A program made the translations under genes and the position numbers. A stretch of DNA of 64,000 nt. Source: Burkholderiales bacterium. GTDB lineage: Bacteria; Pseudomonadota; Gammaproteobacteria; Burkholderiales; SG8-39. The notes below the pieces were generated by a model. It was not told the origin of the DNA and searched no databases. It worked only from the letters and a program-made list of their open reading frames with translations. Location: the NCBI GenBank assembly GCA_026416295.1, contig JAOAFL010000097.1:14671-78670 (forward strand). Reading direction: 5' to 3'. Within the stretch, counting starts at the first letter, position 1; each line of letters begins with the position of its first letter. Positions 1 to 64,000 of the stretch are shown here, one piece after another.

Positions 1-2048
<2,048 letters not shown>

Positions 2049-2052
<4 letters not shown>

Positions 2053-3197
2053 TCCTGAACTTCGACGAAGACGCGGCACCCGGCGCGATTCCCGCGATCG
2101 CGGCAGTCCCGCGCGCGGCGTTCGCGCCGGGCGGCGGCGCGGGCGCGCGCAGCGAGCGCTATGCCGCCGGCAACGCCTGGCGGCGCATCACGGTCGAGGA
2201 CAAGCGGGTGATCAACTCGCGCGCCGACGTCAACCAGCTCGTGCCGTTCAAGTACCGCTGGGCGTGGGAAAAGTACCTCGCGGCCTGCGCCAACCACTGG
2301 ATGCCGCAGGAAATCAACATGAGCCGCGACATCGCGCTGTGGAAGGACCCGCACGGGCTGACCGAAGACGAGCGGCGCATCGTCAAGCGCAATCTCGGCT
2401 TTTTCGTTACCGCCGATTCGCTCGCGGCGAACAACATCGTCCTCGGCACCTACCGCCACATCACCGCGCCGGAGTGCCGCCAGTACCTGCTGCGCCAGGC
2501 GTTCGAGGAGGCGATCCACACCCACGCCTACCAGTACATCGTCGAGAGCCTCGATCTCGACGAGGGCGAAGTGTTCAACGCCTACCACGAGGTGCCGTCG
2601 ATCCGCGACAAGGACGAGTTCCTCATCCCGTTCATCGATACGCTCACGGATCCGGCGTTTCGCACCGGAACGCCGGAGGCCGACCGCCAGCTGCTCAAGA
2701 GCCTGGTCGTGTTCTCGTGCCTGATGGAGGGGCTGTTCTTCTACGTCGGGTTCGTGCAGATCCTCGCCCTCGGCCGGCAGAACAAGATGACCGGCGCGGC
2801 CGAGCAGTACATGTACATCCTCCGTGACGAGTCGATGCACTGCAATTTCGGCATCGACCTGGTCAACCAGATCAAGCTCGAGAACCCGCATCTGTGGACG
2901 CCCGAGTTCCGCGCCGAGCTCGCGGAGCTGTTCCGGCGCGCGGTCGAGCTCGAATACCGCTACGCCGAGGACACGATGCCGCGCGGGGTGCTCGGGCTGA
3001 ACGCTCCGATGTTCAAGGAGTATCTGCGCTTCATCTGCAACCGTCGCTGCCAGCAGATCGGGCTGGAGCCGCTTTATCCGGGGGCGACCAACCCGTTTCC
3101 CTGGATGGCCGAGATGATCGACCTCAAGAAGGAGCGCAACTTTTTCGAGACGCGCGTCATCGAGTATCAGACGGGCGGGGCGCTCAGCTGGGACTAG
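2049..3197 (+). CDS. nrdB: Ribonucleotide reductase class Ia beta subunit
   Basis: GTG at 2049 overlaps the nrdA stop (GTGA); C-terminal part of track ORF 243..3197; [12 protein letters not shown] (radical Tyr present), [21 protein letters not shown]. Confidence 0.96.
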
Positions 3198-3225
3198 GGC
3201 GATGCCGGCGAACGAGGAGCGGAAG

Positions 3226-3474
3226 ATGCGCAAGGTAACGGCCTGCAGGGCCGAGCAAGACTACAAGCTCTGGATCCGTTTCGACGACGGACTGGAGGGT
3301 AGCGTCTTCCTCGGCGACTTGCTCGAGATCGGCGCGTTCAAGCTTTGGCTCGACGTGCGCGAATTCGAAAAAGTGAGGGTCGATCCGGAGACCGCGACGG
3401 TGACCTGGGAGGGCGGTATCCGGCTCGACCCCGAGGTGCTCTACCAGGATCTCGCCGCCCGCACGGCACGCTAG
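3226..3474 (+). CDS. DUF2442-family small protein (antitoxin-like)
   Basis: GAGGAG at 3214-3219 precedes ATG 3226; pattern YKLWIRFDDG...FEKVRVD...TVTWEGGIRLDPEVLY is typical of DUF2442. Confidence 0.75.
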   Translation: MRKVTACRAEQDYKLWIRFDDGLEGSVFLGDLLEIGAFKLWLDVREFEKVRVDPETATVTWEGGIRLDPEVLYQDLAARTAR

Positions 3475-3599
3475 CGATGCGCTCGAGGACGCGAGATCAC
3501 GAATTCGGCGAGCGGGCGAAGCGTCGTCTTCGCCCGCTGCCGGATAGGCCGGGGCGAAAGAGCCCGGCTTCCCTGTAACTTCTCAGAAAGGAGGCCGTT

Positions 3600-3896
3600 A
3601 TGGCGAAGAAAAAGGCGAAGAAAGCGGCGAAGAAGAAGAAAAAGAAGAAAGCGTCAAAGAAGAAGAAAGCGTCCAAGAAGAAACTGACGTTAAGGGCGGC
3701 GGGTAAAAAGAAAAAGGCCGCGAAGAAGAAGCCGGCGAAGAAAACAGCGGCAGAAAAACCCGCGCAACCCGTGGCCGGCACTGCGGCCGCACCGCAGGCG
3801 GCGCCGAGCGCGCCGGCTGCGTCCGGGGCCACCGGCGCCTCGACGGCGCTGAACCCGGCAGCCGCATGGCCGTTTCCCACCGGTTCCAGGCCCTAG
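3600..3896 (+). CDS. Histone H1-like Lys/Ala-rich DNA-binding protein
   Basis: Strong SD AAGGAGG; poly-Lys N-terminus; C-terminal LNPAAAWPFPTGSRP typical of betaproteobacterial histone-like proteins. Confidence 0.8.
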   Translation: MAKKKAKKAAKKKKKKKASKKKKASKKKLTLRAAGKKKKAAKKKPAKKTAAEKPAQPVAGTAAAPQAAPSAPAASGATGASTALNPAAAWPFPTGSRP

Positions 3897-4129
3897 GCCA
3901 GGAGCCGTTTCGGGAACTTGGCGAGGACGTCGGTGCGTCCTCGCCAAGGCCCTTGGGGCCTTCCGGATCGACGCAACGCGTCGGCCGTGCCATATCGGGA
4001 TGCGGAAAGCGATCCGGAAGGCTGCTTTCTTCCGAATTTTAACCTTTTACCGCGATCGCATCGTTTTCATAACCCTCTGAAAATTTGCGGGTTTTTATAG
4101 AGTCGGTAGAGCCCCGGGAGGAACCGCGT

Positions 4130-4159
4130 TTGACGACTCGGATTCCGCCGGACTATCAT
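4130..4159 (+). promoter_or_regulatory. Putative sigma70 promoter for the lytic transglycosylase gene
   Basis: TTGACG (4130-4135), 18-nt spacer, TATCAT (4154-4159), with AT-rich DNA upstream. Confidence 0.6.
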
Positions 4160-4166
4160 TTTCTTG

Positions 4167-4181
4167 TGCTGCAATGCAGCA
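4167..4181. promoter_or_regulatory. Palindromic operator TGCTGCA-A-TGCAGCA (PhaR-like CTGC-N3-GCAG)
   Basis: Perfect 7-bp inverted repeat at the predicted transcription start; regulator identity is an inference. Confidence 0.45.
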
Positions 4182-4383
4182 TATCTGCGCGATTCGACTC
4201 CCAAATCGCGCAAACGGCCTGAGACGGCTCTGATCGGCCCGATGTCAGGGCCGACGAAGTCAGAGGTCGTTCGCCCTGTACCCGCTGCCCCTTACCGAGG
4301 GGTAGGCACGTGATTTCGCTGCATGCCGCTTCGCCGACCAACGAGAGCGCGGCGGACGCAGCAAAAGAAAGAGGAGTAAGACG

Positions 4384-5079
4384 ATGAGCGCAACGAACGG
4401 GTCCGTCCTTTCGCCCGCCTCGGGCGCGATGGCGCGCCTTGCTGCGGCGACGCGGTCGGCGCTTGCGTTGATCGGTTTGGTGGCCCTGATCGTGTCGGCG
4501 TACCCCGCCGCGCGCGAGCCGCTGTTTCGCCAAGTGGCGCTGGCGGCGGCACCGGGCTGGGACGGCGAAGGGCCGGGCGTGGAGACCTCACCACGCGAGG
4601 CCGCAGACCGAGGTGCGGTGCACGAGCGCGAAACGCGCGCCCTGGTGGAGTTCATCGCGCGTCGCTATCGCGTCGCCGAGGAAGCGATCGCGGGGTTCGT
4701 CGCCGCGGCCTACCGCGCCGGCAGTGAGCTGCGGCTCGATCCGCTGCTCATCCTCGCGGTGATGGCGGTCGAGTCGCGTTTCAACCCGGTCGCCGAAAGC
4801 GTCCTCGGCGCCAAGGGCCTGATGCAGGTGATCGGCCGCTTTCACCTCGACAAGCTCGCCGAGCACGGCGGCGAGCCGGCGCTGCTCGATCCCGAGGTGA
4901 ACATTCAGGTCGGCGCGCGCATCCTGCGGGACTGCTTGCGTCGCGTCGGCGACCTCGAGGGCGCGCTGCGGATGTACGCAGGCGCCGCATCCGAGGAGCC
5001 CGGCGCCCAGTACGCCGCGAAGGTGCTCGCCGAACGTGCGCGGCTTCAGCAGGCGCTGCGCGCGCGGCCGGCGAGCTGA
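4384..5079 (+). CDS. Lytic transglycosylase, SLT domain, N-terminal membrane anchor
   Basis: SD GAGGAG 4371-4376; AVMAVESRFNP (catalytic Glu), GAKGLMQV, DPEVNIQVGARIL. Confidence 0.9.
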   Translation: MSATNGSVLSPASGAMARLAAATRSALALIGLVALIVSAYPAAREPLFRQVALAAAPGWDGEGPGVETSPREAADRGAVHERETRALVEFIARRYRVAEEAIAGFVAAAYRAGSELRLDPLLILAVMAVESRFNPVAESVLGAKGLMQVIGRFHLDKLAEHGGEPALLDPEVNIQVGARILRDCLRRVGDLEGALRMYAGAASEEPGAQYAAKVLAERARLQQALRARPAS

Positions 5080-5094
5080 CTCCGCGCGCCTCGC

Positions 5095-6258
5095 TCAGCC
5101 CGCGAAACGCGCAAGGCGCTGCGCCGCCTCGTCCAGCTCCGCGAGCGGACGGGTATACGCGAAGCGCACGTACGCGGCGGTGCCGTTCGCCCCGAAGTCG
5201 ACGCCCGGCGTCGCCGCGACCGCTTCGCGCTCGAGAAGTTCGATCGCGTAGCGCCGCCCGTCGCCGCTCGGGCAGCGCGCGTACACATAGAAGGCGCCCG
5301 TGGGCGTCGAGGGAACGTCGAGCCCCGCGCGCGCGAGCGCGGGCAGCAGAAAATCCCGCCGGCGCTCGAACTCCCGACGTCGCCGCTCCAGTTCCGCCAG
5401 CGTCTCGGGCAGGAAGCAGGCGAGCGCGGCGTGCTGCGCGAGCGCCGGCGCGCAGATGAAGGCGTGCTGCGCGAGCTTTTCCAGCTCGCGCACCCGCGCG
5501 TTGCCCGGTGCCTCGGGCAGCACGACCCAGCCGAGTCGCCAACCGGTCATGCAGAAGAACTTGGAGAAGCTGTCGACGAGCACCACTTCGCCGGGCAGGC
5601 CGAGCGCACTCTGCGGCGGCGCCCCGTAGACCAGCTCGCGGTAGATCTCGTCGACGATCAGCACGCCGCCGCGCGCGGCGACGACCTCGGCGATGCGGGC
5701 GAGATCGGCGCGCGCAAGCCGCGTTCCGGTCGGATTCGACGGCGAGCCGAGCAGCACCCCTTTCGTGCGCGGCGTCCAGGCCGAACCGATGATCTCCGGC
5801 GTCGGCTGCCAGTTCGTCGCCGCCGACACCGCGAGCGCCCGCGCGCGACCTTCGAGCGCGCGCACGAGGTGGCGGTAGCCCGGATATCCCGGGTCGGGCA
5901 CGAGGATCTCGTCGCCCGGCTCGACGTAGAGCGCGAGCGCGAGAAGCAGCCCTGCGGAGGCGCCTGCGGTGACCGCGACCCGCTCGGCCGGCGGCGCGGC
6001 GCCGTGCACGCGCGCATAGTGCGCGGCGATCGCTTCGCGCAGCGCCGGCAGTCCGAGCGTCGGCGTATAGGCCGTGCGGCCCTCGCGCAGCGCGCGCATC
6101 GCCGCCTCCACCACCGCCGGCGGCGCGGTGAAATCCGGCTCGCCGATTTCCAAGTGGATCACGCGCCGCCCGGCGGCTTCGAGCGCCTGCGCGCGCGCGA
6201 GCACGTCCATCACCTCGAAGGGCGAGATCGCGGCGACGCGCTGCGCGGTGCGCGGCAA
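5095..6258 (-). CDS. PLP-dependent aminotransferase class I/II
   Basis: C-terminal part of track ORF 5095..9654; IGEPDF, SPSNPTG, DEIY, SFSKFFCMTGWRLG. Start (TTG 6258) is uncertain. Confidence 0.88.
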   Translation of the reverse strand: MPRTAQRVAAISPFEVMDVLARAQALEAAGRRVIHLEIGEPDFTAPPAVVEAAMRALREGRTAYTPTLGLPALREAIAAHYARVHGAAPPAERVAVTAGASAGLLLALALYVEPGDEILVPDPGYPGYRHLVRALEGRARALAVSAATNWQPTPEIIGSAWTPRTKGVLLGSPSNPTGTRLARADLARIAEVVAARGGVLIVDEIYRELVYGAPPQSALGLPGEVVLVDSFSKFFCMTGWRLGWVVLPEAPGNARVRELEKLAQHAFICAPALAQHAALACFLPETLAELERRRREFERRRDFLLPALARAGLDVPSTPTGAFYVYARCPSGDGRRYAIELLEREAVAATPGVDFGANGTAAYVRFAYTRPLAELDEAAQRLARFAG

Positions 6259-6348
6259 TCGTTCGGCCGGTTGCAGAAAGCGCGTGTTTATAATTTCGGC
6301 TCCCGGCGCAACATAGCTCGCCTGCGCGCGCCGGGCAAGGAGCCCGAC

Positions 6349-8643
<2,295 letters not shown>

Positions 8644-8646
8644 CGC

Positions 8647-9864
8647 GTGCGCATGCCGGGCGAAGCGACCGCTGGCAGCGTCGTCCCGTTTCCTTCGTCG
8701 GGGCGCGTCCGGCCGCGCGCCGGGCTCGTGCTCACCGGCGGCGGCGCGCGCGCCGCCTACCAGGTCGGCGTGCTCAAGGCGGTGCGCGACATTCTCGGCA
8801 ACCCGGTGAAGAACCCGTTTCCGATCCTCACCGGCACCTCCGCCGGCGCGATCAACGCGGCGACGCTCGCGGTGTACGCCGACAACTACACGCGCGCGGT
8901 CGGCAACCTGCTGGAGGTGTGGGAGCACATGCGCTGCAGCCACGTGTACCGCACCGATGTGGCGAGCATCGTGAAAAGCGGCGCGCGCTGGCTCGGTGCG
9001 ATGATGCTCGTATCGCGCCGCAACCCGGTGTCGCTGCTCGACAATACGCCGCTGCGCGAGCTCCTTGCGCGCACGCTGCCGTTCGAGCGCATTCAGGCGC
9101 ACATCGACGCCGGGGCGCTCTACGCGGTCTGCGTCACCGCCTCCGGCTACACGTCCGGCCAGAGCGTGTCGTTCTTTCAGGGCGGACCGGGCGTCGAGGG
9201 CTGGCAGCGCAACCAGCGCGTCGGCGCCGCGGTGACGCTCGGTCTCGATTATCTGCTCGCCTCGAGCGCGCTGCCGTTCATCTTTCCGGCCGTCAAGCTG
9301 CATCGCGAGTATTTCGGCGACGGGTCGGTGCGCCAGATCGCGCCGATCAGTCCGGCGCTGCACCTGGGCGCCGACCGGGTGTTCGTCGTCGGCACCGGCC
9401 GCCAGGCGGCCGAGACCGCGCGCGCGCGTTCCAACGTCTATCCGTCGCTCGCGCAGATCGCCGGCCATGCGCTCAACTCGATTTTCCTCGACGGCCTGTC
9501 GGTCGACATCGAGCGCCTGGAGCGGATCAATCGCACGGTGAGCCTGATCGCGCCGGAAAAGCTCGTCGAGGCGGGATTGCCGCTGCGCCCGGTGAGAATC
9601 TGCTTCATCGCGCCGTCGCAGCCGATCGAGCGCATCGCGGCGCGCTTCGTGCACGAGTTGCCGCGCACGGTGCGCTTTCTGCTGCGCCCGACCGGGGCGC
9701 TCAACCGCGCCGGTTCGAACCTCGCGAGCTACCTGCTCTTCGAGGCGCCGTTCACCCGCGCGCTGGTCGACCTCGGCTACCAGGACACTGCGGCGCGCGC
9801 GCGCGAAGTCCGCGAGTTCTTCGCCGGCACCGAGGTCGCGGCCGGCGCGGAGGCGTCGCCATGA
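8647..9864 (+). CDS. Patatin-like phospholipase/esterase
   Basis: GGGARAAY, GTSAG (nucleophile Ser), ASSALP, DGS. Start may be ATG 8653. Confidence 0.9.
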   Translation: MRMPGEATAGSVVPFPSSGRVRPRAGLVLTGGGARAAYQVGVLKAVRDILGNPVKNPFPILTGTSAGAINAATLAVYADNYTRAVGNLLEVWEHMRCSHVYRTDVASIVKSGARWLGAMMLVSRRNPVSLLDNTPLRELLARTLPFERIQAHIDAGALYAVCVTASGYTSGQSVSFFQGGPGVEGWQRNQRVGAAVTLGLDYLLASSALPFIFPAVKLHREYFGDGSVRQIAPISPALHLGADRVFVVGTGRQAAETARARSNVYPSLAQIAGHALNSIFLDGLSVDIERLERINRTVSLIAPEKLVEAGLPLRPVRICFIAPSQPIERIAARFVHELPRTVRFLLRPTGALNRAGSNLASYLLFEAPFTRALVDLGYQDTAARAREVREFFAGTEVAAGAEASP

Positions 9865-10139
9865 GCGAGCCGAACGCGCCGCAGGACCCGTTCGAGGTGT
9901 ACCGGCGTCTGTGGGGCCCGCTCGGGGTGCCGGTGCCCGGCATGGCGATGCCGACGCTCGATCCGCAGGAGCTCGACAAGCGCATCCAGGAGCTGAAGGC
10001 GGTCGAGGCGTGGCTCGGCATGAATCTCAACATGCTGCGGCTCGCGATCCAGGCCCTCGAAATGCAGAAGGCGGGCCTCGCCGCGATGCAGCAGGCGATG
10101 GCGGCCGCATCACCGCAGGACAAGGACCGCAAACCCTGA
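9861..10139 (+). CDS. PhaM-family PHA-granule-associated protein (short form)
   Basis: ATG overlaps the patatin stop; core PTLDPQELDKRIQELKAVEAWLGMNLNMLRLAIQALEMQK resembles the PhaM N-terminal region. Confidence 0.7.
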   Translation: MSEPNAPQDPFEVYRRLWGPLGVPVPGMAMPTLDPQELDKRIQELKAVEAWLGMNLNMLRLAIQALEMQKAGLAAMQQAMAAASPQDKDRKP

Positions 10140-10159
10140 AAACAGAGGAGACAGCAGCG

Positions 10160-11131
10160 ATGGCAAAGGCAGTGAGGTTTCACCGTACCGGCGGACCCGA
10201 GGTGCTGCAGACCGACGACGTACCCGTCGGCGAGCCCGGACCGGGCGAGGTGCGCATCCGGCACACCGCGATCGGCGTCAACTTCATCGACACGTATCAG
10301 CGCGCGGGCCTGTATCCGATGCCGCTGCCGCAGATCGCGGGCAACGAGGGCGCGGGCGTCGTCGAGGCGGTCGGCGCGGGCGTCGCCGACCTCAAACCGG
10401 GCGATCGCGTCGCCTACACCGGGCTGCCGGGCGCGTACTGCGAAACCCGCGTCGTGCCGGCCGATCGCATGGTGAAGCTGCCCGATGCGATCAGCGACGA
10501 GCAGGCCGCCTCGATGATGCTGAAGGGCCTGACGGTGCACTACCTTATCTTCACGACCTACGCGGTGAAGCCAGGCGAGACGGTGCTGTGGCACGCGGCC
10601 GCGGGCGGCGTCGGGTTGATCGCCTGCCAATGGCTGCGCGCGCTCGGCGTCACCGTGATCGGCACCGCCGGCTCGGACGAGAAATGCGCGCTCGCCAAGG
10701 CGCACGGCGCGACACACGTCGTCAACTACGCGAAAGAGAACTTCGTCGAACGCGTCAAAGCGCTCACCGACGGGCGCGGCGTTCCGGTGGTGTACGACTC
10801 GGTCGGCAAGAGCACCTGGGACGGCTCGCTCGACTGCCTGCAGCCGCGCGGGCTGATGGTCTCGTTCGGCAACGCCTCGGGGCCGGTGCCGCCGGTGAAC
10901 CTGCTCGTGCTCTCGCAGAAGGGCTCGCTCTACGTCACGCGCCCCACGCTCGCCACCCACATCGCCACGCGCGCCGACCTTCTTGCGCGCTCGAACGCGC
11001 TCTTCGAGGCGGTCGCCTCGGGCAAGGTGAAAATCGAGACCACCGCCCGCTACCGGCTCGCCGACGCCGCGCAGGCGCACCGCGATCTGGAAGGCCGCAA
11101 GACCACCGGCTCGGTGGTGCTCGTGCCCTGA
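10160..11131 (+). CDS. qor: NADPH:quinone oxidoreductase (zeta-crystallin family)
   Basis: SD GAGGAG; GGPEVL, AIGVNFID, HAAAGGVG, RKTTGSVVL. Confidence 0.92.
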   Translation: MAKAVRFHRTGGPEVLQTDDVPVGEPGPGEVRIRHTAIGVNFIDTYQRAGLYPMPLPQIAGNEGAGVVEAVGAGVADLKPGDRVAYTGLPGAYCETRVVPADRMVKLPDAISDEQAASMMLKGLTVHYLIFTTYAVKPGETVLWHAAAGGVGLIACQWLRALGVTVIGTAGSDEKCALAKAHGATHVVNYAKENFVERVKALTDGRGVPVVYDSVGKSTWDGSLDCLQPRGLMVSFGNASGPVPPVNLLVLSQKGSLYVTRPTLATHIATRADLLARSNALFEAVASGKVKIETTARYRLADAAQAHRDLEGRKTTGSVVLVP

Positions 11132-11140
11132 GGGGGCGCG

Positions 11141-11737
11141 CTGGACGCCGACTGGCTGCGGCGGCATTTCGCCGTCGCACGGCCGCCCGAGGCAGCGTTG
11201 CGCGCCGACGAAGGCGCGCAGCCGCACGCAGGCCCGCTCGTTCCGGCGTCGGTTCTCGTGCCGATCGTCGCGCGCGAGAACGCGCTCACGGTGCTCTTTA
11301 CGCGCCGCACCGAGCACCTCAAGGCGCACTCCGGGCAGGTGGCGTTTCCGGGCGGGCGGGCCGAGCCGCAGGATCGCGGTCCGGAGGCGACGGCGCTGCG
11401 CGAGGCAAAAGAGGAGATCGGCCTCGAGCCGGACCGCGTCGAGCTGCTCGGACGACTGTCGGCGTACGACACGCGGACCGGATTTCGCGTCACGCCGGTG
11501 GTCGGTCTCGTGCCGACGCCGCTTGCGCTCGCGCCCGATCCGAACGAGGTCGCCGAGGTCTTCGAGGTGCCGCTCGCGTTCCTGCTCGATCCGCGCAACC
11601 ACCGGCGCGACAGTCGCCTCTGGCAGGGCGAAGTACGCCGGTTCTACACCATCGCGTGGGGCGAGCGCGTCATCTGGGGCGCGACCGCCGCGATCGTGGT
11701 CAACCTGTCGCGCTACCTGCGCGCGGCGGCTCGTTAG
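11141..11737 (+). CDS. Nudix CoA pyrophosphatase (NudL-like)
   Basis: LFTRRTEHLKAHSGQVAFPGG, ALREAKEEIG, IWGATA. Start uncertain (CTG 11141 or TTG 11198). Confidence 0.85.
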   Translation: MDADWLRRHFAVARPPEAALRADEGAQPHAGPLVPASVLVPIVARENALTVLFTRRTEHLKAHSGQVAFPGGRAEPQDRGPEATALREAKEEIGLEPDRVELLGRLSAYDTRTGFRVTPVVGLVPTPLALAPDPNEVAEVFEVPLAFLLDPRNHRRDSRLWQGEVRRFYTIAWGERVIWGATAAIVVNLSRYLRAAAR

Positions 11738-12501
11738 CGGCGCGCTCCGGGCGCCGGCGCCCCCCGGGCGCGCGCCGCGACCTGCTCGCGCGCGTACAGC
11801 CGCGCGAAGTTCGCGAGCGAGTGCAGGTGGGCGTACACGCGGCTCGGCGTGCCGCGCTCGGCGAGAGACTTCAGGTCGGCGGCCGCGAGCGCGGCGAGAC
11901 GCGCCTCGTCCACGCGATACATGCCCGCGACGCGCGTCCTCGCGCGCGCCCCTTTCCGGACCTCCATCGTGAACGGGGCGAAAACACCGAGGCGCGCAAG
12001 CGTCGCGCACATGTCGGCGGGCCGGTCGAGGTCCGCCTCGTATTCGGCCAGCAGGCGCTCGATCGCCTGCCAGCGCGGGGTCGGCCGACCCTCGCCGTCG
12101 AACGGCGCGACCCTGCCCGGTTCGAGGCAGGCGCGCGCAACGCACACGAGCCGCTCGCCGCTCGGCACGCCATCGCGGTAGACCTTGGAGAGGCAAAAGG
12201 GGTAGCGCCGCACGTAGGCGGGCAGGTACGCCTGCGGGTCCCAGTCGCCGGGGGCGTCGACGAACAGGTTCGTGCCCTCGGCCAGCCCGAGCACGATCAC
12301 CGGCGAGAAACTCGCGCCGCCGTCGCCCGAAGCGAACACGATCGGGTAATCGCGCGCGGCGGCGACGAACTCGGAATACGAGAGCGCGAGCGCGTTCAGC
12401 GCACGGCAGAACGAGGGCGCGCCGCCTGCGGGCAGCAGGACGCGGTCGGTTGTCTGCAGCGGAACGACCTCGTCGCAGCCGAACGGCGGCGCGATTCTCA
12501 G
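11734..12501 (-). CDS. SapC-family protein
   Basis: EFVAAARDYPIVF, GLAEGTNLF, YLPAYVRRYPF, YAHLHSLANF. No canonical start found; CTG 12501 assumed. Confidence 0.75.
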   Translation of the reverse strand: MRIAPPFGCDEVVPLQTTDRVLLPAGGAPSFCRALNALALSYSEFVAAARDYPIVFASGDGGASFSPVIVLGLAEGTNLFVDAPGDWDPQAYLPAYVRRYPFCLSKVYRDGVPSGERLVCVARACLEPGRVAPFDGEGRPTPRWQAIERLLAEYEADLDRPADMCATLARLGVFAPFTMEVRKGARARTRVAGMYRVDEARLAALAAADLKSLAERGTPSRVYAHLHSLANFARLYAREQVAARARGAPAPGARR

Positions 12502-12528
12502 GGTAAAGGCATTGTATAGAATGGCCCG

Positions 12529-13434
12529 ATGGGCGTCGTCGCGATCGTCGCCGCGCTGATCCTCGAGCAATGGCGCCCGGTGGGCGACCGCAAGGCGGTG
12601 TTCGCGCTCGTCGCCGCGTGGGCCGACTGGCTGGAACGCACGTTCAACGCCGGCGATGCGCGCCACGGCGCGATCGCCTGGGCGATCGCGGTCTCGGTGC
12701 CGGTGGCGGCGGCGCTCGCGCTCCATGCGGCGGCGCTGTGGGCGAGCCCGTTCGCCGCGCTGCTCGTCGACATCGGGGCGCTCTACCTCACGCTCGGGTT
12801 CCGGCAGTTCAGCCACTGGTTTACCGGCATCCAGACCGCGCTGAAGAGCGGCGAAGCCGAGCGCGCGCGCGAGCTGATCGGCGCCTGGCGCGGCGAGCCG
12901 GCCGAACATCGCAGCAGCGAGGAGGTCGCGCGGCTTGCGCTGGAGGAAGCGCTCGTCGCCTCGCACCGTCACGTGTTCGCGGTGCTGTTCTGGTTCGTGC
13001 TCCTTCCGGGCCCGAGCGGCGCGATCCTCTATCGCCTTGCGGCGTTTCTCGCGCGCCGCTGGGCGGGCCTCGGGGCGTTCGGCGAGTTCGCCCAGCGCGC
13101 GCTCTACGCGCTCGAGTGGCCGACCGCGCGGCTGACCGCGGCCGCCTTCGCGGTGGTCGGCGACTTCGAGGACGCGGTGTACTGCTGGCGCACGCAGGCC
13201 GCGGCTTGGTCCGACCGCAATCTCGGCATCGTGCTCGCCGCCGGCGCGGGCGCGATGGGCGTGCGGCTCGGCATGCCGCTCGCCGGCGTCGCGGGGCTGG
13301 AACCCCGGCCGGAACTGGGCGTCGGCGCGCCGGCCGACCCGGCGTTCCTCGACAGCGCGGTCGGCCTGCTCTGGCGCAGCGTGGTGCTCTGGGTGTTCGT
13401 GCTCGCGGTCCTGTCGCTCGTGCGCGCGCTGTAG
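12529..13434 (+). CDS. CobD/CbiB-family membrane protein
   Basis: Hydrophobic segments; FAVLFWFVLLPGPSGAILYRL, AVVGDFEDA, AMGVRLG; usual betaproteobacterial position beside rsgA. Confidence 0.8.
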   Translation: MGVVAIVAALILEQWRPVGDRKAVFALVAAWADWLERTFNAGDARHGAIAWAIAVSVPVAAALALHAAALWASPFAALLVDIGALYLTLGFRQFSHWFTGIQTALKSGEAERARELIGAWRGEPAEHRSSEEVARLALEEALVASHRHVFAVLFWFVLLPGPSGAILYRLAAFLARRWAGLGAFGEFAQRALYALEWPTARLTAAAFAVVGDFEDAVYCWRTQAAAWSDRNLGIVLAAGAGAMGVRLGMPLAGVAGLEPRPELGVGAPADPAFLDSAVGLLWRSVVLWVFVLAVLSLVRAL

Positions 13435-13477
13435 GGACTGCGCCGGGCGAGGAACCCGCGCGCGCGGCGCTGCCCGA

Positions 13478-14347
13478 TCACGGCGCGGCGACGATGCGGC
13501 GATAGAGCTCGAGCCGACGGAGCGGGACGAGGCCCGCCTGCGCCGCCGCCTGTACCGCGCAGTCCGGCTCGGCGAGATGGCGGCAGTCGCGGTAGCGGCA
13601 GCGCGCGGCGTGCGGCGCGAATTCCGGGAATCCCTCGGCGATCTCGTGCGCCGAAAGGCCGGCCAGTCCGAACTCCGACAGCCCCGGCGTATCGACGATT
13701 TCGCTACGCGCATCGAGCGCGTACAGCCGCGCCGCCGTCGTCGTGTGCCGTCCGGTGCCGAGAAATCGGGAGATTTCTCCGATTCGCACCTCCGCGTCCG
13801 GCACGAGCGCGCGCACGAGGGTCGATTTGCCCATGCCCGACTCGCCGACGAGCACGCTGCGGTGACCGGAAAGCCGCGCACGCAGCGGGCCGGCGTCGCG
13901 CCTGGCCGCGATCTCGAGGACCTCGATGCCGGCGGCGCGAAACGGCGCAAGGCGCGCGCGCGCCTGCGCGAGCGTCTCGACGAGGTCGACCTTGTTGAGC
14001 ACGACGAGCGCGCAGGCGCCGGCGCGGCGGGCGGCGACCAGCACGCGCGCAAGGAGTTCGTCCGAAAACGCCGGTTCGCAGGCCGCGAGCAGTACCACCT
14101 GCGAGAAATTTGCCGCGATCAGCTTGGTGCGCGCGCCGCTCGAGCGCGCGAGGACGTTGCGCCGCGGCGCGACCGAGGCGATCACGTCCGGCGCGCGCAG
14201 CTCGACGCGGTCGCCGGCCACGACCTGGATACGGCGGTTCGCCGTCCGCGCCGCGACCGGCGCGCCGCCGCCGTCGGGACGAACGAGCGCCGTGCGGCCG
14301 AAGCCGGCGACGACGGTCCCCCAGGCCGATCGCTCGCTAGAGCTCAA
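13478..14347 (-). CDS. rsgA: Ribosome small-subunit-dependent GTPase A
   Basis: Circularly permuted GTPase: NKVD, GESGMGKST, GRHTTT, DTPG; Zn site CRYRDCRHLAEPDC. Confidence 0.93.
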   Translation of the reverse strand: MSSSERSAWGTVVAGFGRTALVRPDGGGAPVAARTANRRIQVVAGDRVELRAPDVIASVAPRRNVLARSSGARTKLIAANFSQVVLLAACEPAFSDELLARVLVAARRAGACALVVLNKVDLVETLAQARARLAPFRAAGIEVLEIAARRDAGPLRARLSGHRSVLVGESGMGKSTLVRALVPDAEVRIGEISRFLGTGRHTTTAARLYALDARSEIVDTPGLSEFGLAGLSAHEIAEGFPEFAPHAARCRYRDCRHLAEPDCAVQAAAQAGLVPLRRLELYRRIVAAP

Positions 14348-14666
14348 ACAGCGCGTCGCATTTCGCGGCGCAGATGAAGTCGTTCTCCGACAGGCCGCCG
14401 ATCGCGTGGGTGACGTAGGTCACCCGGCACTGGTTGTAGCCGACCTCGAGGTCGGGGTGGTGATCCTCGCGGTGCGAGATCCAGGCGAGCGCGTTCACGA
14501 ACGCCATCGTCTCGTAGTGGTCGCGGAAGCGGTAGCGTTTGGCGAGGCGGCCGTCCTCGATCGCCCAGCCGTCGAGCCGGGCGAGCATCTGCTGCGCCTG
14601 CGCGCGATCGAGCGGGGGCACCCCGCCCTCGCAGGGCTTGCACCTTTTTCTTGCGAGCTCGTTCAT
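14337..14666 (-). CDS. phhB: Pterin-4-alpha-carbinolamine dehydratase
   Basis: SD CAGGAGG; CKPCEGG, EDHHPDL, THAIGGLSENDFICAAK. Confidence 0.9.
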   Translation of the reverse strand: MNELARKRCKPCEGGVPPLDRAQAQQMLARLDGWAIEDGRLAKRYRFRDHYETMAFVNALAWISHREDHHPDLEVGYNQCRVTYVTHAIGGLSENDFICAAKCDALFEL

Positions 14667-14682
14667 GCGGACCTCCTGCGGT

Positions 14683-15927
14683 TCAGGCCGTGCGCAGGCG
14701 CGCGATGCGCGCCGCCGCGGGCGGATGCGTATCGTAGAACGCCGAGTGCAGCGGATCGGGCGTGAGCGTCGCCGCGTTGTCCCGGTAGAGCTTGACGAGG
14801 GCCTGCGCGAGGTCGCGCGCGCTCGATTGCGCCGCCGCGTAGGCGTCGGCCTCGTACTCGTCGCGGCGCGACAGCAGCCCGAGCAGAGGTTGCAGGAAGA
14901 ACGCGAACACCGGCACGACGAGGAAAAACAGCACGAGCGCGGTGGCTGGCGTGCGCGTCTGGACGCCGAGCGCCGCGTAGAAGCCCTCGTGCGCGGCCGC
15001 CTGCGCGAGCAGCCACAGCAGCGCGAACGAGACGCCGGCGGCGAGCGCAAGGCGCTTCGGAACGTGCCGATGCCGGTAGTGGCCCAGCTCGTGCGCGAGC
15101 ACCGCCTCGACCTCGGCGGGCGCAAGGCGCGCAAGCAGCGTGTCGAAGAGCACCACCCGTTTGGCGGCGCCGACGCCGGTGAAGTACGCGTTGCCGTGCG
15201 CCGAGCGCCGCGAGCCGTCCATCACGTACACGCCGTCGGCGCGAAAGCCGCAGCGCGCAAGCAGCGCCGCGATCCGTCCGGCGAGCGCCGGATCGGCGAG
15301 CGGCGTGAAGCGGTTGAAAAGCGGCGCGATCAGCGTCGGCCACGCCACGAGCACGAGCACGTTGAACGCCGTCCACGCGAGCCACGCCCACAGCCACCAG
15401 CGCTCGCCGGCCGCCTGCATCAGCCAGAGAACGAGCGCGACGAGCGGCGCACCGAGCACGAGCGCGACCGCCGTCTGCTTGGCGAGGTCGACGACGAAGA
15501 GCCGCGGCGTCATGCGGTTGAACCCGAAGCGCGCCTCGATCGCGAACACCCGCCAGAGCGCGAAAGGCAGATCGAGCAAGGCAAGAAGCGCGGCCACCGA
15601 GCCGATCAGCGCAAGCCCGTGCGCGAGCCCCTCCGGCGCGAGCCACACCGCCCAGGCGCGCGCGAGCGCCTCGAGCAGCCCGCCGAACGTCAGCACGACG
15701 AGCGCGGCCGCATCGGCGAGCGCCTGCGCAGCGCCGAGCCGCGTGCGCGCGACCGCGTAGTCGGCGGCTTTCGCGTGCGCTTCGAGCGGAACGGCGTCGC
15801 GAAACGGCGGCGGCACCGCGCCGCGGTGCGCGCGCACGTGCCGCACCTGGCGGACCGCGAGCCACAGGCGAAGCGCGACGGCGGCCGCGAGCGCGCCGAC
15901 GAAGAGTCCGGCGAAGGCGTTCGTCAC
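14683..15927 (-). CDS. M48 (Ste24-like) membrane zinc metallopeptidase
   Basis: DGSRRSAHGNAYFTG, HELGH, EYEAD, THPP; GTG start at 15927. Confidence 0.92.
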   Translation of the reverse strand: MTNAFAGLFVGALAAAVALRLWLAVRQVRHVRAHRGAVPPPFRDAVPLEAHAKAADYAVARTRLGAAQALADAAALVVLTFGGLLEALARAWAVWLAPEGLAHGLALIGSVAALLALLDLPFALWRVFAIEARFGFNRMTPRLFVVDLAKQTAVALVLGAPLVALVLWLMQAAGERWWLWAWLAWTAFNVLVLVAWPTLIAPLFNRFTPLADPALAGRIAALLARCGFRADGVYVMDGSRRSAHGNAYFTGVGAAKRVVLFDTLLARLAPAEVEAVLAHELGHYRHRHVPKRLALAAGVSFALLWLLAQAAAHEGFYAALGVQTRTPATALVLFFLVVPVFAFFLQPLLGLLSRRDEYEADAYAAAQSSARDLAQALVKLYRDNAATLTPDPLHSAFYDTHPPAAARIARLRTA

Positions 15928-15945
15928 CGCGTGAGAGAATAGACC

Positions 15946-16506
15946 ATGGCCGACGCGACGGACAACACGGGCGCCGACCGGCTGGTCTGGATCGACATGG
16001 AGATGTCGGGTCTTGCGCCCGAGCGCGACCGGATCCTCGAGATCGCGCTGCTCGTCACCGACGCGCAGCTTCGGGTGCTCGCCGAAGGGCCGGTGCTCGT
16101 CGTACACCAGCCCGAGGAGGTCCTTGCGGCGATGGACGCGTGGAACCGCAGCATGCACGCGAAGACCGGTCTCGTCGAACGCGTGCGCGCCTCGCGCCTC
16201 GACGAGGCGGCGGCGGAACAGGCCGCGCTCGCGTTCCTCGCGCAGCACGTACCGGCCGGCGTCTCACCCATGTGCGGCAACTCGGTCTGCCAGGACCGGC
16301 GGTTTCTCGCGCGCTGGATGCCGCGCCTCGAAGCGCATTTCCACTACCGCAATCTCGACGTCTCGACGCTGAAGGAGCTGGTGCGCCGCTGGGCTCCGGA
16401 AGTGTTCCGCGCGTTCAAGAAGGAGGGGCGACACCAGGCGCTCGCCGACATCTACGAGTCGATCGAGGAACTGAAGTACTACCGCCGGACCGTGATGACG
16501 ATCTAG
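15946..16506 (+). CDS. orn: Oligoribonuclease
   Basis: [45 protein letters not shown]. Confidence 0.96.
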
Positions 16507-17012
16507 CGCCGGCGGTGCGCCGCTTTCCTGCGCGCCGGCGCGCGCCGGCGCTCCGGCGCCACCTCGACGACGCACTCGATCTCGACCGGAATCCCCATCG
16601 GCAGCGACGCCATGCCGACCGCCGAGCGCGCATGGCGCCCCGCCTCGCCGAACACCTCGACGAAGAGGTCGGAGCAGCCGTCGATCACCTTCGGATGGTC
16701 CTCGAACCCGGGCACCGCGTTCACCATGCCGAGCACCTTGACCACGCGGCGCACGCGGTCGAGGCTGCCGAGTTCGGCGCGCATCGCGGCAAGGAGCTCC
16801 AACCCTACCGAGCGCGCGTGGCGGTAGGCCTCTTCGACCGTGATCTCGGCGCCGACCTTGCCGCGCGGGCGCACGCCGCCCGCCTCGCGCGGTCCCTTGC
16901 CGGCGAGGAAAAGGAGGTTGCCGCTGCGCACCGCGTTGACGTAATTCGCGACCGGCGCCGATCCGGCACCGAGTTCGATACCGAGCGCGCGCAGCCGCGC
17001 CTCGGCGCTCAT
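16503..17012 (-). CDS. RidA/YjgF-family protein
   Basis: [33 protein letters not shown]; ATG overlaps the upstream stop. Confidence 0.88.
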
Positions 17013-18409
17013 GCGAGCAGCTCGGCCGGCACCACCTTGCCGGGGTTCATCAGATTGTGCGGGTCGAGCGTGCGCTTGATCTCGGCCATGAGCGCGACCG
17101 CGTCTTCGCCGAGTTCCCGTCGCATCGAGTCGATCTTGCCCATGCCGACGCCGTGTTCGCCGGTGCAGGTGCCCTCCATCCGGAGCGCGCGCTCGACGAG
17201 CCGCCGGTTGAACTGCTTGGCGAGCTCCAGTTCCTCGGGCCTCGCCGGATCGACGAGGAACATCAGGTGGAAGTTGCCGTCGCCGATGTGACCGAGCAGC
17301 GGCACCGGCGCGATATAGTGCTTGACGTCCTCCATCGTCTCGCGCACGCACTCGGCGAGGCGCGAGATCGGCACGCACACGTCGGTCGAGATCGCGCGCG
17401 CGCCGGGCCGAAGCTGCAGGCAGGCGAAATAGGCGTGGTGGCGCGCCTCCCAGAGCTGCGAGCGCTCCTCCGGCCGCGTCGCCCACTGAAAGTCCATGCC
17501 GCCGTTCTCCTTCGCGATCGCCTGCACGGTTTCGGCCTGCTCGACGACGCTCGCCGACGAGCCGTGAAACTCGAAGAACACGGTCGGCGCGACGCGGTAG
17601 GCCGTCTTCTTGTAGCGGTTGATCGCGGCGATCGTGTTCTCGCAGACGATCTCCGAGCGCGCGATCGGCACCCCGGCCTGGATCGTCTGGATCACGGTAT
17701 TGGTGCAGCCGTCCACGGTCGCGAACGCGCACACCGCGGCCGACATCGCCTCCTGGACCGGATAGAGGCGCACGGTCACCTCGGTGATGATGCCGAGCGT
17801 GCCCTCGGAGCCGACGAACAGGCGCGTGAGATCGTAGCCGGCGGCCGATTTTTTTGCGCGGCGCGCGGTCTGGATGACGCGGCCGTCGGCGAGCACCACC
17901 TTCAGCGCGAGCACGTTTTCGCGCATCGTGCCGTAGCGCACGGCGTTCGTGCCCGAGGCGCGGGTCGCCGCCATGCCGCCGAGGGTCGCGTCCGCCCCGG
18001 GGTCGACCGGGAAGAACAGGCCGGTGTGCTTGATGTGCTCGTTCAGCTGCTTGCGGGTCACCCCCGCCTCGACCACCGCATCCAGGTCGGCCTCGTGCAC
18101 CGCGAGCACGCGGTTCATCTGCGAAAGGTCGATGCACACGCCGCCGCGCACCGCGAGCACGTGGCCTTCGAGCGAGGTGCCGACCCCGTAGGGGATCATC
18201 GGCACGCGGTGCCGTCGCAGGACGTTGACGATGTCGCGCACCTCGTCGGTGGAGCGCGGAAAGACCACCGCGTCCGGCGGCGCATACGGGAAATACGACT
18301 CGTCCTTGCCGTGGTGCTCGCGCACCGCGGAGGCGGTCGAGACGCGTTCGCCGAGCAGCGCGCGAAGCTCCGCGACGACCGACGGATCGAATTCCCTTGG
18401 CTTGTTCAT
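17009..18409 (-). CDS. FAD-linked oxidase (D-lactate dehydrogenase/GlcD family)
   Basis: GTSLEGH, FPVDPGADA, GSEGTLG, HIGDGNFH, GEHGVG, NPGK. Confidence 0.92.
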   Translation of the reverse strand: MNKPREFDPSVVAELRALLGERVSTASAVREHHGKDESYFPYAPPDAVVFPRSTDEVRDIVNVLRRHRVPMIPYGVGTSLEGHVLAVRGGVCIDLSQMNRVLAVHEADLDAVVEAGVTRKQLNEHIKHTGLFFPVDPGADATLGGMAATRASGTNAVRYGTMRENVLALKVVLADGRVIQTARRAKKSAAGYDLTRLFVGSEGTLGIITEVTVRLYPVQEAMSAAVCAFATVDGCTNTVIQTIQAGVPIARSEIVCENTIAAINRYKKTAYRVAPTVFFEFHGSSASVVEQAETVQAIAKENGGMDFQWATRPEERSQLWEARHHAYFACLQLRPGARAISTDVCVPISRLAECVRETMEDVKHYIAPVPLLGHIGDGNFHLMFLVDPARPEELELAKQFNRRLVERALRMEGTCTGEHGVGMGKIDSMRRELGEDAVALMAEIKRTLDPHNLMNPGKVVPAELLA

Positions 18410-18448
18410 CTCCGGCTCCCTCGCCGCGCGGCGACAGCCGCTCGCGCG

Positions 18449-18655
18449 CTATTTTAGGCGGATCTCGCCCTCGAACGGCACCCGTACCCCGAGTGCGGGA
18501 ATTTCGAGCGTGACGCGCGCCGCGAGCGCCTCGTCGCCGCCCAGCCGCTTCGCCTCGAGCGCCTCGCGTACCGCCTGCTCGATCTCGCGCTGCGAGTTGA
18601 CGCCGACCATCTTCAGGAATTTGCGGATGCTCAGATTGAAGGTCTCCGGGTCCAT
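18449..18655 (-). CDS. Small conserved protein (DUF6494-like)
   Basis: MDPETFNLSIRKFLKMVGVNSQREIE...EGEIRLK; SD GAGGGAG upstream. Confidence 0.7.
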   Translation of the reverse strand: MDPETFNLSIRKFLKMVGVNSQREIEQAVREALEAKRLGGDEALAARVTLEIPALGVRVPFEGEIRLK

Positions 18656-20070
18656 GTGCACTCTCCCTCGAGCAGCCGGGCGGCGAGCCGCTTGCCGAGC
18701 TCGACGCCCCATTGGTCGAAACTGTCGATATTCCAGATGACACCCTGCGTGAACACCTTGTGCTCCCAGGCCGCAAGCAGCGCCCCGAGCGTACGCGGCG
18801 TGACGCCGCGCATGCGCAGCAGACTCGAGGGGCGATTGCCGGGGCAGCGCCGGAACGGGGCGAGCGCCGCGTCCTCGGCGCCGGTGCCGAAGGCGAGCGC
18901 ATCGGCCTGCGCGCGCGCGTTCGCCGAAAGCAGCGGGTCCACCGCCGGATCGATGAAATCGACCGGCACCACCTGCGTGCCCTGGTGCAGTAGCTGGTGA
19001 AACGAATGCTGGCTCGGCGGGCCTTCCGCCCCCCAGAGCACCGGCGCGGTGTCGTAATCGACCGGAACGCCGCGATGGTCGACGCGCTTGCCGTTCGATT
19101 CCATTTCGAGCTGCTGCAGGTGTGCGGGAAGAAGCTTGAGCGCGTGCGCGTACGGCAGCACCGCGTGCGTGCGGCAGCCGAGGAAATTGACGTTCCAGAC
19201 CCCGATCAGCGCCATCAGCACCGGAAGGTTGCGCGCGGGCGGCGCCGAGGCGAAATGCCGGTCCATCGCGCGCGCGCCTTCGAGCAGTTCGTGGAAGCGC
19301 CGCGCACCGAGCGCGGCAAACGCCGTAAAGCCCGCCGCCGACCACAGCGAATAGCGCCCGCCGACCCACTCGGGCATCGCGAGCACCTCGGCGGCGCCGA
19401 ACGCGCGCGCCGCGGCGGTGTTGTTCGTCACCGCGTAGATATGCCGCGCGCCCCAGCGCTTTGCCGCCTCGGCGTTCGCGAGGGTCTCGACGGTCGTGAA
19501 AGTCTTCGAGACCACGACGAAGAGCGTCGTGCGCGGATCCGCGCCCTCGAGCGCGCGCGCGAGCGCCCGCGGGTCGGGACTCGCGACGAACCGCGTCTCG
19601 AACGCAGCGCCGTCGGCGAGCGCGCTCGCGACGAGCCGCGGTCCGAGGTCCGAGCCGCCGATGCCGAGGTTGACGATGCGGCGGATGCCCGCCTCGGCGA
19701 GGCCTGCCGCAAGCGCAGCCATGCGCTCGAGCGTCGCCTGCACTTCCTCGGGCGCCTCGGCCCCGGCGCGGAGCGCCGTGTGCCAGGCGGCGCGCTTCTC
19801 GGTGAAGTTGACGCAGCGACCTTCGAGCAGCGCCGCGCGCCACGCCTCGAGGCCCCGTTCGGCGGCGAGCGCAAAGAGCAGGTCGAGCACCTCCGCGTCG
19901 AGGCGCTGGCGCGAGTAGTCGAGCGAAAGGCCGCAGGCATCGGCGACGAGACGCTCGGCGCGCGAGGGCTCGGCCGCCAGCCGCTCGGCAAGATGTACCG
20001 TGCGCCAGCGCGCGGCCTGCGCCGCGAGCTGCGCCCACGCGCGGCATTCGGTGGGCGGGGTCGTGTTCAC
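18631..20070 (-). CDS. pgi: Glucose-6-phosphate isomerase (compact, 479 aa)
   Basis: GIGGSDLGP, SKTFTT, GGRYSLWS, QQLEMESNGK, QHSFHQLLHQG, FDQWGVELGK; GTG 20070 overlaps the upstream stop. Confidence 0.95.
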   Translation of the reverse strand: MNTTPPTECRAWAQLAAQAARWRTVHLAERLAAEPSRAERLVADACGLSLDYSRQRLDAEVLDLLFALAAERGLEAWRAALLEGRCVNFTEKRAAWHTALRAGAEAPEEVQATLERMAALAAGLAEAGIRRIVNLGIGGSDLGPRLVASALADGAAFETRFVASPDPRALARALEGADPRTTLFVVVSKTFTTVETLANAEAAKRWGARHIYAVTNNTAAARAFGAAEVLAMPEWVGGRYSLWSAAGFTAFAALGARRFHELLEGARAMDRHFASAPPARNLPVLMALIGVWNVNFLGCRTHAVLPYAHALKLLPAHLQQLEMESNGKRVDHRGVPVDYDTAPVLWGAEGPPSQHSFHQLLHQGTQVVPVDFIDPAVDPLLSANARAQADALAFGTGAEDAALAPFRRCPGNRPSSLLRMRGVTPRTLGALLAAWEHKVFTQGVIWNIDSFDQWGVELGKRLAARLLEGECTWTRRPSI

Positions 20071-21692
20071 GGTTCGATCTCGCGCCGATACAGGCGATAG
20101 CGCTCCGATTTGTCGCCCGGTCGGCCGACGTCTGCGAGTTTCGTCCAGCCCGGTCCCGGCGCGCCCGCCTCGTGCTGCGGCCGGCCCTGCACCAGGAGGT
20201 AGCGGCACTCGGCCGGGGCCGCGACCGTGCGGATGCCGGCATGGTAGCTGAGCGCGGCGCGCTGCGGCAGACCGAGGTCGCGCCCGGCGATGCATCCGGG
20301 CGCGGCCGGCAGACTCGCGCGCAGCTGCAGCGCCACGGCGCGGTAGCTCTTCTGGTAGTCGGCCCACGGCATCCACAGCATCGCGAACGTCCCCCAGAGG
20401 AGCGCGACGCCGGCGGCCCAGCGAAGGAGCGCGCGCGCGGGCGAGGGCGCCGCAAAGAGCACGAGGTAGAGCCACCCGAGCGCGAGCGCGAGCGCAAACA
20501 GCACCGGCAGCCAGTCGAACTGCGCCGCGAATCCGGGCGCGGTCTTCGCGAAATTGCGCGCGATGCGCGGCGGCCAGCCGCTCGTCATCGCGACGTACCC
20601 CAGCCACACGAGCGCGGTGAAAAAGCCGAACGTCATGATTCCCAGCCAGTCGAGCGCGGCTGCGGCGCCGCGGCGAAGCTGCGGCACGCCCTGCGCCGCG
20701 AGCAGCGCGAGCGGCGCAAGCAGCGCGGCGGCGTGGATGTCGCGCATCGCGCCGTGCCAGGCGATCGCCGCGAGCGCCGCCACCGCCGCCGCGAGCGGCG
20801 CGAACACGCGCGCGGTGCGCCACTCGCGCCGCAGCGCCCAGGCGGCCCACAGCGCGAGCGGCCAGGCCGGCCACGCGAACCAGCTGGCGGTGACGAGGAA
20901 GTAGCGCAGCGCCGCGCCGAAGTCGCCGCGCGCGCGTACCGCCTCGCTCCACCAGGCGGCCGCGTGCTCGGGCGCGCGCGACCAGAGCGCGAGCGCCCAG
21001 AGGCCGGCCGCGAGCGCCGGAAGCGCGAGCGCCGGAAGCAGAAACGCGCCCGCACGGCGCGTGCGCAGCTCGTCGCAGACCGCGTGCGAGGCGAGCGCCG
21101 CGGCGGCGAGCGCGAGCGGCACCACGACCCCGGCCGACAGGAACGCGACCGCGAGCGCCGCGCCGAACGCGGCGCCGGCGGCGAGCGGCCGGTGCGGCGC
21201 GCGAAAGAGGAACAGGAACGCCGCGCACGAGGCCGCGAGCGCGGCGAGCTCAGGCACCGCCTCGTGCGCGTGCACGATCAGGCCGATCGAACCGGCAAGA
21301 GCGAGCATCGCGCAGGCGCCGGCGGCGCGGGCGTCGGCGCGCGTGCGCGCGCCGACGCCGTGCCGGGCCGCGAGATAGAGGAACCAGAACGCGAGGAGCA
21401 CGCACGCGCCGCTTGCGAGCCGCGCCGCGTCGTGAAACGCGAGCGGGCCGGCGAACGCCGCACCGAAGAGCGCGGCGAGCCAGTGATAGAGCGGCGGATC
21501 CTCGAGCCAGGGCTCGCCCGCGACCCGCGGCAGCAGCCAGTCGCCCGAGGCGAGCATCTCGCGCGCGATCTCGATCGCGACCACGTCGAACGCCTTCCAC
21601 GGGTCGTGATGCGCGAGTCCGGGAAAGACGAACAACGCCGCGAGCGCGACGAGCACCGCGCGCGGCGGCGGAAACGCAAGGCGCCGGATCAT
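20067..21692 (-). CDS. ArnT/PMT-like (GT-C fold) membrane glycosyltransferase
   Basis: HDPWK, GDWLLP, EDPPLYHW, multiple transmembrane segments. Confidence 0.82.
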   Translation of the reverse strand: MIRRLAFPPPRAVLVALAALFVFPGLAHHDPWKAFDVVAIEIAREMLASGDWLLPRVAGEPWLEDPPLYHWLAALFGAAFAGPLAFHDAARLASGACVLLAFWFLYLAARHGVGARTRADARAAGACAMLALAGSIGLIVHAHEAVPELAALAASCAAFLFLFRAPHRPLAAGAAFGAALAVAFLSAGVVVPLALAAAALASHAVCDELRTRRAGAFLLPALALPALAAGLWALALWSRAPEHAAAWWSEAVRARGDFGAALRYFLVTASWFAWPAWPLALWAAWALRREWRTARVFAPLAAAVAALAAIAWHGAMRDIHAAALLAPLALLAAQGVPQLRRGAAAALDWLGIMTFGFFTALVWLGYVAMTSGWPPRIARNFAKTAPGFAAQFDWLPVLFALALALGWLYLVLFAAPSPARALLRWAAGVALLWGTFAMLWMPWADYQKSYRAVALQLRASLPAAPGCIAGRDLGLPQRAALSYHAGIRTVAAPAECRYLLVQGRPQHEAGAPGPGWTKLADVGRPGDKSERYRLYRREIEP

Positions 21693-21715
21693 CGGCCGCT
21701 ATTGTCGGCCAGGCG

Positions 21716-21745
21716 AAAAGAAAAGGGGCAGCCGGCGCTGCCCCT
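21716..21745 (-). terminator. Rho-independent terminator after rpmE2
   Basis: Minus strand GGGGCAGC-GCCG-GCTGCCCC followed by TTTTCTTTT. Confidence 0.85.
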
Positions 21746-21768
21746 CGTTCGCGCGCGCCGCGGCCGTC

Positions 21769-22029
21769 TCAGGCGGCCGGCTTCTTCGCGTAGCGGCGCT
21801 TGAACTTTTCCACGCGCCCGGCGGTGTCGACGATCTTGTGCTTGCCGGTATAGAACGAGTGCGACTCCGAGGACACCTCGACCTTCACCACCGGATACTC
21901 GTTGCCGTCGGCCCACTTCATGGTCTCGCGCCCGCGGGTATCGATCGCCGAGCGCGTGAGGAACGCGTGGTTCGAGGCAGTGTCGAGAAAAATCACCGGG
22001 CGGTAGACGGGGTGGATGCCTTTTTTCAT
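21769..22029 (-). CDS. rpmE2: 50S ribosomal protein L31 type B (Zn-independent)
   Basis: [33 protein letters not shown]; no Cys ligands. Confidence 0.94.
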
Positions 22030-22095
22030 GGTCTCGGCCTGCAAAAACGGGCTGACACTATACGGGAGCGCGCCCCCGCGCGCAATCGGCGGCGG

Positions 22096-23355
22096 TTAGC
22101 CGCGACGCATCGATTCGAAGAACTCGGCGTTCGACTTGGTGGCGCGGATCTTGTCGATCAGGAATTCGGCCGCCTCCAGCTCGTCCATCGGATATAGGAG
22201 CTTTCGCAGGATCCAGATCTTCTGCAGCTGCTCGCGCGGCAGCAGCAGTTCCTCGCGCCGCGTGCCCGAGCGGTTGACGTTGATCGCCGGGAAAATGCGC
22301 TTTTCGTGCATGCGCCGGTCGAGGTGGATCTCGAGGTTGCCGGTGCCCTTGAACTCCTCGTAGATCACGTCGTCCATGCGGCTGCCGGTGTCGATGAGCG
22401 CGGTCGCGATGATCGTGAGCGAGCCCCCCTCCTCGATGTTCCGCGCCGCGCCGAAGAAGCGCTTCGGTTTCTGCAGCGCGTTCGCGTCCACACCGCCGGT
22501 GAGCACCTTGCCCGAGGCGGGCTGCACGGTGTTGTAGGCGCGCGCAAGGCGCGTGATCGAGTCGAGCAGGATCACCACGTCCTTCTTGTGCTCGACCAGG
22601 CGCTTCGCCTTTTCGATCACCATCTCGGCGACCTGCACGTGGCGCGAGGCGGGCTCGTCGAAGGTCGAGGCGACCACCTCGCCGCGCACCGACCGGCTCA
22701 TCTCGGTCACCTCCTCGGGCCGCTCGTCGATCAGCAGCACGATCAGCACGATGTCCGGGTAGTTGGCCGTGAGCGCGTGCGCGATATGCTGCAGCATCAC
22801 GGTCTTGCCCGCCTTCGGCGGCGAGACGATGAGGCCCCGCTGGCCCTTGCCGATCGGCGCGATGATGTCGATGATGCGGCCGGTGATGTTCTCCTCGGCT
22901 TTGATGTCGCGCTCGAGCTTGAGCTGCTCGTCCGGGTGCAGCGGCGTCAGGTTCTCGAACAGGATCTTGTGCTTGGTCGCCTCGGGCGGCTCGCCGTTGA
23001 TGCGGTCCACCTTGACGAGCGCGAAATAGCGCTCGCCGTCCTTGGGCGTGCGGATCTCGCCCTCGATCGTGTCGCCGGTGTGCAGGTTGAAGCGCCGGAT
23101 CTGGGAGGGCGACACGTAGATGTCGTCGGCCGAGGCGAGGTACGAGGTGTCGGGCGAGCGCAGGAACCCGAAGCCGTCGGGCAGCACCTCGAGCGTGCCG
23201 TCGCCGTAGATCGTTTCGCCCTTCTTCGCCTGGTTCTTGAGCATGGCGAAGATCAGGTCCTGCTTGCGCATGCGATTCGCGCCCTCGACGCCGCTTTGCG
23301 CCGCGCGCTCCATCAACTCCGATACGTGCAGGCTCTTCAGTTCCGACAGGTGCAT
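22096..23355 (-). CDS. rho: Transcription termination factor Rho
   Basis: [43 protein letters not shown]. Confidence 0.98.
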
Positions 23356-23499
23356 GACTCGCTACAGGAAAAGGCCGTCAGACGCCCGGCGCGGGTGCGG
23401 TTGCGATCGGAAGACGCGCCGGAGTCCGGCGCCGGATGTGTGCTGCTTCGCCGCCGCGCCGCTCCGCGACGCAGCGATCGCGTCAAAGACTAGTCGAGT

Positions 23500-23826
23500 T
23501 CAAATGTTGCTGTCAAGAAACGCCGTGAGCTGGGACTTGGTGAGCGCGCCCACCCGCGTCGCCTCGACGTTGCCGTTTTTGAACAGCATCAGCGTCGGGA
23601 TGCCGCGGATGCCGAAGCGCGCCGGAACGGTCTGATTCTCGTCGACGTTCATCTTCGCGACCTTCAGGCGGCCGTTGTATTCGCGCGCGACCTCCTCCAG
23701 AAGCGGCGCGATCGCCTTGCACGGCCCGCACCACTCGGCCCAGTAGTCCACCAGCACCGGAATGTCGCTTTTCAGCACCTCGGGTTCGAAGGTCTCGTCG
23801 GTCACCTGAATCGTCGAACTGGCCAT
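23500..23826 (-). CDS. trxA: Thioredoxin
   Basis: WCGPCK, IRGIPTL; conserved trxA-rho order. Confidence 0.97.
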   Translation of the reverse strand: MASSTIQVTDETFEPEVLKSDIPVLVDYWAEWCGPCKAIAPLLEEVAREYNGRLKVAKMNVDENQTVPARFGIRGIPTLMLFKNGNVEATRVGALTKSQLTAFLDSNI

Positions 23827-23959
23827 GATCCTCGGACTCTGCGTGTCGGGGAAAAAGCGGAACGAAGTTCGACCGATATTATGGGGGCGCGTCGCGGCAA
23901 ACCCAAGCTTCGTGCTAAATTATTGATTGCAAACCCGTTCCCCGAACCGCGCCCGGTCC

Positions 23960-24283
23960 ATGGCTTACGTCGTCACGGAAAGCTGCATCAAGTGCAAGTA
24001 CACCGACTGCGTGGACGTCTGCCCGGTCGACTGCTTCCGGGAAGGCCCGAACATGCTGGTGATCGACCCCGACGAGTGCATCGACTGCACGCTGTGCGTG
24101 CCCGAGTGCCCGGTCGAGGCGATCTACGCCGAAGACGACGTGCCCGACGGCCAGCGCGAATGGATCGCGCTCAACCGCGAGCTCGCCGCGCTCTGGAAGC
24201 CGATCATCGAGCGCAAGCCGGCCCCGCCGGACGCGGACGAGTGGGCGAAGGTGCGGGAAAAGAAACACCTCCTCGAGCGATAG
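23960..24283 (+). CDS. fdxA: 7Fe-type (Azotobacter FdI-like) ferredoxin
   Basis: [18 protein letters not shown] and [12 protein letters not shown]. Confidence 0.93.
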
Positions 24284-24388
24284 CGGGACGCGCGAGGGCG
24301 CGCGCCCTGCGCGCGGGCGACCGCGACGCCTAGGGCGCGTCGCGGCGAGGCTCGCCGCCTGAGCCCGGTGCGCCGATACACTCGCGCC

Positions 24389-26977
24389 GTGGACGCGCCG
24401 CCGCTTTCGAAGGAAGAGCTGTTCGCCCGGCTCGCCGAAGGCCGGGCGGCTGGCGTCACGGTGGTGACCCCGAACGCCCGGCTCGCCCGCGAGCTCGCCC
24501 GGGAGTTCGACGAGCGGCAGTCGGCCTGCGGCCGCGAGCGCTGGGAAACCGCCGACATCCTGCCGCTCGCTGCGTTCCTCGAGCGCACCTGGGAGGAGGC
24601 GCTCTATGCGCCGGGCGGCGCCGCGCTGCCCGTGCTGCTCGCGCCGGCGCAGGAACGCGAGCTGTGGGAAGAGGCGATCGCGGCCTCGCGCTGGGCGGAC
24701 GCGCTCCTTGACGTTGCGCGCACCGCGGCGCAGGCGATGGACGCCTGGCGGCTCGCGCACGCCTGGCGCATCCCGCTCGCGGCGGGTGCCGCAGCCGGCA
24801 CCGAGGACGCGCGCGCGTTCGCCGCCTGGGCGACGGCGTACGCAAGGCGCACTCGGCGCGGCGGGTTCACCGACGGGGCGCGCCTTGCCGATCTGGGGCT
24901 GGTTGCGCGCGGCACACGGCTGCTCGTCGCCTACGGCTTCGACCTGCTCACCCCGCAGGCCGAGGCGGTGCTTCGGCGCTACCAGCATCGCGTCTGCGCC
25001 CCGGCGCCGCGGCGCGCGCGCGTCTTGCGCGCGGGCTTTGCCTCGGCGGCCGAGGAGCTGGAGGCTGCGGCGTGGTGGGCGCGGGCACGGTTGCAATCCG
25101 GCGCGCGGCGAATCGGCGTCGTCGTGCCCGATCTCGCCGAGCGGCGTCGCGAGGTGGCGCGCGTCTTCGCCCGCGTGCTCGCGCCCGCGAGCGTGCTCGC
25201 GGGCGCAGGCGGCGCGCCGATGCCGTTCGAGCTTTCGGCCGGCGCGCCGCTCGCCGAGTGGCCGCTCGTCGCGAGCGCGCTCGATCTGCTCGATGCTGCG
25301 CACGGCGAGGTCGCCTTCGAGGTCGCGAGCCGGCTGCTGCGCTCGCCGTTCCTCGGCGGCGCCGAATCCGAGCGCGAGGCGCGCGCGCTGCTCGATGCGC
25401 GGCTGCGGCGCGACTGCGGCCCGCGCATCGGCCTCGCCGGACTCGCCGCGCGCGCCCGCGACTGCCCGCGGCTCGCCGCGCATTTTTCCGCGGCGCTCGA
25501 GGTGCGGCGCGCGGGCGAGGCGCCGCGCGACTGGGCGCAGCATTTCGCCGCGATCCTCGCGGCCGCCGGGTTTCCGGGCGAGCGCACCCTCGACTCGAGC
25601 GAATACCAGGTGCGCGAGAAGTGGCATGCGCTGCTCGCCGAGTTCGCGCGGCTCGGCACGGTGCGCGCGCGGCTTGCGCCGAGCGAGGCGCTCGCGCGGC
25701 TGCGACGGCTCGCGGCCGAGACCCCGTTTCAGCCCGAGGCGGGCGATCCGCCGATCCAGGTCCTCGGTCTGCTCGAGGCGGCCGGGCAGCAGTTCGACGC
25801 GCTGTGGGTGAGCGGTCTCACCGACGAAGCCTGGCCGCTTCGCGTGCAGCCGAACCCGTTCCTGCCGATCGCGGCGCAAAAACGCGCGGGCGTCCCCCAG
25901 GCGTCGGCCGAGCGCTCCTTCGCGCTCGATCGGCAGCTCACCGCCGCCTGGGCGGCGTCGGCCGACGAGGTGGTGTTTTCCTGGCCGCGGCGCGAGGAGG
26001 ACCGCGACCTCGCGCCGAGTCCGCTGATCCTGCCGTACGAGGAGCGCGTGCCCGAGGTCGAGCGCGGTCCGCGGCATCGCGATCTGATCCATGCGGCGCG
26101 CGCGCTCGAGGAAGTCGCCGACGCGAGCGCGCCGTTCGCCGAGCGCGCGGCGCGCGGCGGCACGCGGCTCGTCGCCGATCAGGCGGCCTGCCCGTTTCGC
26201 GCGTTCGCGCGCCATCGTCTCGCCGCCGAAGCGCTCGAGACGCCGCAGCCTGCGCCCGATGCGCGCACCCGCGGCAAGCTCGCGCACGTGCTGATGGCCG
26301 AGATCTGGCGCGCGCTCGGCTCGAGTGCGGCGCTCGGCTCGGCGGACCACGCCGCGGTGATCGCCGAGGCGGCGCGCGCCGCGGTGCGCAAGGTGGGCCT
26401 ATCCGGAGCGCTCGCCGATCTCGAGACCGAGCGCCTTGCGCGGCTTGCGCGCGAGTGGCTCGCGCTCGAGCGCGCGCGCGGCGCCTTCGAGGTGGTGCGC
26501 ATCGAGGCGCGCATCGAGTTCGCGATCGGCGGCCTTTCGCTCGCCGGGGACCTCGATCGCATGGATCGGCTGGCCGACGGCACCTTCGCCGTGATCGACT
26601 ACAAGACCGGCAGCCGAGCGAGCGTGCGCGACTGGCTGGAGGAGCGTCCCGACGACCCGCAACTGCCGCTCTACGCGATCGCGGCGCGCGAGCCGGTGAC
26701 CGCGGTCGCGTTCGCCCGGCTGCGAAGCGGCGCGCTCGGCTTCGTCGGTCTGGCTGCCGGCGAGTGCGGCATTCCCGGCGTCTCGCCCGCCGCCGACTGG
26801 GACGCGCTCGTGCGCGACTGGCGCGCGCGGCTCGACGCGCTCGTGCGCGAATTCGCCGCCGGGCACGCGGCGGTCGCGCCCAAGCGCGGCCTCGCCACCT
26901 GCCGCGACTGCGACCTGCAGCCGCTCTGCCGGGTGTACGAGACACTCTCGGCGCTCGACGCCGAGGAGCAGACGTGA
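24389..26977 (+). CDS. addB: AddB-like PD-(D/E)xK nuclease subunit of the AddAB double-strand-break resection complex
   Basis: VVTPNARLAR; ACPF plus CRDCxxxxxC Fe-S staple; DRMD and VIDYKTG nuclease motifs. Confidence 0.85.
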   Translation: MDAPPLSKEELFARLAEGRAAGVTVVTPNARLARELAREFDERQSACGRERWETADILPLAAFLERTWEEALYAPGGAALPVLLAPAQERELWEEAIAASRWADALLDVARTAAQAMDAWRLAHAWRIPLAAGAAAGTEDARAFAAWATAYARRTRRGGFTDGARLADLGLVARGTRLLVAYGFDLLTPQAEAVLRRYQHRVCAPAPRRARVLRAGFASAAEELEAAAWWARARLQSGARRIGVVVPDLAERRREVARVFARVLAPASVLAGAGGAPMPFELSAGAPLAEWPLVASALDLLDAAHGEVAFEVASRLLRSPFLGGAESEREARALLDARLRRDCGPRIGLAGLAARARDCPRLAAHFSAALEVRRAGEAPRDWAQHFAAILAAAGFPGERTLDSSEYQVREKWHALLAEFARLGTVRARLAPSEALARLRRLAAETPFQPEAGDPPIQVLGLLEAAGQQFDALWVSGLTDEAWPLRVQPNPFLPIAAQKRAGVPQASAERSFALDRQLTAAWAASADEVVFSWPRREEDRDLAPSPLILPYEERVPEVERGPRHRDLIHAARALEEVADASAPFAERAARGGTRLVADQAACPFRAFARHRLAAEALETPQPAPDARTRGKLAHVLMAEIWRALGSSAALGSADHAAVIAEAARAAVRKVGLSGALADLETERLARLAREWLALERARGAFEVVRIEARIEFAIGGLSLAGDLDRMDRLADGTFAVIDYKTGSRASVRDWLEERPDDPQLPLYAIAAREPVTAVAFARLRSGALGFVGLAAGECGIPGVSPAADWDALVRDWRARLDALVREFAAGHAAVAPKRGLATCRDCDLQPLCRVYETLSALDAEEQT

Positions 26978-27542
26978 GCCGCGGCGCTCGCCTACGCCGA
27001 GCCGCGCGGCTCGGGCAGATTGCGCGCGACGAAGTTGTCGACCGCGGTGAGGATCTCGGCAAGATGCGGGCGCGCGTACGGCGTCGACTGAATCCAGGCC
27101 GCGTACAGCTCGCCTTCGGGGCGCACGAGCAGCAGTCCCGGCTCGGTGAACAGCATCGGCTCCTTCAGGCCGGTCTCCGGGTTGAGCCCGCGGCCCTCGG
27201 AGATGTAGAGGCCGGCCTTTCGCGCGTCTTCCGGATCGACGCCGTAGCCGACGCGCAGGTGCCGCAGGTTCCATTCGGCGACCGCGCGCTCGGCGCCCTC
27301 GCGCCGATCGCACGAGAGCGCGATCACGGACACGCCGCGCTTTTCGAACTCGGGCGCGAGGCGATCGAGGTCGACGAGCCAGTTGCGGCAGATCGGGCAG
27401 AAGATGCCGCGGTAGAACGCGAGCAGCGCGAGCTTGTCGGGCTTTTCGCGCGCGAGCGCCCAGCGACCGCCGCCCGCGAGGCGGGCGTCGATCGCGGGCA
27501 TCGTGTCGCCGGGAATCACGCGCATCGCAGCGTCTCGTGAGC
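26973..27542 (+). repeat. 7-bp direct repeat CGTGAGC flanking the antisense peroxiredoxin-like gene
   Basis: CGTGAGC at 26973-26979 (contains addB stop) and 27536-27542 (contains addA start). Confidence 0.6.
26992..27525 (-). CDS. Peroxiredoxin-like (AhpC/TSA, redoxin) protein
   Basis: FYRGIFCPIC, ALSCD, FTEPGLLLVRPEG, PYARP; TATGAT -10 box on the minus strand at 27555-27560. Confidence 0.85.
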   Translation of the reverse strand: MRVIPGDTMPAIDARLAGGGRWALAREKPDKLALLAFYRGIFCPICRNWLVDLDRLAPEFEKRGVSVIALSCDRREGAERAVAEWNLRHLRVGYGVDPEDARKAGLYISEGRGLNPETGLKEPMLFTEPGLLLVRPEGELYAAWIQSTPYARPHLAEILTAVDNFVARNLPEPRGSA

Positions 27543-30473
27543 GCCTCGGACGCGATCATAGCGGATGCCGACGAGCGCGCACGCGCGCTCGATCCGACGC
27601 GCTCGTTCATCGTGCAGGCGCCGGCGGGCTCGGGCAAGACCTCGCTGCTGGTTGCCCGTTACCTTCGGTTGCTCGAGACTGCGCGTCGCCCCGAGGAGGT
27701 GCTCGCGATCACCTTCACGCGCAAGGCCGCCGCCGAGATGCGCCGGCGCGTGCTCGAGGCGCTGCCCGCGCGCGCCGACGTCGCGCACCGGCTGCGCATC
27801 GAAACGATCGACGCGTTCTGCCTCTCGCTCGCGCGGCAACTGCCGGTGCCGGCGAAATTCGGCGTGCCGCCGGGCATCGCCGAGGACGCGCGCCCGCTCT
27901 ATCGCGAGGCGGCGCAGCGCGCGCTCGCGGACCCCGCGTGCCCGGCGGTCGCGCGGCTGCTCGCGCACCTCGACGGCCACGTCGCGCTCGCGGTCGATCT
28001 GCTCGCGGCGATGCTCGCGCGGCGCGACCAGTGGCTGCGCCACGCCGGCCGCACGCCGACGCGCGAGGACCTGGAGGCGGCGCTCGCGCGCGAGCGCGAG
28101 CGGCTCATCGCGCAGGCGCGCGCGCTCGATGCGCGCGCCTCGGTCGAGTTCGCGCGCGAGGTGCTCACCGCGAAGGGCGAATGGCGCAAGCGCGCGCCGG
28201 CGGCGCTCGCGGCCGCCGGCAACGAGCGGCTGCGCGCGGCGCTCGCGGCGCTCCTTGCGCTTCCGCCCGAGCGCTACAGCGACGCGCAGTGGGAGGCGCT
28301 CGAGGCGCTCCTTGCGGTGCTGCGGCTCGCGGTGGCCGAACTGAAGCTCGTGTTCGCCGAGGCCGGCGCGTGCGATTTCACCGAGATCGCGCAGGGCGCG
28401 GTGCGCGCGCTCGGCACGCCCGACGCCCCGACCGACCTTCTGCTCGCGCTCGACTACCGCATTCACCACGTGCTGGTGGACGAGTTCCAGGACACCTCGC
28501 TCAGCCAGCGCGAGCTGCTCGTGTGCCTCACCGCCGGCTGGACGCCGGGCGACGGCCGGACGCTGTTTCTCGTCGGGGACCCGATGCAGAGCATCTACCG
28601 GTTTCGCGACGCCGACGTCGGCATCTTCCTGCGCACCTGGCGCGAAGGGCTGCCGAACGTCGCGCTGGAGCGCATCCGCCTGAAGACCAACTTCCGTTCG
28701 CAGGCGGCGCTGGTCGCCTGGGTGAACGAGACGTTTCGCCGCGTGCTGCCCGAGCGCGAGGACGAGGCGAGCGGCGCGGTGCCCTTTTCGGCGGCCGCGC
28801 CGCACCCGGCGAACGAGGCGCTGCCCGGGCCGGCGGTGCAGTGGCACGCGCCGGCCGACGAGGCCGAGCAGGCGGCGCTCGTCGTGCAGCTCGTTCGCGC
28901 GGCCGAAGGCGATTGCGCGCTGCTCGTGCGCAACCGCAGCGCGCTCGCCGAGATCGTGCCGGCGCTCAAGCGCGCGGGCGTGCGCTTTCGCGCGATCGAG
29001 ATCGAGCACCTGGGCGAGAAACAGGTGGTGCAGGACCTGTTCGCCCTCGCGCGCGCGCTCGCGCACCCGGCCGACCGCGTCGCCTGGCTCGCGCTCGCGC
29101 GCGCGCCCTGGTGCGGCATGACGCTCGCGCAACTCGGCCGCGCGCTCGAAGGCCGAAGCGGCACCGTCTGGTCGCTGCTTGCCGAGGTGCCGGAGGCGGC
29201 GCGCCTTCGCGCGGCGCTCGCGCCGGCGCTCGAGGCGCGAGGGCGCGCGAGCCTGCGCAGCCGGGTCGAGGGCGCTTGGCTCGCCCTCGGCGGCCCGGCG
29301 TGCGTCGCCGATCCGACGGAGCTCGAGGACGCCGAGATCTTCTTCGACGCGCTCGAGCGGCTCGAGCGGGCGGGCGAGGCGGACTTCGCGCGCCTTTCCG
29401 AGCTGATCGAGGAGCTTTACGCCGCGCCCGACACCGCCGCCGGCGAGCGCGACCTGCAGGTGATGACCATCCACAAGGCAAAAGGGCTCGAGTTCGACAC
29501 GGTCATCGTGCCGGGGCTGCACCGCGGGCCGGGCGCGAGCGAGCCGCCGCTCATGCTCTGGCGCGAGCGCGCCGACGCCTCGCTCCTGCTTGCGCCGATC
29601 AAGCCGACGGGCGCTGACGCCGATCCGCTCTACGAGTACCTGAAGAGGCTCGAGCGCGAGGCCGAGCAGCACGAGGCGGGACGCCTGCTCTACGTCGCGG
29701 CGACGCGCGCGCGTCGCCGCCTGCACCTTCTCGCCTGTCCGCAAAGGACGATGCCGCCGCGACGCAGCCTGCTCGCCTGCGCGTGGGAGGCGGCGAAGCC
29801 GCACTACGAGGGCCTCGTGCCGCCGGCGCGCGAGGCGCCGCGCGCCGAGCAACGGTGCGCCCCGTTCGTGCTGAAGCGGCTGCCGCCCGAGTGGCGGATT
29901 CCCGAGCCGCCGCCCGCCGCTGCGTGGCAGCCGCGCCCGCCGGCGCAGCGGACGCACGAAGACGTCGAATTCAGCTGGGCGGGCGAAACGATGCGCCAGG
30001 TCGGAACGGTCGTTCACCGCTGGCTGCTCGTCATCGCCGCAGACGGCCTGCGCGGCTGGAACGCGCGGCGCGTCGCCGCGCTGCGCCGCGAGTTCGAGCG
30101 CGACCTCGCGCGCCGGGGGGCGCAGGCGCCGCGCGCGGCGGCCGCGCTCGTCGCCGCGGCGCTCAGGAACACGCTCGCCGATCCTCGCGGGCGCTGGCTG
30201 CTCGGCCCGCATCGGGAAGCCTTGAGCGAGTACCGGATCTCGACGCCGTGCGGGCGCTACGCGATCGACCGCGTGTTTCGCGACGCCGACGGCACGCTTT
30301 GGGTGGTCGATTTCAAGACCGGCCGGCACGAGGGCGCCGACCTCGAGGGCTTTCTCGAGCGCGAAATGCAGCGCTACGCCGCGCAGCTCGACGCCTACGC
30401 GCGCGCGCTCGGTGGCGCGCGCCGCGGACTCTACTTTCCGCTGCACGCCGCCTGGCGCGAGTATCCGGACTGA
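27537..30473 (+). CDS. addA: AddA-like UvrD helicase-nuclease
   Basis: APAGSGKT, ITFTRKAAAEM, VDEFQDTS, GDPMQSIYRFR, TIHKAKGLEF, YVAATRA, C-terminal IDRVF and VVDFKTG. Confidence 0.9.
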   Translation: MSASDAIIADADERARALDPTRSFIVQAPAGSGKTSLLVARYLRLLETARRPEEVLAITFTRKAAAEMRRRVLEALPARADVAHRLRIETIDAFCLSLARQLPVPAKFGVPPGIAEDARPLYREAAQRALADPACPAVARLLAHLDGHVALAVDLLAAMLARRDQWLRHAGRTPTREDLEAALARERERLIAQARALDARASVEFAREVLTAKGEWRKRAPAALAAAGNERLRAALAALLALPPERYSDAQWEALEALLAVLRLAVAELKLVFAEAGACDFTEIAQGAVRALGTPDAPTDLLLALDYRIHHVLVDEFQDTSLSQRELLVCLTAGWTPGDGRTLFLVGDPMQSIYRFRDADVGIFLRTWREGLPNVALERIRLKTNFRSQAALVAWVNETFRRVLPEREDEASGAVPFSAAAPHPANEALPGPAVQWHAPADEAEQAALVVQLVRAAEGDCALLVRNRSALAEIVPALKRAGVRFRAIEIEHLGEKQVVQDLFALARALAHPADRVAWLALARAPWCGMTLAQLGRALEGRSGTVWSLLAEVPEAARLRAALAPALEARGRASLRSRVEGAWLALGGPACVADPTELEDAEIFFDALERLERAGEADFARLSELIEELYAAPDTAAGERDLQVMTIHKAKGLEFDTVIVPGLHRGPGASEPPLMLWRERADASLLLAPIKPTGADADPLYEYLKRLEREAEQHEAGRLLYVAATRARRRLHLLACPQRTMPPRRSLLACAWEAAKPHYEGLVPPAREAPRAEQRCAPFVLKRLPPEWRIPEPPPAAAWQPRPPAQRTHEDVEFSWAGETMRQVGTVVHRWLLVIAADGLRGWNARRVAALRREFERDLARRGAQAPRAAAALVAAALRNTLADPRGRWLLGPHREALSEYRISTPCGRYAIDRVFRDADGTLWVVDFKTGRHEGADLEGFLEREMQRYAAQLDAYARALGGARRGLYFPLHAAWREYPD

Positions 30474-30492
30474 GGACGGGTCGGCTGCGCGC

Positions 30493-32106
30493 TCAGGTGC
30501 CGGCGCCGTCTGCGCGCGCGCGCGGGTCGGCGCGCCAGGCGAGCGCGCACCAGTCGTAGTCCTTGCCCTGCTCGAAGAGTTCGGTGAGCTTCGCGAAGCG
30601 GCTGCGCGTGCCGTGCAGCACCTCGGCGACGAGTCCGGGGATGAAGCGCCCGCGCGGCAGTACGAGCGTGGGTGTCCGGCTCGCCCCGTCGGCGAGCACG
30701 ATCGCTTCCACGTGCTCGTAGGCGAGCGCGCCGGTCGCGCTTTCCCAGTGGCCTGCCATGCGGTCTTCCGGCCCGAGCACCCGCAGCCAGACGCTCACCG
30801 GCTTTTTCGAGAGCAGCTCGAACTCGGCCTGCAACACGCCGCCCGCGCCCATCTCCAAGCGGCGGATGACCGCGAGCCACCATTGACCGGCGTCCGCCGC
30901 GCGCAGCGCCGCGAGCGTACCCACCTCGGCCCAGTCGCCTTCGGGCGGCGGGGCGATCGCGTGCAGCACCCGGCGTCCGGCCTCGCGCAGCGGCCAGGTT
31001 TCGAGCGGCTCGAATTCCGCCGCGTCTTCGTCGGCGAGCCCCACGTTCGCCGCGTGCGGCAGGTAGTGGCACACGGTGTGAAAGCCGTGCGCGACGACGA
31101 GCCCCTCGCGCAGTTCGACCAGGCCGCGCTCGTCCGGCGGCGGCGTCGCGCCCCAGTACTTCAGGAACTGGCGCAGCACCGTCACCTTCTGACCGGGCGA
31201 GAATTCGCGCGCAAGGCGCGCATCCTCGTCGAGCATCGACAGTTCCTGATGCGCGATCATGCGCGCGAGCTTGGCGAGCGCCTCCTGCGCGCCGAGATAG
31301 CGCAGGCCGGGGGCCGGCGGCCGCGGCGCGCGGGCGTCGAGGCGCGCGGGTGCGACGCCCGCGGCGAGGTCGAGCGCATGCGTTGCGCCCGCAAACGGCT
31401 CGGGCGAGAGCCGGCCGGCGCCGGCGAAGCGCTCGGCGATCCGCCAGGCGGCGTCGATTTCCTCCGGCGGCAGGCGCTCGGGGGCCGCGATCGCGACGAG
31501 CAGACACTTCATCGCTTCGGCGAGCGGCGTGCTGTAGCGCGCCTCCCGCGGATAGGCGTGCGTCGGCGCATCGAGCAGGCCGGCGTGTTCGCAGCGCAGG
31601 ATGAGCCCGTAGAGCCCTTCCCAGGAGGCGGCGGGCAGCGGCTCGTAGTGCAGCATGCGCAGGCGCATTTCGCCGGCGCGCGCGCGGATCGCGCGCGCGG
31701 CGATCGCCGCAAGGGGCCCGCGCACCGCCTCGTCGGCGCGCGCCGCGGGCAGCGATTCGCGCGCGCAGCGCGCATACGCCTCGGCGAGTGCCGCCCAGAA
31801 CTCGTGCGCGACGGTCCATGCGAACCGGCCGCTCGCGCTGCGCAGCCGCGGGTCCTTGAAGTAGCGCAGCATCAGCGCCCGCTCGGGCGCGCGGCCCGCG
31901 TCGTCGAGCAGCTCGATCACCGCAAGGCGCGTCGTCGGCCGGAAATCCGGCGCCTCGGCGACCGAGCGCAGCCACTGCGCAAGCTCGCCGAGAAAGCGGT
32001 GCATGTCGTCGGCCGGAAGCGCGGCGACGAGCGCTTTCGCCGCCTCGACGCTGTGCAGCGGATGCCGCTCGTCGCCCCGCCTGAGGCGGTCGAGAAAATC
32101 GAGCAT
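30493..32106 (-). CDS. Conserved hypothetical protein, possibly a FimW-like c-di-GMP receptor
   Basis: 537-aa ORF with coding-like composition; helical N-terminal region and beta-rich C-terminus (WWLAVIRRL, LVLPRGRF). Family call is tentative. Confidence 0.55.
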   Translation of the reverse strand: MLDFLDRLRRGDERHPLHSVEAAKALVAALPADDMHRFLGELAQWLRSVAEAPDFRPTTRLAVIELLDDAGRAPERALMLRYFKDPRLRSASGRFAWTVAHEFWAALAEAYARCARESLPAARADEAVRGPLAAIAARAIRARAGEMRLRMLHYEPLPAASWEGLYGLILRCEHAGLLDAPTHAYPREARYSTPLAEAMKCLLVAIAAPERLPPEEIDAAWRIAERFAGAGRLSPEPFAGATHALDLAAGVAPARLDARAPRPPAPGLRYLGAQEALAKLARMIAHQELSMLDEDARLAREFSPGQKVTVLRQFLKYWGATPPPDERGLVELREGLVVAHGFHTVCHYLPHAANVGLADEDAAEFEPLETWPLREAGRRVLHAIAPPPEGDWAEVGTLAALRAADAGQWWLAVIRRLEMGAGGVLQAEFELLSKKPVSVWLRVLGPEDRMAGHWESATGALAYEHVEAIVLADGASRTPTLVLPRGRFIPGLVAEVLHGTRSRFAKLTELFEQGKDYDWCALAWRADPRARADGAGT

Positions 32107-32166
32107 GCGCCGAGGCTAGCGCCCGGTGCCGCCCGTCGTTTGACGCCGGTCAAGCGTGCCGCGCGT

Positions 32167-32448
32167 TCACTCGAGCCCTGCGCGGCGCAGCCGGGCGCGC
32201 AACGCGTCGAGCTCTTCCAGCGCGTCGGCGACGAGCGCTGCGAGCTCCGGCACCGCCTCGAAATCGCGCTCGAGCCCGCGCATGCGGCGCGCGCGCCGCA
32301 GCGCCGCGGCTCCGAAGCGCCACTCCTCGACCGTCGCACCCGCGGCCGGAAACAGCCCTTCGCGCACCCGCGCGATCACCCACTCGCGCTCGACCGCGCA
32401 GGCGGTGCACAGCTCTTCCAGCGTGAGCCAGTCGTCCTCGTGCGTCAT
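32167..32448 (-). CDS. cbpM: Chaperone modulator CbpM (MerR-like)
   Basis: [33 protein letters not shown]; ATG overlaps the cbpA stop. Confidence 0.88.
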
Positions 32449-33353
32449 CGGTGCTGTTCGCTCCATTGCCGGCGCGCGTCGAAGGCGGTCTCGCGCGCGA
32501 GCGCTTCGTAAAGCTCGCGCACGCGGGCGCGGTCGGCCGGCGGCACGACCACCTGGATGTGGAGATAGAGGTCGCCCGGCGGCTGCGACGGAATGCCCTT
32601 GCCGCGCACCCGCAGCGCGCGGCCGCTCTGCGCGCCGGGCGGGATGCGGACGTTCAGCTGTCCGCCCGGGTAGTGGACCGGAACGACCGCACCGAGGGCC
32701 GCCTCCCAGGGCGCGACCGGCAGCGTGAGATGCACGTCGCGGCCGTCGGCGCGGTAGCGCGGGTCGGGCCGGAACTGCACTTCGAGCAGCAGGTCGCCCG
32801 AGGGCGCCTGTCCGGCAAGGCGAAGGATCTGCCCTTCGCGCACCCCTTGAGGAATCCGCACTTCCAGCGTGCGCGCGGCGCTCGCCAGTCGCCCGTGCGG
32901 GTCGAGGTGCGGCACGCGCAGCGTCACCTGCCGCGTCGCGCCGCGGTAGGCGTCTTCCAGATCGAGCAGGATCTTCGCGTAGTGGTCGCCGCGGTGCATT
33001 CCGGCGCGCGCGCCCATGCGCCCGAAAAGCTCCGAGAAGAAGTCGCTGAACTCGAAGGCCTCGGGACCGAAGTCGCGCGCGCTGAACTCGAACCCCGCGT
33101 CCCAGCCCGGCGGGGGGTGAAATTCCTCGCCCGCGCGATGGCCGGCCGCGAGCCGATCGTACGCGGCGCGCTTTTCCGGGTCGGAAAGCACCGCGTACGC
33201 CTCGTTGATCTCCTTCATGCGCTCGGCCGCGTCCGGTTCCTTGGACACGTCCGGGTGGTACTTGCGCGCGAGCCTGCGGTAGGCGCGCTTGATCTCCTCG
33301 GCGGTCGCGCCGCGCGCAACCCCGAGCGTCTCGTAATAGTCCCTGAACTGCAC
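32445..33353 (-). CDS. cbpA: DnaJ-class chaperone / curved DNA-binding protein
   Basis: GTG 33353; [16 protein letters not shown] (HPD), [18 protein letters not shown]. Confidence 0.92.
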
Positions 33354-33390
33354 GCAAGCCCTCGCCGGCTGGCCGCTGATCGGACCGCAG

Positions 33391-33461
33391 GTATATCCGG
33401 GCCGACCGCGGGATTTCAAGCCGCGCCGGGGCGCTTGAAATCGCGCACGGCTCCCCCACCT
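33391..33461. promoter_or_regulatory. Back-to-back putative sigma32 (RpoH) promoters for cbpAM and the hsp20 pair
   Basis: Plus strand CTTGAAA (33434-33440), N13, CCCCACCT; minus strand CTTGAAA (33420-33414) followed by CCGGATAT. Confidence 0.7.
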
Positions 33462-33492
33462 GCGGGTCGAGGCATCCGACGACGGGGGACTC

Positions 33493-33930
33493 ATGAACGA
33501 ACTTTCGCTTTTTCCGCGCGATCTGCTCGCGGAGATGGATCGCCTGCAGCGCCGCCTGATGCAGGCGTTCGACCTGTCGCCGAGCATCCGTGGCTTTGCC
33601 CGCGGCTACCCGGCGCTGAATGCGGGCGGAACGCCCGAGTCGGCCGAGATCTACGCGTTCGCGCCGGGACTCGATCCGGCGACGATCGAGGTTCAGGTCG
33701 AGCGCGGCGTGCTCTCGATCTCGGGCGAGCGCAAGTCCGAACTGCCCGAGGCGGACGACAAATCGACCGTGCACGTCAACGAGCGGTTCGCGGGACGGTT
33801 TCACCGGGTGGTGACGCTCGCCGACGACCTCGACCCGAACGCGGTGCACGCGCGCTATCGCGACGGCGTGCTGCACGTGAGCATCAAGCGCAAGGCGGCG
33901 GCGCGTCCGCGCCGGATCGCCGTCGAGTGA
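33493..33930 (+). CDS. Hsp20/alpha-crystallin small heat-shock protein
   Basis: [29 protein letters not shown]. Confidence 0.92.
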
Positions 33931-33942
33931 CAGGAGGACGCG

Positions 33943-34329
33943 ATGAACGCCAACATCCAGGAATCCGCGACCGCGCGGCGCAGCGGTCAGCCTGAACCGG
34001 CGGCGCTCGTGCCGCCGGTCGACGTGATCGAGGACGCCTCCGGCATCACGCTCTACGCCGACGTGCCGGGCGTGCCGAAGGACCGGCTGAACCTCCGCGT
34101 GGACGGCGATACGCTGATCATCGAGGGCGAGATGGCGCTCGAGATCCCGCGCGACATGGAGGCGACGCATGTCGAGGTGAGCGTGCCCCGCTACCGGCGC
34201 GTGTTCACGCTGTCGCGCGATCTGGACACCGAGAACATGAGCGCCGAACTCCGGCACGGTGTGCTCAAGCTGCGCATTTCGAAAGCCGAGGCGGCGCGCC
34301 CGCGGCGAATCGAGGTGCGGGCGGAGTAG
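33943..34329 (+). CDS. Hsp20/alpha-crystallin small heat-shock protein
   Basis: SD AGGAGG; PPVDVIED, ADVPGV, YRRVFTLS, HGVLKLRI. Confidence 0.92.
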   Translation: MNANIQESATARRSGQPEPAALVPPVDVIEDASGITLYADVPGVPKDRLNLRVDGDTLIIEGEMALEIPRDMEATHVEVSVPRYRRVFTLSRDLDTENMSAELRHGVLKLRISKAEAARPRRIEVRAE

Positions 34330-34384
34330 GCGCACCGCGGCGAGCGATTGCGGCCGCCGTCTGCGCGCAAGGGTAGGGCGAGAC

Positions 34385-35261
34385 TTGGCCCTGCGGGCGC
34401 TCGCGCGCGTCATCGCCTCGGTGCCGGCCTCCGACGGCGCGGGGGTGCAGCTGCGGCGCAGCCTCGGCGCGACGCCGCAGGCGCGGCTCGATCCGTTTCT
34501 GCTCTTCGACGAGTTCGGCTCGGACGAGCCGCGCGACTACCTCGCCGCTTTTCCGGCGCATCCGCACCGCGGCTTCGAGACGGTGACGTACATGCTCGAA
34601 GGCCGCATGCGTCACGAGGACAGCGCCGGTCACCGTGGCGACCTCGGCCCGGGCGACGTGCAGTGGATGACGGCCGGGCGCGGGATCGTTCATTCCGAGA
34701 TGCCGCAGCAGAGCGACGGGCGCCTGCGCGGCTTTCAGCGCTGGCTGAATCTGCCGGCGGCCGAGAAGATGAAACCGGCGGCCTGGCGAGACATCCCGGC
34801 CCGCGACATCCCCCAGCTCGAACCGGCGCCCGGGGGTGCGCGTTCGGCTGATCGCCGGGCGACCGGGCGCGACGCGCGGGCCGGTCGCGGGCGGCTCGAC
34901 CGATCCGTACGATCTCGATCTGGAGCTCGCCGCCGGGGCGTCGTTCGCCGTGCCGCTGCCTGCGGGGCACAACGCGTTCGTCTACGCGTTCGAGGGCGAC
35001 GCGGCGGTGGACGAGGGGCGCGGGGTCGCCGCGCTCGCGCGGCACGCCGCCGGCGTGCTCGGCGCAGGCGATGCGGTCGCGCTGCGCGCCGGCGGCGAGG
35101 GCGCGCGCGTGCGGGTGCTCGCCGCGCGACCGATCGGCGAGCCGGTGGTTCAGTACGGCCCGTTCGTGATGAACACGCGCGAGGAGATCGAGCAGGCGAT
35201 CGCCGACTATCGCGCCGGGCGGCTCGGCGGCTCGCAGGCGCGCGACGCCGCCGCGCCCTGA
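34385..35261 (+). pseudogene. Pirin-family protein, frameshifted in a G5 run (34832-34836)
   Basis: N-terminal half (DPFLLFDEF, HPHRGFETVTY, WMTAGRGIVHSEMP) is in track ORF 34259; C-terminal half (VRVRLIAG, EPVVQYGPFVMNT) is in ORF 34836..35261; removing one G joins them. Confidence 0.8.
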
Positions 35262-35290
35262 TGCGGCCTGACCGCGGCGTCGCCGCGGCC

Positions 35291-36550
35291 TCAGGCAGCG
35301 TCGCGCGGCGCGCGGGCCGGCCGGGGCGGCTTCTTTGCGAGGAGGAAGAACACCGAACCGATCCCGGCGAGCGCGGCGAGCAGCGCAAAGCCTGCGCGGT
35401 AGTCGCCGGTCGCATCCGCGAGCAGCCCCGGGATCATCGGGCCGCCGACCTGCCCGACGAGGACCACCATGAACGACAGGCCGAGGATCATGCCGATGCT
35501 GCTCGGGCCGAAGTAGTCGGCGCGGATCGCCTGCATGAACGGCCCGCGCAGCCCCCAGGCGACGCCGTGCAGCAGCGCGAACGCCGCCACCATCGCGGCA
35601 TTCTGCGCGAACGCAAGCAGCGCAAGGCCGCTCGCGTGCGCGAGCATGCAGCCGGCGCACAGCAGCCGCTTGTCGAAGCGGTCGCCGATCGCCCAGCCGA
35701 GCGCGATGCCGCCCACCTGCGCGACCGTCACGAGCGTGACGACCGAGGCGGCCGCCGCGAGCGGATAGCCGAGGCTGTCGCGCAGGTGCACGATCGCGTG
35801 CACGAGCACCGCGTGCACCGCAAAGAGCGCGAACGCGTGGCCGAGCGAGAGCAGCCAGAACGCGCGCGTCGCGATCGCCTCGCGCCAGGTGAAATCGCGC
35901 GTCGCCTCGCGCGCGCCGGCGCGCGCGGCGGCGGGGTCGGCGCCCGGCGCGGTCCGCTCGCCGTCGGCCACCGCGCCGACGTCGGCCGGCCGGTCGCGGA
36001 ACACGCGCGCGAGCGGCACGGCGAGCACGAGATAGAGCAGGCCGGAGGCGAGCGCCGTGCGCCGCCAGCCGAACGCGTCGATCGCTGCCGCGACCAGCGG
36101 AACGAGCATGCCGCCCACGGCCAGCCCGAACGAGAGCGCCGATATCGCCCGCGCGCGCTTGCGCTCGAACCAGTGAATGATCGCGACGTTGAGCGGGAAG
36201 AACCCGGCGAGGCTCGCCCCGAGCGCGATCACCGCGAACGCACCGTAGAAGCCGGCGAGGGACTGCGCCCGGCTCATCGCGACGAGCCCCAGCCCGAGCA
36301 GCAGCACGCCGGCGCGGATGAAGCGGCGCGGCCCGTAGCGGTCCATCGCCCAGCCGATCAGCGGGCCGAGCAGCGCCGTCTCCATCTGCTGCAGCGCCGC
36401 CGCCCCCGACAGACTCGTCTTGCTCCAGCCCATGTCGGCCGCGAGCACCGCGACGTAGGCGCCGAAGGCGTGGCCGATCAGCGCCGCCTGCAGCGCCTGG
36501 AGCGTTGCCCCCGTTCCGACGATCTTCCAGCCGTAGAAGATGCGCCGCAC
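35291..36550 (-). CDS. MFS transporter
   Basis: IFYGWKIV, GWAMDRYGPRR, GWAIGDRFDKR, about 12 hydrophobic segments. Confidence 0.9.
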   Translation of the reverse strand: MRRIFYGWKIVGTGATLQALQAALIGHAFGAYVAVLAADMGWSKTSLSGAAALQQMETALLGPLIGWAMDRYGPRRFIRAGVLLLGLGLVAMSRAQSLAGFYGAFAVIALGASLAGFFPLNVAIIHWFERKRARAISALSFGLAVGGMLVPLVAAAIDAFGWRRTALASGLLYLVLAVPLARVFRDRPADVGAVADGERTAPGADPAAARAGAREATRDFTWREAIATRAFWLLSLGHAFALFAVHAVLVHAIVHLRDSLGYPLAAAASVVTLVTVAQVGGIALGWAIGDRFDKRLLCAGCMLAHASGLALLAFAQNAAMVAAFALLHGVAWGLRGPFMQAIRADYFGPSSIGMILGLSFMVVLVGQVGGPMIPGLLADATGDYRAGFALLAALAGIGSVFFLLAKKPPRPARAPRDAA

Positions 36551-36567
36551 CGCGCCGAGTATGCCGG

Positions 36568-36852
36568 CTACTTCTTCAGCAGGCTTTCGATGTCGAGATC
36601 ATCGGCGCTGAAGCTCCGGCGCTTGCGTTCGGCGGCGAGCGCCTCGGCGTTCGCTTCCTCCCAGGCCTGCATGAACGCGGCCGCAAGCCGCAGGCTCAGC
36701 TTGCCGAGTTCTTTCGCGTCCGCCTCGCCCGCCTTGCCGCCGCCGTAGGTCGCCGCCGCGAGCCGCGCGAAGATGTCCTTCGCGAGCGCTGTGACCGGAT
36801 CGTCGGCCTTCGCCGGCGCGCCCGGCGACTTGGAACCGTCGTGTTCGCTCAT
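36568..36852 (-). CDS. Hypothetical protein (94 aa)
   Basis: Coding-like helical ORF co-oriented with the MFS gene; no recognisable motif. Confidence 0.6.
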   Translation of the reverse strand: MSEHDGSKSPGAPAKADDPVTALAKDIFARLAAATYGGGKAGEADAKELGKLSLRLAAAFMQAWEEANAEALAAERKRRSFSADDLDIESLLKK

Positions 36853-37016
36853 GCGTCGTGTCGCGAGTCGGGGCGCAATGCTAACCGAAGCGGCGAGACG
36901 CGTCGCGCCCTACAATCGCGCGCGATGCCGCAGCGAACGAGACGATGCCGAAACGCCCGCGTCGGTGCCTCGGGGCGAATGCGCCCGCGGCGCGGGCCGC
37001 GGCCGGGGGCCGGGCG

Positions 37017-37469
37017 ATGATCGCGCTGCTTCAGCGCGTCGCCGAGGCGAGCGTCTCGGTCGCGGGCGAGACGGTCGCCGCGATCGGCCCGGGGCTCGTC
37101 GTCTTCGTCGCGGTCGAGCGCGGCGACGCCGAGGCGCAGGCCGCACGGCTCGCCGAGCGCGTGCTCGGCTACCGCGTATTCTCCGACGACGCCGGACGGA
37201 TGAACCGCTCGCTCGCCGACACCGGCGGCGCGCTCCTTGCGGTTCCGCAGTTCACCCTCGCCGCTGACACCGCGAGCGGCACGCGCCCGAGCCTTTCGCG
37301 CGCGGCCGATCCGGCGCTCGGCGCGCGGCTCTTCGAGCACTTCGTCGCCTGCGCGCGCGCGGCCGGGGCGAGCGTCGCCACCGGGCGCTTCGGCGCGCAC
37401 ATGCGGGTGCGGCTCGTCAACGACGGGCCGGTGACGTTCTGGCTCTCGGTGCCGCCGCGCGGCGAATGA
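37017..37469 (+). CDS. dtd: D-aminoacyl-tRNA deacylase
   Basis: MIALLQRVAEASV, VPQFTL, TGRFGAHMRVRLVNDGPVTF. Confidence 0.94.
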   Translation: MIALLQRVAEASVSVAGETVAAIGPGLVVFVAVERGDAEAQAARLAERVLGYRVFSDDAGRMNRSLADTGGALLAVPQFTLAADTASGTRPSLSRAADPALGARLFEHFVACARAAGASVATGRFGAHMRVRLVNDGPVTFWLSVPPRGE

Positions 37470-37481
37470 AGCGCGGCGCGG

Positions 37482-37754
37482 CTACGCCGCCGGTTTCTCG
37501 ATGCGCACGACGCTTTCCAGCTCGCCCACCTGGTCGAGCACCTTGCGCGCATAGCGGTAGAGCTGGACCCCTTTCGCCGTCGGGGTCACGTTGCGGTGCA
37601 CGCGGTGAAAGAGCGGTGCGCCGACGAAGTTCTCCAGCCGGCGGACCCGCGTCGAGACGCTCGACTGCACGGTGTTCAGCGCGCGCGCCGCGCGCGCGAA
37701 CCCGCGCAGCTCGTACACGGCGACAAAGCAGCGCAGGTCCTTCAGATCGAGCAT
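37482..37754 (-). CDS. LysR-type HTH-only protein (90 aa)
   Basis: LKDLRCFVAVYE, FARAARALNTVQSSVSTRVRRLE, LFHR, PTAKG; stops before any substrate-binding domain. Confidence 0.8.
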   Translation of the reverse strand: MLDLKDLRCFVAVYELRGFARAARALNTVQSSVSTRVRRLENFVGAPLFHRVHRNVTPTAKGVQLYRYARKVLDQVGELESVVRIEKPAA

Positions 37755-38080
37755 CGGGCCTCGTTCCCCCTCGCGCTCCCGCCCCAACGCCTGCCGATTT
37801 GACTTTACCGCCGACACGCCGTCAATCCGCGACCGCCGCTCGCGCGCAGCGAGCCGCGCGCGTCCCGCGCCTCGGGGCGGTCGGCGCGAACGGTGCACCG
37901 GAGCCTCCCGTTCGGCGAGGAACAGCGTCCGGTCCATGACGCAATTTGACGGTCGCGGGACCTTTCCGCGTGCCGCGATGCGCCGATTTGCGCGTGCGGG
38001 GCGGCGGGGCGCATACTTCGCAGCCCCCGGGCGTTCCGGGCGCAGCGCGCCACCGGGGCACCGGCACAGGAGACAGAACG

Positions 38081-39040
38081 ATGAAGCGATTCGCGGTCGC
38101 CGTCCTCCTTTCGCTTGCGGCGCAGGGCGCGCTCGCGCAGCCGTTTCCCTCGCGCCAGATCACGATGATCGTCGGGTTCGCGGCCGGCGGCGGCGCCGAC
38201 ACCGCGGCGCGCATCATCGCCAGGCGGCTCGCCGAGACGATCGGTCAGCCGGTCGTGATCGACAACCGCGCCGGCGCCGGCGGCAACATCGCCGCCGATC
38301 TGGTCGCCAAAGCGACCCCCGACGGCCACACGATCGGCCTCGCTTCGCCCGGACCGCTCACGGTCGCCCCCCACATGGTGGCGAAGCTGCCGTACGACCC
38401 CCTGCGGGATTTCGCGCCGCTCACGATGGCGGTGACCTTCCCGAACGTGCTCGTCGTGAACGCGTCGGTGCCGGCGACCACCCTCGCCGAATTCGTGCGC
38501 CTTTCGAACGCGCGCCCGGGCACCGTGACCTGCGGCAGCTCCGGCATCGGCGGGATCGGCCATCTGTCGTGCGAGCTGCTCAAGATGGTCGCGAAGGCCG
38601 ATCTGGTGCACGTGCCTTACAAGGGCGGCGCGCCCGCGATGACCGATCTCCTGAGCGGCCAGATCTCGTCGATCTTCGCGACGCCGATCACCGCCGGCCC
38701 GCACATCAAGGCGGGCAAGATCCGGGCGCTCGCCACCACCGGCGCGACGCGCGCGAGCGCCCTTCCGGAGGTGCCGACGGTCGCCGAGTCCGGCTATCCG
38801 GGGTTCGAAGCGATCAACTGGTACTGCTTCATCGCACCGGCGAAGACGCCGAAGGAGACGCTCGAGCGGCTGCGCCGCGACCTCGTCGCAGTGCTCTCCG
38901 AGCGCGACATACGCGAGCAGCTCGCCGCGCACGGCATGGATCCCGCGCCGGGTACCCCCGAGGAACTGAGGCGTTACATCGAGCGCGAGTACGCGACCTG
39001 GGGCCGGGTGGTGAAGGCGGCCGGGATCACCGCGAACTGA
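38081..39040 (+). CDS. Bug/TctC tripartite tricarboxylate transporter substrate-binding protein
   Basis: SD CAGGAG; signal peptide; FAAGGGADTAAR, NRAGAGG, PDGHT, HVPYKGG. Confidence 0.93.
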   Translation: MKRFAVAVLLSLAAQGALAQPFPSRQITMIVGFAAGGGADTAARIIARRLAETIGQPVVIDNRAGAGGNIAADLVAKATPDGHTIGLASPGPLTVAPHMVAKLPYDPLRDFAPLTMAVTFPNVLVVNASVPATTLAEFVRLSNARPGTVTCGSSGIGGIGHLSCELLKMVAKADLVHVPYKGGAPAMTDLLSGQISSIFATPITAGPHIKAGKIRALATTGATRASALPEVPTVAESGYPGFEAINWYCFIAPAKTPKETLERLRRDLVAVLSERDIREQLAAHGMDPAPGTPEELRRYIEREYATWGRVVKAAGITAN

Positions 39041-39098
39041 AGCGGCGAAGTAGCGCACGCGCGCGCCCGGCCGCCGCCGCGGCGCGCGGACGGCGCAT

Positions 39099-41390
39099 TC
39101 AGCCGCGCTCGTGCTTTCGCTCGAGCGCGCGCCAGACGGTTTCGGGCGTGAGCGGCATCTGCACGTCCTCGACGCCGAGGGCATCGACGATCGCGTTCAT
39201 CACCGCGGCGAGCGCGCCGACCGTGCCCGCCTCGCCCGCGCCCTTTGCGCCGAGCGGGTTGAGCCGCGTCGGCACCGGGTTGTGCCCGAGGCGAAAGCCG
39301 CAGACGTCGGCGGCGCGCGGCATCGCGTAGTCCATGAACGAGGCGGTGAGGAGCTGTCCCGACTCCGGGTCGTAGACGATCTGTTCCATCACGATCTGCC
39401 CGAAGCCCTGAACGATGCCGCCCATCACCTGGCCGGCGAGCGTGAGCGGATTGATCTCGGTGCCGACGTCGTCCACCACCGCGTAGGCGACCGGGGTGAC
39501 CGCGCCGGTCTCCGGGTCGATCTCGACCTCGCAGACGTGCGTGCCGTTCGGAAACGTCTCGGCCGCAGGCGAGAACGCCGCGCGCTCGAAGAGCCCCGGT
39601 TCGACCCCGGGCGGCAGCCGCGCAGGCACGTAGGCGAGGCGCGCGACCTCCGCGAGCGCGATGCCGCGGTCGGTGCCGGCGATGCGGAAGCGCCCGTCGT
39701 CGAAGACGACATCGGCTTCGCTCGCCTCGAGCAGGTGCGCGGCGATGCGCTTCGCCTTGGCGATCACCTTGTCGGCGGCGAGCCAGAGGGCGGTGCCGCC
39801 GATCACCGCCGAGCGCGAGCCGAAGGTGCCGTAGCCGAAGGCGATCGCGTCCGTGTCGCCGTCGGCGACGCGCACCTCGGCCGGATCGAGCCCGAGCCGC
39901 GCGGCGACGATCTGGCGATACATCGTCTCGTGGCCCTGGCCCTGGCTTTTCGTTCCGACGAGCACGCTCGCGCGACCGTCGGGGTCGAAGCGAATCTCGG
40001 CGGTCTCGACGCTCGGGGCGCCGGCGCGCTCGATCGCGTTCGCGAGCCCGATGCCGCGCAGCTTGCCGCGCGCCTGCGCCTGCGCGCGCCGCGCCGCAAA
40101 GCCGTTCCAGTCGGCGAGCGCGAGCGCCTTGTCCATGCCGCGCTCGAACTCGCCGCAGTCGTACGTGAACGTGAGCGCGGTCTTGTACGGCATCGCGGTC
40201 GGCGGAATCAGGTTGCGCCGGCGCAGCTCGACGCGGTCGGCGCCCAGCTCGCGCGCCGCGTCGTCGATCAGCCGCTCGAGGGCGTAGATCGCCTCGGGGC
40301 GACCGCTGCCGCGGTACGGCGCGATCGGATTGCGGTGCGAGAACCGCGTCGTCACGCGCACGTACGCGGCCGGAATCGCGTAGACGCCGACGAGGGAGCC
40401 CAGGTTGGCGAAGCCGGGCATCAGGTTGCGGTCGGAGGAGACGTAGGCGCCCACGTCGTCGGTCTTTTCCGCCCGCAGCGCGAGAAAGCGGTGCTCGCGG
40501 TCGAGCGCGAGCGCGATGTCGAACGCGCAGTCGCGGCCGTGCTCGTCGGCGAGCGGCGCTTCGCTGCGCTCGCAGAGCCACTTCACCGGGCGGCGCAGCC
40601 GGCGCGCGAGCCACAGCACCAGGCGGTGCTCGAGGCTCGTCCAGCCCTTCGCGCCGAACGCGCCGCCGACGTCGCGGCACACGACCCGGATGCGGTGCTC
40701 GGGCACCGCGAGCACGGTCGCGAGCACCTCGCGGATGCGGTGCGGGTACTGCGCGTCGCAGTAAAGCGTGTAGCGCCCTTCGCCCTCGTCCCAGACGCCG
40801 AGCGCGCCGCGCGGCTCCATGAACTGCGCGTGCACGCGCGAGACGGTGTAGCGGCGCTGAACGACGTGCGCGGCACGCGCGAACGCCTGCTCGGTCGCGG
40901 CGCGGTCGCCCAGCTCGAACGCGCAGCAGACGTCGTCGGGGCATTCGTCCCACACGGGCGCCGAGGCGGGCAGCGGCTCGTAGTCGACCGCGACGAGCTC
41001 GGCGGCGTCCTTTGCGAGCGCCGCGGTTTCGGCGACCACCGCGGCGACCGGATCGCCGACGTGCTGCACTTTGCCGCGCGCAAGCCCCGGGTGCGGCCGC
41101 CAGAACATCGGCGTGCCGTCCGGGCGGCTGCGCTTGAGCGTCGGCGCGGTGGTGCGCAGGCCGTCGCGCGCGAGGTCCTCGGCCGTGAATACGCCGAGTA
41201 CGCCGGGTGTGGCGAGCGCCGCGGCGGCGTCCACCGCGACGATGCGCGCGTGCGCATGCGGCGAGCGAACGAGCACCATGTGCGCTTCGCGCGCCAGCTC
41301 CAGGTCGGCGACGAAATGCCCCTCGCCCCGCAGCAGGCGCGCATCCTCGAAGCGGGGGACCGGCTGGCCGATTCCGAATTTCTCGTTCAT
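39099..41390 (-). CDS. Xanthine dehydrogenase-family molybdopterin-binding large subunit (form II CoxL-like)
   Basis: RSPHAHA, VGGAFGAKG, PYRGSGRPEA, QGQGHET, GAKGAGEAG. Confidence 0.92.
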   Translation of the reverse strand: MNEKFGIGQPVPRFEDARLLRGEGHFVADLELAREAHMVLVRSPHAHARIVAVDAAAALATPGVLGVFTAEDLARDGLRTTAPTLKRSRPDGTPMFWRPHPGLARGKVQHVGDPVAAVVAETAALAKDAAELVAVDYEPLPASAPVWDECPDDVCCAFELGDRAATEQAFARAAHVVQRRYTVSRVHAQFMEPRGALGVWDEGEGRYTLYCDAQYPHRIREVLATVLAVPEHRIRVVCRDVGGAFGAKGWTSLEHRLVLWLARRLRRPVKWLCERSEAPLADEHGRDCAFDIALALDREHRFLALRAEKTDDVGAYVSSDRNLMPGFANLGSLVGVYAIPAAYVRVTTRFSHRNPIAPYRGSGRPEAIYALERLIDDAARELGADRVELRRRNLIPPTAMPYKTALTFTYDCGEFERGMDKALALADWNGFAARRAQAQARGKLRGIGLANAIERAGAPSVETAEIRFDPDGRASVLVGTKSQGQGHETMYRQIVAARLGLDPAEVRVADGDTDAIAFGYGTFGSRSAVIGGTALWLAADKVIAKAKRIAAHLLEASEADVVFDDGRFRIAGTDRGIALAEVARLAYVPARLPPGVEPGLFERAAFSPAAETFPNGTHVCEVEIDPETGAVTPVAYAVVDDVGTEINPLTLAGQVMGGIVQGFGQIVMEQIVYDPESGQLLTASFMDYAMPRAADVCGFRLGHNPVPTRLNPLGAKGAGEAGTVGALAAVMNAIVDALGVEDVQMPLTPETVWRALERKHERG

Positions 41391-41519
41391 GGCGCGCCGG
41401 ATTCTAAAAGCGCCGCTGCGCGCGGCCTACCGGCCTTTCGACGCCCCGAGCGGCGGCGGACCGCAGCGCAACCGGCGCAGCCTCGTCGAGCCGCTCGGTG
41501 CACGAGCGCGCGCGCTCGC

Positions 41520-42269
41520 TCAGCCCTGCACCGAGTAGCCGCCGTCCACCGGGATCGCGGCGCCGGTGACGAAGTCCGAGGCGCGGCTTGCGAGAAACAC
41601 CGCGATGCCGGCGAGGTCCGAAGGCTCGCCCCAGCGGCCGGCGGGCGTTCGCGCGAGCACCCGCTCGTAGAGGCCCGCCACCTGCTCGCGCGCGCGGCGC
41701 GTGAGGTCGGTGTCGATCCAGCCCGGCAGCACCGCGTTCACCTGGATGTTGTCTTTCGCCCAGGCGCAGGCGAGTGCGCGCGTGAGCTGCACGATCCCGC
41801 CCTTGGAGGCGGCGTAGGGCGCGGCGAAGGAGGCGCCGAAGAGCGACATCATCGAGCCGACGTTGACGATCTTTCCGCCGCCTGCGCGCTTCATCCGCGG
41901 GTAGGCCGCCTGCGAGAGGAGAAAAGCGCTCGTGAGGTTGGTTTCCAGCACCTCGCGCCATTCCGATGCGGCGTACTCTTGCGGTTGTTTACGGATGTTG
42001 ATGCCGGCGTTGTTGACGAGGATATCGAGCCGCCCGAGCGCGGCCACCGTCCGTTCCACGACCTCGCGACAGGCGGCTTCCTCGCGCAGGTCGGCTTCGA
42101 ACGCGACGCCGCCCAGCTCGCGCGCCGCGGCGGCGTTTTTCCGCGCGTCGCGGCCGACGATCGCAACGCGCGCGCCGGCGGCGGCAAGCCCCCGCGCCAT
42201 GCCCAGGCCGATCCCGCCGTTTCCGCCGGTGACGAGCGCTGCCTTGCCTTCGAGATCGAACAGGTTCAT
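41520..42269 (-). CDS. SDR oxidoreductase (KduD-like)
   Basis: TGGNGGIG, NNAG, YAASK, PGWIDT, VDGG. Confidence 0.92.
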   Translation of the reverse strand: MNLFDLEGKAALVTGGNGGIGLGMARGLAAAGARVAIVGRDARKNAAAARELGGVAFEADLREEAACREVVERTVAALGRLDILVNNAGINIRKQPQEYAASEWREVLETNLTSAFLLSQAAYPRMKRAGGGKIVNVGSMMSLFGASFAAPYAASKGGIVQLTRALACAWAKDNIQVNAVLPGWIDTDLTRRAREQVAGLYERVLARTPAGRWGEPSDLAGIAVFLASRASDFVTGAAIPVDGGYSVQG

Positions 42270-42332
42270 CGCGAGTCCCTCGTCGGTGGGCCGCAGATTT
42301 TAAGCGCGGCGCGCGCGGCTATCATCGCGGCG

Positions 42333-44417
42333 GTGAGGATTTTCTCGAACCGCCGCCGTCCGGTGCACCTCGGGCCGCTGCCGCTCGAGCGCGTGCGGCG
42401 CGCAGCCGCCGTGCCCGACCTTTCCAGGGTCGAGGACGCGTTTCCCGCGCGAAGCCGCACCGCGCTCGGCCGCATCGTGAACGACTACATCGCGCTCTTC
42501 GAGCAGTTCCGCGCCGAGCCTGCGGCCCCCGAGCGCGCGCCGTACCCGCGCGACCCGCAGCGCCTCGCGAACGAACTGAAGGCGAACTGCTACTTTCTCG
42601 ATGCGACGCTCGCCGGCTGCTGCGAGGTGCCGGCGTCGGCCTGGACAGGGCCGAAGCGGCCGGAGGAGCGCTGGGCGCTCGCGATCGCGGTCGAGTTCGG
42701 TCGCGAACCCGATGCGGAGGACCTCGCCGCCCGCTGGGTGCGGGGAAGCGAATACGACTGCGCGCTCCTTCGCGCCGCCGAGATCGCGCTCGTCTGCGCC
42801 TCGTTCCTTCGCCGGCTGGGATTTTCGGCGACCGCGCACACGCGCGATGCGACCGAGGTCTCGCATGCGCGCATCCTCGTCGCCGCCGGGCTTGCGCGCT
42901 GGAAGGAAGGCAGGCTCGTCGCCCCCTTCATCGGCAGCCGCTTCGCCTCGGCGGTCGTCACCACCTCCGAGCCGCTTGCGCCGGATGCGCCGCTCGCTGA
43001 CGGCTTCTTCGACGGCGGGCTCGGCTGGTGGCTCGGGGCAGGCGGCACCGAGACGTGGTGGAACCGGCGGTTTCTTCGCCGCCGGCCGTCGCACGCGGGG
43101 CGCTATCCGATGGAGAAAATCCGCCGCGTCGCCACGCCGACGACGCTCGTCCTGGAAGACGAGGTGCCGCGTGTTCCGAAGCGCGCCAATTTCTTCACCC
43201 GGGCCGCGGCCGGCGACCTCGGCGAGAAAGCGCAGCGCGAGCGCTCGCGCTTCGCCTACAAGACGCCGATCGCCGATGCCTACGTGAAGCTCATTCGCGC
43301 GATGGTGCCGAGGCAGGGCGGCGACTGCGCCCCGGCGCGCGATCCGGCGACCCACGATCCGGCGGCGAACGCCCGAGCGCTCAAGTCGCTCATGTATTTT
43401 CTCGGCGCCGACATGGTCGGGCTGTGCGAAGCGAAGCCCTACTGCTGGTATTCGCACCAGGAGGACGGAACGCCGATCGCGCCGTATCACCGCAACGCCG
43501 CGGTGATGCTCGTGGACCAGGGCTTCGAGACGATGGAGGGCGCCTCGGGCGACGACTGGATCTCGGGCGCGCAGTCCATGCGCGCGTACCTGCGCGGTGC
43601 CGAGATCTGCGGGGTGGCCGCCGCCTTCATCCGCTCGCTCGGCTGGAGCGCGCGCTCGCAGACGAACGCCGATTCCGACGTGGTGCAGCTTCCGCTCGTG
43701 CTGCTCGCGGGGCTCGGCGAGCTTTCGCGCATCGGCGAGCTGGTGCTCAATCCCTTCGTCGGCCCGCGCTTCAAGAGCGCCGTGGTGACCACCGACCTGC
43801 CGCTTGCGCCCGACCGGCCGGTGGACTTCGGACTTCAGGACATGTGCGCGAAATGCAGCAAGTGCGCGCGCGAGTGTCCGTGCAGCGCGATCTCCTTCGG
43901 CGAGAAGGTGATGTTCAACGGCTACGAGATGTGGAAGCCGGATGTCGAGCGCTGCACGCGCTATCGCGTCACCAACCCGCACGGCTCGGCCTGCGGGCGC
44001 TGCATGAAGACCTGCCCGTACAACCACGAGGGGTTGCTCCTGCACCGGGCGTTCCTGTGGGCGGCGATCCGGCTGCCGTGGACGCGGCGCGCGATCGTGC
44101 GCCTCGACGACTGGGTCGGCAACGGCGCGATCAACCCGGTGAAGACCTGGTGGACCGATCTCGAGATCGTCGAGGGCAGGGTGGTGAAGCCGCGCGGCGC
44201 GAACCGCCGGGGCCTTTCGCTCGACAAAGGCACTGCGCCGCCGCCGGGACACCGGATCGCCTACTACCCGGCCGCGGTCAATCCGCCGGCCGATGCGAAG
44301 AATCCGGTGCCGGTGGACAGAAAAGCGGCGCTTTCCGTGCGGCTGGAAACGCCCGAGGAGGCGCGCCGCAGGCGGGGCCTCGCCGCTCAGAGGGGCACGA
44401 GCAGCTCCTCGACGTAG
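42333..44417 (+). CDS. rdhA: Catabolic (non-respiratory) cobalamin-dependent reductive dehalogenase, NpRdhA-like
   Basis: C-terminal 694 aa of track ORF 39111..44417. N-terminus FSNRRRPVHLGPLPLER; duplicated LKxxxYFLxAxxxGxCE module; AGLGELSRIG, GPRFKS, TTDLPL; Fe-S motifs CAKCSKCARECP and C-x12-CGRCMKTCP; no Tat h-region, no rdhB. Confidence 0.9.
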   Translation: MRIFSNRRRPVHLGPLPLERVRRAAAVPDLSRVEDAFPARSRTALGRIVNDYIALFEQFRAEPAAPERAPYPRDPQRLANELKANCYFLDATLAGCCEVPASAWTGPKRPEERWALAIAVEFGREPDAEDLAARWVRGSEYDCALLRAAEIALVCASFLRRLGFSATAHTRDATEVSHARILVAAGLARWKEGRLVAPFIGSRFASAVVTTSEPLAPDAPLADGFFDGGLGWWLGAGGTETWWNRRFLRRRPSHAGRYPMEKIRRVATPTTLVLEDEVPRVPKRANFFTRAAAGDLGEKAQRERSRFAYKTPIADAYVKLIRAMVPRQGGDCAPARDPATHDPAANARALKSLMYFLGADMVGLCEAKPYCWYSHQEDGTPIAPYHRNAAVMLVDQGFETMEGASGDDWISGAQSMRAYLRGAEICGVAAAFIRSLGWSARSQTNADSDVVQLPLVLLAGLGELSRIGELVLNPFVGPRFKSAVVTTDLPLAPDRPVDFGLQDMCAKCSKCARECPCSAISFGEKVMFNGYEMWKPDVERCTRYRVTNPHGSACGRCMKTCPYNHEGLLLHRAFLWAAIRLPWTRRAIVRLDDWVGNGAINPVKTWWTDLEIVEGRVVKPRGANRRGLSLDKGTAPPPGHRIAYYPAAVNPPADAKNPVPVDRKAALSVRLETPEEARRRRGLAAQRGTSSSST

Positions 44418-44977
44418 GGCAGCCGGTCCTGCCCGAAGTGCATCTGGTTTCCGACGAAAAACGTCGGTACGCCGAAGACGCCGCGGCGCACCGCGGCGTC
44501 GGTCGCTGCGCGCAGCGCCTCCTTGATCGCCGGATCCTGCGTCGCCGCGAGGATCCTTTCGCCATCGAGCCCGGCCTCGCCGAGCGTTCTCGACAGCTCC
44601 TGCGGATCGGCGAGGTTGCGCCGCTCGGCCCAGAGCGCGCGGAACACCGCGTCCGAGTACGGCTGGAGAAAGCCCTGCTGCTGCGCGTACAGCGCGCCGC
44701 GCATGAGCCCGAGCGTGTTCACCGGGAAATGCGGATTGCGCGCGAACGGCACGCCGTAGCGCGCGGCGAACCATTGCAGGTCGCGGAACATCCACGCGAG
44801 CTTCGCCGGCACCTCGGCCGGCGAACGGTTGCCGGTCGCCTGGAACACGCCGCCGAGGAGGATCGGGTGGTAGTTCACCCGCGCCCCGGTGCGCCGCGCG
44901 AGCGCCGGCACCTGCGTCCAGGCGAGGTAGGCGGCCGGGCTGCCGTAATCGAAATAGAAGTCGAGCGTCGCGCTCAT
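44387..44977 (-). CDS. 2-hydroxychromene-2-carboxylate isomerase / DsbA-like (GST kappa) protein
   Basis: DFYFDYGSPAAYLA, PILLGGVF, FPVNT, GVFGVPTF, FGQDRL; 3' end overlaps rdhA by 31 nt. Confidence 0.9.
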   Translation of the reverse strand: MSATLDFYFDYGSPAAYLAWTQVPALARRTGARVNYHPILLGGVFQATGNRSPAEVPAKLAWMFRDLQWFAARYGVPFARNPHFPVNTLGLMRGALYAQQQGFLQPYSDAVFRALWAERRNLADPQELSRTLGEAGLDGERILAATQDPAIKEALRAATDAAVRRGVFGVPTFFVGNQMHFGQDRLPYVEELLVPL

Positions 44978-45133
44978 GGCGAACGCCGCAGCAGCGCGAA
45001 CCTTGCGGCGCAAAACGCCGTGTCGGACATCGGGTCACCTCCTCGGCTGCGTATCGAAACCGCGCGCGGCGCGCTGGCGGCGCACCGCCGCTTGGCCTAT
45101 TATCCGCCGACCCCGAACGCAGGAGATGAAACC

Positions 45134-46099
45134 GTGATCCGATCGCTCGCTGCCGTACTCGCGCTCTGGATCGCCGCGGCGCCTGCCGCGGCCGCGCAGG
45201 ACTGGCCGGCCCGTCCGGTGAGCTTCGTCGTGCCGTTCCCGCCCGGCGGATCGGTCGACCCGCTCGCGCGGCTGCTCGCCGGAAAGCTCTCCGAGTCGCT
45301 GCGGCAGCAGTTCATCGTCGAAAACAAGCCCGGCGCCTCCGGCTCGATCGGCGCCGCGCACGTCGCGAAGGCGAAGCCCGACGGCTACACCTGGCTGTTC
45401 GTGTTCGACACGCACGCGGTCAACCCGGCGCTCATCCCGAACCTGCCCTTCGATACCGCAAAAGACTTCGCGCCGGTGATGCTCGTCGGCACCGCGCCGA
45501 TGGCGATCGCGACGCAGACGGCGAAGCCCTACAAGACCTTCGGCGACGTGGTCGCCGCCGCCAAGGCGAAACCCGACACCGTCACCTTCGGCACCGTCGG
45601 CAACGGCTCGCTCGGGCACCTCACGATGGTGCTCGTGCAGCAGGCCGCGGGCATCAAGCTGGTGCATGTGCCCTACAAGGGCGGCGGACCGATGACGGCG
45701 GATGCGATCGGCGGGCAGGTGGAACTCGCGATCGGCTCGGTCGCGGTGATGGCGCCGCACGTAAAGAGCGCGAAGCTGCGCGCGGTCGCGGTGACCGGCG
45801 ACAAGCGCTCGCACGCGATGCCCGATGTGCCGTCGCTCGCGGAGCAGGGCTTTCCGGGGTTTTCGGCGCATGCCTGGTGGGGCATTTTCGGTCCCGCGGG
45901 CACGCCGAAGCCGATCCTCGATCGCCTGCACGCCGAGCTCGTCAAGGCGCTCAATCTGCCGGACGTGCGCAAGACCCTCACCGAGACGCTCGGCATGGAC
46001 CTCGTCGTTTCCAGCCCCGAGGCGTTGCAGCGCTTCCTCCTCGACGAGATGGCGCGCTGGGGCAAGGTGGTGCGCGACCACGGAATCCGGCCCGACTGA
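45134..46099 (+). CDS. Bug/TctC substrate-binding protein
   Basis: SD AGGAG then GTG; signal peptide; PFPPGGSVD, NKPGASG, HVPYKGG. Confidence 0.93.
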   Translation: MIRSLAAVLALWIAAAPAAAAQDWPARPVSFVVPFPPGGSVDPLARLLAGKLSESLRQQFIVENKPGASGSIGAAHVAKAKPDGYTWLFVFDTHAVNPALIPNLPFDTAKDFAPVMLVGTAPMAIATQTAKPYKTFGDVVAAAKAKPDTVTFGTVGNGSLGHLTMVLVQQAAGIKLVHVPYKGGGPMTADAIGGQVELAIGSVAVMAPHVKSAKLRAVAVTGDKRSHAMPDVPSLAEQGFPGFSAHAWWGIFGPAGTPKPILDRLHAELVKALNLPDVRKTLTETLGMDLVVSSPEALQRFLLDEMARWGKVVRDHGIRPD

Positions 46100-46100
46100 C

Positions 46101-47078
46101 GTGCGCGCGGCGGTGCTGGACGACTACCAGCGGCTCGCGGAGTCGCTCGCCGACTGGGGAAGGCTGCGCCGGCGCGGGATCGAGGTCACGGTATTCGACC
46201 GCGCGTTCGCCTCGGAGGACGAGGCGGCGGAAAAACTCGCGCCCTTCGAGATCCTCGTTCTGATGCGCGAGCGAACGCCGTTTCCGCGCTCGCTCGTCGA
46301 GCGGCTGCCGAGGCTGCGCTTCATCGCGCTCACCGGCCTTCGGTCGGCGAGCCTCGATCTTGCCGCCTGCACCGAGCGCAGGATCCCGGTGAGCAACACC
46401 GGCGCCGGCTCGACCTCCGCCGTCACCGCGGAGTTCGCCTTTCTCATGATCCTCGCCGCGGCGCGCGATTTCGCGCGCGCCGTACGCAACATGCGCGCAG
46501 GGCTCTGGCACGAGGGGCTGCGCGGCGGCACGATCCTCGAAGGAAGGCGTCTCGGCGTGATCGGCCTCGGCAAGCTCGGCGCGCGCGTCGCCGGCTACGG
46601 CAAGGCGTTCGGCATGGACGTGGTCGCCTGGAGCCAGAACCTCACGCCCGAGCGCGCGCGCGAGGCAGGCGCCGCGTACGTCTCGAAGGAGGAACTGCTT
46701 CGCACTTCCGACTTCATCACCATCCACCTCGTGCTCTCCGAGCGCACCCGGGGCTTGATCGGCGAACGGGAACTCGGGCTGATGAAGCCCGGCGCCGTGC
46801 TCGTCAACACCTCGCGCGGGCCGATCGTGGACGAAAAAGCGCTCCTTGCCGCGCTCGCCTCCGGGCGCCTTTCCCACGCCGCGCTCGACGTCTACGACAC
46901 CGAGCCGCTTCCCGCCGATCATCCGCTGCGCCGCATGGAGAACGTGACGCTGTCGCCTCATCTCGGCTACGTGAGCGAGGAAGTGCTGCGCACGTTCTGG
47001 ACCGACGCGATCGAGAACGTCGAGGCCTGGCTCGAGGGCCGGCCGATCCGCGTCATGAACCCGGCGGCGCTCGGCTAG
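46101..47078 (+). CDS. D-2-hydroxyacid dehydrogenase family protein
   Basis: VLDDYQ, MRERT, GLGKLG, WSQNLT, NTSRG, DVY, SPHLGY. Confidence 0.92.
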   Translation: MRAAVLDDYQRLAESLADWGRLRRRGIEVTVFDRAFASEDEAAEKLAPFEILVLMRERTPFPRSLVERLPRLRFIALTGLRSASLDLAACTERRIPVSNTGAGSTSAVTAEFAFLMILAAARDFARAVRNMRAGLWHEGLRGGTILEGRRLGVIGLGKLGARVAGYGKAFGMDVVAWSQNLTPERAREAGAAYVSKEELLRTSDFITIHLVLSERTRGLIGERELGLMKPGAVLVNTSRGPIVDEKALLAALASGRLSHAALDVYDTEPLPADHPLRRMENVTLSPHLGYVSEEVLRTFWTDAIENVEAWLEGRPIRVMNPAALG

Positions 47079-47082
47079 CGCC

Positions 47083-47973
47083 TTGGCGCCGCAGCCGCTT
47101 CCGCGCTGGGTCGGGGTGTGCGCGCTCGCCTCGATCTCGGCGCTCTTCGGCTCGAACCATGTCGCTGCGCGCGTCGCGTTCGAGCACGGGGCGAACGTTC
47201 AGACCGCGGTCGCGTTCCGCTCCGCGGGCACCGCGCTCTTCGTGCTCGCGCTGATCCTCGCGCAGCGCGTGCCGCTCGCGCTGCCGCGCGCGACCCTCGC
47301 GCGCGCCGGCGCGATCGGGCTGCTCCTTGCGGTTCAGAGCTATTGCCTGTACTCGGCGGTCGCGCGCATTCCGGTCGCGCTCGCGCTCCTCGCGTTCCAG
47401 ACCTTTCCGATGGTGCTCGCGCTCCTTACCTGGGCGGCCGAAGGCAGGCGGCCGCGGCCGCGCACGCTCGTCGCGATGCCGGTCGCGCTCGCGGGCCTTG
47501 CGCTCGCGCTCGACGCGGCGGGCGCCGGCGGCTCGGTCAAGGAGCGCTGGAACGAGATCGGCGCGGGCGTGCTCTGGGCGAGCGCCGCCTCGCTCGCGTT
47601 CGCCGGGGTGCTCCATCTCACCGAGCGCTGGCTGCCGGCGCTCGATGGCCGGCTGCGCACGCTCGTCATCATGGCGGTGGTCGCCGCGGTGACGATCGTC
47701 GCGAGCGCGGCGACCGCGAGCTTTCGCCTGCCGGCCGACGCGACCGGCTGGGCGGGCCTTGCGCTGCTCACGCTCCTCTATGGCAGCGGCATGATCGCGT
47801 TCTTCGCTGTCCTTCCGCGCGTCGATGCGCTGAACACGTCGTTCGCGCTCAACTTCGAGCCGGTGGCGGTGCTCGCGATCGCCTGGGTCGTGCTCGATCA
47901 GGCGCTCGCGCCGGTGCAGATCCTCGGCATGGCGGTGGTGCTCGGCGCGATCGTGTTCGGAGCGCGAAAGTGA
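47083..47973 (+). CDS. EamA/DMT-family transporter
   Basis: About 10 hydrophobic segments; LNFEPV, LDQALAPVQILG. Confidence 0.85.
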   Translation: MAPQPLPRWVGVCALASISALFGSNHVAARVAFEHGANVQTAVAFRSAGTALFVLALILAQRVPLALPRATLARAGAIGLLLAVQSYCLYSAVARIPVALALLAFQTFPMVLALLTWAAEGRRPRPRTLVAMPVALAGLALALDAAGAGGSVKERWNEIGAGVLWASAASLAFAGVLHLTERWLPALDGRLRTLVIMAVVAAVTIVASAATASFRLPADATGWAGLALLTLLYGSGMIAFFAVLPRVDALNTSFALNFEPVAVLAIAWVVLDQALAPVQILGMAVVLGAIVFGARK

Positions 47974-48593
47974 CGCGGCTCGTGATCGTGCGCCACGGCG
48001 AGACCGCGTGGAACGCGCAGCGCCGCGTGCAGGGGCAGATCGACGTGCCGCTGAACGAGACCGGGCGCAGGCAGGCCGAGGCGCTCGCGGCGGCGCTCGC
48101 CGGCGAGCGCTTGGCCGCGATCTGGTCGAGCGACCTTGCGCGCGCGCGCGAGACCGCGGCCGCCGCGGCGGCGCGGCTTGGCCTTCCGGTGCGGCTCGAA
48201 CCGGCGCTGCGCGAGCGGCACTACGGGATCTTCGAGACGCTCACCTACGCCGAGGCGAAGGCGCGCTATCCGGAGGACTACGCGCGCTTCGAGCGGCGCG
48301 AGCCGGACTACGACTTCCGCACCGGAGAGTCGCTGCGCGCGTTTTACGAGCGCGCGGTCGGCTGCGTGCGCTCGATCGCCGCCCTGCACGCGGGCGAATC
48401 GGTCCTCGTCTTCACCCACGGGGGCGTCCTCGACAAGGTCTATCGGTTCGTGACCGGCATGGCGATCACTGCGCCGCGCGACTTCGCGATCCCGAACTGC
48501 GGCATCAACCGCCTCGCCGCGGATCCGTGGCGGATCCTCGTCTGGGCGGACGTTTCGCACCTCGAATCCGCGCTCGACGATCTGCCGGAATAG
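47970..48593 (+). CDS. Histidine phosphatase family protein (GpmB/CobC-like)
   Basis: RHGETAWN, SSDLARA, LRERHYG, THGG; GTG overlaps the upstream stop. Confidence 0.9.
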   Translation: MTRLVIVRHGETAWNAQRRVQGQIDVPLNETGRRQAEALAAALAGERLAAIWSSDLARARETAAAAAARLGLPVRLEPALRERHYGIFETLTYAEAKARYPEDYARFERREPDYDFRTGESLRAFYERAVGCVRSIAALHAGESVLVFTHGGVLDKVYRFVTGMAITAPRDFAIPNCGINRLAADPWRILVWADVSHLESALDDLPE

Positions 48594-48771
48594 CCGCTCG
48601 CGCGCGGTGCCGGGCGCCGGACGGCGCGATCGCCGGCGGCGCCGCGCGGGGGCGGATTCTCGCGCGCCGCGCGCGGCGACTGACGTAGATCAAGACGCGA
48701 GCCGCGCTCTCGGCGAAACTTGCGCATTGCGACGAGGACGATCGTCCGAGTCGATCGCGACGGAGCGACGA

Positions 48772-49257
48772 ATGAAGCGGATGCCGATCGTATGGCAGCG
48801 GCTCGTGAGCCGAGGGCAGACCTGCGCGCGCTGCGCGAACACGCACCGCGAGCTCGAAGCGGCGGTGGAAAAACTCGCCGCGGCGCTGCGCCCGCTCGGC
48901 ATCGAGCCGGTGCTCGAGATGCGGGAGATCGCCGAAGACGCGTTCGCCGCCGCGCCGCTGGAATCGAATCGCGTCTGGATCGCGGGACGGCCGATCGAGG
49001 CGTGGCTCGGAGCGCGGGTCGGTGCGAGCCGCTGTTGCTCGGTGTGCGGCGAGGCGGATTGCCGAACGCTCGAGGTCGGCGAGCGCACGTTCGAGACGAT
49101 CCCGCAGGCGCTGATCGTCAAGGCCGGATTGATCGCGGCGGGCGAATCGATCGCAGCCGAGGCGTCGCAGGACCCGGGTGCGCGCTCGTGCTGCGACGAG
49201 CGCCGGGCGAGCGCACCGCTTGGCGCAGAGCGCGCGCAGTCCGGGTGCTGCGCCTGA
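48772..49257 (+). CDS. DUF2703-like Cys-rich putative metal(loid)-binding protein
   Basis: IVWQRLV, TCARC, ESNRVWIAGRPIEAWL, SRCCSVCG, CRT; C-terminal SCC and GCC pairs. Confidence 0.75.
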   Translation: MKRMPIVWQRLVSRGQTCARCANTHRELEAAVEKLAAALRPLGIEPVLEMREIAEDAFAAAPLESNRVWIAGRPIEAWLGARVGASRCCSVCGEADCRTLEVGERTFETIPQALIVKAGLIAAGESIAAEASQDPGARSCCDERRASAPLGAERAQSGCCA

Positions 49258-49355
49258 CGCCGCGCGCGCGGCGCTCGCGCTGAAGGCGCGGCCGGCTCAA
49301 GTTTTCCGGCGCGCGTCCGTTATTCGGCGGCAAACCTTTCTCGGGAGGAAGACCG

Positions 49356-49670
49356 ATGAGCGCACGTTTTGCCCTTGCCGCCCTTTCGTTCGCGATCGCG
49401 AGTGCCGCGTTCGCCGAGACGCCGAGCCGCGTGCCCGGCGAGAAACTGGATGCCGGGCTCGGTGCCTTGCCGCCGTACGTCGAGTGGGCGGTGCATCCGG
49501 TGCTCGTGCGTTACACCGAGCCCGAGGTGCAGGCGATGCTGCGCGACCCGAACCACGTCGTCGGGGAAAAGCTCGATAGCGGGCTCGGAGAGCTTCCGCC
49601 CTATCGCGACTGGCACGCGCACCCGGAGCTGCGGCGCTACGCCCGGCCGCCGGTCGTCGCCGCGCGCTAG
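49356..49670 (+). CDS. Secreted hypothetical protein with two 28-aa internal repeats
   Basis: SD GGAGG; Sec signal ending AFA; repeats V.GEKLD.GLG.LPPY..W..HP.L.RY at aa 26-53 and 68-95. Confidence 0.75.
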   Translation: MSARFALAALSFAIASAAFAETPSRVPGEKLDAGLGALPPYVEWAVHPVLVRYTEPEVQAMLRDPNHVVGEKLDSGLGELPPYRDWHAHPELRRYARPPVVAAR

Positions 49671-49733
49671 CGTTTCGCTCGGTCGTCCGGCGCGCTCGCC
49701 CGGCGGGACCGGGCGCGCGGGCGGCGCGCCGCC

Positions 49734-50276
49734 TCAGTCCTCCAGCTCCTCCAGCAGGCCGGCCAGATCGTCGGCGTGCTCTTCTTCCATCGCGAGGATG
49801 CCTTCCAGCATGCGCCGCGTGGTCGGGTCGTCGTTGCCGAGATAGGCGATCATCTCGCGGTAGCTGTCGATCGCGATGCGCTCGGCGACCAGGTCCTCCT
49901 TGATCATGTCGATCAGGTTCTCGCCCTCGACGTACTCGGCGTGCGAGCGGCTGAGCAGCCCCTCGGGCGAGAAGTTCGGCTCGCCGCCGAGCTGCACGAT
50001 GCGCGCGGCGATCTGGTCGGCGTGCTGCTGTTCCTCGTTCGCGTGCTGCAGGAACTCCTGCGCGACCGAGTCGGCGTGAATGCCGCTCGCCATGAAGTAG
50101 TGCCGCTTGTAACGCAGCACGCACACGATCTCGGTGGCGAGCGCCTCGTTGAGGAGCTTGACGACCGTTTCGCGGTCGGCGCGGTAGCCCTCGGTGACCG
50201 CACCGCGCTCGATGTGCTGGCGCGCGCGCTTGCGCAGCGTCTGGATGTCGGTGAGGAACGGTTTCCTGTTCGCCAT
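49734..50276 (-). CDS. Ferritin-like (bacterioferritin/DpsL-like) protein
   Basis: SD GGAGG; ATEIV, EEQQHAD, RIVQLGG, AERIAI, EEEHADD diiron ligands. Confidence 0.88.
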   Translation of the reverse strand: MANRKPFLTDIQTLRKRARQHIERGAVTEGYRADRETVVKLLNEALATEIVCVLRYKRHYFMASGIHADSVAQEFLQHANEEQQHADQIAARIVQLGGEPNFSPEGLLSRSHAEYVEGENLIDMIKEDLVAERIAIDSYREMIAYLGNDDPTTRRMLEGILAMEEEHADDLAGLLEELED

Positions 50277-50305
50277 GGGGTCCTCCGCGTACGCGATGGT
50301 CGGGC

Positions 50306-51196
50306 TCAACCGAGCGCGATGTCAAGCAGCATCATCGCCGCGAAGCCGCCGAGCACGCCCGCGGTCGCGGCGCGCTCGTGGCCGTGCCGGTGGGATTCGG
50401 GGATGACCTCGTGCGAGATCACGAACAGCATCGCGCCGGCGGCGAACGCGAGCGCGAAGGGCAGCACCGGCTGCGCGAGCGCGACGAGCGCCGCCCCGAG
50501 CACGCCGGCGAGCGGCTCGGCGAGCCCGGTCGCGGCCGCCACCGCGAACGCGCGCACGCGCGCATAGCCGAGCGTGGCGAGCGCGAGCGCGACCGCGAGG
50601 CCCTCGGGCAGGTTCTGGATGCCGATGCCGGCGGCAAGACTCGCCGCCTCGGCGCTCGCGCCGCCGAAGGCGACGCCGACCGCGAGGCCTTCGGGCAGGT
50701 TGTGCAGCGCGATCGCGAACACGAACAGCCAGACCTGGCGGAAGCGGTGGCCGGGCGCGCCCTCGGCGCCCTTCACGAAATGCTCGTGCGGCACCAGCCG
50801 GTCCGCGGTCCAGAGGAACGCCGCGCCGGCGAGCAGCCCCGCGGCGGCGATCGCCGCCGCGAGCGTGCGGCTCGCCCACAGGGCCTCGGCCGTCTCGACG
50901 CCGGGCACGATCAGCGAGAATGAACACGCCGCGAGCATCACGCCCGCGCCGAAACCGAGCATCGCGTCCTCGGCGCGCCGCGAGACGCGGCGCACCGCAA
51001 GGACCGGCGCCGCCCCGATCGCGGTGGCGAGGCCGGTCGCGAGGCTCGCCGCGGCGCCCGCGGCGACGCGGGCGTCGGCGAACGCGAGCGCCGCGAGCGC
51101 GCCGAGCGCCGCGATCGCCGCGAAGGCGGCAAGCGGCCCGCGGGCGAACGCGGGCGCGGCCGCAGCGCGCGCTTCGGTGAGTTGTGCCGACGACAT
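50306..51196 (-). CDS. ZIP-family (ZupT/GufA) divalent metal transporter
   Basis: SD AGGAGG; GFGAGVML, PHEH, LHNLPEG, IQNLPEG, EVIPESH. Confidence 0.92.
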   Translation of the reverse strand: MSSAQLTEARAAAAPAFARGPLAAFAAIAALGALAALAFADARVAAGAAASLATGLATAIGAAPVLAVRRVSRRAEDAMLGFGAGVMLAACSFSLIVPGVETAEALWASRTLAAAIAAAGLLAGAAFLWTADRLVPHEHFVKGAEGAPGHRFRQVWLFVFAIALHNLPEGLAVGVAFGGASAEAASLAAGIGIQNLPEGLAVALALATLGYARVRAFAVAAATGLAEPLAGVLGAALVALAQPVLPFALAFAAGAMLFVISHEVIPESHRHGHERAATAGVLGGFAAMMLLDIALG

Positions 51197-51311
51197 CGTT
51201 CGCCTCCTTGGAACGGCTCTGGTGGACTGCGCCCAATATGCGGGCCGCGCGGCCGCATTTCCAATCGTTTGTTCCGCGCGCGGCGAAAGGCGCCGCCGAT
51301 CGGTCGCGCGC

Positions 51312-51345
51312 AAAAAAAGCCCCGGCGGGCGAGCGCCCGCCGGAG
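51312..51345 (-). terminator. Rho-independent terminator after katG
   Basis: Minus strand CCGGCGGGC-GCTC-GCCCGCCGG hairpin followed after GGC by T7. Confidence 0.8.
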
Positions 51346-51366
51346 CGCTCCCGGCGCGTGCGACGC

Positions 51367-53650
<2,284 letters not shown>

Positions 53651-53778
53651 GGCGGCGCCGACCGAAGCCGCGCGCTCGCGAGCGCGCAGGGCGCGGGCGC
53701 GCGCGGCACGCGCACCGGAGCGCAGCGCGCAAAACCGGACGCGGGCTGCGATAATCTTGCCCGGCAAAGGAGGCGACG

Positions 53779-54963
53779 ATGAAAAAGGTTTTCGCGGCGC
53801 TCGGTGCGGCGCTCGCCGCACTCGGCGCGCAGGCGCAGACGATCCGACTGGGCGAGCTGAACAGCTACAAGGCGCAGCCGGCGTTTCTCGAGCCGTACCG
53901 CAAGGGCTGGGAGCTCGCGCTCGAGGAGATCAACGCCGCCGGCGGCGTGCTCGGGCGAAAGCTCGAGGTCGTCTCGCGCGACGACAACGGCAATCCGGGC
54001 GACGCGGTGCGCGTCGCCGAGGAGCTGGTGTCGCGCGAGAACGTCGCGCTGCTGTTCGGCACGTTCCTGTCGCACGTCGGGCTGGCGGTCGCCGACTTCG
54101 CCAAGCAGCGCCGCATCCTCTTCGTCGCCGCCGAACCGCTCACCGACAAGATCACCTGGCAGAACGGCAACCGCTACACGTTCCGGCTGCGACCCTCGAC
54201 GTACATGCAGGTGGCGATGCTCGTGCCGGAGGCGGCGAAGCTGCGGAAGAAGCGCTGGGCGGTCGTCTATCCGAACTACGAGTACGGGCAGTCGGCGGTC
54301 GCGAGCTTCAGGCAACTGCTCAAGGCGGCGCAGCCGGACGTCGAGTTCGTCGCCGAGCAGGCGCCGGCGCTCGGCCGGATCGACGCCGGCGCGGTGGTGC
54401 AGGCGCTCGCGGACGCAAAACCGGAGGCGATCTTCAACGTCACGTTCGGCGCCGACCTCGCGAAGTTCGTGCGCGAGGGCCAGACCCGCGGTCTGTTCAA
54501 GGACCGAGCGGTGTTCTCGCTGCTCACCGGCGAGCCCGAATACCTCGATCCGCTGAAGGACGAGGCGCCCGAAGGCTGGTGGGTGACCGGCTACCCGTGG
54601 TACGCGATCCAGACGAAGGAGCACGACGCGTTCCTGCGCGCCTATCAGGCCCGCTTCAAGGACTATCCCCGCCTCGGGTCGGTGGTCGGCTATGCCACCG
54701 TGCGCGCGATCGCCGACGCGATCCGCAGGGCGGGCTCGGTCGACACCGAAAAGCTGATCGCCGCGTTTCGCGGCTTGAAGACGACCACGCCCTTCGGCCC
54801 GATCGAGTTCCGCGCGATCGACCATCAGTCGACGATGGGGGCGTACGTCGGCCAGACCGCCGTGCAGCAGGGGCGCGGGGTGATGAAGAATTTCCGCTAC
54901 GTGGACGGCGCGGCGGTGATGCCGCCGGACGCCGAAGTTCGCAAGCTGCGCCCGGCCGACTGA
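53779..54963 (+). CDS. HAAT (branched-chain amino acid type) ABC transporter substrate-binding protein
   Basis: SD AAGGAGG; signal peptide; [26 protein letters not shown]. Confidence 0.9.
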
Positions 54964-55048
54964 AGCCGCGCCGGCGCGCGCTGGCCCGGGGCCGGGCGCG
55001 CGGTGCGCGCGGCTCGGTCGGCGCGATCCCGGCGCGGCTGTGGCTCCG

Positions 55049-56938
55049 ATGCTTTCCTCGTTCGCGGTCCAGTTTCTGAACGGGCTTGCCGGCGCCTCGG
55101 CGCTCTTTCTGGTCGCGGCGGGCCTGTCGCTCATCTTCGGCGTGAGCCGCATCGTCAACTTCGCGCACGGCTCGCTCTACATGATCGGGCTCTACGTCGC
55201 CTGCACGGCCGCGCAGGCGTTCGGCAAGGGGCCGGCGGGATTCTGGGGCGCGGTGCTCGTCGCCGCGTTCGTCGGCGCGGCGCTCGGCGCGGCGATCGAG
55301 ATCGCGGTGCTGCGGCGCATCTACCGCGCGCCGGAGCTTTTCCAGCTGCTCGCCACGTTCGCGGTGGTGCTGTTGCTGCGCGATGCGGCGCTTTACCTCT
55401 GGGGGCCGGAAGACATCCTCGGGCCGAAGGCGCCGGGTCTCGAAGGCGCAATCGAGATCCTCGGTCGGGCGTTTCCCGCCTACGACCTCCTTCTGATCGC
55501 GATCGGCCCCGCGGTCCTCGCGGCGCTCTGGCTGCTCCTTGCGCGGACGCGCTTCGGCCTGCTCGTGCGCGCGGCGACGCAGGACCGGGAAATGGTCGCC
55601 GCGCTCGGCGTCGACCAGAAGTGGCTCTTCACCGGCGTGTTCGCGCTCGGCTCGGCGCTCGCGGCGCTCGGCGGCGCGCTGCAGATGCCGCGCGAGCCGG
55701 CGAACCTCGGGCTCGATCTGGTCGCGATCGGCGAGGCGTTCGTCGTGGTGGTGGTGGGCGGCATGGGCAGCATTCCGGGTGCGTATCTCGCCGCGCTGCT
55801 CATCGCCGAGATCAAGGCACTCTGCTACGGCATCGGCACGGTGAACGTCCTCGGCACGAGCGTCGCGTTCTCGAAGCTCACGCTCGTCGCCGAGTTCCTC
55901 GTGATGGCCGCGGTGCTCGTCTGGCGGCCGTGGGGGCTGCTCGGGCGCGCGCAGGCCGCGGTGCGCGCGCCCGGCCCGCCCGAGCCGCCGCTTCGGCCGA
56001 TCGGGCGGGGGGCGAGCGTCGCGCTCGCCGCTCTCGTCGTCGCGCTCGCGTTCCTGCCCCTTGCCGCGCGCGGCTATCCGTACCTCACGGTGCTCGCGAT
56101 CGACATCCTGATCGCGGTGCTGTTTGCCGCGAGCCTTCACTTCATCATGGGGCCGGGGGGCATGCCTTCGTTCGGGCACGCGGCGTATTTCGGTCTGGGC
56201 GCCTACGGCGCCGCGCTGCTCGTGAAGGGTCTGGGTGCGCCGATGGAGGCGGCGCTTCTCCTTGCGCCGCTTGCGGCGCTCGCGGGCGCGCTCGTCTTCG
56301 GCTGGTTCGCCGTGCGCCTCTCGGGGGTGTACCTCGCGATGCTCACGCTCGCGTTCGCGCAGATCGTCTGGTCGGCGGTCTTTCAGTGGGACGAGGTGAC
56401 CGGCGGCAGCAACGGCCTGGTGGGCATCTGGCCCTCGGCGCGTTTCGCCGACAGGAGCGCGTACTACCTGCTCACGCTCGCGATCGTGGTCGCGGGCCTT
56501 GCGCTGCTGCGGCGCGTCGCGCTCTCGCCCTTCGGCTACGCGATGCGCGCCGGGCGCGACTCGCCGCTGCGCGCCGAGGCCTCGGGCATTCCGGTCGCGC
56601 GCGTGCACTGGGTCGGCTTCGCGCTTGCGGGACTCGCCTGCGGTTACGCGGGCGCGCTGTTCGCGTTCGCAAAGGGCACGATCTCGCCGGAGACGATTTC
56701 GGTCGGCCGATCGATCGACGCGCTGGTGATGGTGCTCCTCGGGGGCGTGCAGTCGCTCGCCGGGCCGATCGTCGGCGCGGCGACCTACACCTCGCTCGCC
56801 GACACGATCATGCGCGCGACCGACTACTGGCGCGCGCTGCTCGGCCTTGCGATCCTCGCGCTCGTGCAGCTCTTTCCGCAGGGGCTTGCGGGCGGTGCGG
56901 CGCGCCTTGCGGCGCGGCTGCGGGAGCGCGCGCGGTGA
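55049..56938 (+). CDS. Fused LivH/LivM-type ABC permease
   Basis: GLSLIFGVSRIVNFAHG and VVGGMGS (LivH half); SFGHAAYFG, GVYLAMLTLAFAQ, TGGSNG (LivM half). Confidence 0.9.
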   Translation: MLSSFAVQFLNGLAGASALFLVAAGLSLIFGVSRIVNFAHGSLYMIGLYVACTAAQAFGKGPAGFWGAVLVAAFVGAALGAAIEIAVLRRIYRAPELFQLLATFAVVLLLRDAALYLWGPEDILGPKAPGLEGAIEILGRAFPAYDLLLIAIGPAVLAALWLLLARTRFGLLVRAATQDREMVAALGVDQKWLFTGVFALGSALAALGGALQMPREPANLGLDLVAIGEAFVVVVVGGMGSIPGAYLAALLIAEIKALCYGIGTVNVLGTSVAFSKLTLVAEFLVMAAVLVWRPWGLLGRAQAAVRAPGPPEPPLRPIGRGASVALAALVVALAFLPLAARGYPYLTVLAIDILIAVLFAASLHFIMGPGGMPSFGHAAYFGLGAYGAALLVKGLGAPMEAALLLAPLAALAGALVFGWFAVRLSGVYLAMLTLAFAQIVWSAVFQWDEVTGGSNGLVGIWPSARFADRSAYYLLTLAIVVAGLALLRRVALSPFGYAMRAGRDSPLRAEASGIPVARVHWVGFALAGLACGYAGALFAFAKGTISPETISVGRSIDALVMVLLGGVQSLAGPIVGAATYTSLADTIMRATDYWRALLGLAILALVQLFPQGLAGGAARLAARLRERAR

Positions 56939-57702
56939 GGCCGCTCCTCGAAGTGGCGAACCTCGCCAAGGCGTTCGGCGGCCTCGTCGCGGTCGACGAC
57001 GTGAGCTTTTCGCTCGCGCGCGGCGAGCTCCTCGCCCTGATCGGCCCGAACGGGGCCGGAAAGTCCACCTGCTTCAATCTGATCAGCGGGCAGCTTGCGC
57101 CGGATGCCGGCAGCGTCCGGCTCGAGGGCCGCGCGATCACGGGGCTTTCCCCGCGGCGCATCGGGCGGCTCGGCGTGGGCCGCACGTTCCAGGTCGCCGC
57201 GACGTTCGCGTCGATGACGGTCGCGGAAAACGTGCAGACGGCGATCCTCGCGCGCGAGCGGCGCGTGTTCGACGTTTTCTCGCGCGCAGCGCGCGCGCAC
57301 CGCACCGAGGCGCTCGCGTTGCTTGCCGAGGTGGGACTCGCCGAGCGGGCGGATGCGCCGGCGAGCACGCTCGCCTACGGCGACGCAAAGGCGCTCGAGC
57401 TCGCGATCGCGCTCGCGCAGCGGCCGCGGCTGCTCCTGATGGACGAGCCGACCGCCGGCATGGCGCCGGGCGAGCGCGGGGCGCTGATGGCGCTCGCGCG
57501 GCGGCTCGTGCGCGAGCGCGGCCTCGGGGTGCTCTTTACCGAGCACAGCATGGACGTCGTGTTCGCGCACGCCGATCGCATCCTCGTGATGGCGCGCGGG
57601 CGGTTGATCGCGCAAGGTCCGCCCGCGCAGATCCGCGCGGACGCGCGCGTGCACGAGGTCTATTTCGGCAGCGGCCGGCTGCTCGCTTCGCCCGCGGGGT
57701 GA
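56935..57702 (+). CDS. ABC ATP-binding protein (LivG-like)
   Basis: GPNGAGKS, RTFQ, LAYG, MDEPTAG, EHSMD; GTG overlaps the upstream stop. Confidence 0.92.
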   Translation: MRPLLEVANLAKAFGGLVAVDDVSFSLARGELLALIGPNGAGKSTCFNLISGQLAPDAGSVRLEGRAITGLSPRRIGRLGVGRTFQVAATFASMTVAENVQTAILARERRVFDVFSRAARAHRTEALALLAEVGLAERADAPASTLAYGDAKALELAIALAQRPRLLLMDEPTAGMAPGERGALMALARRLVRERGLGVLFTEHSMDVVFAHADRILVMARGRLIAQGPPAQIRADARVHEVYFGSGRLLASPAG

Positions 57703-58439
57703 GCGCGATGCGCGGCGATTCGGGCGATGCGCCGCCGCTTCTTTCGGTGCGCGGGCTCGACGCCTGGTACGGGCGCGCGCAGATCCTCTTCGACGTCGCG
57801 CTCGAGGTGCGCGCCGGCGAAGCGGTGGCGCTCATGGGCCGAAACGGCGCCGGAAAGAGCACGACGCTCAAGGCGATCATGGGGCTCGTGCCCGCGCGCC
57901 GCGGTGCGATCGCGTTCGACGGCCGCCGGATCGAGCGCTTCGAACCCTACGAGATCGCGCGCGCCGGCGTCGGCTACGTGCCCGAGGACCGGCGCATCTT
58001 CGCCGACCTCACGGTGCGGGAAAACCTCGAAGTCGGCCGCCGGCCGCCGCGGCCGGGCGCGCCCGTCTGGACGCTCGAGCGAATTCTCGCGCTCTTTCCC
58101 GCCCTGCGCGAGCTGCTCGATCGGCCGGGCGGGCGCACGAGCGGCGGCGAACAGCAGATGCTGACCGTCGCGCGCACGCTGATGGGCAATCCCCGGCTGC
58201 TGCTCCTTGACGAGCCTTCGGAAGGCGTCGCGCCGATCGTCGTCGAACGCATGGCGGCGGCGATCGAGGCGCTGAAGGCCGAGGGGCTCGCGTTGCTCGT
58301 CTCGGAGCAGAACCTGCCGTTCGTCGCCGAGGTCTGCGACCGGGTGTACGTGCTCGAGAGAGGCGAGGTGCGCTACAGCGGCGCGATGCGCGACTTCGTC
58401 GCCGACGAGGCGGCGCGCCGCGCGTACCTGACGGTGTGA
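57699..58439 (+). CDS. ABC ATP-binding protein (LivF-like)
   Basis: GRNGAGKST, YVPEDRRIF, SGGEQQML, LDEPSEG, EQN. Start GTG 57699 or ATG 57708. Confidence 0.92.
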   Translation: MSAMRGDSGDAPPLLSVRGLDAWYGRAQILFDVALEVRAGEAVALMGRNGAGKSTTLKAIMGLVPARRGAIAFDGRRIERFEPYEIARAGVGYVPEDRRIFADLTVRENLEVGRRPPRPGAPVWTLERILALFPALRELLDRPGGRTSGGEQQMLTVARTLMGNPRLLLLDEPSEGVAPIVVERMAAAIEALKAEGLALLVSEQNLPFVAEVCDRVYVLERGEVRYSGAMRDFVADEAARRAYLTV

Positions 58440-58479
58440 CGCAAAAGGCAGGCCGCGCGACGCGCGGCGACGGCCGCCG

Positions 58480-60531
58480 TCAGCGCACCACCTTGAACAG
58501 GTTGTTGAAGCTGTCGGTCCAGGGCGCAAGGCCCGGGATGTCCTCGATCTCGACCGCGTCGGCGAAGCGCTTGTCCGCGAGCAGCAGCTCGTTCTCGGTC
58601 ACCAGCACGTAGGACGTGCCCGAGTACTTGTCCTCGGTCGGATCGTCCTCGACGAGGATCGCCTTCATGCCCTCGGCCTCGGCGACGAGCTTCACCAGCG
58701 GCGCGAGCTTCACGAACCGGTTGGTGACGTTGTAGACGATCACGCCGCCGGGGGCGAGATGGCGCCGATAGACGCGCAGCGCCTCCCGCGTGAGCAGGTG
58801 AATCGGGATCGAGCCGCTCGAGAAGGCGTCCACCGACAGCAGGTCGAAGCGCTGCGGCGGCTCGCGTTCGAGGTTGAGCCGACCGTCGCCGGTGACGACG
58901 TCGATCCTCGCCTTGGAGTCGCGCAGATACCAGAAGTACTCGCGCGCGATGCGCACCACCTCGGGGTCGAGCTCGTAGATGCGGAAGTAATCGCCCGGCT
59001 GCGCCCACGCGGTGAACACGCCGACGCCGAGGCCGACGACGCCGACGCGCCGCGGCCGGCCGTTGTAGAAGTCGAGCGCGCGCGCGATCCCCGAGGTCGG
59101 GCCGAAGTAGCTGATCGGCTCGGCGCGCAGCTTCGGGTCGGTGTACTGCCAGCCGTGGTTGATGACGCCGTGCACGAGGCTCCGCGTGGTGTGCGCATCG
59201 CCCCTTTCGGTTTCCTTCACGCGCAGCGTGCCGTAGAAGTTGCGCGTGACGAGCACCGCGTTCGCGCGCACGTAGCGCAGGTACTCCCACGAGAACCACG
59301 CGACCGTCGCGCTCACCGCGAGCGCGATCGCCGGCGTGACGACCGCGATCGCGCGCCGGGCGATCGCCCAGCGCGTCGGCCAGGTGAGCCAGGCGGCGAG
59401 CAGCCCGCAGGCGACGAGCGCGAGCGGCAGCTCGAGGTAGAAATCGAACACGCGCGGCGCGACCAGGCCGACGAACAGGCCGCCGGCGGCGCCGCCGAGC
59501 GACACCATGAGGTAGAAGCGCGTGAGGTACTTCGGTGCCGGGCGCATCGCGGCCAGTTCCCCGTGGCAGAACATGCACGCGGCGAACAGGCCCGCGCTGT
59601 AGAGCGCGATCGAGGCGCGGATGTTCATGACACCGAGGTTCTCGTAGAGGAAATACGCCATCGCGACGAGCGCGGCGAAGAGCAGCGGCAGCCCCCAGGC
59701 GCGCGAGTACCAGCCGCTCACGCCGCGGCGCGCGGTGACGTCGAAGACGAGGATGAAGGAAAGGAGGTAGAGCACGAGCGGCAGGATCCAGATGAACGGC
59801 ACCGACGCGATGTTCTGCGTGATGTGCGTCGTGACGGCGAGGAGCAGCAGCGAGCCGAGCGCAGAGAGCGCGAACCACAGCAGGTAATCGAGCGCGCGCG
59901 GCGGGCGCGCGGGCGACGCGGTCTCGACCGGCGCGGCCGCGGCCGGCGCCTCGTCGCGTGCGGCCTTCCACGCCGCCGCGGCGCACAGCGCGGCGAACAC
60001 CGCGTAGAGCGCGCTCCAGCCCCACGCCTGTGCCTCGATCGAGACGAGCGGCTCGATCACCGGCGGGTAGCCGACGAGCGCGACGAGCGAGGCGAGGTTC
60101 GACAGCGCAAACAGCCGGTACACCCTGCCGCGCGGAAACGTGCGCGCGAACCACGCCTGGACGAGCGGCCCGGTGGTCGAAAGGAGAAAGTAGGGCAGCC
60201 CGATCGTCGCGGCGAGCAGCAGCAGGATGCGCGCGCTCGGCTCGGTGTCCGGCTGCGGCTTCCAGGATTCGGCCGCGAGGATCGGCAGAAAGGCGAGGCT
60301 TGCGGCAAGGAGCGCCGTGTGCATGAGCGCCTGCGCGCGCGGGCGCAGCAGCCGCGTCACCGCGTCCGAGTACGCGTAGCCGGCGAGCAGCACCACCTGG
60401 AAGAACACCATGCAGGTGGTCCAGACGGCGGCGGTTCCGCCGAACCACGGCAGGATCTGCTTGGCGATGATCGGCTGCACGAGAAAGAGCAGGAACGCGC
60501 TCGTGAAGACCGTGGCGGCGAAAAGCAGCAT
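58480..60531 (-). CDS. Fused membrane domain / spermidine-synthase-like SAM-dependent protein
   Basis: SAFLLFLVQP, CHGEL, RNFYG, HGVINHG, VVGLGVG, YELDP, GDGRL, DAFSS, WTDSF. Confidence 0.88.
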   Translation of the reverse strand: MLLFAATVFTSAFLLFLVQPIIAKQILPWFGGTAAVWTTCMVFFQVVLLAGYAYSDAVTRLLRPRAQALMHTALLAASLAFLPILAAESWKPQPDTEPSARILLLLAATIGLPYFLLSTTGPLVQAWFARTFPRGRVYRLFALSNLASLVALVGYPPVIEPLVSIEAQAWGWSALYAVFAALCAAAAWKAARDEAPAAAAPVETASPARPPRALDYLLWFALSALGSLLLLAVTTHITQNIASVPFIWILPLVLYLLSFILVFDVTARRGVSGWYSRAWGLPLLFAALVAMAYFLYENLGVMNIRASIALYSAGLFAACMFCHGELAAMRPAPKYLTRFYLMVSLGGAAGGLFVGLVAPRVFDFYLELPLALVACGLLAAWLTWPTRWAIARRAIAVVTPAIALAVSATVAWFSWEYLRYVRANAVLVTRNFYGTLRVKETERGDAHTTRSLVHGVINHGWQYTDPKLRAEPISYFGPTSGIARALDFYNGRPRRVGVVGLGVGVFTAWAQPGDYFRIYELDPEVVRIAREYFWYLRDSKARIDVVTGDGRLNLEREPPQRFDLLSVDAFSSGSIPIHLLTREALRVYRRHLAPGGVIVYNVTNRFVKLAPLVKLVAEAEGMKAILVEDDPTEDKYSGTSYVLVTENELLLADKRFADAVEIEDIPGLAPWTDSFNNLFKVVR

Positions 60532-60788
60532 CGGCGGCTCGCGAAAATCCCGGATTATCCTCGATTCAGCGGGCGCACGACGGCGCCCGCGCGCTCGCGG
60601 GCGGTAGCCCGATGTACCCTCGGCCCGCGCCCGTCGGCAGGGCGAAATCGCCCGATGCCGTGCATTAACGCGCACCGGCGCCGTCCGGCCGACATGCGGC
60701 CGCGTGCGCGGCGGCGCGTTCGGGCGTACGCCGCCGCGCGGCCACCGAATCTGCGGGCCGGTGGCGCCGCTGGTAGACTGCGCGCGCG

Positions 60789-61595
60789 ATGAGCGCGCCC
60801 GACGATCCGCTGGTCGAGATTTCCGACCTTCGCTTCTCGTACAACGACGTTCCGGTGCTGCGCGGGCTCTCGCTTTCGATTCCGCGCGGCAAGGTGGTCG
60901 CGATTCTCGGCGGGTCCGGGAGCGGAAAGTCGACGCTCCTCAAGCTGATCGGGGGGCAGCTCGAGCCCGCGCGCGGCTGGGTGCGCGTCGCCGGCCGCAT
61001 CGTGCACAAGCTGCCGACCGGCGAGCTGTACGCGCTGCGGCGCAAGATGGGCATGATGTTCCAGGTCTCGGGCCTGTTCAGCGACCTTTCGGTGTACGAG
61101 AACGTCGCGTTCCCGATCCGCGAGCACTACCGGCTGCCCGAGGCGCTCGTGCGGCCGCTCGTGCTGATGAAGCTGGACGCGGTCGGGCTGCGCGGGGCGC
61201 GCGACATGATGCCGGGGGACCTCTCGGGCGGCATGGCACGGCGCGTCGCGCTCGCGCGCGCGATCGCGACCGATCCGCTTCTCGTCATGTACGACGAACC
61301 CTTCGGCGGCCTCGATCCGATCTCGCTCAACCAGATCGCGCAGCTCATCCGGCGACTGAACGACGCGCTCGGGCTCACTTCGATCGTCGTGACCTACGAC
61401 GTCTCGGAGTCGCTGAAACTCGTCGACTACCTCTACGTCATCGCCGAGGGGCGCCTTGCGGGCGAGGGCGCGCCCGAGGCGCTGCTCGCCTCCGACGACC
61501 CGTACCTGCGCCAGTTTCTGCACGCGCTGCCCGACGGCCCGGTGCGCTTTCACTACCCTGCGCCGCCGCTCGCCGAGACGCTGCGGCTCGCCTGA
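60789..61595 (+). CDS. MlaF/Ttg2A-like ABC ATP-binding protein
   Basis: GGSGSGKST, LFSDLSVYENVAFPIREH, LSGGMARRVALARA, YDEPFGGLDP, DGPVRFHYP. Confidence 0.88.
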   Translation: MSAPDDPLVEISDLRFSYNDVPVLRGLSLSIPRGKVVAILGGSGSGKSTLLKLIGGQLEPARGWVRVAGRIVHKLPTGELYALRRKMGMMFQVSGLFSDLSVYENVAFPIREHYRLPEALVRPLVLMKLDAVGLRGARDMMPGDLSGGMARRVALARAIATDPLLVMYDEPFGGLDPISLNQIAQLIRRLNDALGLTSIVVTYDVSESLKLVDYLYVIAEGRLAGEGAPEALLASDDPYLRQFLHALPDGPVRFHYPAPPLAETLRLA

Positions 61596-61625
61596 GGCCG
61601 GCCGCGCGAGGCGCGCTCGCCGCCC

Positions 61626-62177
61626 TCAGGGCTTGAGCGGGACGAAGCGCAGCGCGACGCCGTTATTGCAGTAGCGCAGGCGCGTGGGCGGCGGGCCGTC
61701 GTCGAAGACGTGGCCGTGGTGCCCGCCGCAGCGGATGCAGTGGTACTCGGTGCGCGGATAGATCAGGTAGTAGTCCTTCTTCGTGCCGAACACGCCCGGG
61801 ATCGCGGTGAAGAAAGACGGCCAGCCGGTGCCGCTGTCGTACTTCATCGCCGAGGTGAAAAGCGGCAGGTCGCAGCCGGCGCAGACGAAGACGCCGGGGC
61901 GCTTCTCGTCGTTCAGCGGGCTCGTGAACGGCCGCTCGGTGCCTTCCTCGCGCAGCACGTGAAACGCCGCCGGCGACAGGCGCTTGCGCCATTCCTCCTT
62001 CGTGAGCTCGAGCTTCTGCGACGGATCGGGCACCGGCGTGCCCGGCGCGAGCAGGCTCTTCCAGTTCTTCTGCAGCGCCTCGATGTCCTTCATGGTCCTC
62101 GGCTGAGCGCGCGCCCGTTCGAGCCGCGCGGCGAGCGGCGCCGCGACGGCCGCAAGAATCAGGCTGCGGCGCTTCAT
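61626..62177 (-). CDS. msrB: Peptide-methionine (R)-S-oxide reductase with putative Tat signal
   Basis: SD AGGAGG; MKRRSLILAA; GTERPF, CAGC, KYDSGTGWPSF, CIRCGGHHGHVF, RYCNNG. Confidence 0.93.
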   Translation of the reverse strand: MKRRSLILAAVAAPLAARLERARAQPRTMKDIEALQKNWKSLLAPGTPVPDPSQKLELTKEEWRKRLSPAAFHVLREEGTERPFTSPLNDEKRPGVFVCAGCDLPLFTSAMKYDSGTGWPSFFTAIPGVFGTKKDYYLIYPRTEYHCIRCGGHHGHVFDDGPPPTRLRYCNNGVALRFVPLKP

Positions 62178-62269
62178 TCCGGCCTCCTTTTCGCGAAACG
62201 GGGCGCCCGCGCGCGCCGGTCGCACCCCGAGGCCGGCTAATCTATCATCCTTCGCGAGGAGGAAAACCC

Positions 62270-63235
62270 ATGACGCGCGTGCTGGCAGCGGTCGCGGCGG
62301 GCGTTCTCGGCGCCGCGGCGTTCGCGCAGGACTATCCGAGCCGTCCGATCACCATGGTGGTCGCGTTCCCGCCCGGCGGCGTCGCCGACATCGTCGGCCG
62401 CCCGCTCGCCGCGGCGATGGAAAAATCGCTCAAGCAGCCGGTGCTCGTCGTCAACCGCCCGGGCGCGGGCGGGGCGACCGGCACCGCGTCGGTCGCCAAG
62501 GCGCCCCCCGACGGCTACACCATCCTGATGACGCTTTCGTCGATCTCGATCTTTCCGGTCGCCGACCGGCTGCACGGCCGCGCGCCTGCCTACGAGCTGA
62601 AGGATTTCGCGCCGATCGCGCTCGTCACCGCCGACCCCACGGTGCTCGTCGTGCGCGCCGACGGCCCGTACAAGACGCTCAAGGATTTCGTCGATGCGGC
62701 GAAAGCGAACCCCGGCAAGATCAACTACGCCTCCTCGGGCGTCTACGGCACGCTGCACGTGGCGATGGAGATCTTCGCGCACGCCGCGGGCATCAGGCTT
62801 TTTCACGTGCCGTACCAGGGCGGCGGGCCGGCGGTGACGGCGCTTCTTGCCGGCCAGGTCGAGGCGCTCGCCTCCGGGCCGGCGGCGGCGATCGGCCACA
62901 TCCGCGCGGGCAAGATGCGCGCGCTCGCCGCCTGGAGCGACAAGCGCATCCCGATGATGCCGGAGCTTCCGACGTTCAAGGAGCTCGGCTACGACGCCGA
63001 GTTCTACATCTGGTCGGGCGTGGTCGCGCCGGCGGCAACGCCCGCGCCGGTGCTCGCGCGCCTGCGCGAGGCGGTGCGCGAGGCGGTGCATTCGGCGGAT
63101 TTCCGCGCGGCGATGGACAAGGTCGCCACCCCGATCGCGTATCTCGATGCGCCCGAGTTCCAGCGCTACTGGGAGCGCGACGCCGCGCGGCTCGCCGCCG
63201 CGCTGGAAAAGATCGGCCGCGTCGAGGAAAAGTGA
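62270..63235 (+). CDS. Bug/TctC substrate-binding protein
   Basis: SD GAGGAGG; AFPPGGVAD, NRPGAGG, PDGYT, HVPYQGG. Confidence 0.93.
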   Translation: MTRVLAAVAAGVLGAAAFAQDYPSRPITMVVAFPPGGVADIVGRPLAAAMEKSLKQPVLVVNRPGAGGATGTASVAKAPPDGYTILMTLSSISIFPVADRLHGRAPAYELKDFAPIALVTADPTVLVVRADGPYKTLKDFVDAAKANPGKINYASSGVYGTLHVAMEIFAHAAGIRLFHVPYQGGGPAVTALLAGQVEALASGPAAAIGHIRAGKMRALAAWSDKRIPMMPELPTFKELGYDAEFYIWSGVVAPAATPAPVLARLREAVREAVHSADFRAAMDKVATPIAYLDAPEFQRYWERDAARLAAALEKIGRVEEK

Positions 63236-63236
63236 G

Positions 63237-63914
63237 TCAGCCGCGGCGCGCACCGCGCGCGGCGAAACGCGAGCCCTTCGGCGCGCCGTACTGAAGCAGC
63301 CTGCTCGCGCGGCGCTCGAACGGGTCGCGGGGGGCGAGCGTTCGCGCCTGCGCGGGGCTGAGCAGCCGGAAGTGGCGCACGCGGTCGAGCGCGCCGGCGA
63401 CCTTCCAGGCGCCGTCCTCGCCGCTCACCCAGTCGCGCGGATCGAACCGCCGCAGGTCGAACGGCAGCGAGTAGCGCCGCAGCGTCTTCTCGTGCCGCGC
63501 GTTGTAGTACTCGTGAAAGTACGACATCGCCAGCTCCCGCAGCGAGCGGTACACCGGGTCGCGCCAGCGCAGTCCCACGCCGTTCGTCTTCGAGATCGCG
63601 CCCCAGCAGCCGTTGCGCCGGAAAAGCGCCACCACATGGTCGTAGTCGCGCACCGCGGCCAGATCGAGGAGCAGCGGCGGCTCGCCGTGGATCCAGAGCG
63701 CGCACGCGGCGACGAGCGCCCCCTCGATGCAGTGCGCGCGCCGCTCGCGCAGCACCTGGCGCACCGAAAGGCAGGTGTCGCCGTCGCGCTCGAAGTTGAG
63801 CGGCAGCTCGTAGAGGAAGCGCTGGATTTTCTCCGGGGTATTCAGCCGGGCGAGCTCGGCGTATTCGTCGCGCTCGAGCCCGAGCCGCTCCCGCGTGGCG
63901 TGCCTTGCTCGCAT
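63237..63914 (-). CDS. Conserved hypothetical protein, transglutaminase-like (Cys/His)
   Basis: TPEKIQRFL, AHCIEGALVAA, DHVVALF, WGAISKTN, LAMSYFHEY. Start ATG 63914 assumed. Confidence 0.65.
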   Translation of the reverse strand: MRARHATRERLGLERDEYAELARLNTPEKIQRFLYELPLNFERDGDTCLSVRQVLRERRAHCIEGALVAACALWIHGEPPLLLDLAAVRDYDHVVALFRRNGCWGAISKTNGVGLRWRDPVYRSLRELAMSYFHEYYNARHEKTLRRYSLPFDLRRFDPRDWVSGEDGAWKVAGALDRVRHFRLLSPAQARTLAPRDPFERRASRLLQYGAPKGSRFAARGARRG

Positions 63915-64000
63915 CTTCTCGCGGCAGAGTGTAGCTAAAATCGTCCGGTGGACCACTGGCGGCGGATCGAGGCGGCGATCGCGGGCGAAGCCGCCGACCG

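Follow-up and report, generated by a model that had tools for sequence, protein, structure and literature searches.

NpRdhA, from a marine alphaproteobacterium, belongs to the 'truncated', reductase-less subfamily of catabolic reductive dehalogenases. It consists of a degenerate copy of the cobalamin module, a functional cobalamin domain and two [4Fe-4S] clusters, in this order, and is devoid of a Tat signal, of an RdhB partner and of a fused reductase; PMC10463259 reports ferredoxin and ferredoxin reductase genes in its neighbourhood. According to the same source, BhbA (Comamonas sp. 7D-2) and JtRdhA (Jhaorihella thermophila) lie on the same catabolic branch and have in common with it the duplicated cobalamin domain and the Tyr/Lys/Arg set, but they are self-sufficient, with a C-terminal phthalate-dioxygenase-reductase-like (PDOR-like) FMN/[2Fe-2S] domain. 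Respiratory enzymes, such as PceA of Sulfurospirillum multivorans (4UQU) and the RDH complex 8Q4H, share the cobalamin/two-[4Fe-4S] core and the tyrosine proton donor, yet they carry a Tat signal, are anchored to the membrane by RdhB and have no duplicated domain at the N terminus. The epoxyqueuosine reductase QueG (5D08, 5D6S) is a member of the same class-III cobalamin enzyme superfamily. The architecture of the catabolic family, its residues and its occurrence in aerobes beyond organohalide respirers are already in print, and Burkholderiales/betaproteobacterial sequences stand in a published tree (PMC10463259). Reductive dehalogenases that are catabolic and tolerate oxygen are sought both for use in bioremediation and as tractable systems in which to study dehalogenation dependent on B12.

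Here we analysed a gene of this type, rdhA, in a betaproteobacterial MAG. It lies in a 64-kb stretch of DNA, which we call the window (Table 1). As the sequence-only reading had pointed out, the gene is concealed in the ORF listing within an open frame of 1768 codons (39111-44417, plus strand); the part of this frame located 5' of position 42333 is antisense to an XDH-family gene and to the SDR gene. The true start is the GTG at 42333, and residue 1 of RdhA pairs with residue 1 of NpRdhA in the alignment with 4RAS. The length of 694 residues proposed earlier thus stands, while the start given then, 42320, is the beginning of a TATCAT hexamer and not of the coding sequence. The GC content of rdhA (70.6%, versus 71.3% for the window) indicates a native composition, and no tRNA gene that could mark an integration event was found in the 64-kb window.

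Table 1. Positions of rdhA, of its parts and of neighbouring or other features in the window
Feature	Position	Strand	Remarks
fdxA, 7Fe-type ferredoxin, candidate electron donor	23960-24283	+	NF045490, 163 bits vs cut-off 135
SDR-family oxidoreductase, divergent to rdhA	41520-42269	-	
Divergent intergenic region SDR/rdhA	42270-42332		63 nt
TATCAT hexamer, candidate -10 element for leaderless transcription of rdhA	42320-42325	+	7 nt before GTG
rdhA, NpRdhA-type catabolic reductive dehalogenase, 694 aa	42333-44417	+	GTG start, stop included
Degenerate N-terminal copy of the cobalamin module, residues 40-227	42450-43013	+	37% identity, E 7e-29
Functional cobalamin-binding/active-site module, residues 304-506, with S415, Y419, K481	43242-43850	+	
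Two [4Fe-4S] cysteine motifs and R545, residues 505-562	43845-44018	+	
DsbA-like thioredoxin-fold gene, convergent with rdhA	44387-45013	-	31-nt overlap of rdhA 3' end
tctC, Bug-family periplasmic solute-binding protein	45134-46099	+	GTG start, AGGAG 8 nt upstream
D-isomer-specific 2-hydroxyacid dehydrogenase (2HADH)	46101-47078	+	start GTG 46101 or 46113
eamA, EamA-family (DMT) transporter	47083-47973	+	

Sequence, profile and fold all placed the protein with NpRdhA. The search with phmmer aligned residues 1-681 with residues 1-693 of 4RAS (E 1.4e-208), and the reductive dehalogenase profile TIGR02486 gave 184.1 bits for a cut-off of 160.35; these were two of the checks that the sequence-only reading had proposed for its assignment to the stand-alone, catabolic NpRdhA type. 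The AlphaFold model (pLDDT 89.7, pTM 0.93) superposed in Foldseek on NpRdhA (6ZXX/4RAS) with a TM score of 0.94 and an rmsd of 2.4-2.8 over about 700 columns. The two proteins also resemble each other in length and in the order of their domains. We conclude that the product of rdhA is very probably a soluble, cytoplasmic catabolic reductive dehalogenase of the reductase-less NpRdhA subfamily, predicted to contain cobalamin and two [4Fe-4S] clusters. Because the family is large (5005 homologues at E ≤ 1e-10, many of them already named reductive dehalogenase, and 567 related loci in species-representative genomes) and already described, rdhA is an ordinary new member, which leaves existing knowledge of the family unchanged; what it contributes is a betaproteobacterial clade whose predicted pocket is slightly larger.

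The earlier description of the protein as containing a vestigial N-terminal copy of the cobalamin module, two [4Fe-4S] motifs and the active-site residues of NpRdhA at their usual spacing was borne out on each point. The internal duplication extends over about 200 residues; the corresponding module motifs are LKANCYFLDATLAGCCE (residues 82-98) in the N-terminal copy and LKSLMYFLGADMVGLCE (residues 350-366) in the functional one. The N-terminal copy is devoid of the catalytic residues, Y141, L145 and A205 being found opposite S415, Y419 and K481. The first iron-sulfur motif reads C505-x2-C508-x2-C511-x3-C515-P and the second C541 ... C554-x2-C557-x3-C561-P. The active-site residues S415 and Y419 (in SMRAY), K481 (PRFK) and R545 (CTRYR) show the 4/62/64 spacing of NpRdhA and align with S422, Y426, K488 and R552 of 4RAS, for which the chain numbering was counted by hand. 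These four residues and the eight cluster cysteines were invariant in 55 of 55 aligned homologues (54-80% identity), hand-picked from 120 listed homologues so as to cover the whole range of identities.

If the enzyme works as NpRdhA does in its solved complexes, electrons would pass from an external low-potential carrier to the two [4Fe-4S] clusters and then to the corrin cobalt, which would touch the halogen ortho to the phenolic hydroxyl. This hydroxyl would be held by S415, K481 and R545, while Y419, paired with K481, would give a proton to the carbon as the halide departs. The likely substrate is a 4-hydroxy-aromatic acid or a phenol with bromine or chlorine at the ortho position. Section 3.3 of PMC7565698 names 12 positions of the substrate pocket of NpRdhA, of which nine are identical in RdhA according to the alignment with 4RAS (in NpRdhA numbering, F290, F291, F310, S422, M423, Y426, N452, K488 and R552). 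The other three are changed (K307R, P311A and A419G, same numbering). The alanine replacing P311 (A308 of RdhA) is invariant in the 55 homologues and the glycine replacing A419 (G412 of RdhA) nearly so; it is these two changes that would enlarge the pocket. The three substitutions could shift the substrate range.

These substitutions also bear on the possibility that the enzyme has the NpRdhA fold but a physiological substrate other than an ortho-halophenolic acid, i.e. another class of organohalide or a compound free of halogen that would be reduced through cob(I)alamin chemistry. The clade to which RdhA belongs is about 50% identical to NpRdhA, and the neighbouring genes (SDR, 2-hydroxyacid dehydrogenase, DsbA-like) do not make up a recognisable hydroxybenzoate pathway. 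Yet the four residues that hold the hydroxyl or donate the proton do not vary among the homologues, the replacements are to smaller or similar residues and the hydrophobic wall formed by F290, F291, F310 and M423 is intact; we therefore regard a different type of substrate as unlikely. It is far less probable still that rdhA, though intact, is effectively silent or decaying, for instance due to a scarcity of corrinoid or to the insertion of the DsbA-like gene that parts it from tctC. Such a fate is suggested by the overlap of the DsbA-like gene with the 3' end of rdhA, by the fact that the last ~10 residues of RdhA are not conserved, and by the situation in the genus, where about half of the genomes have no rdhA, one (G020) retains just a fragment that contains a TGA stop, and another (G005) has a match split in two with a TGA. 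The frame is, however, open over its full length, with every invariant residue kept and a codon-position GC typical for local genes, and the structural model is confident up to residue 689.

We also considered the possibility that RdhA is a respiratory reductive dehalogenase involved in organohalide respiration, because TIGR02486, which it matches, is a general profile for reductive dehalogenases and because PceA ranks next after NpRdhA among the PDB families (local matches to respiratory enzymes with E values of 1.7e-26 for 4UQU and 5.8e-25 for 8Q4H). The protein has, however, no Tat signal (maximal 12-residue hydropathy mean of 1.02 in the first 70 residues) and no h-region or transmembrane segment (maximal Kyte-Doolittle 19-residue mean of 1.43 over the whole protein). 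There is no rdhB beside rdhA, all neighbours being assigned, and no room for one because the successive gaps amount to 63 nt (SDR-rdhA), -31 nt (rdhA-DsbA-like), 120, ~1 and 4 nt. Furthermore, the N-terminal duplication is typical of the catabolic type, the TM score to PceA and the chains of the RDH complex is 0.35-0.38, compared with that of 0.94 to NpRdhA, and the genome encodes two heme-copper oxidases. We therefore rejected a respiratory role, which appears highly improbable. Least probable of all is that the protein is QueG or a QueG-like tRNA-modifying enzyme, the placement that the sequence-only reading had itself named as incompatible with its proposal. The similarity is weak and local (PDB QueG entries at E 0.0016-0.0077); the TIGR00276 score of 22.7 bits is far under the cut-off of 200, the TM score is 0.17-0.21 and a true QueG is encoded elsewhere in the genome (contig C124, 27681-28688; 490 bits). 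These results refute the assignment. Finally, the 694 residues gave no match to a Fer2, FAD or NAD domain, as expected from the earlier claim that Tat peptide, rdhB and fused reductase are all missing; in the absence of the PDOR-like domain, RdhA does not belong to the self-sufficient BhbA/JtRdhA type.

With NpRdhA-type catalysis as the preferred reading, an external electron donor would be needed. In contrast with what is reported for NpRdhA, no ferredoxin or ferredoxin reductase gene adjoins rdhA at this locus. The sequence-only reading had put forward fdxA as one candidate. The gene is real, but it is of the housekeeping type, is located beside rho and trxA, 18 kb from rdhA, and no linkage to the latter was found. 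When the FdxA, PDR-like (contig C88) and Fpr-like (contig C32) proteins of this genome were searched with tblastn, none of 80 related loci had a match less than 3 kb from rdhA at a query coverage ≥50% and E ≤ 1e-8, a filter that short or divergent ferredoxins could escape. The candidacy of FdxA as a specific partner of RdhA thus found no support.

As to lifestyle, the two oxidases are consistent with the earlier view that the host is apparently aerobic. The genome-wide search for cobamide uptake and synthesis that was proposed with it disclosed a cobalamin riboswitch, part of a BtuB-like receptor that precedes a BtuF-like binding protein, a PduO-type adenosyltransferase and a CobD/CbiB-like ORF. 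CobN, CobS and CobA/BtuR were not found in this genome, which, being 94% complete, does not allow their absence to be taken as proof of auxotrophy. The genome resembles that of a B12 scavenger, and uptake, not synthesis, is the probable source of the corrinoid.

The 63-nt region upstream of rdhA contains no Shine-Dalgarno sequence before the GTG codon, and no consensus promoter was found there on the plus strand. At 5 of the 8 orthologous loci, a TAnnAT hexamer precedes the start codon by 6-7 nt, a placement that would fit a leaderless rdhA mRNA. The reverse complement of TATCAT, ATGATA, is also the -35 element of the only consensus promoter found in this region, on the minus strand; this promoter-like site, predicted to serve the divergent SDR gene, is a rival to the leaderless reading of the hexamer. 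Between rdhA and the DsbA-like gene, the search for a terminator yielded a single weak site on the minus strand, which does not exceed what shuffled sequences give.

Unlike NpRdhA, RdhA is encoded next to transport genes. The gene tctC, which is hidden and absent from the sequence-only reading, is part of a conserved rdhA-tctC-2HADH-eamA cluster. Orthologues of tctC (62-68% identity) adjoin rdhA in 6 other loci, eamA is tied to rdhA-tctC in L010, L012, L013, L014 and L018, and the rdhA-tctC-eamA linkage recurs in 6 of the 8 further loci whose flank could be read. L011 (81% identity) and L018 (72%) also have the SDR gene in divergent orientation to rdhA; the DsbA-like gene was seen in this genome alone among 9 loci compared. 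The linkage to tctC is restricted to the genus of this MAG and the lineages closest to it, 2 of 80 related loci having it within 3 kb, and we found no report of an RdhA-TctC link in a limited literature search. The adjacent TctC protein, the EamA transporter or both may aid substrate uptake, and the solute-binding protein could point to the natural substrate.

In a tree of 82 RdhA sequences, from which L024 (532 residues recovered) as well as L039 and L097 (stop inside the tblastn segment) had been dropped, the clade of RdhA comprised 7 rows. Two non-sister rdhA lineages occupy the same chromosomal site within one genus. Tentatively, rdhA, tctC, the 2HADH gene and eamA might form a dedicated module with which aerobic, corrinoid-scavenging Burkholderiales import and dehalogenate a natural halogenated aromatic carboxylate, the rdhA transcript being leaderless or nearly so and the two lineages marking exchanges of substrate specificity while the uptake locus itself stayed in place.

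The product of rdhA, the query, is an ordinary and probably functional catabolic reductive dehalogenase of the NpRdhA type. Its sole Pfam match, Fer4_7, was below threshold, and the NCBIfam model for reductive dehalogenases (TIGR02486) gave 184.1 bits (cut-off 160.35). The best matches among PDB sequences were chains of NpRdhA from Nitratireductor pacificus (4RAS, 6ZXU and 6ZY0; E-values 1.4e-208 to 8.5e-208, residues 1-681), followed by the respiratory enzymes 8Q4H and 4UQU (1e-26 to 1e-25), which matched the C-terminal part only. An AlphaFold2 model, made with 55 homologues as input, had a mean pLDDT of 89.7 and a pTM of 0.93. When it was compared with the PDB by Foldseek, NpRdhA entries filled all 14 top ranks (TM 0.93-0.94, rmsd 2.4-2.8, 50% identity), with PceA and RDH chains at TM 0.35-0.38. 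We considered the possibility that the protein was a QueG. This was ruled out by the score of the QueG profile TIGR00276 (22.7 bits, cut-off 200), by the rank of QueG after the respiratory enzymes in the PDB sequence search (E-values 0.0016-0.0077), by its TM of 0.17-0.21, and by the presence of a separate QueG on contig C124 of the same genome (490 bits). The profile thus placed the protein with the reductive dehalogenases, and the PDB sequence search and the fold with NpRdhA, none of them with QueG, and the sequence-only reading is correct in nearly every detail of its observation and identification.

The protein contains an internal duplication (residues 40-227 versus 304-506, 37% identity, E-value 7e-29), which bears out the vestigial N-terminal copy proposed earlier. 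Where the C-terminal copy has the catalytic residues S415, Y419 and K481, the N-terminal copy has Y141, L145 and A205, indicating that the latter is catalytically degenerate; such a degenerate copy of the cobalamin domain is described for NpRdhA and JtRdhA in PMC10463259. The two [4Fe-4S] motifs are present (CxxCxxCxxxCP at 505-516; C541 plus CxxCxxxCP at 554-562). In the alignment with 4RAS, the active-site residues S415, Y419, K481 and R545 stand opposite S422, Y426, K488 and R552 (numbering counted by hand), with the same S-Y-K-R spacing of 4/62/64 in both proteins. All four, like the eight cysteines, were invariant across an alignment of 55 homologues, which share 54-80% identity with the query and were chosen from 120 listed matches. 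A hydropathy scan of the whole protein revealed no segment hydrophobic enough to serve as a Tat h-region or membrane helix (maxima 1.43 over 19 residues and, within the first 70 residues, 1.02 over 12), a domain search found no fused reductase domain in the 694 residues, and gaps to the flanking genes of 63, -31 and 120 nt leave no room for rdhB, all in agreement with what had been read from the sequence.

In NpRdhA, F290, F310, P311, A419 and M423 form the hydrophobic wall of the substrate pocket, F291 and N452 are movable, K488, R552 and S422 bind the hydroxyl, Y426 is the proton donor, and K307 makes a salt bridge with the carboxylate at the pocket entrance (PMC7565698). Nine of these 12 positions are identical in our protein when aligned to 4RAS, the changes being K307R, P311A and A419G. 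According to the same source, the second bromine, the non-ligating one, sits in a niche lined by A419, and the change A419M moved the preference toward mono-halogenated substrates. From A419G and P311A we infer a somewhat roomier niche, which would still suit di-halogenated 4-hydroxy-aromatic acids.

As confirmed by the ORF list, rdhA is concealed within a single 1768-aa open frame (39111..44417, + strand). The first ~1070 codons of this frame are antisense to two well-supported genes, XDH-family and SDR, and are therefore an artefact of high GC (71.3% in the window). Residues 1-15 of the query match NpRdhA position by position from residue 1, and the N-termini of eight orthologues likewise line up with that of the query, which supports the GTG start; on direct reading, no other in-frame ATG, GTG or TTG lies between the SDR start and this codon. 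Position 42320, earlier taken as the beginning of the gene, is that of a TATCAT hexamer; the gene itself stood.

Features of the window discussed in the text
Feature	Position	Strand	Remark
CobD/CbiB-family ORF	12583-13362	+	86 bits; G000:C122:27253-28032
fdxA	23960-24283		163 bits (cut-off 135)
XDH-family molybdenum subunit	39099-41390	-	downstream of SDR gene
SDR	41520-42269	-	divergent from rdhA
rdhA	42333-44417	+	start GTG 42333; 694 aa
DsbA-like thioredoxin-fold gene	44387-45013	-	between rdhA and tctC
tctC (TctC/Bug solute-binding protein)	45134-46099	+	found by GC3 framing, missed in first Pfam round
Histidine-phosphatase-family gene	47970-48590	+	after eamA

The hexamer had led to the proposal of a leaderless mRNA. 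The intergenic region between rdhA and SDR measures 63 nt in the window and about 45 nt in locus L011, and it holds no Shine-Dalgarno sequence before the rdhA GTG. Among eight distinct orthologous loci, TAnnAT (TATCAT, TATGAT or TACCAT) is found 6-7 nt before the start codon in five (window, L010, L004, L006, L020) and 14-15 nt before it in two (L018, L021), and is absent in L011. Since the upstream neighbours vary among these loci, this argues for selection on the element. Two results of a consensus scan count against the proposal: there was no + strand promoter upstream of rdhA, and a minus-strand site (ATGATA-17-TAAAAT), the -35 of which is the reverse complement of the TATCAT hexamer, would serve the SDR gene. 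A leaderless or near-leaderless start of rdhA is about as likely as not.

The local gene order is SDR (-), rdhA (+), DsbA-like (-), tctC (+), 2-hydroxyacid dehydrogenase (+), eamA (+) and histidine-phosphatase-family (+). It recurs, minus the DsbA-like gene, in L018, which at 79% identity is the closest of the named loci. The DsbA-like gene, which has no NCBIfam name, overlaps the final 31 nt of rdhA, a part that is not conserved, and occurs in this genome only among nine loci compared; its absence from the eight related loci makes it look like a lineage-specific insertion. TctC has a signal-peptide-like N-terminus, with AGGAG 8 nt before its GTG; its gene was masked by long spurious frames (43028..46099, +; 45035..46081, -). 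Orthologous tctC genes (62-68% identity) adjoin rdhA in six other loci of the genus, L018, L010, L004, L005, L012 and L013; L014 has a 97-residue fragment only, and no tctC lies beside rdhA in L011. The eamA and phosphatase genes then follow in most tctC-bearing loci. The linkage fades beyond the genus (tctC within 3 kb of rdhA in 2 of 80 named loci). It suggests that a TTT-type or DMT-type transporter may bring in a carboxylate substrate. The scanned ORFs adjacent to the XDH/CODH-family molybdenum-binding large subunit included no FAD or [2Fe-2S] subunit gene.

The phylogeny was computed with FastTree on 82 rows, three rows having been dropped; the midpoint root served for drawing only, so no donor is claimed. 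The window protein belongs to a 7-member clade (100% local support) of Burkholderiales- or Betaproteobacteria-labelled MAGs or same-genus genomes, save one 'uncultured Enterobacteriaceae', a label from an automated pipeline. Its sister (99%) is a second clade, of 4 Burkholderiales rows. The lower-identity proteins of the same genus (54-56%; genomes G012, G021 and G023, loci L012, L013 and L014, respectively) were placed elsewhere, with Xanthobacteraceae and Rhizobium rows. Their genes, at 53-54% identity to the query in the comparison of loci, occupy the same chromosomal site, but are divergent to tctC, so that rdhA has opposite orientations in these loci and in those of the 76-79% lineage (L010, L018, window) beside orthologous tctC-eamA-phosphatase genes. 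Divergence of the flanking genes is about the same in the two sets (tctC 62-68%, eamA 58-69%). Two non-sister rdhA lineages at one site suggest either that one gene replaced the other or that ancient paralogues were differentially lost. The rdhA loci of three MAGs titled 'uncultured Enterobacteriaceae bacterium' (L018, L024, L035) have the same gene order as the Burkholderiales rows among which they cluster; these labels are probably automated misassignments.

The rdhA cluster contains no ferredoxin or reductase gene. The candidate donor proposed earlier, fdxA, is a genuine proteobacterial FdxA gene, but it sits among rho and trxA and is not linked to rdhA. Other contigs of the genome carry genes for a PDR-like reductase (Fer2-FAD-NAD, 401 aa, contig C88) and an Fpr-like protein (246 aa, contig C32). 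CobN, CobS and CobA/BtuR were not found in the 94%-complete assembly, which does not prove their absence. Present are three B12-binding-domain proteins above cut-off, a PduO-type adenosyltransferase, and the CobD/CbiB-family ORF, which may act in salvage or be a paralogue with no role in B12. A cobalamin riboswitch (L009, G000:C31:16565-16746) runs into the end of contig C31, and contig C94 (L015, G000:C94:1-2014) opens inside the gene of a BtuB-like TonB-dependent receptor, of which it encodes the C-terminal part (81 bits, below cut-off); next come a 172-aa gene and a BtuF-like periplasmic binding protein. C31 and C94 may be neighbours. Corrinoid uptake and salvage is the simplest reading of this gene set. 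Two heme-copper oxidases (554 and 403 bits) fit an aerobic lifestyle.

A word-indexed protein search yielded at least 5005 proteins at E<=1e-10 among 8000 scored candidates. About 78 of the 120 listed homologues had 73-80% identity, and many were named 'reductive dehalogenase' or 'MAG: reductive dehalogenase domain-containing protein [Burkholderiales bacterium]'. Species-representative genomes held at least 567 relatives (567 of 600 pattern-matched stretches), the hosts among those listed including Burkholderiales, many Alphaproteobacteria, Acidimicrobiia, Gemmatimonadota, Rokubacteria and Entotheonella. A strong match was present in 11 of 24 other same-genus genomes (seven at 71-82% identity, four at 54-56%), and one further genome, G020, had only a fragment with a stop. 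The remnants in G020 (G020:C5:17559-17951, 134 residues with a TGA) and G005 (G005:C56:5795-7851, two pieces with a TGA) may reflect gene decay or assembly errors. Sixteen same-order genomes outside the genus gave weak matches only (E-values 3e-5 to 5e-4, frames of 298-451 aa), which we take to be QueG. PMC10463259 already describes a reductase-less catabolic RdhA clade, and its tree includes RdhAs of 'Burkholderiales bacterium JOSHI_001', Noviherbaspirillum sp. Root189, Ottowia thiooxydans and Comamonas. With relatives so numerous and Burkholderiales RdhAs published, a catabolic RdhA that stands alone in an aerobic betaproteobacterium is of a known kind. What is added here is modest: the linkage of rdhA to tctC/eamA, the substitutions in the pocket, two rdhA lineages that share one locus, a genome context that looks like that of a corrinoid scavenger, and comparative evidence in favour of a leader that is very short or absent. 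Most of window 41500-46100 was also found in two public runs labelled 'hot springs metagenome' (0.92 and 0.68 of sampled words), from two studies. As one of these runs may be the assembly's own source, they hint at the organism's habitat but are not independent evidence of it.
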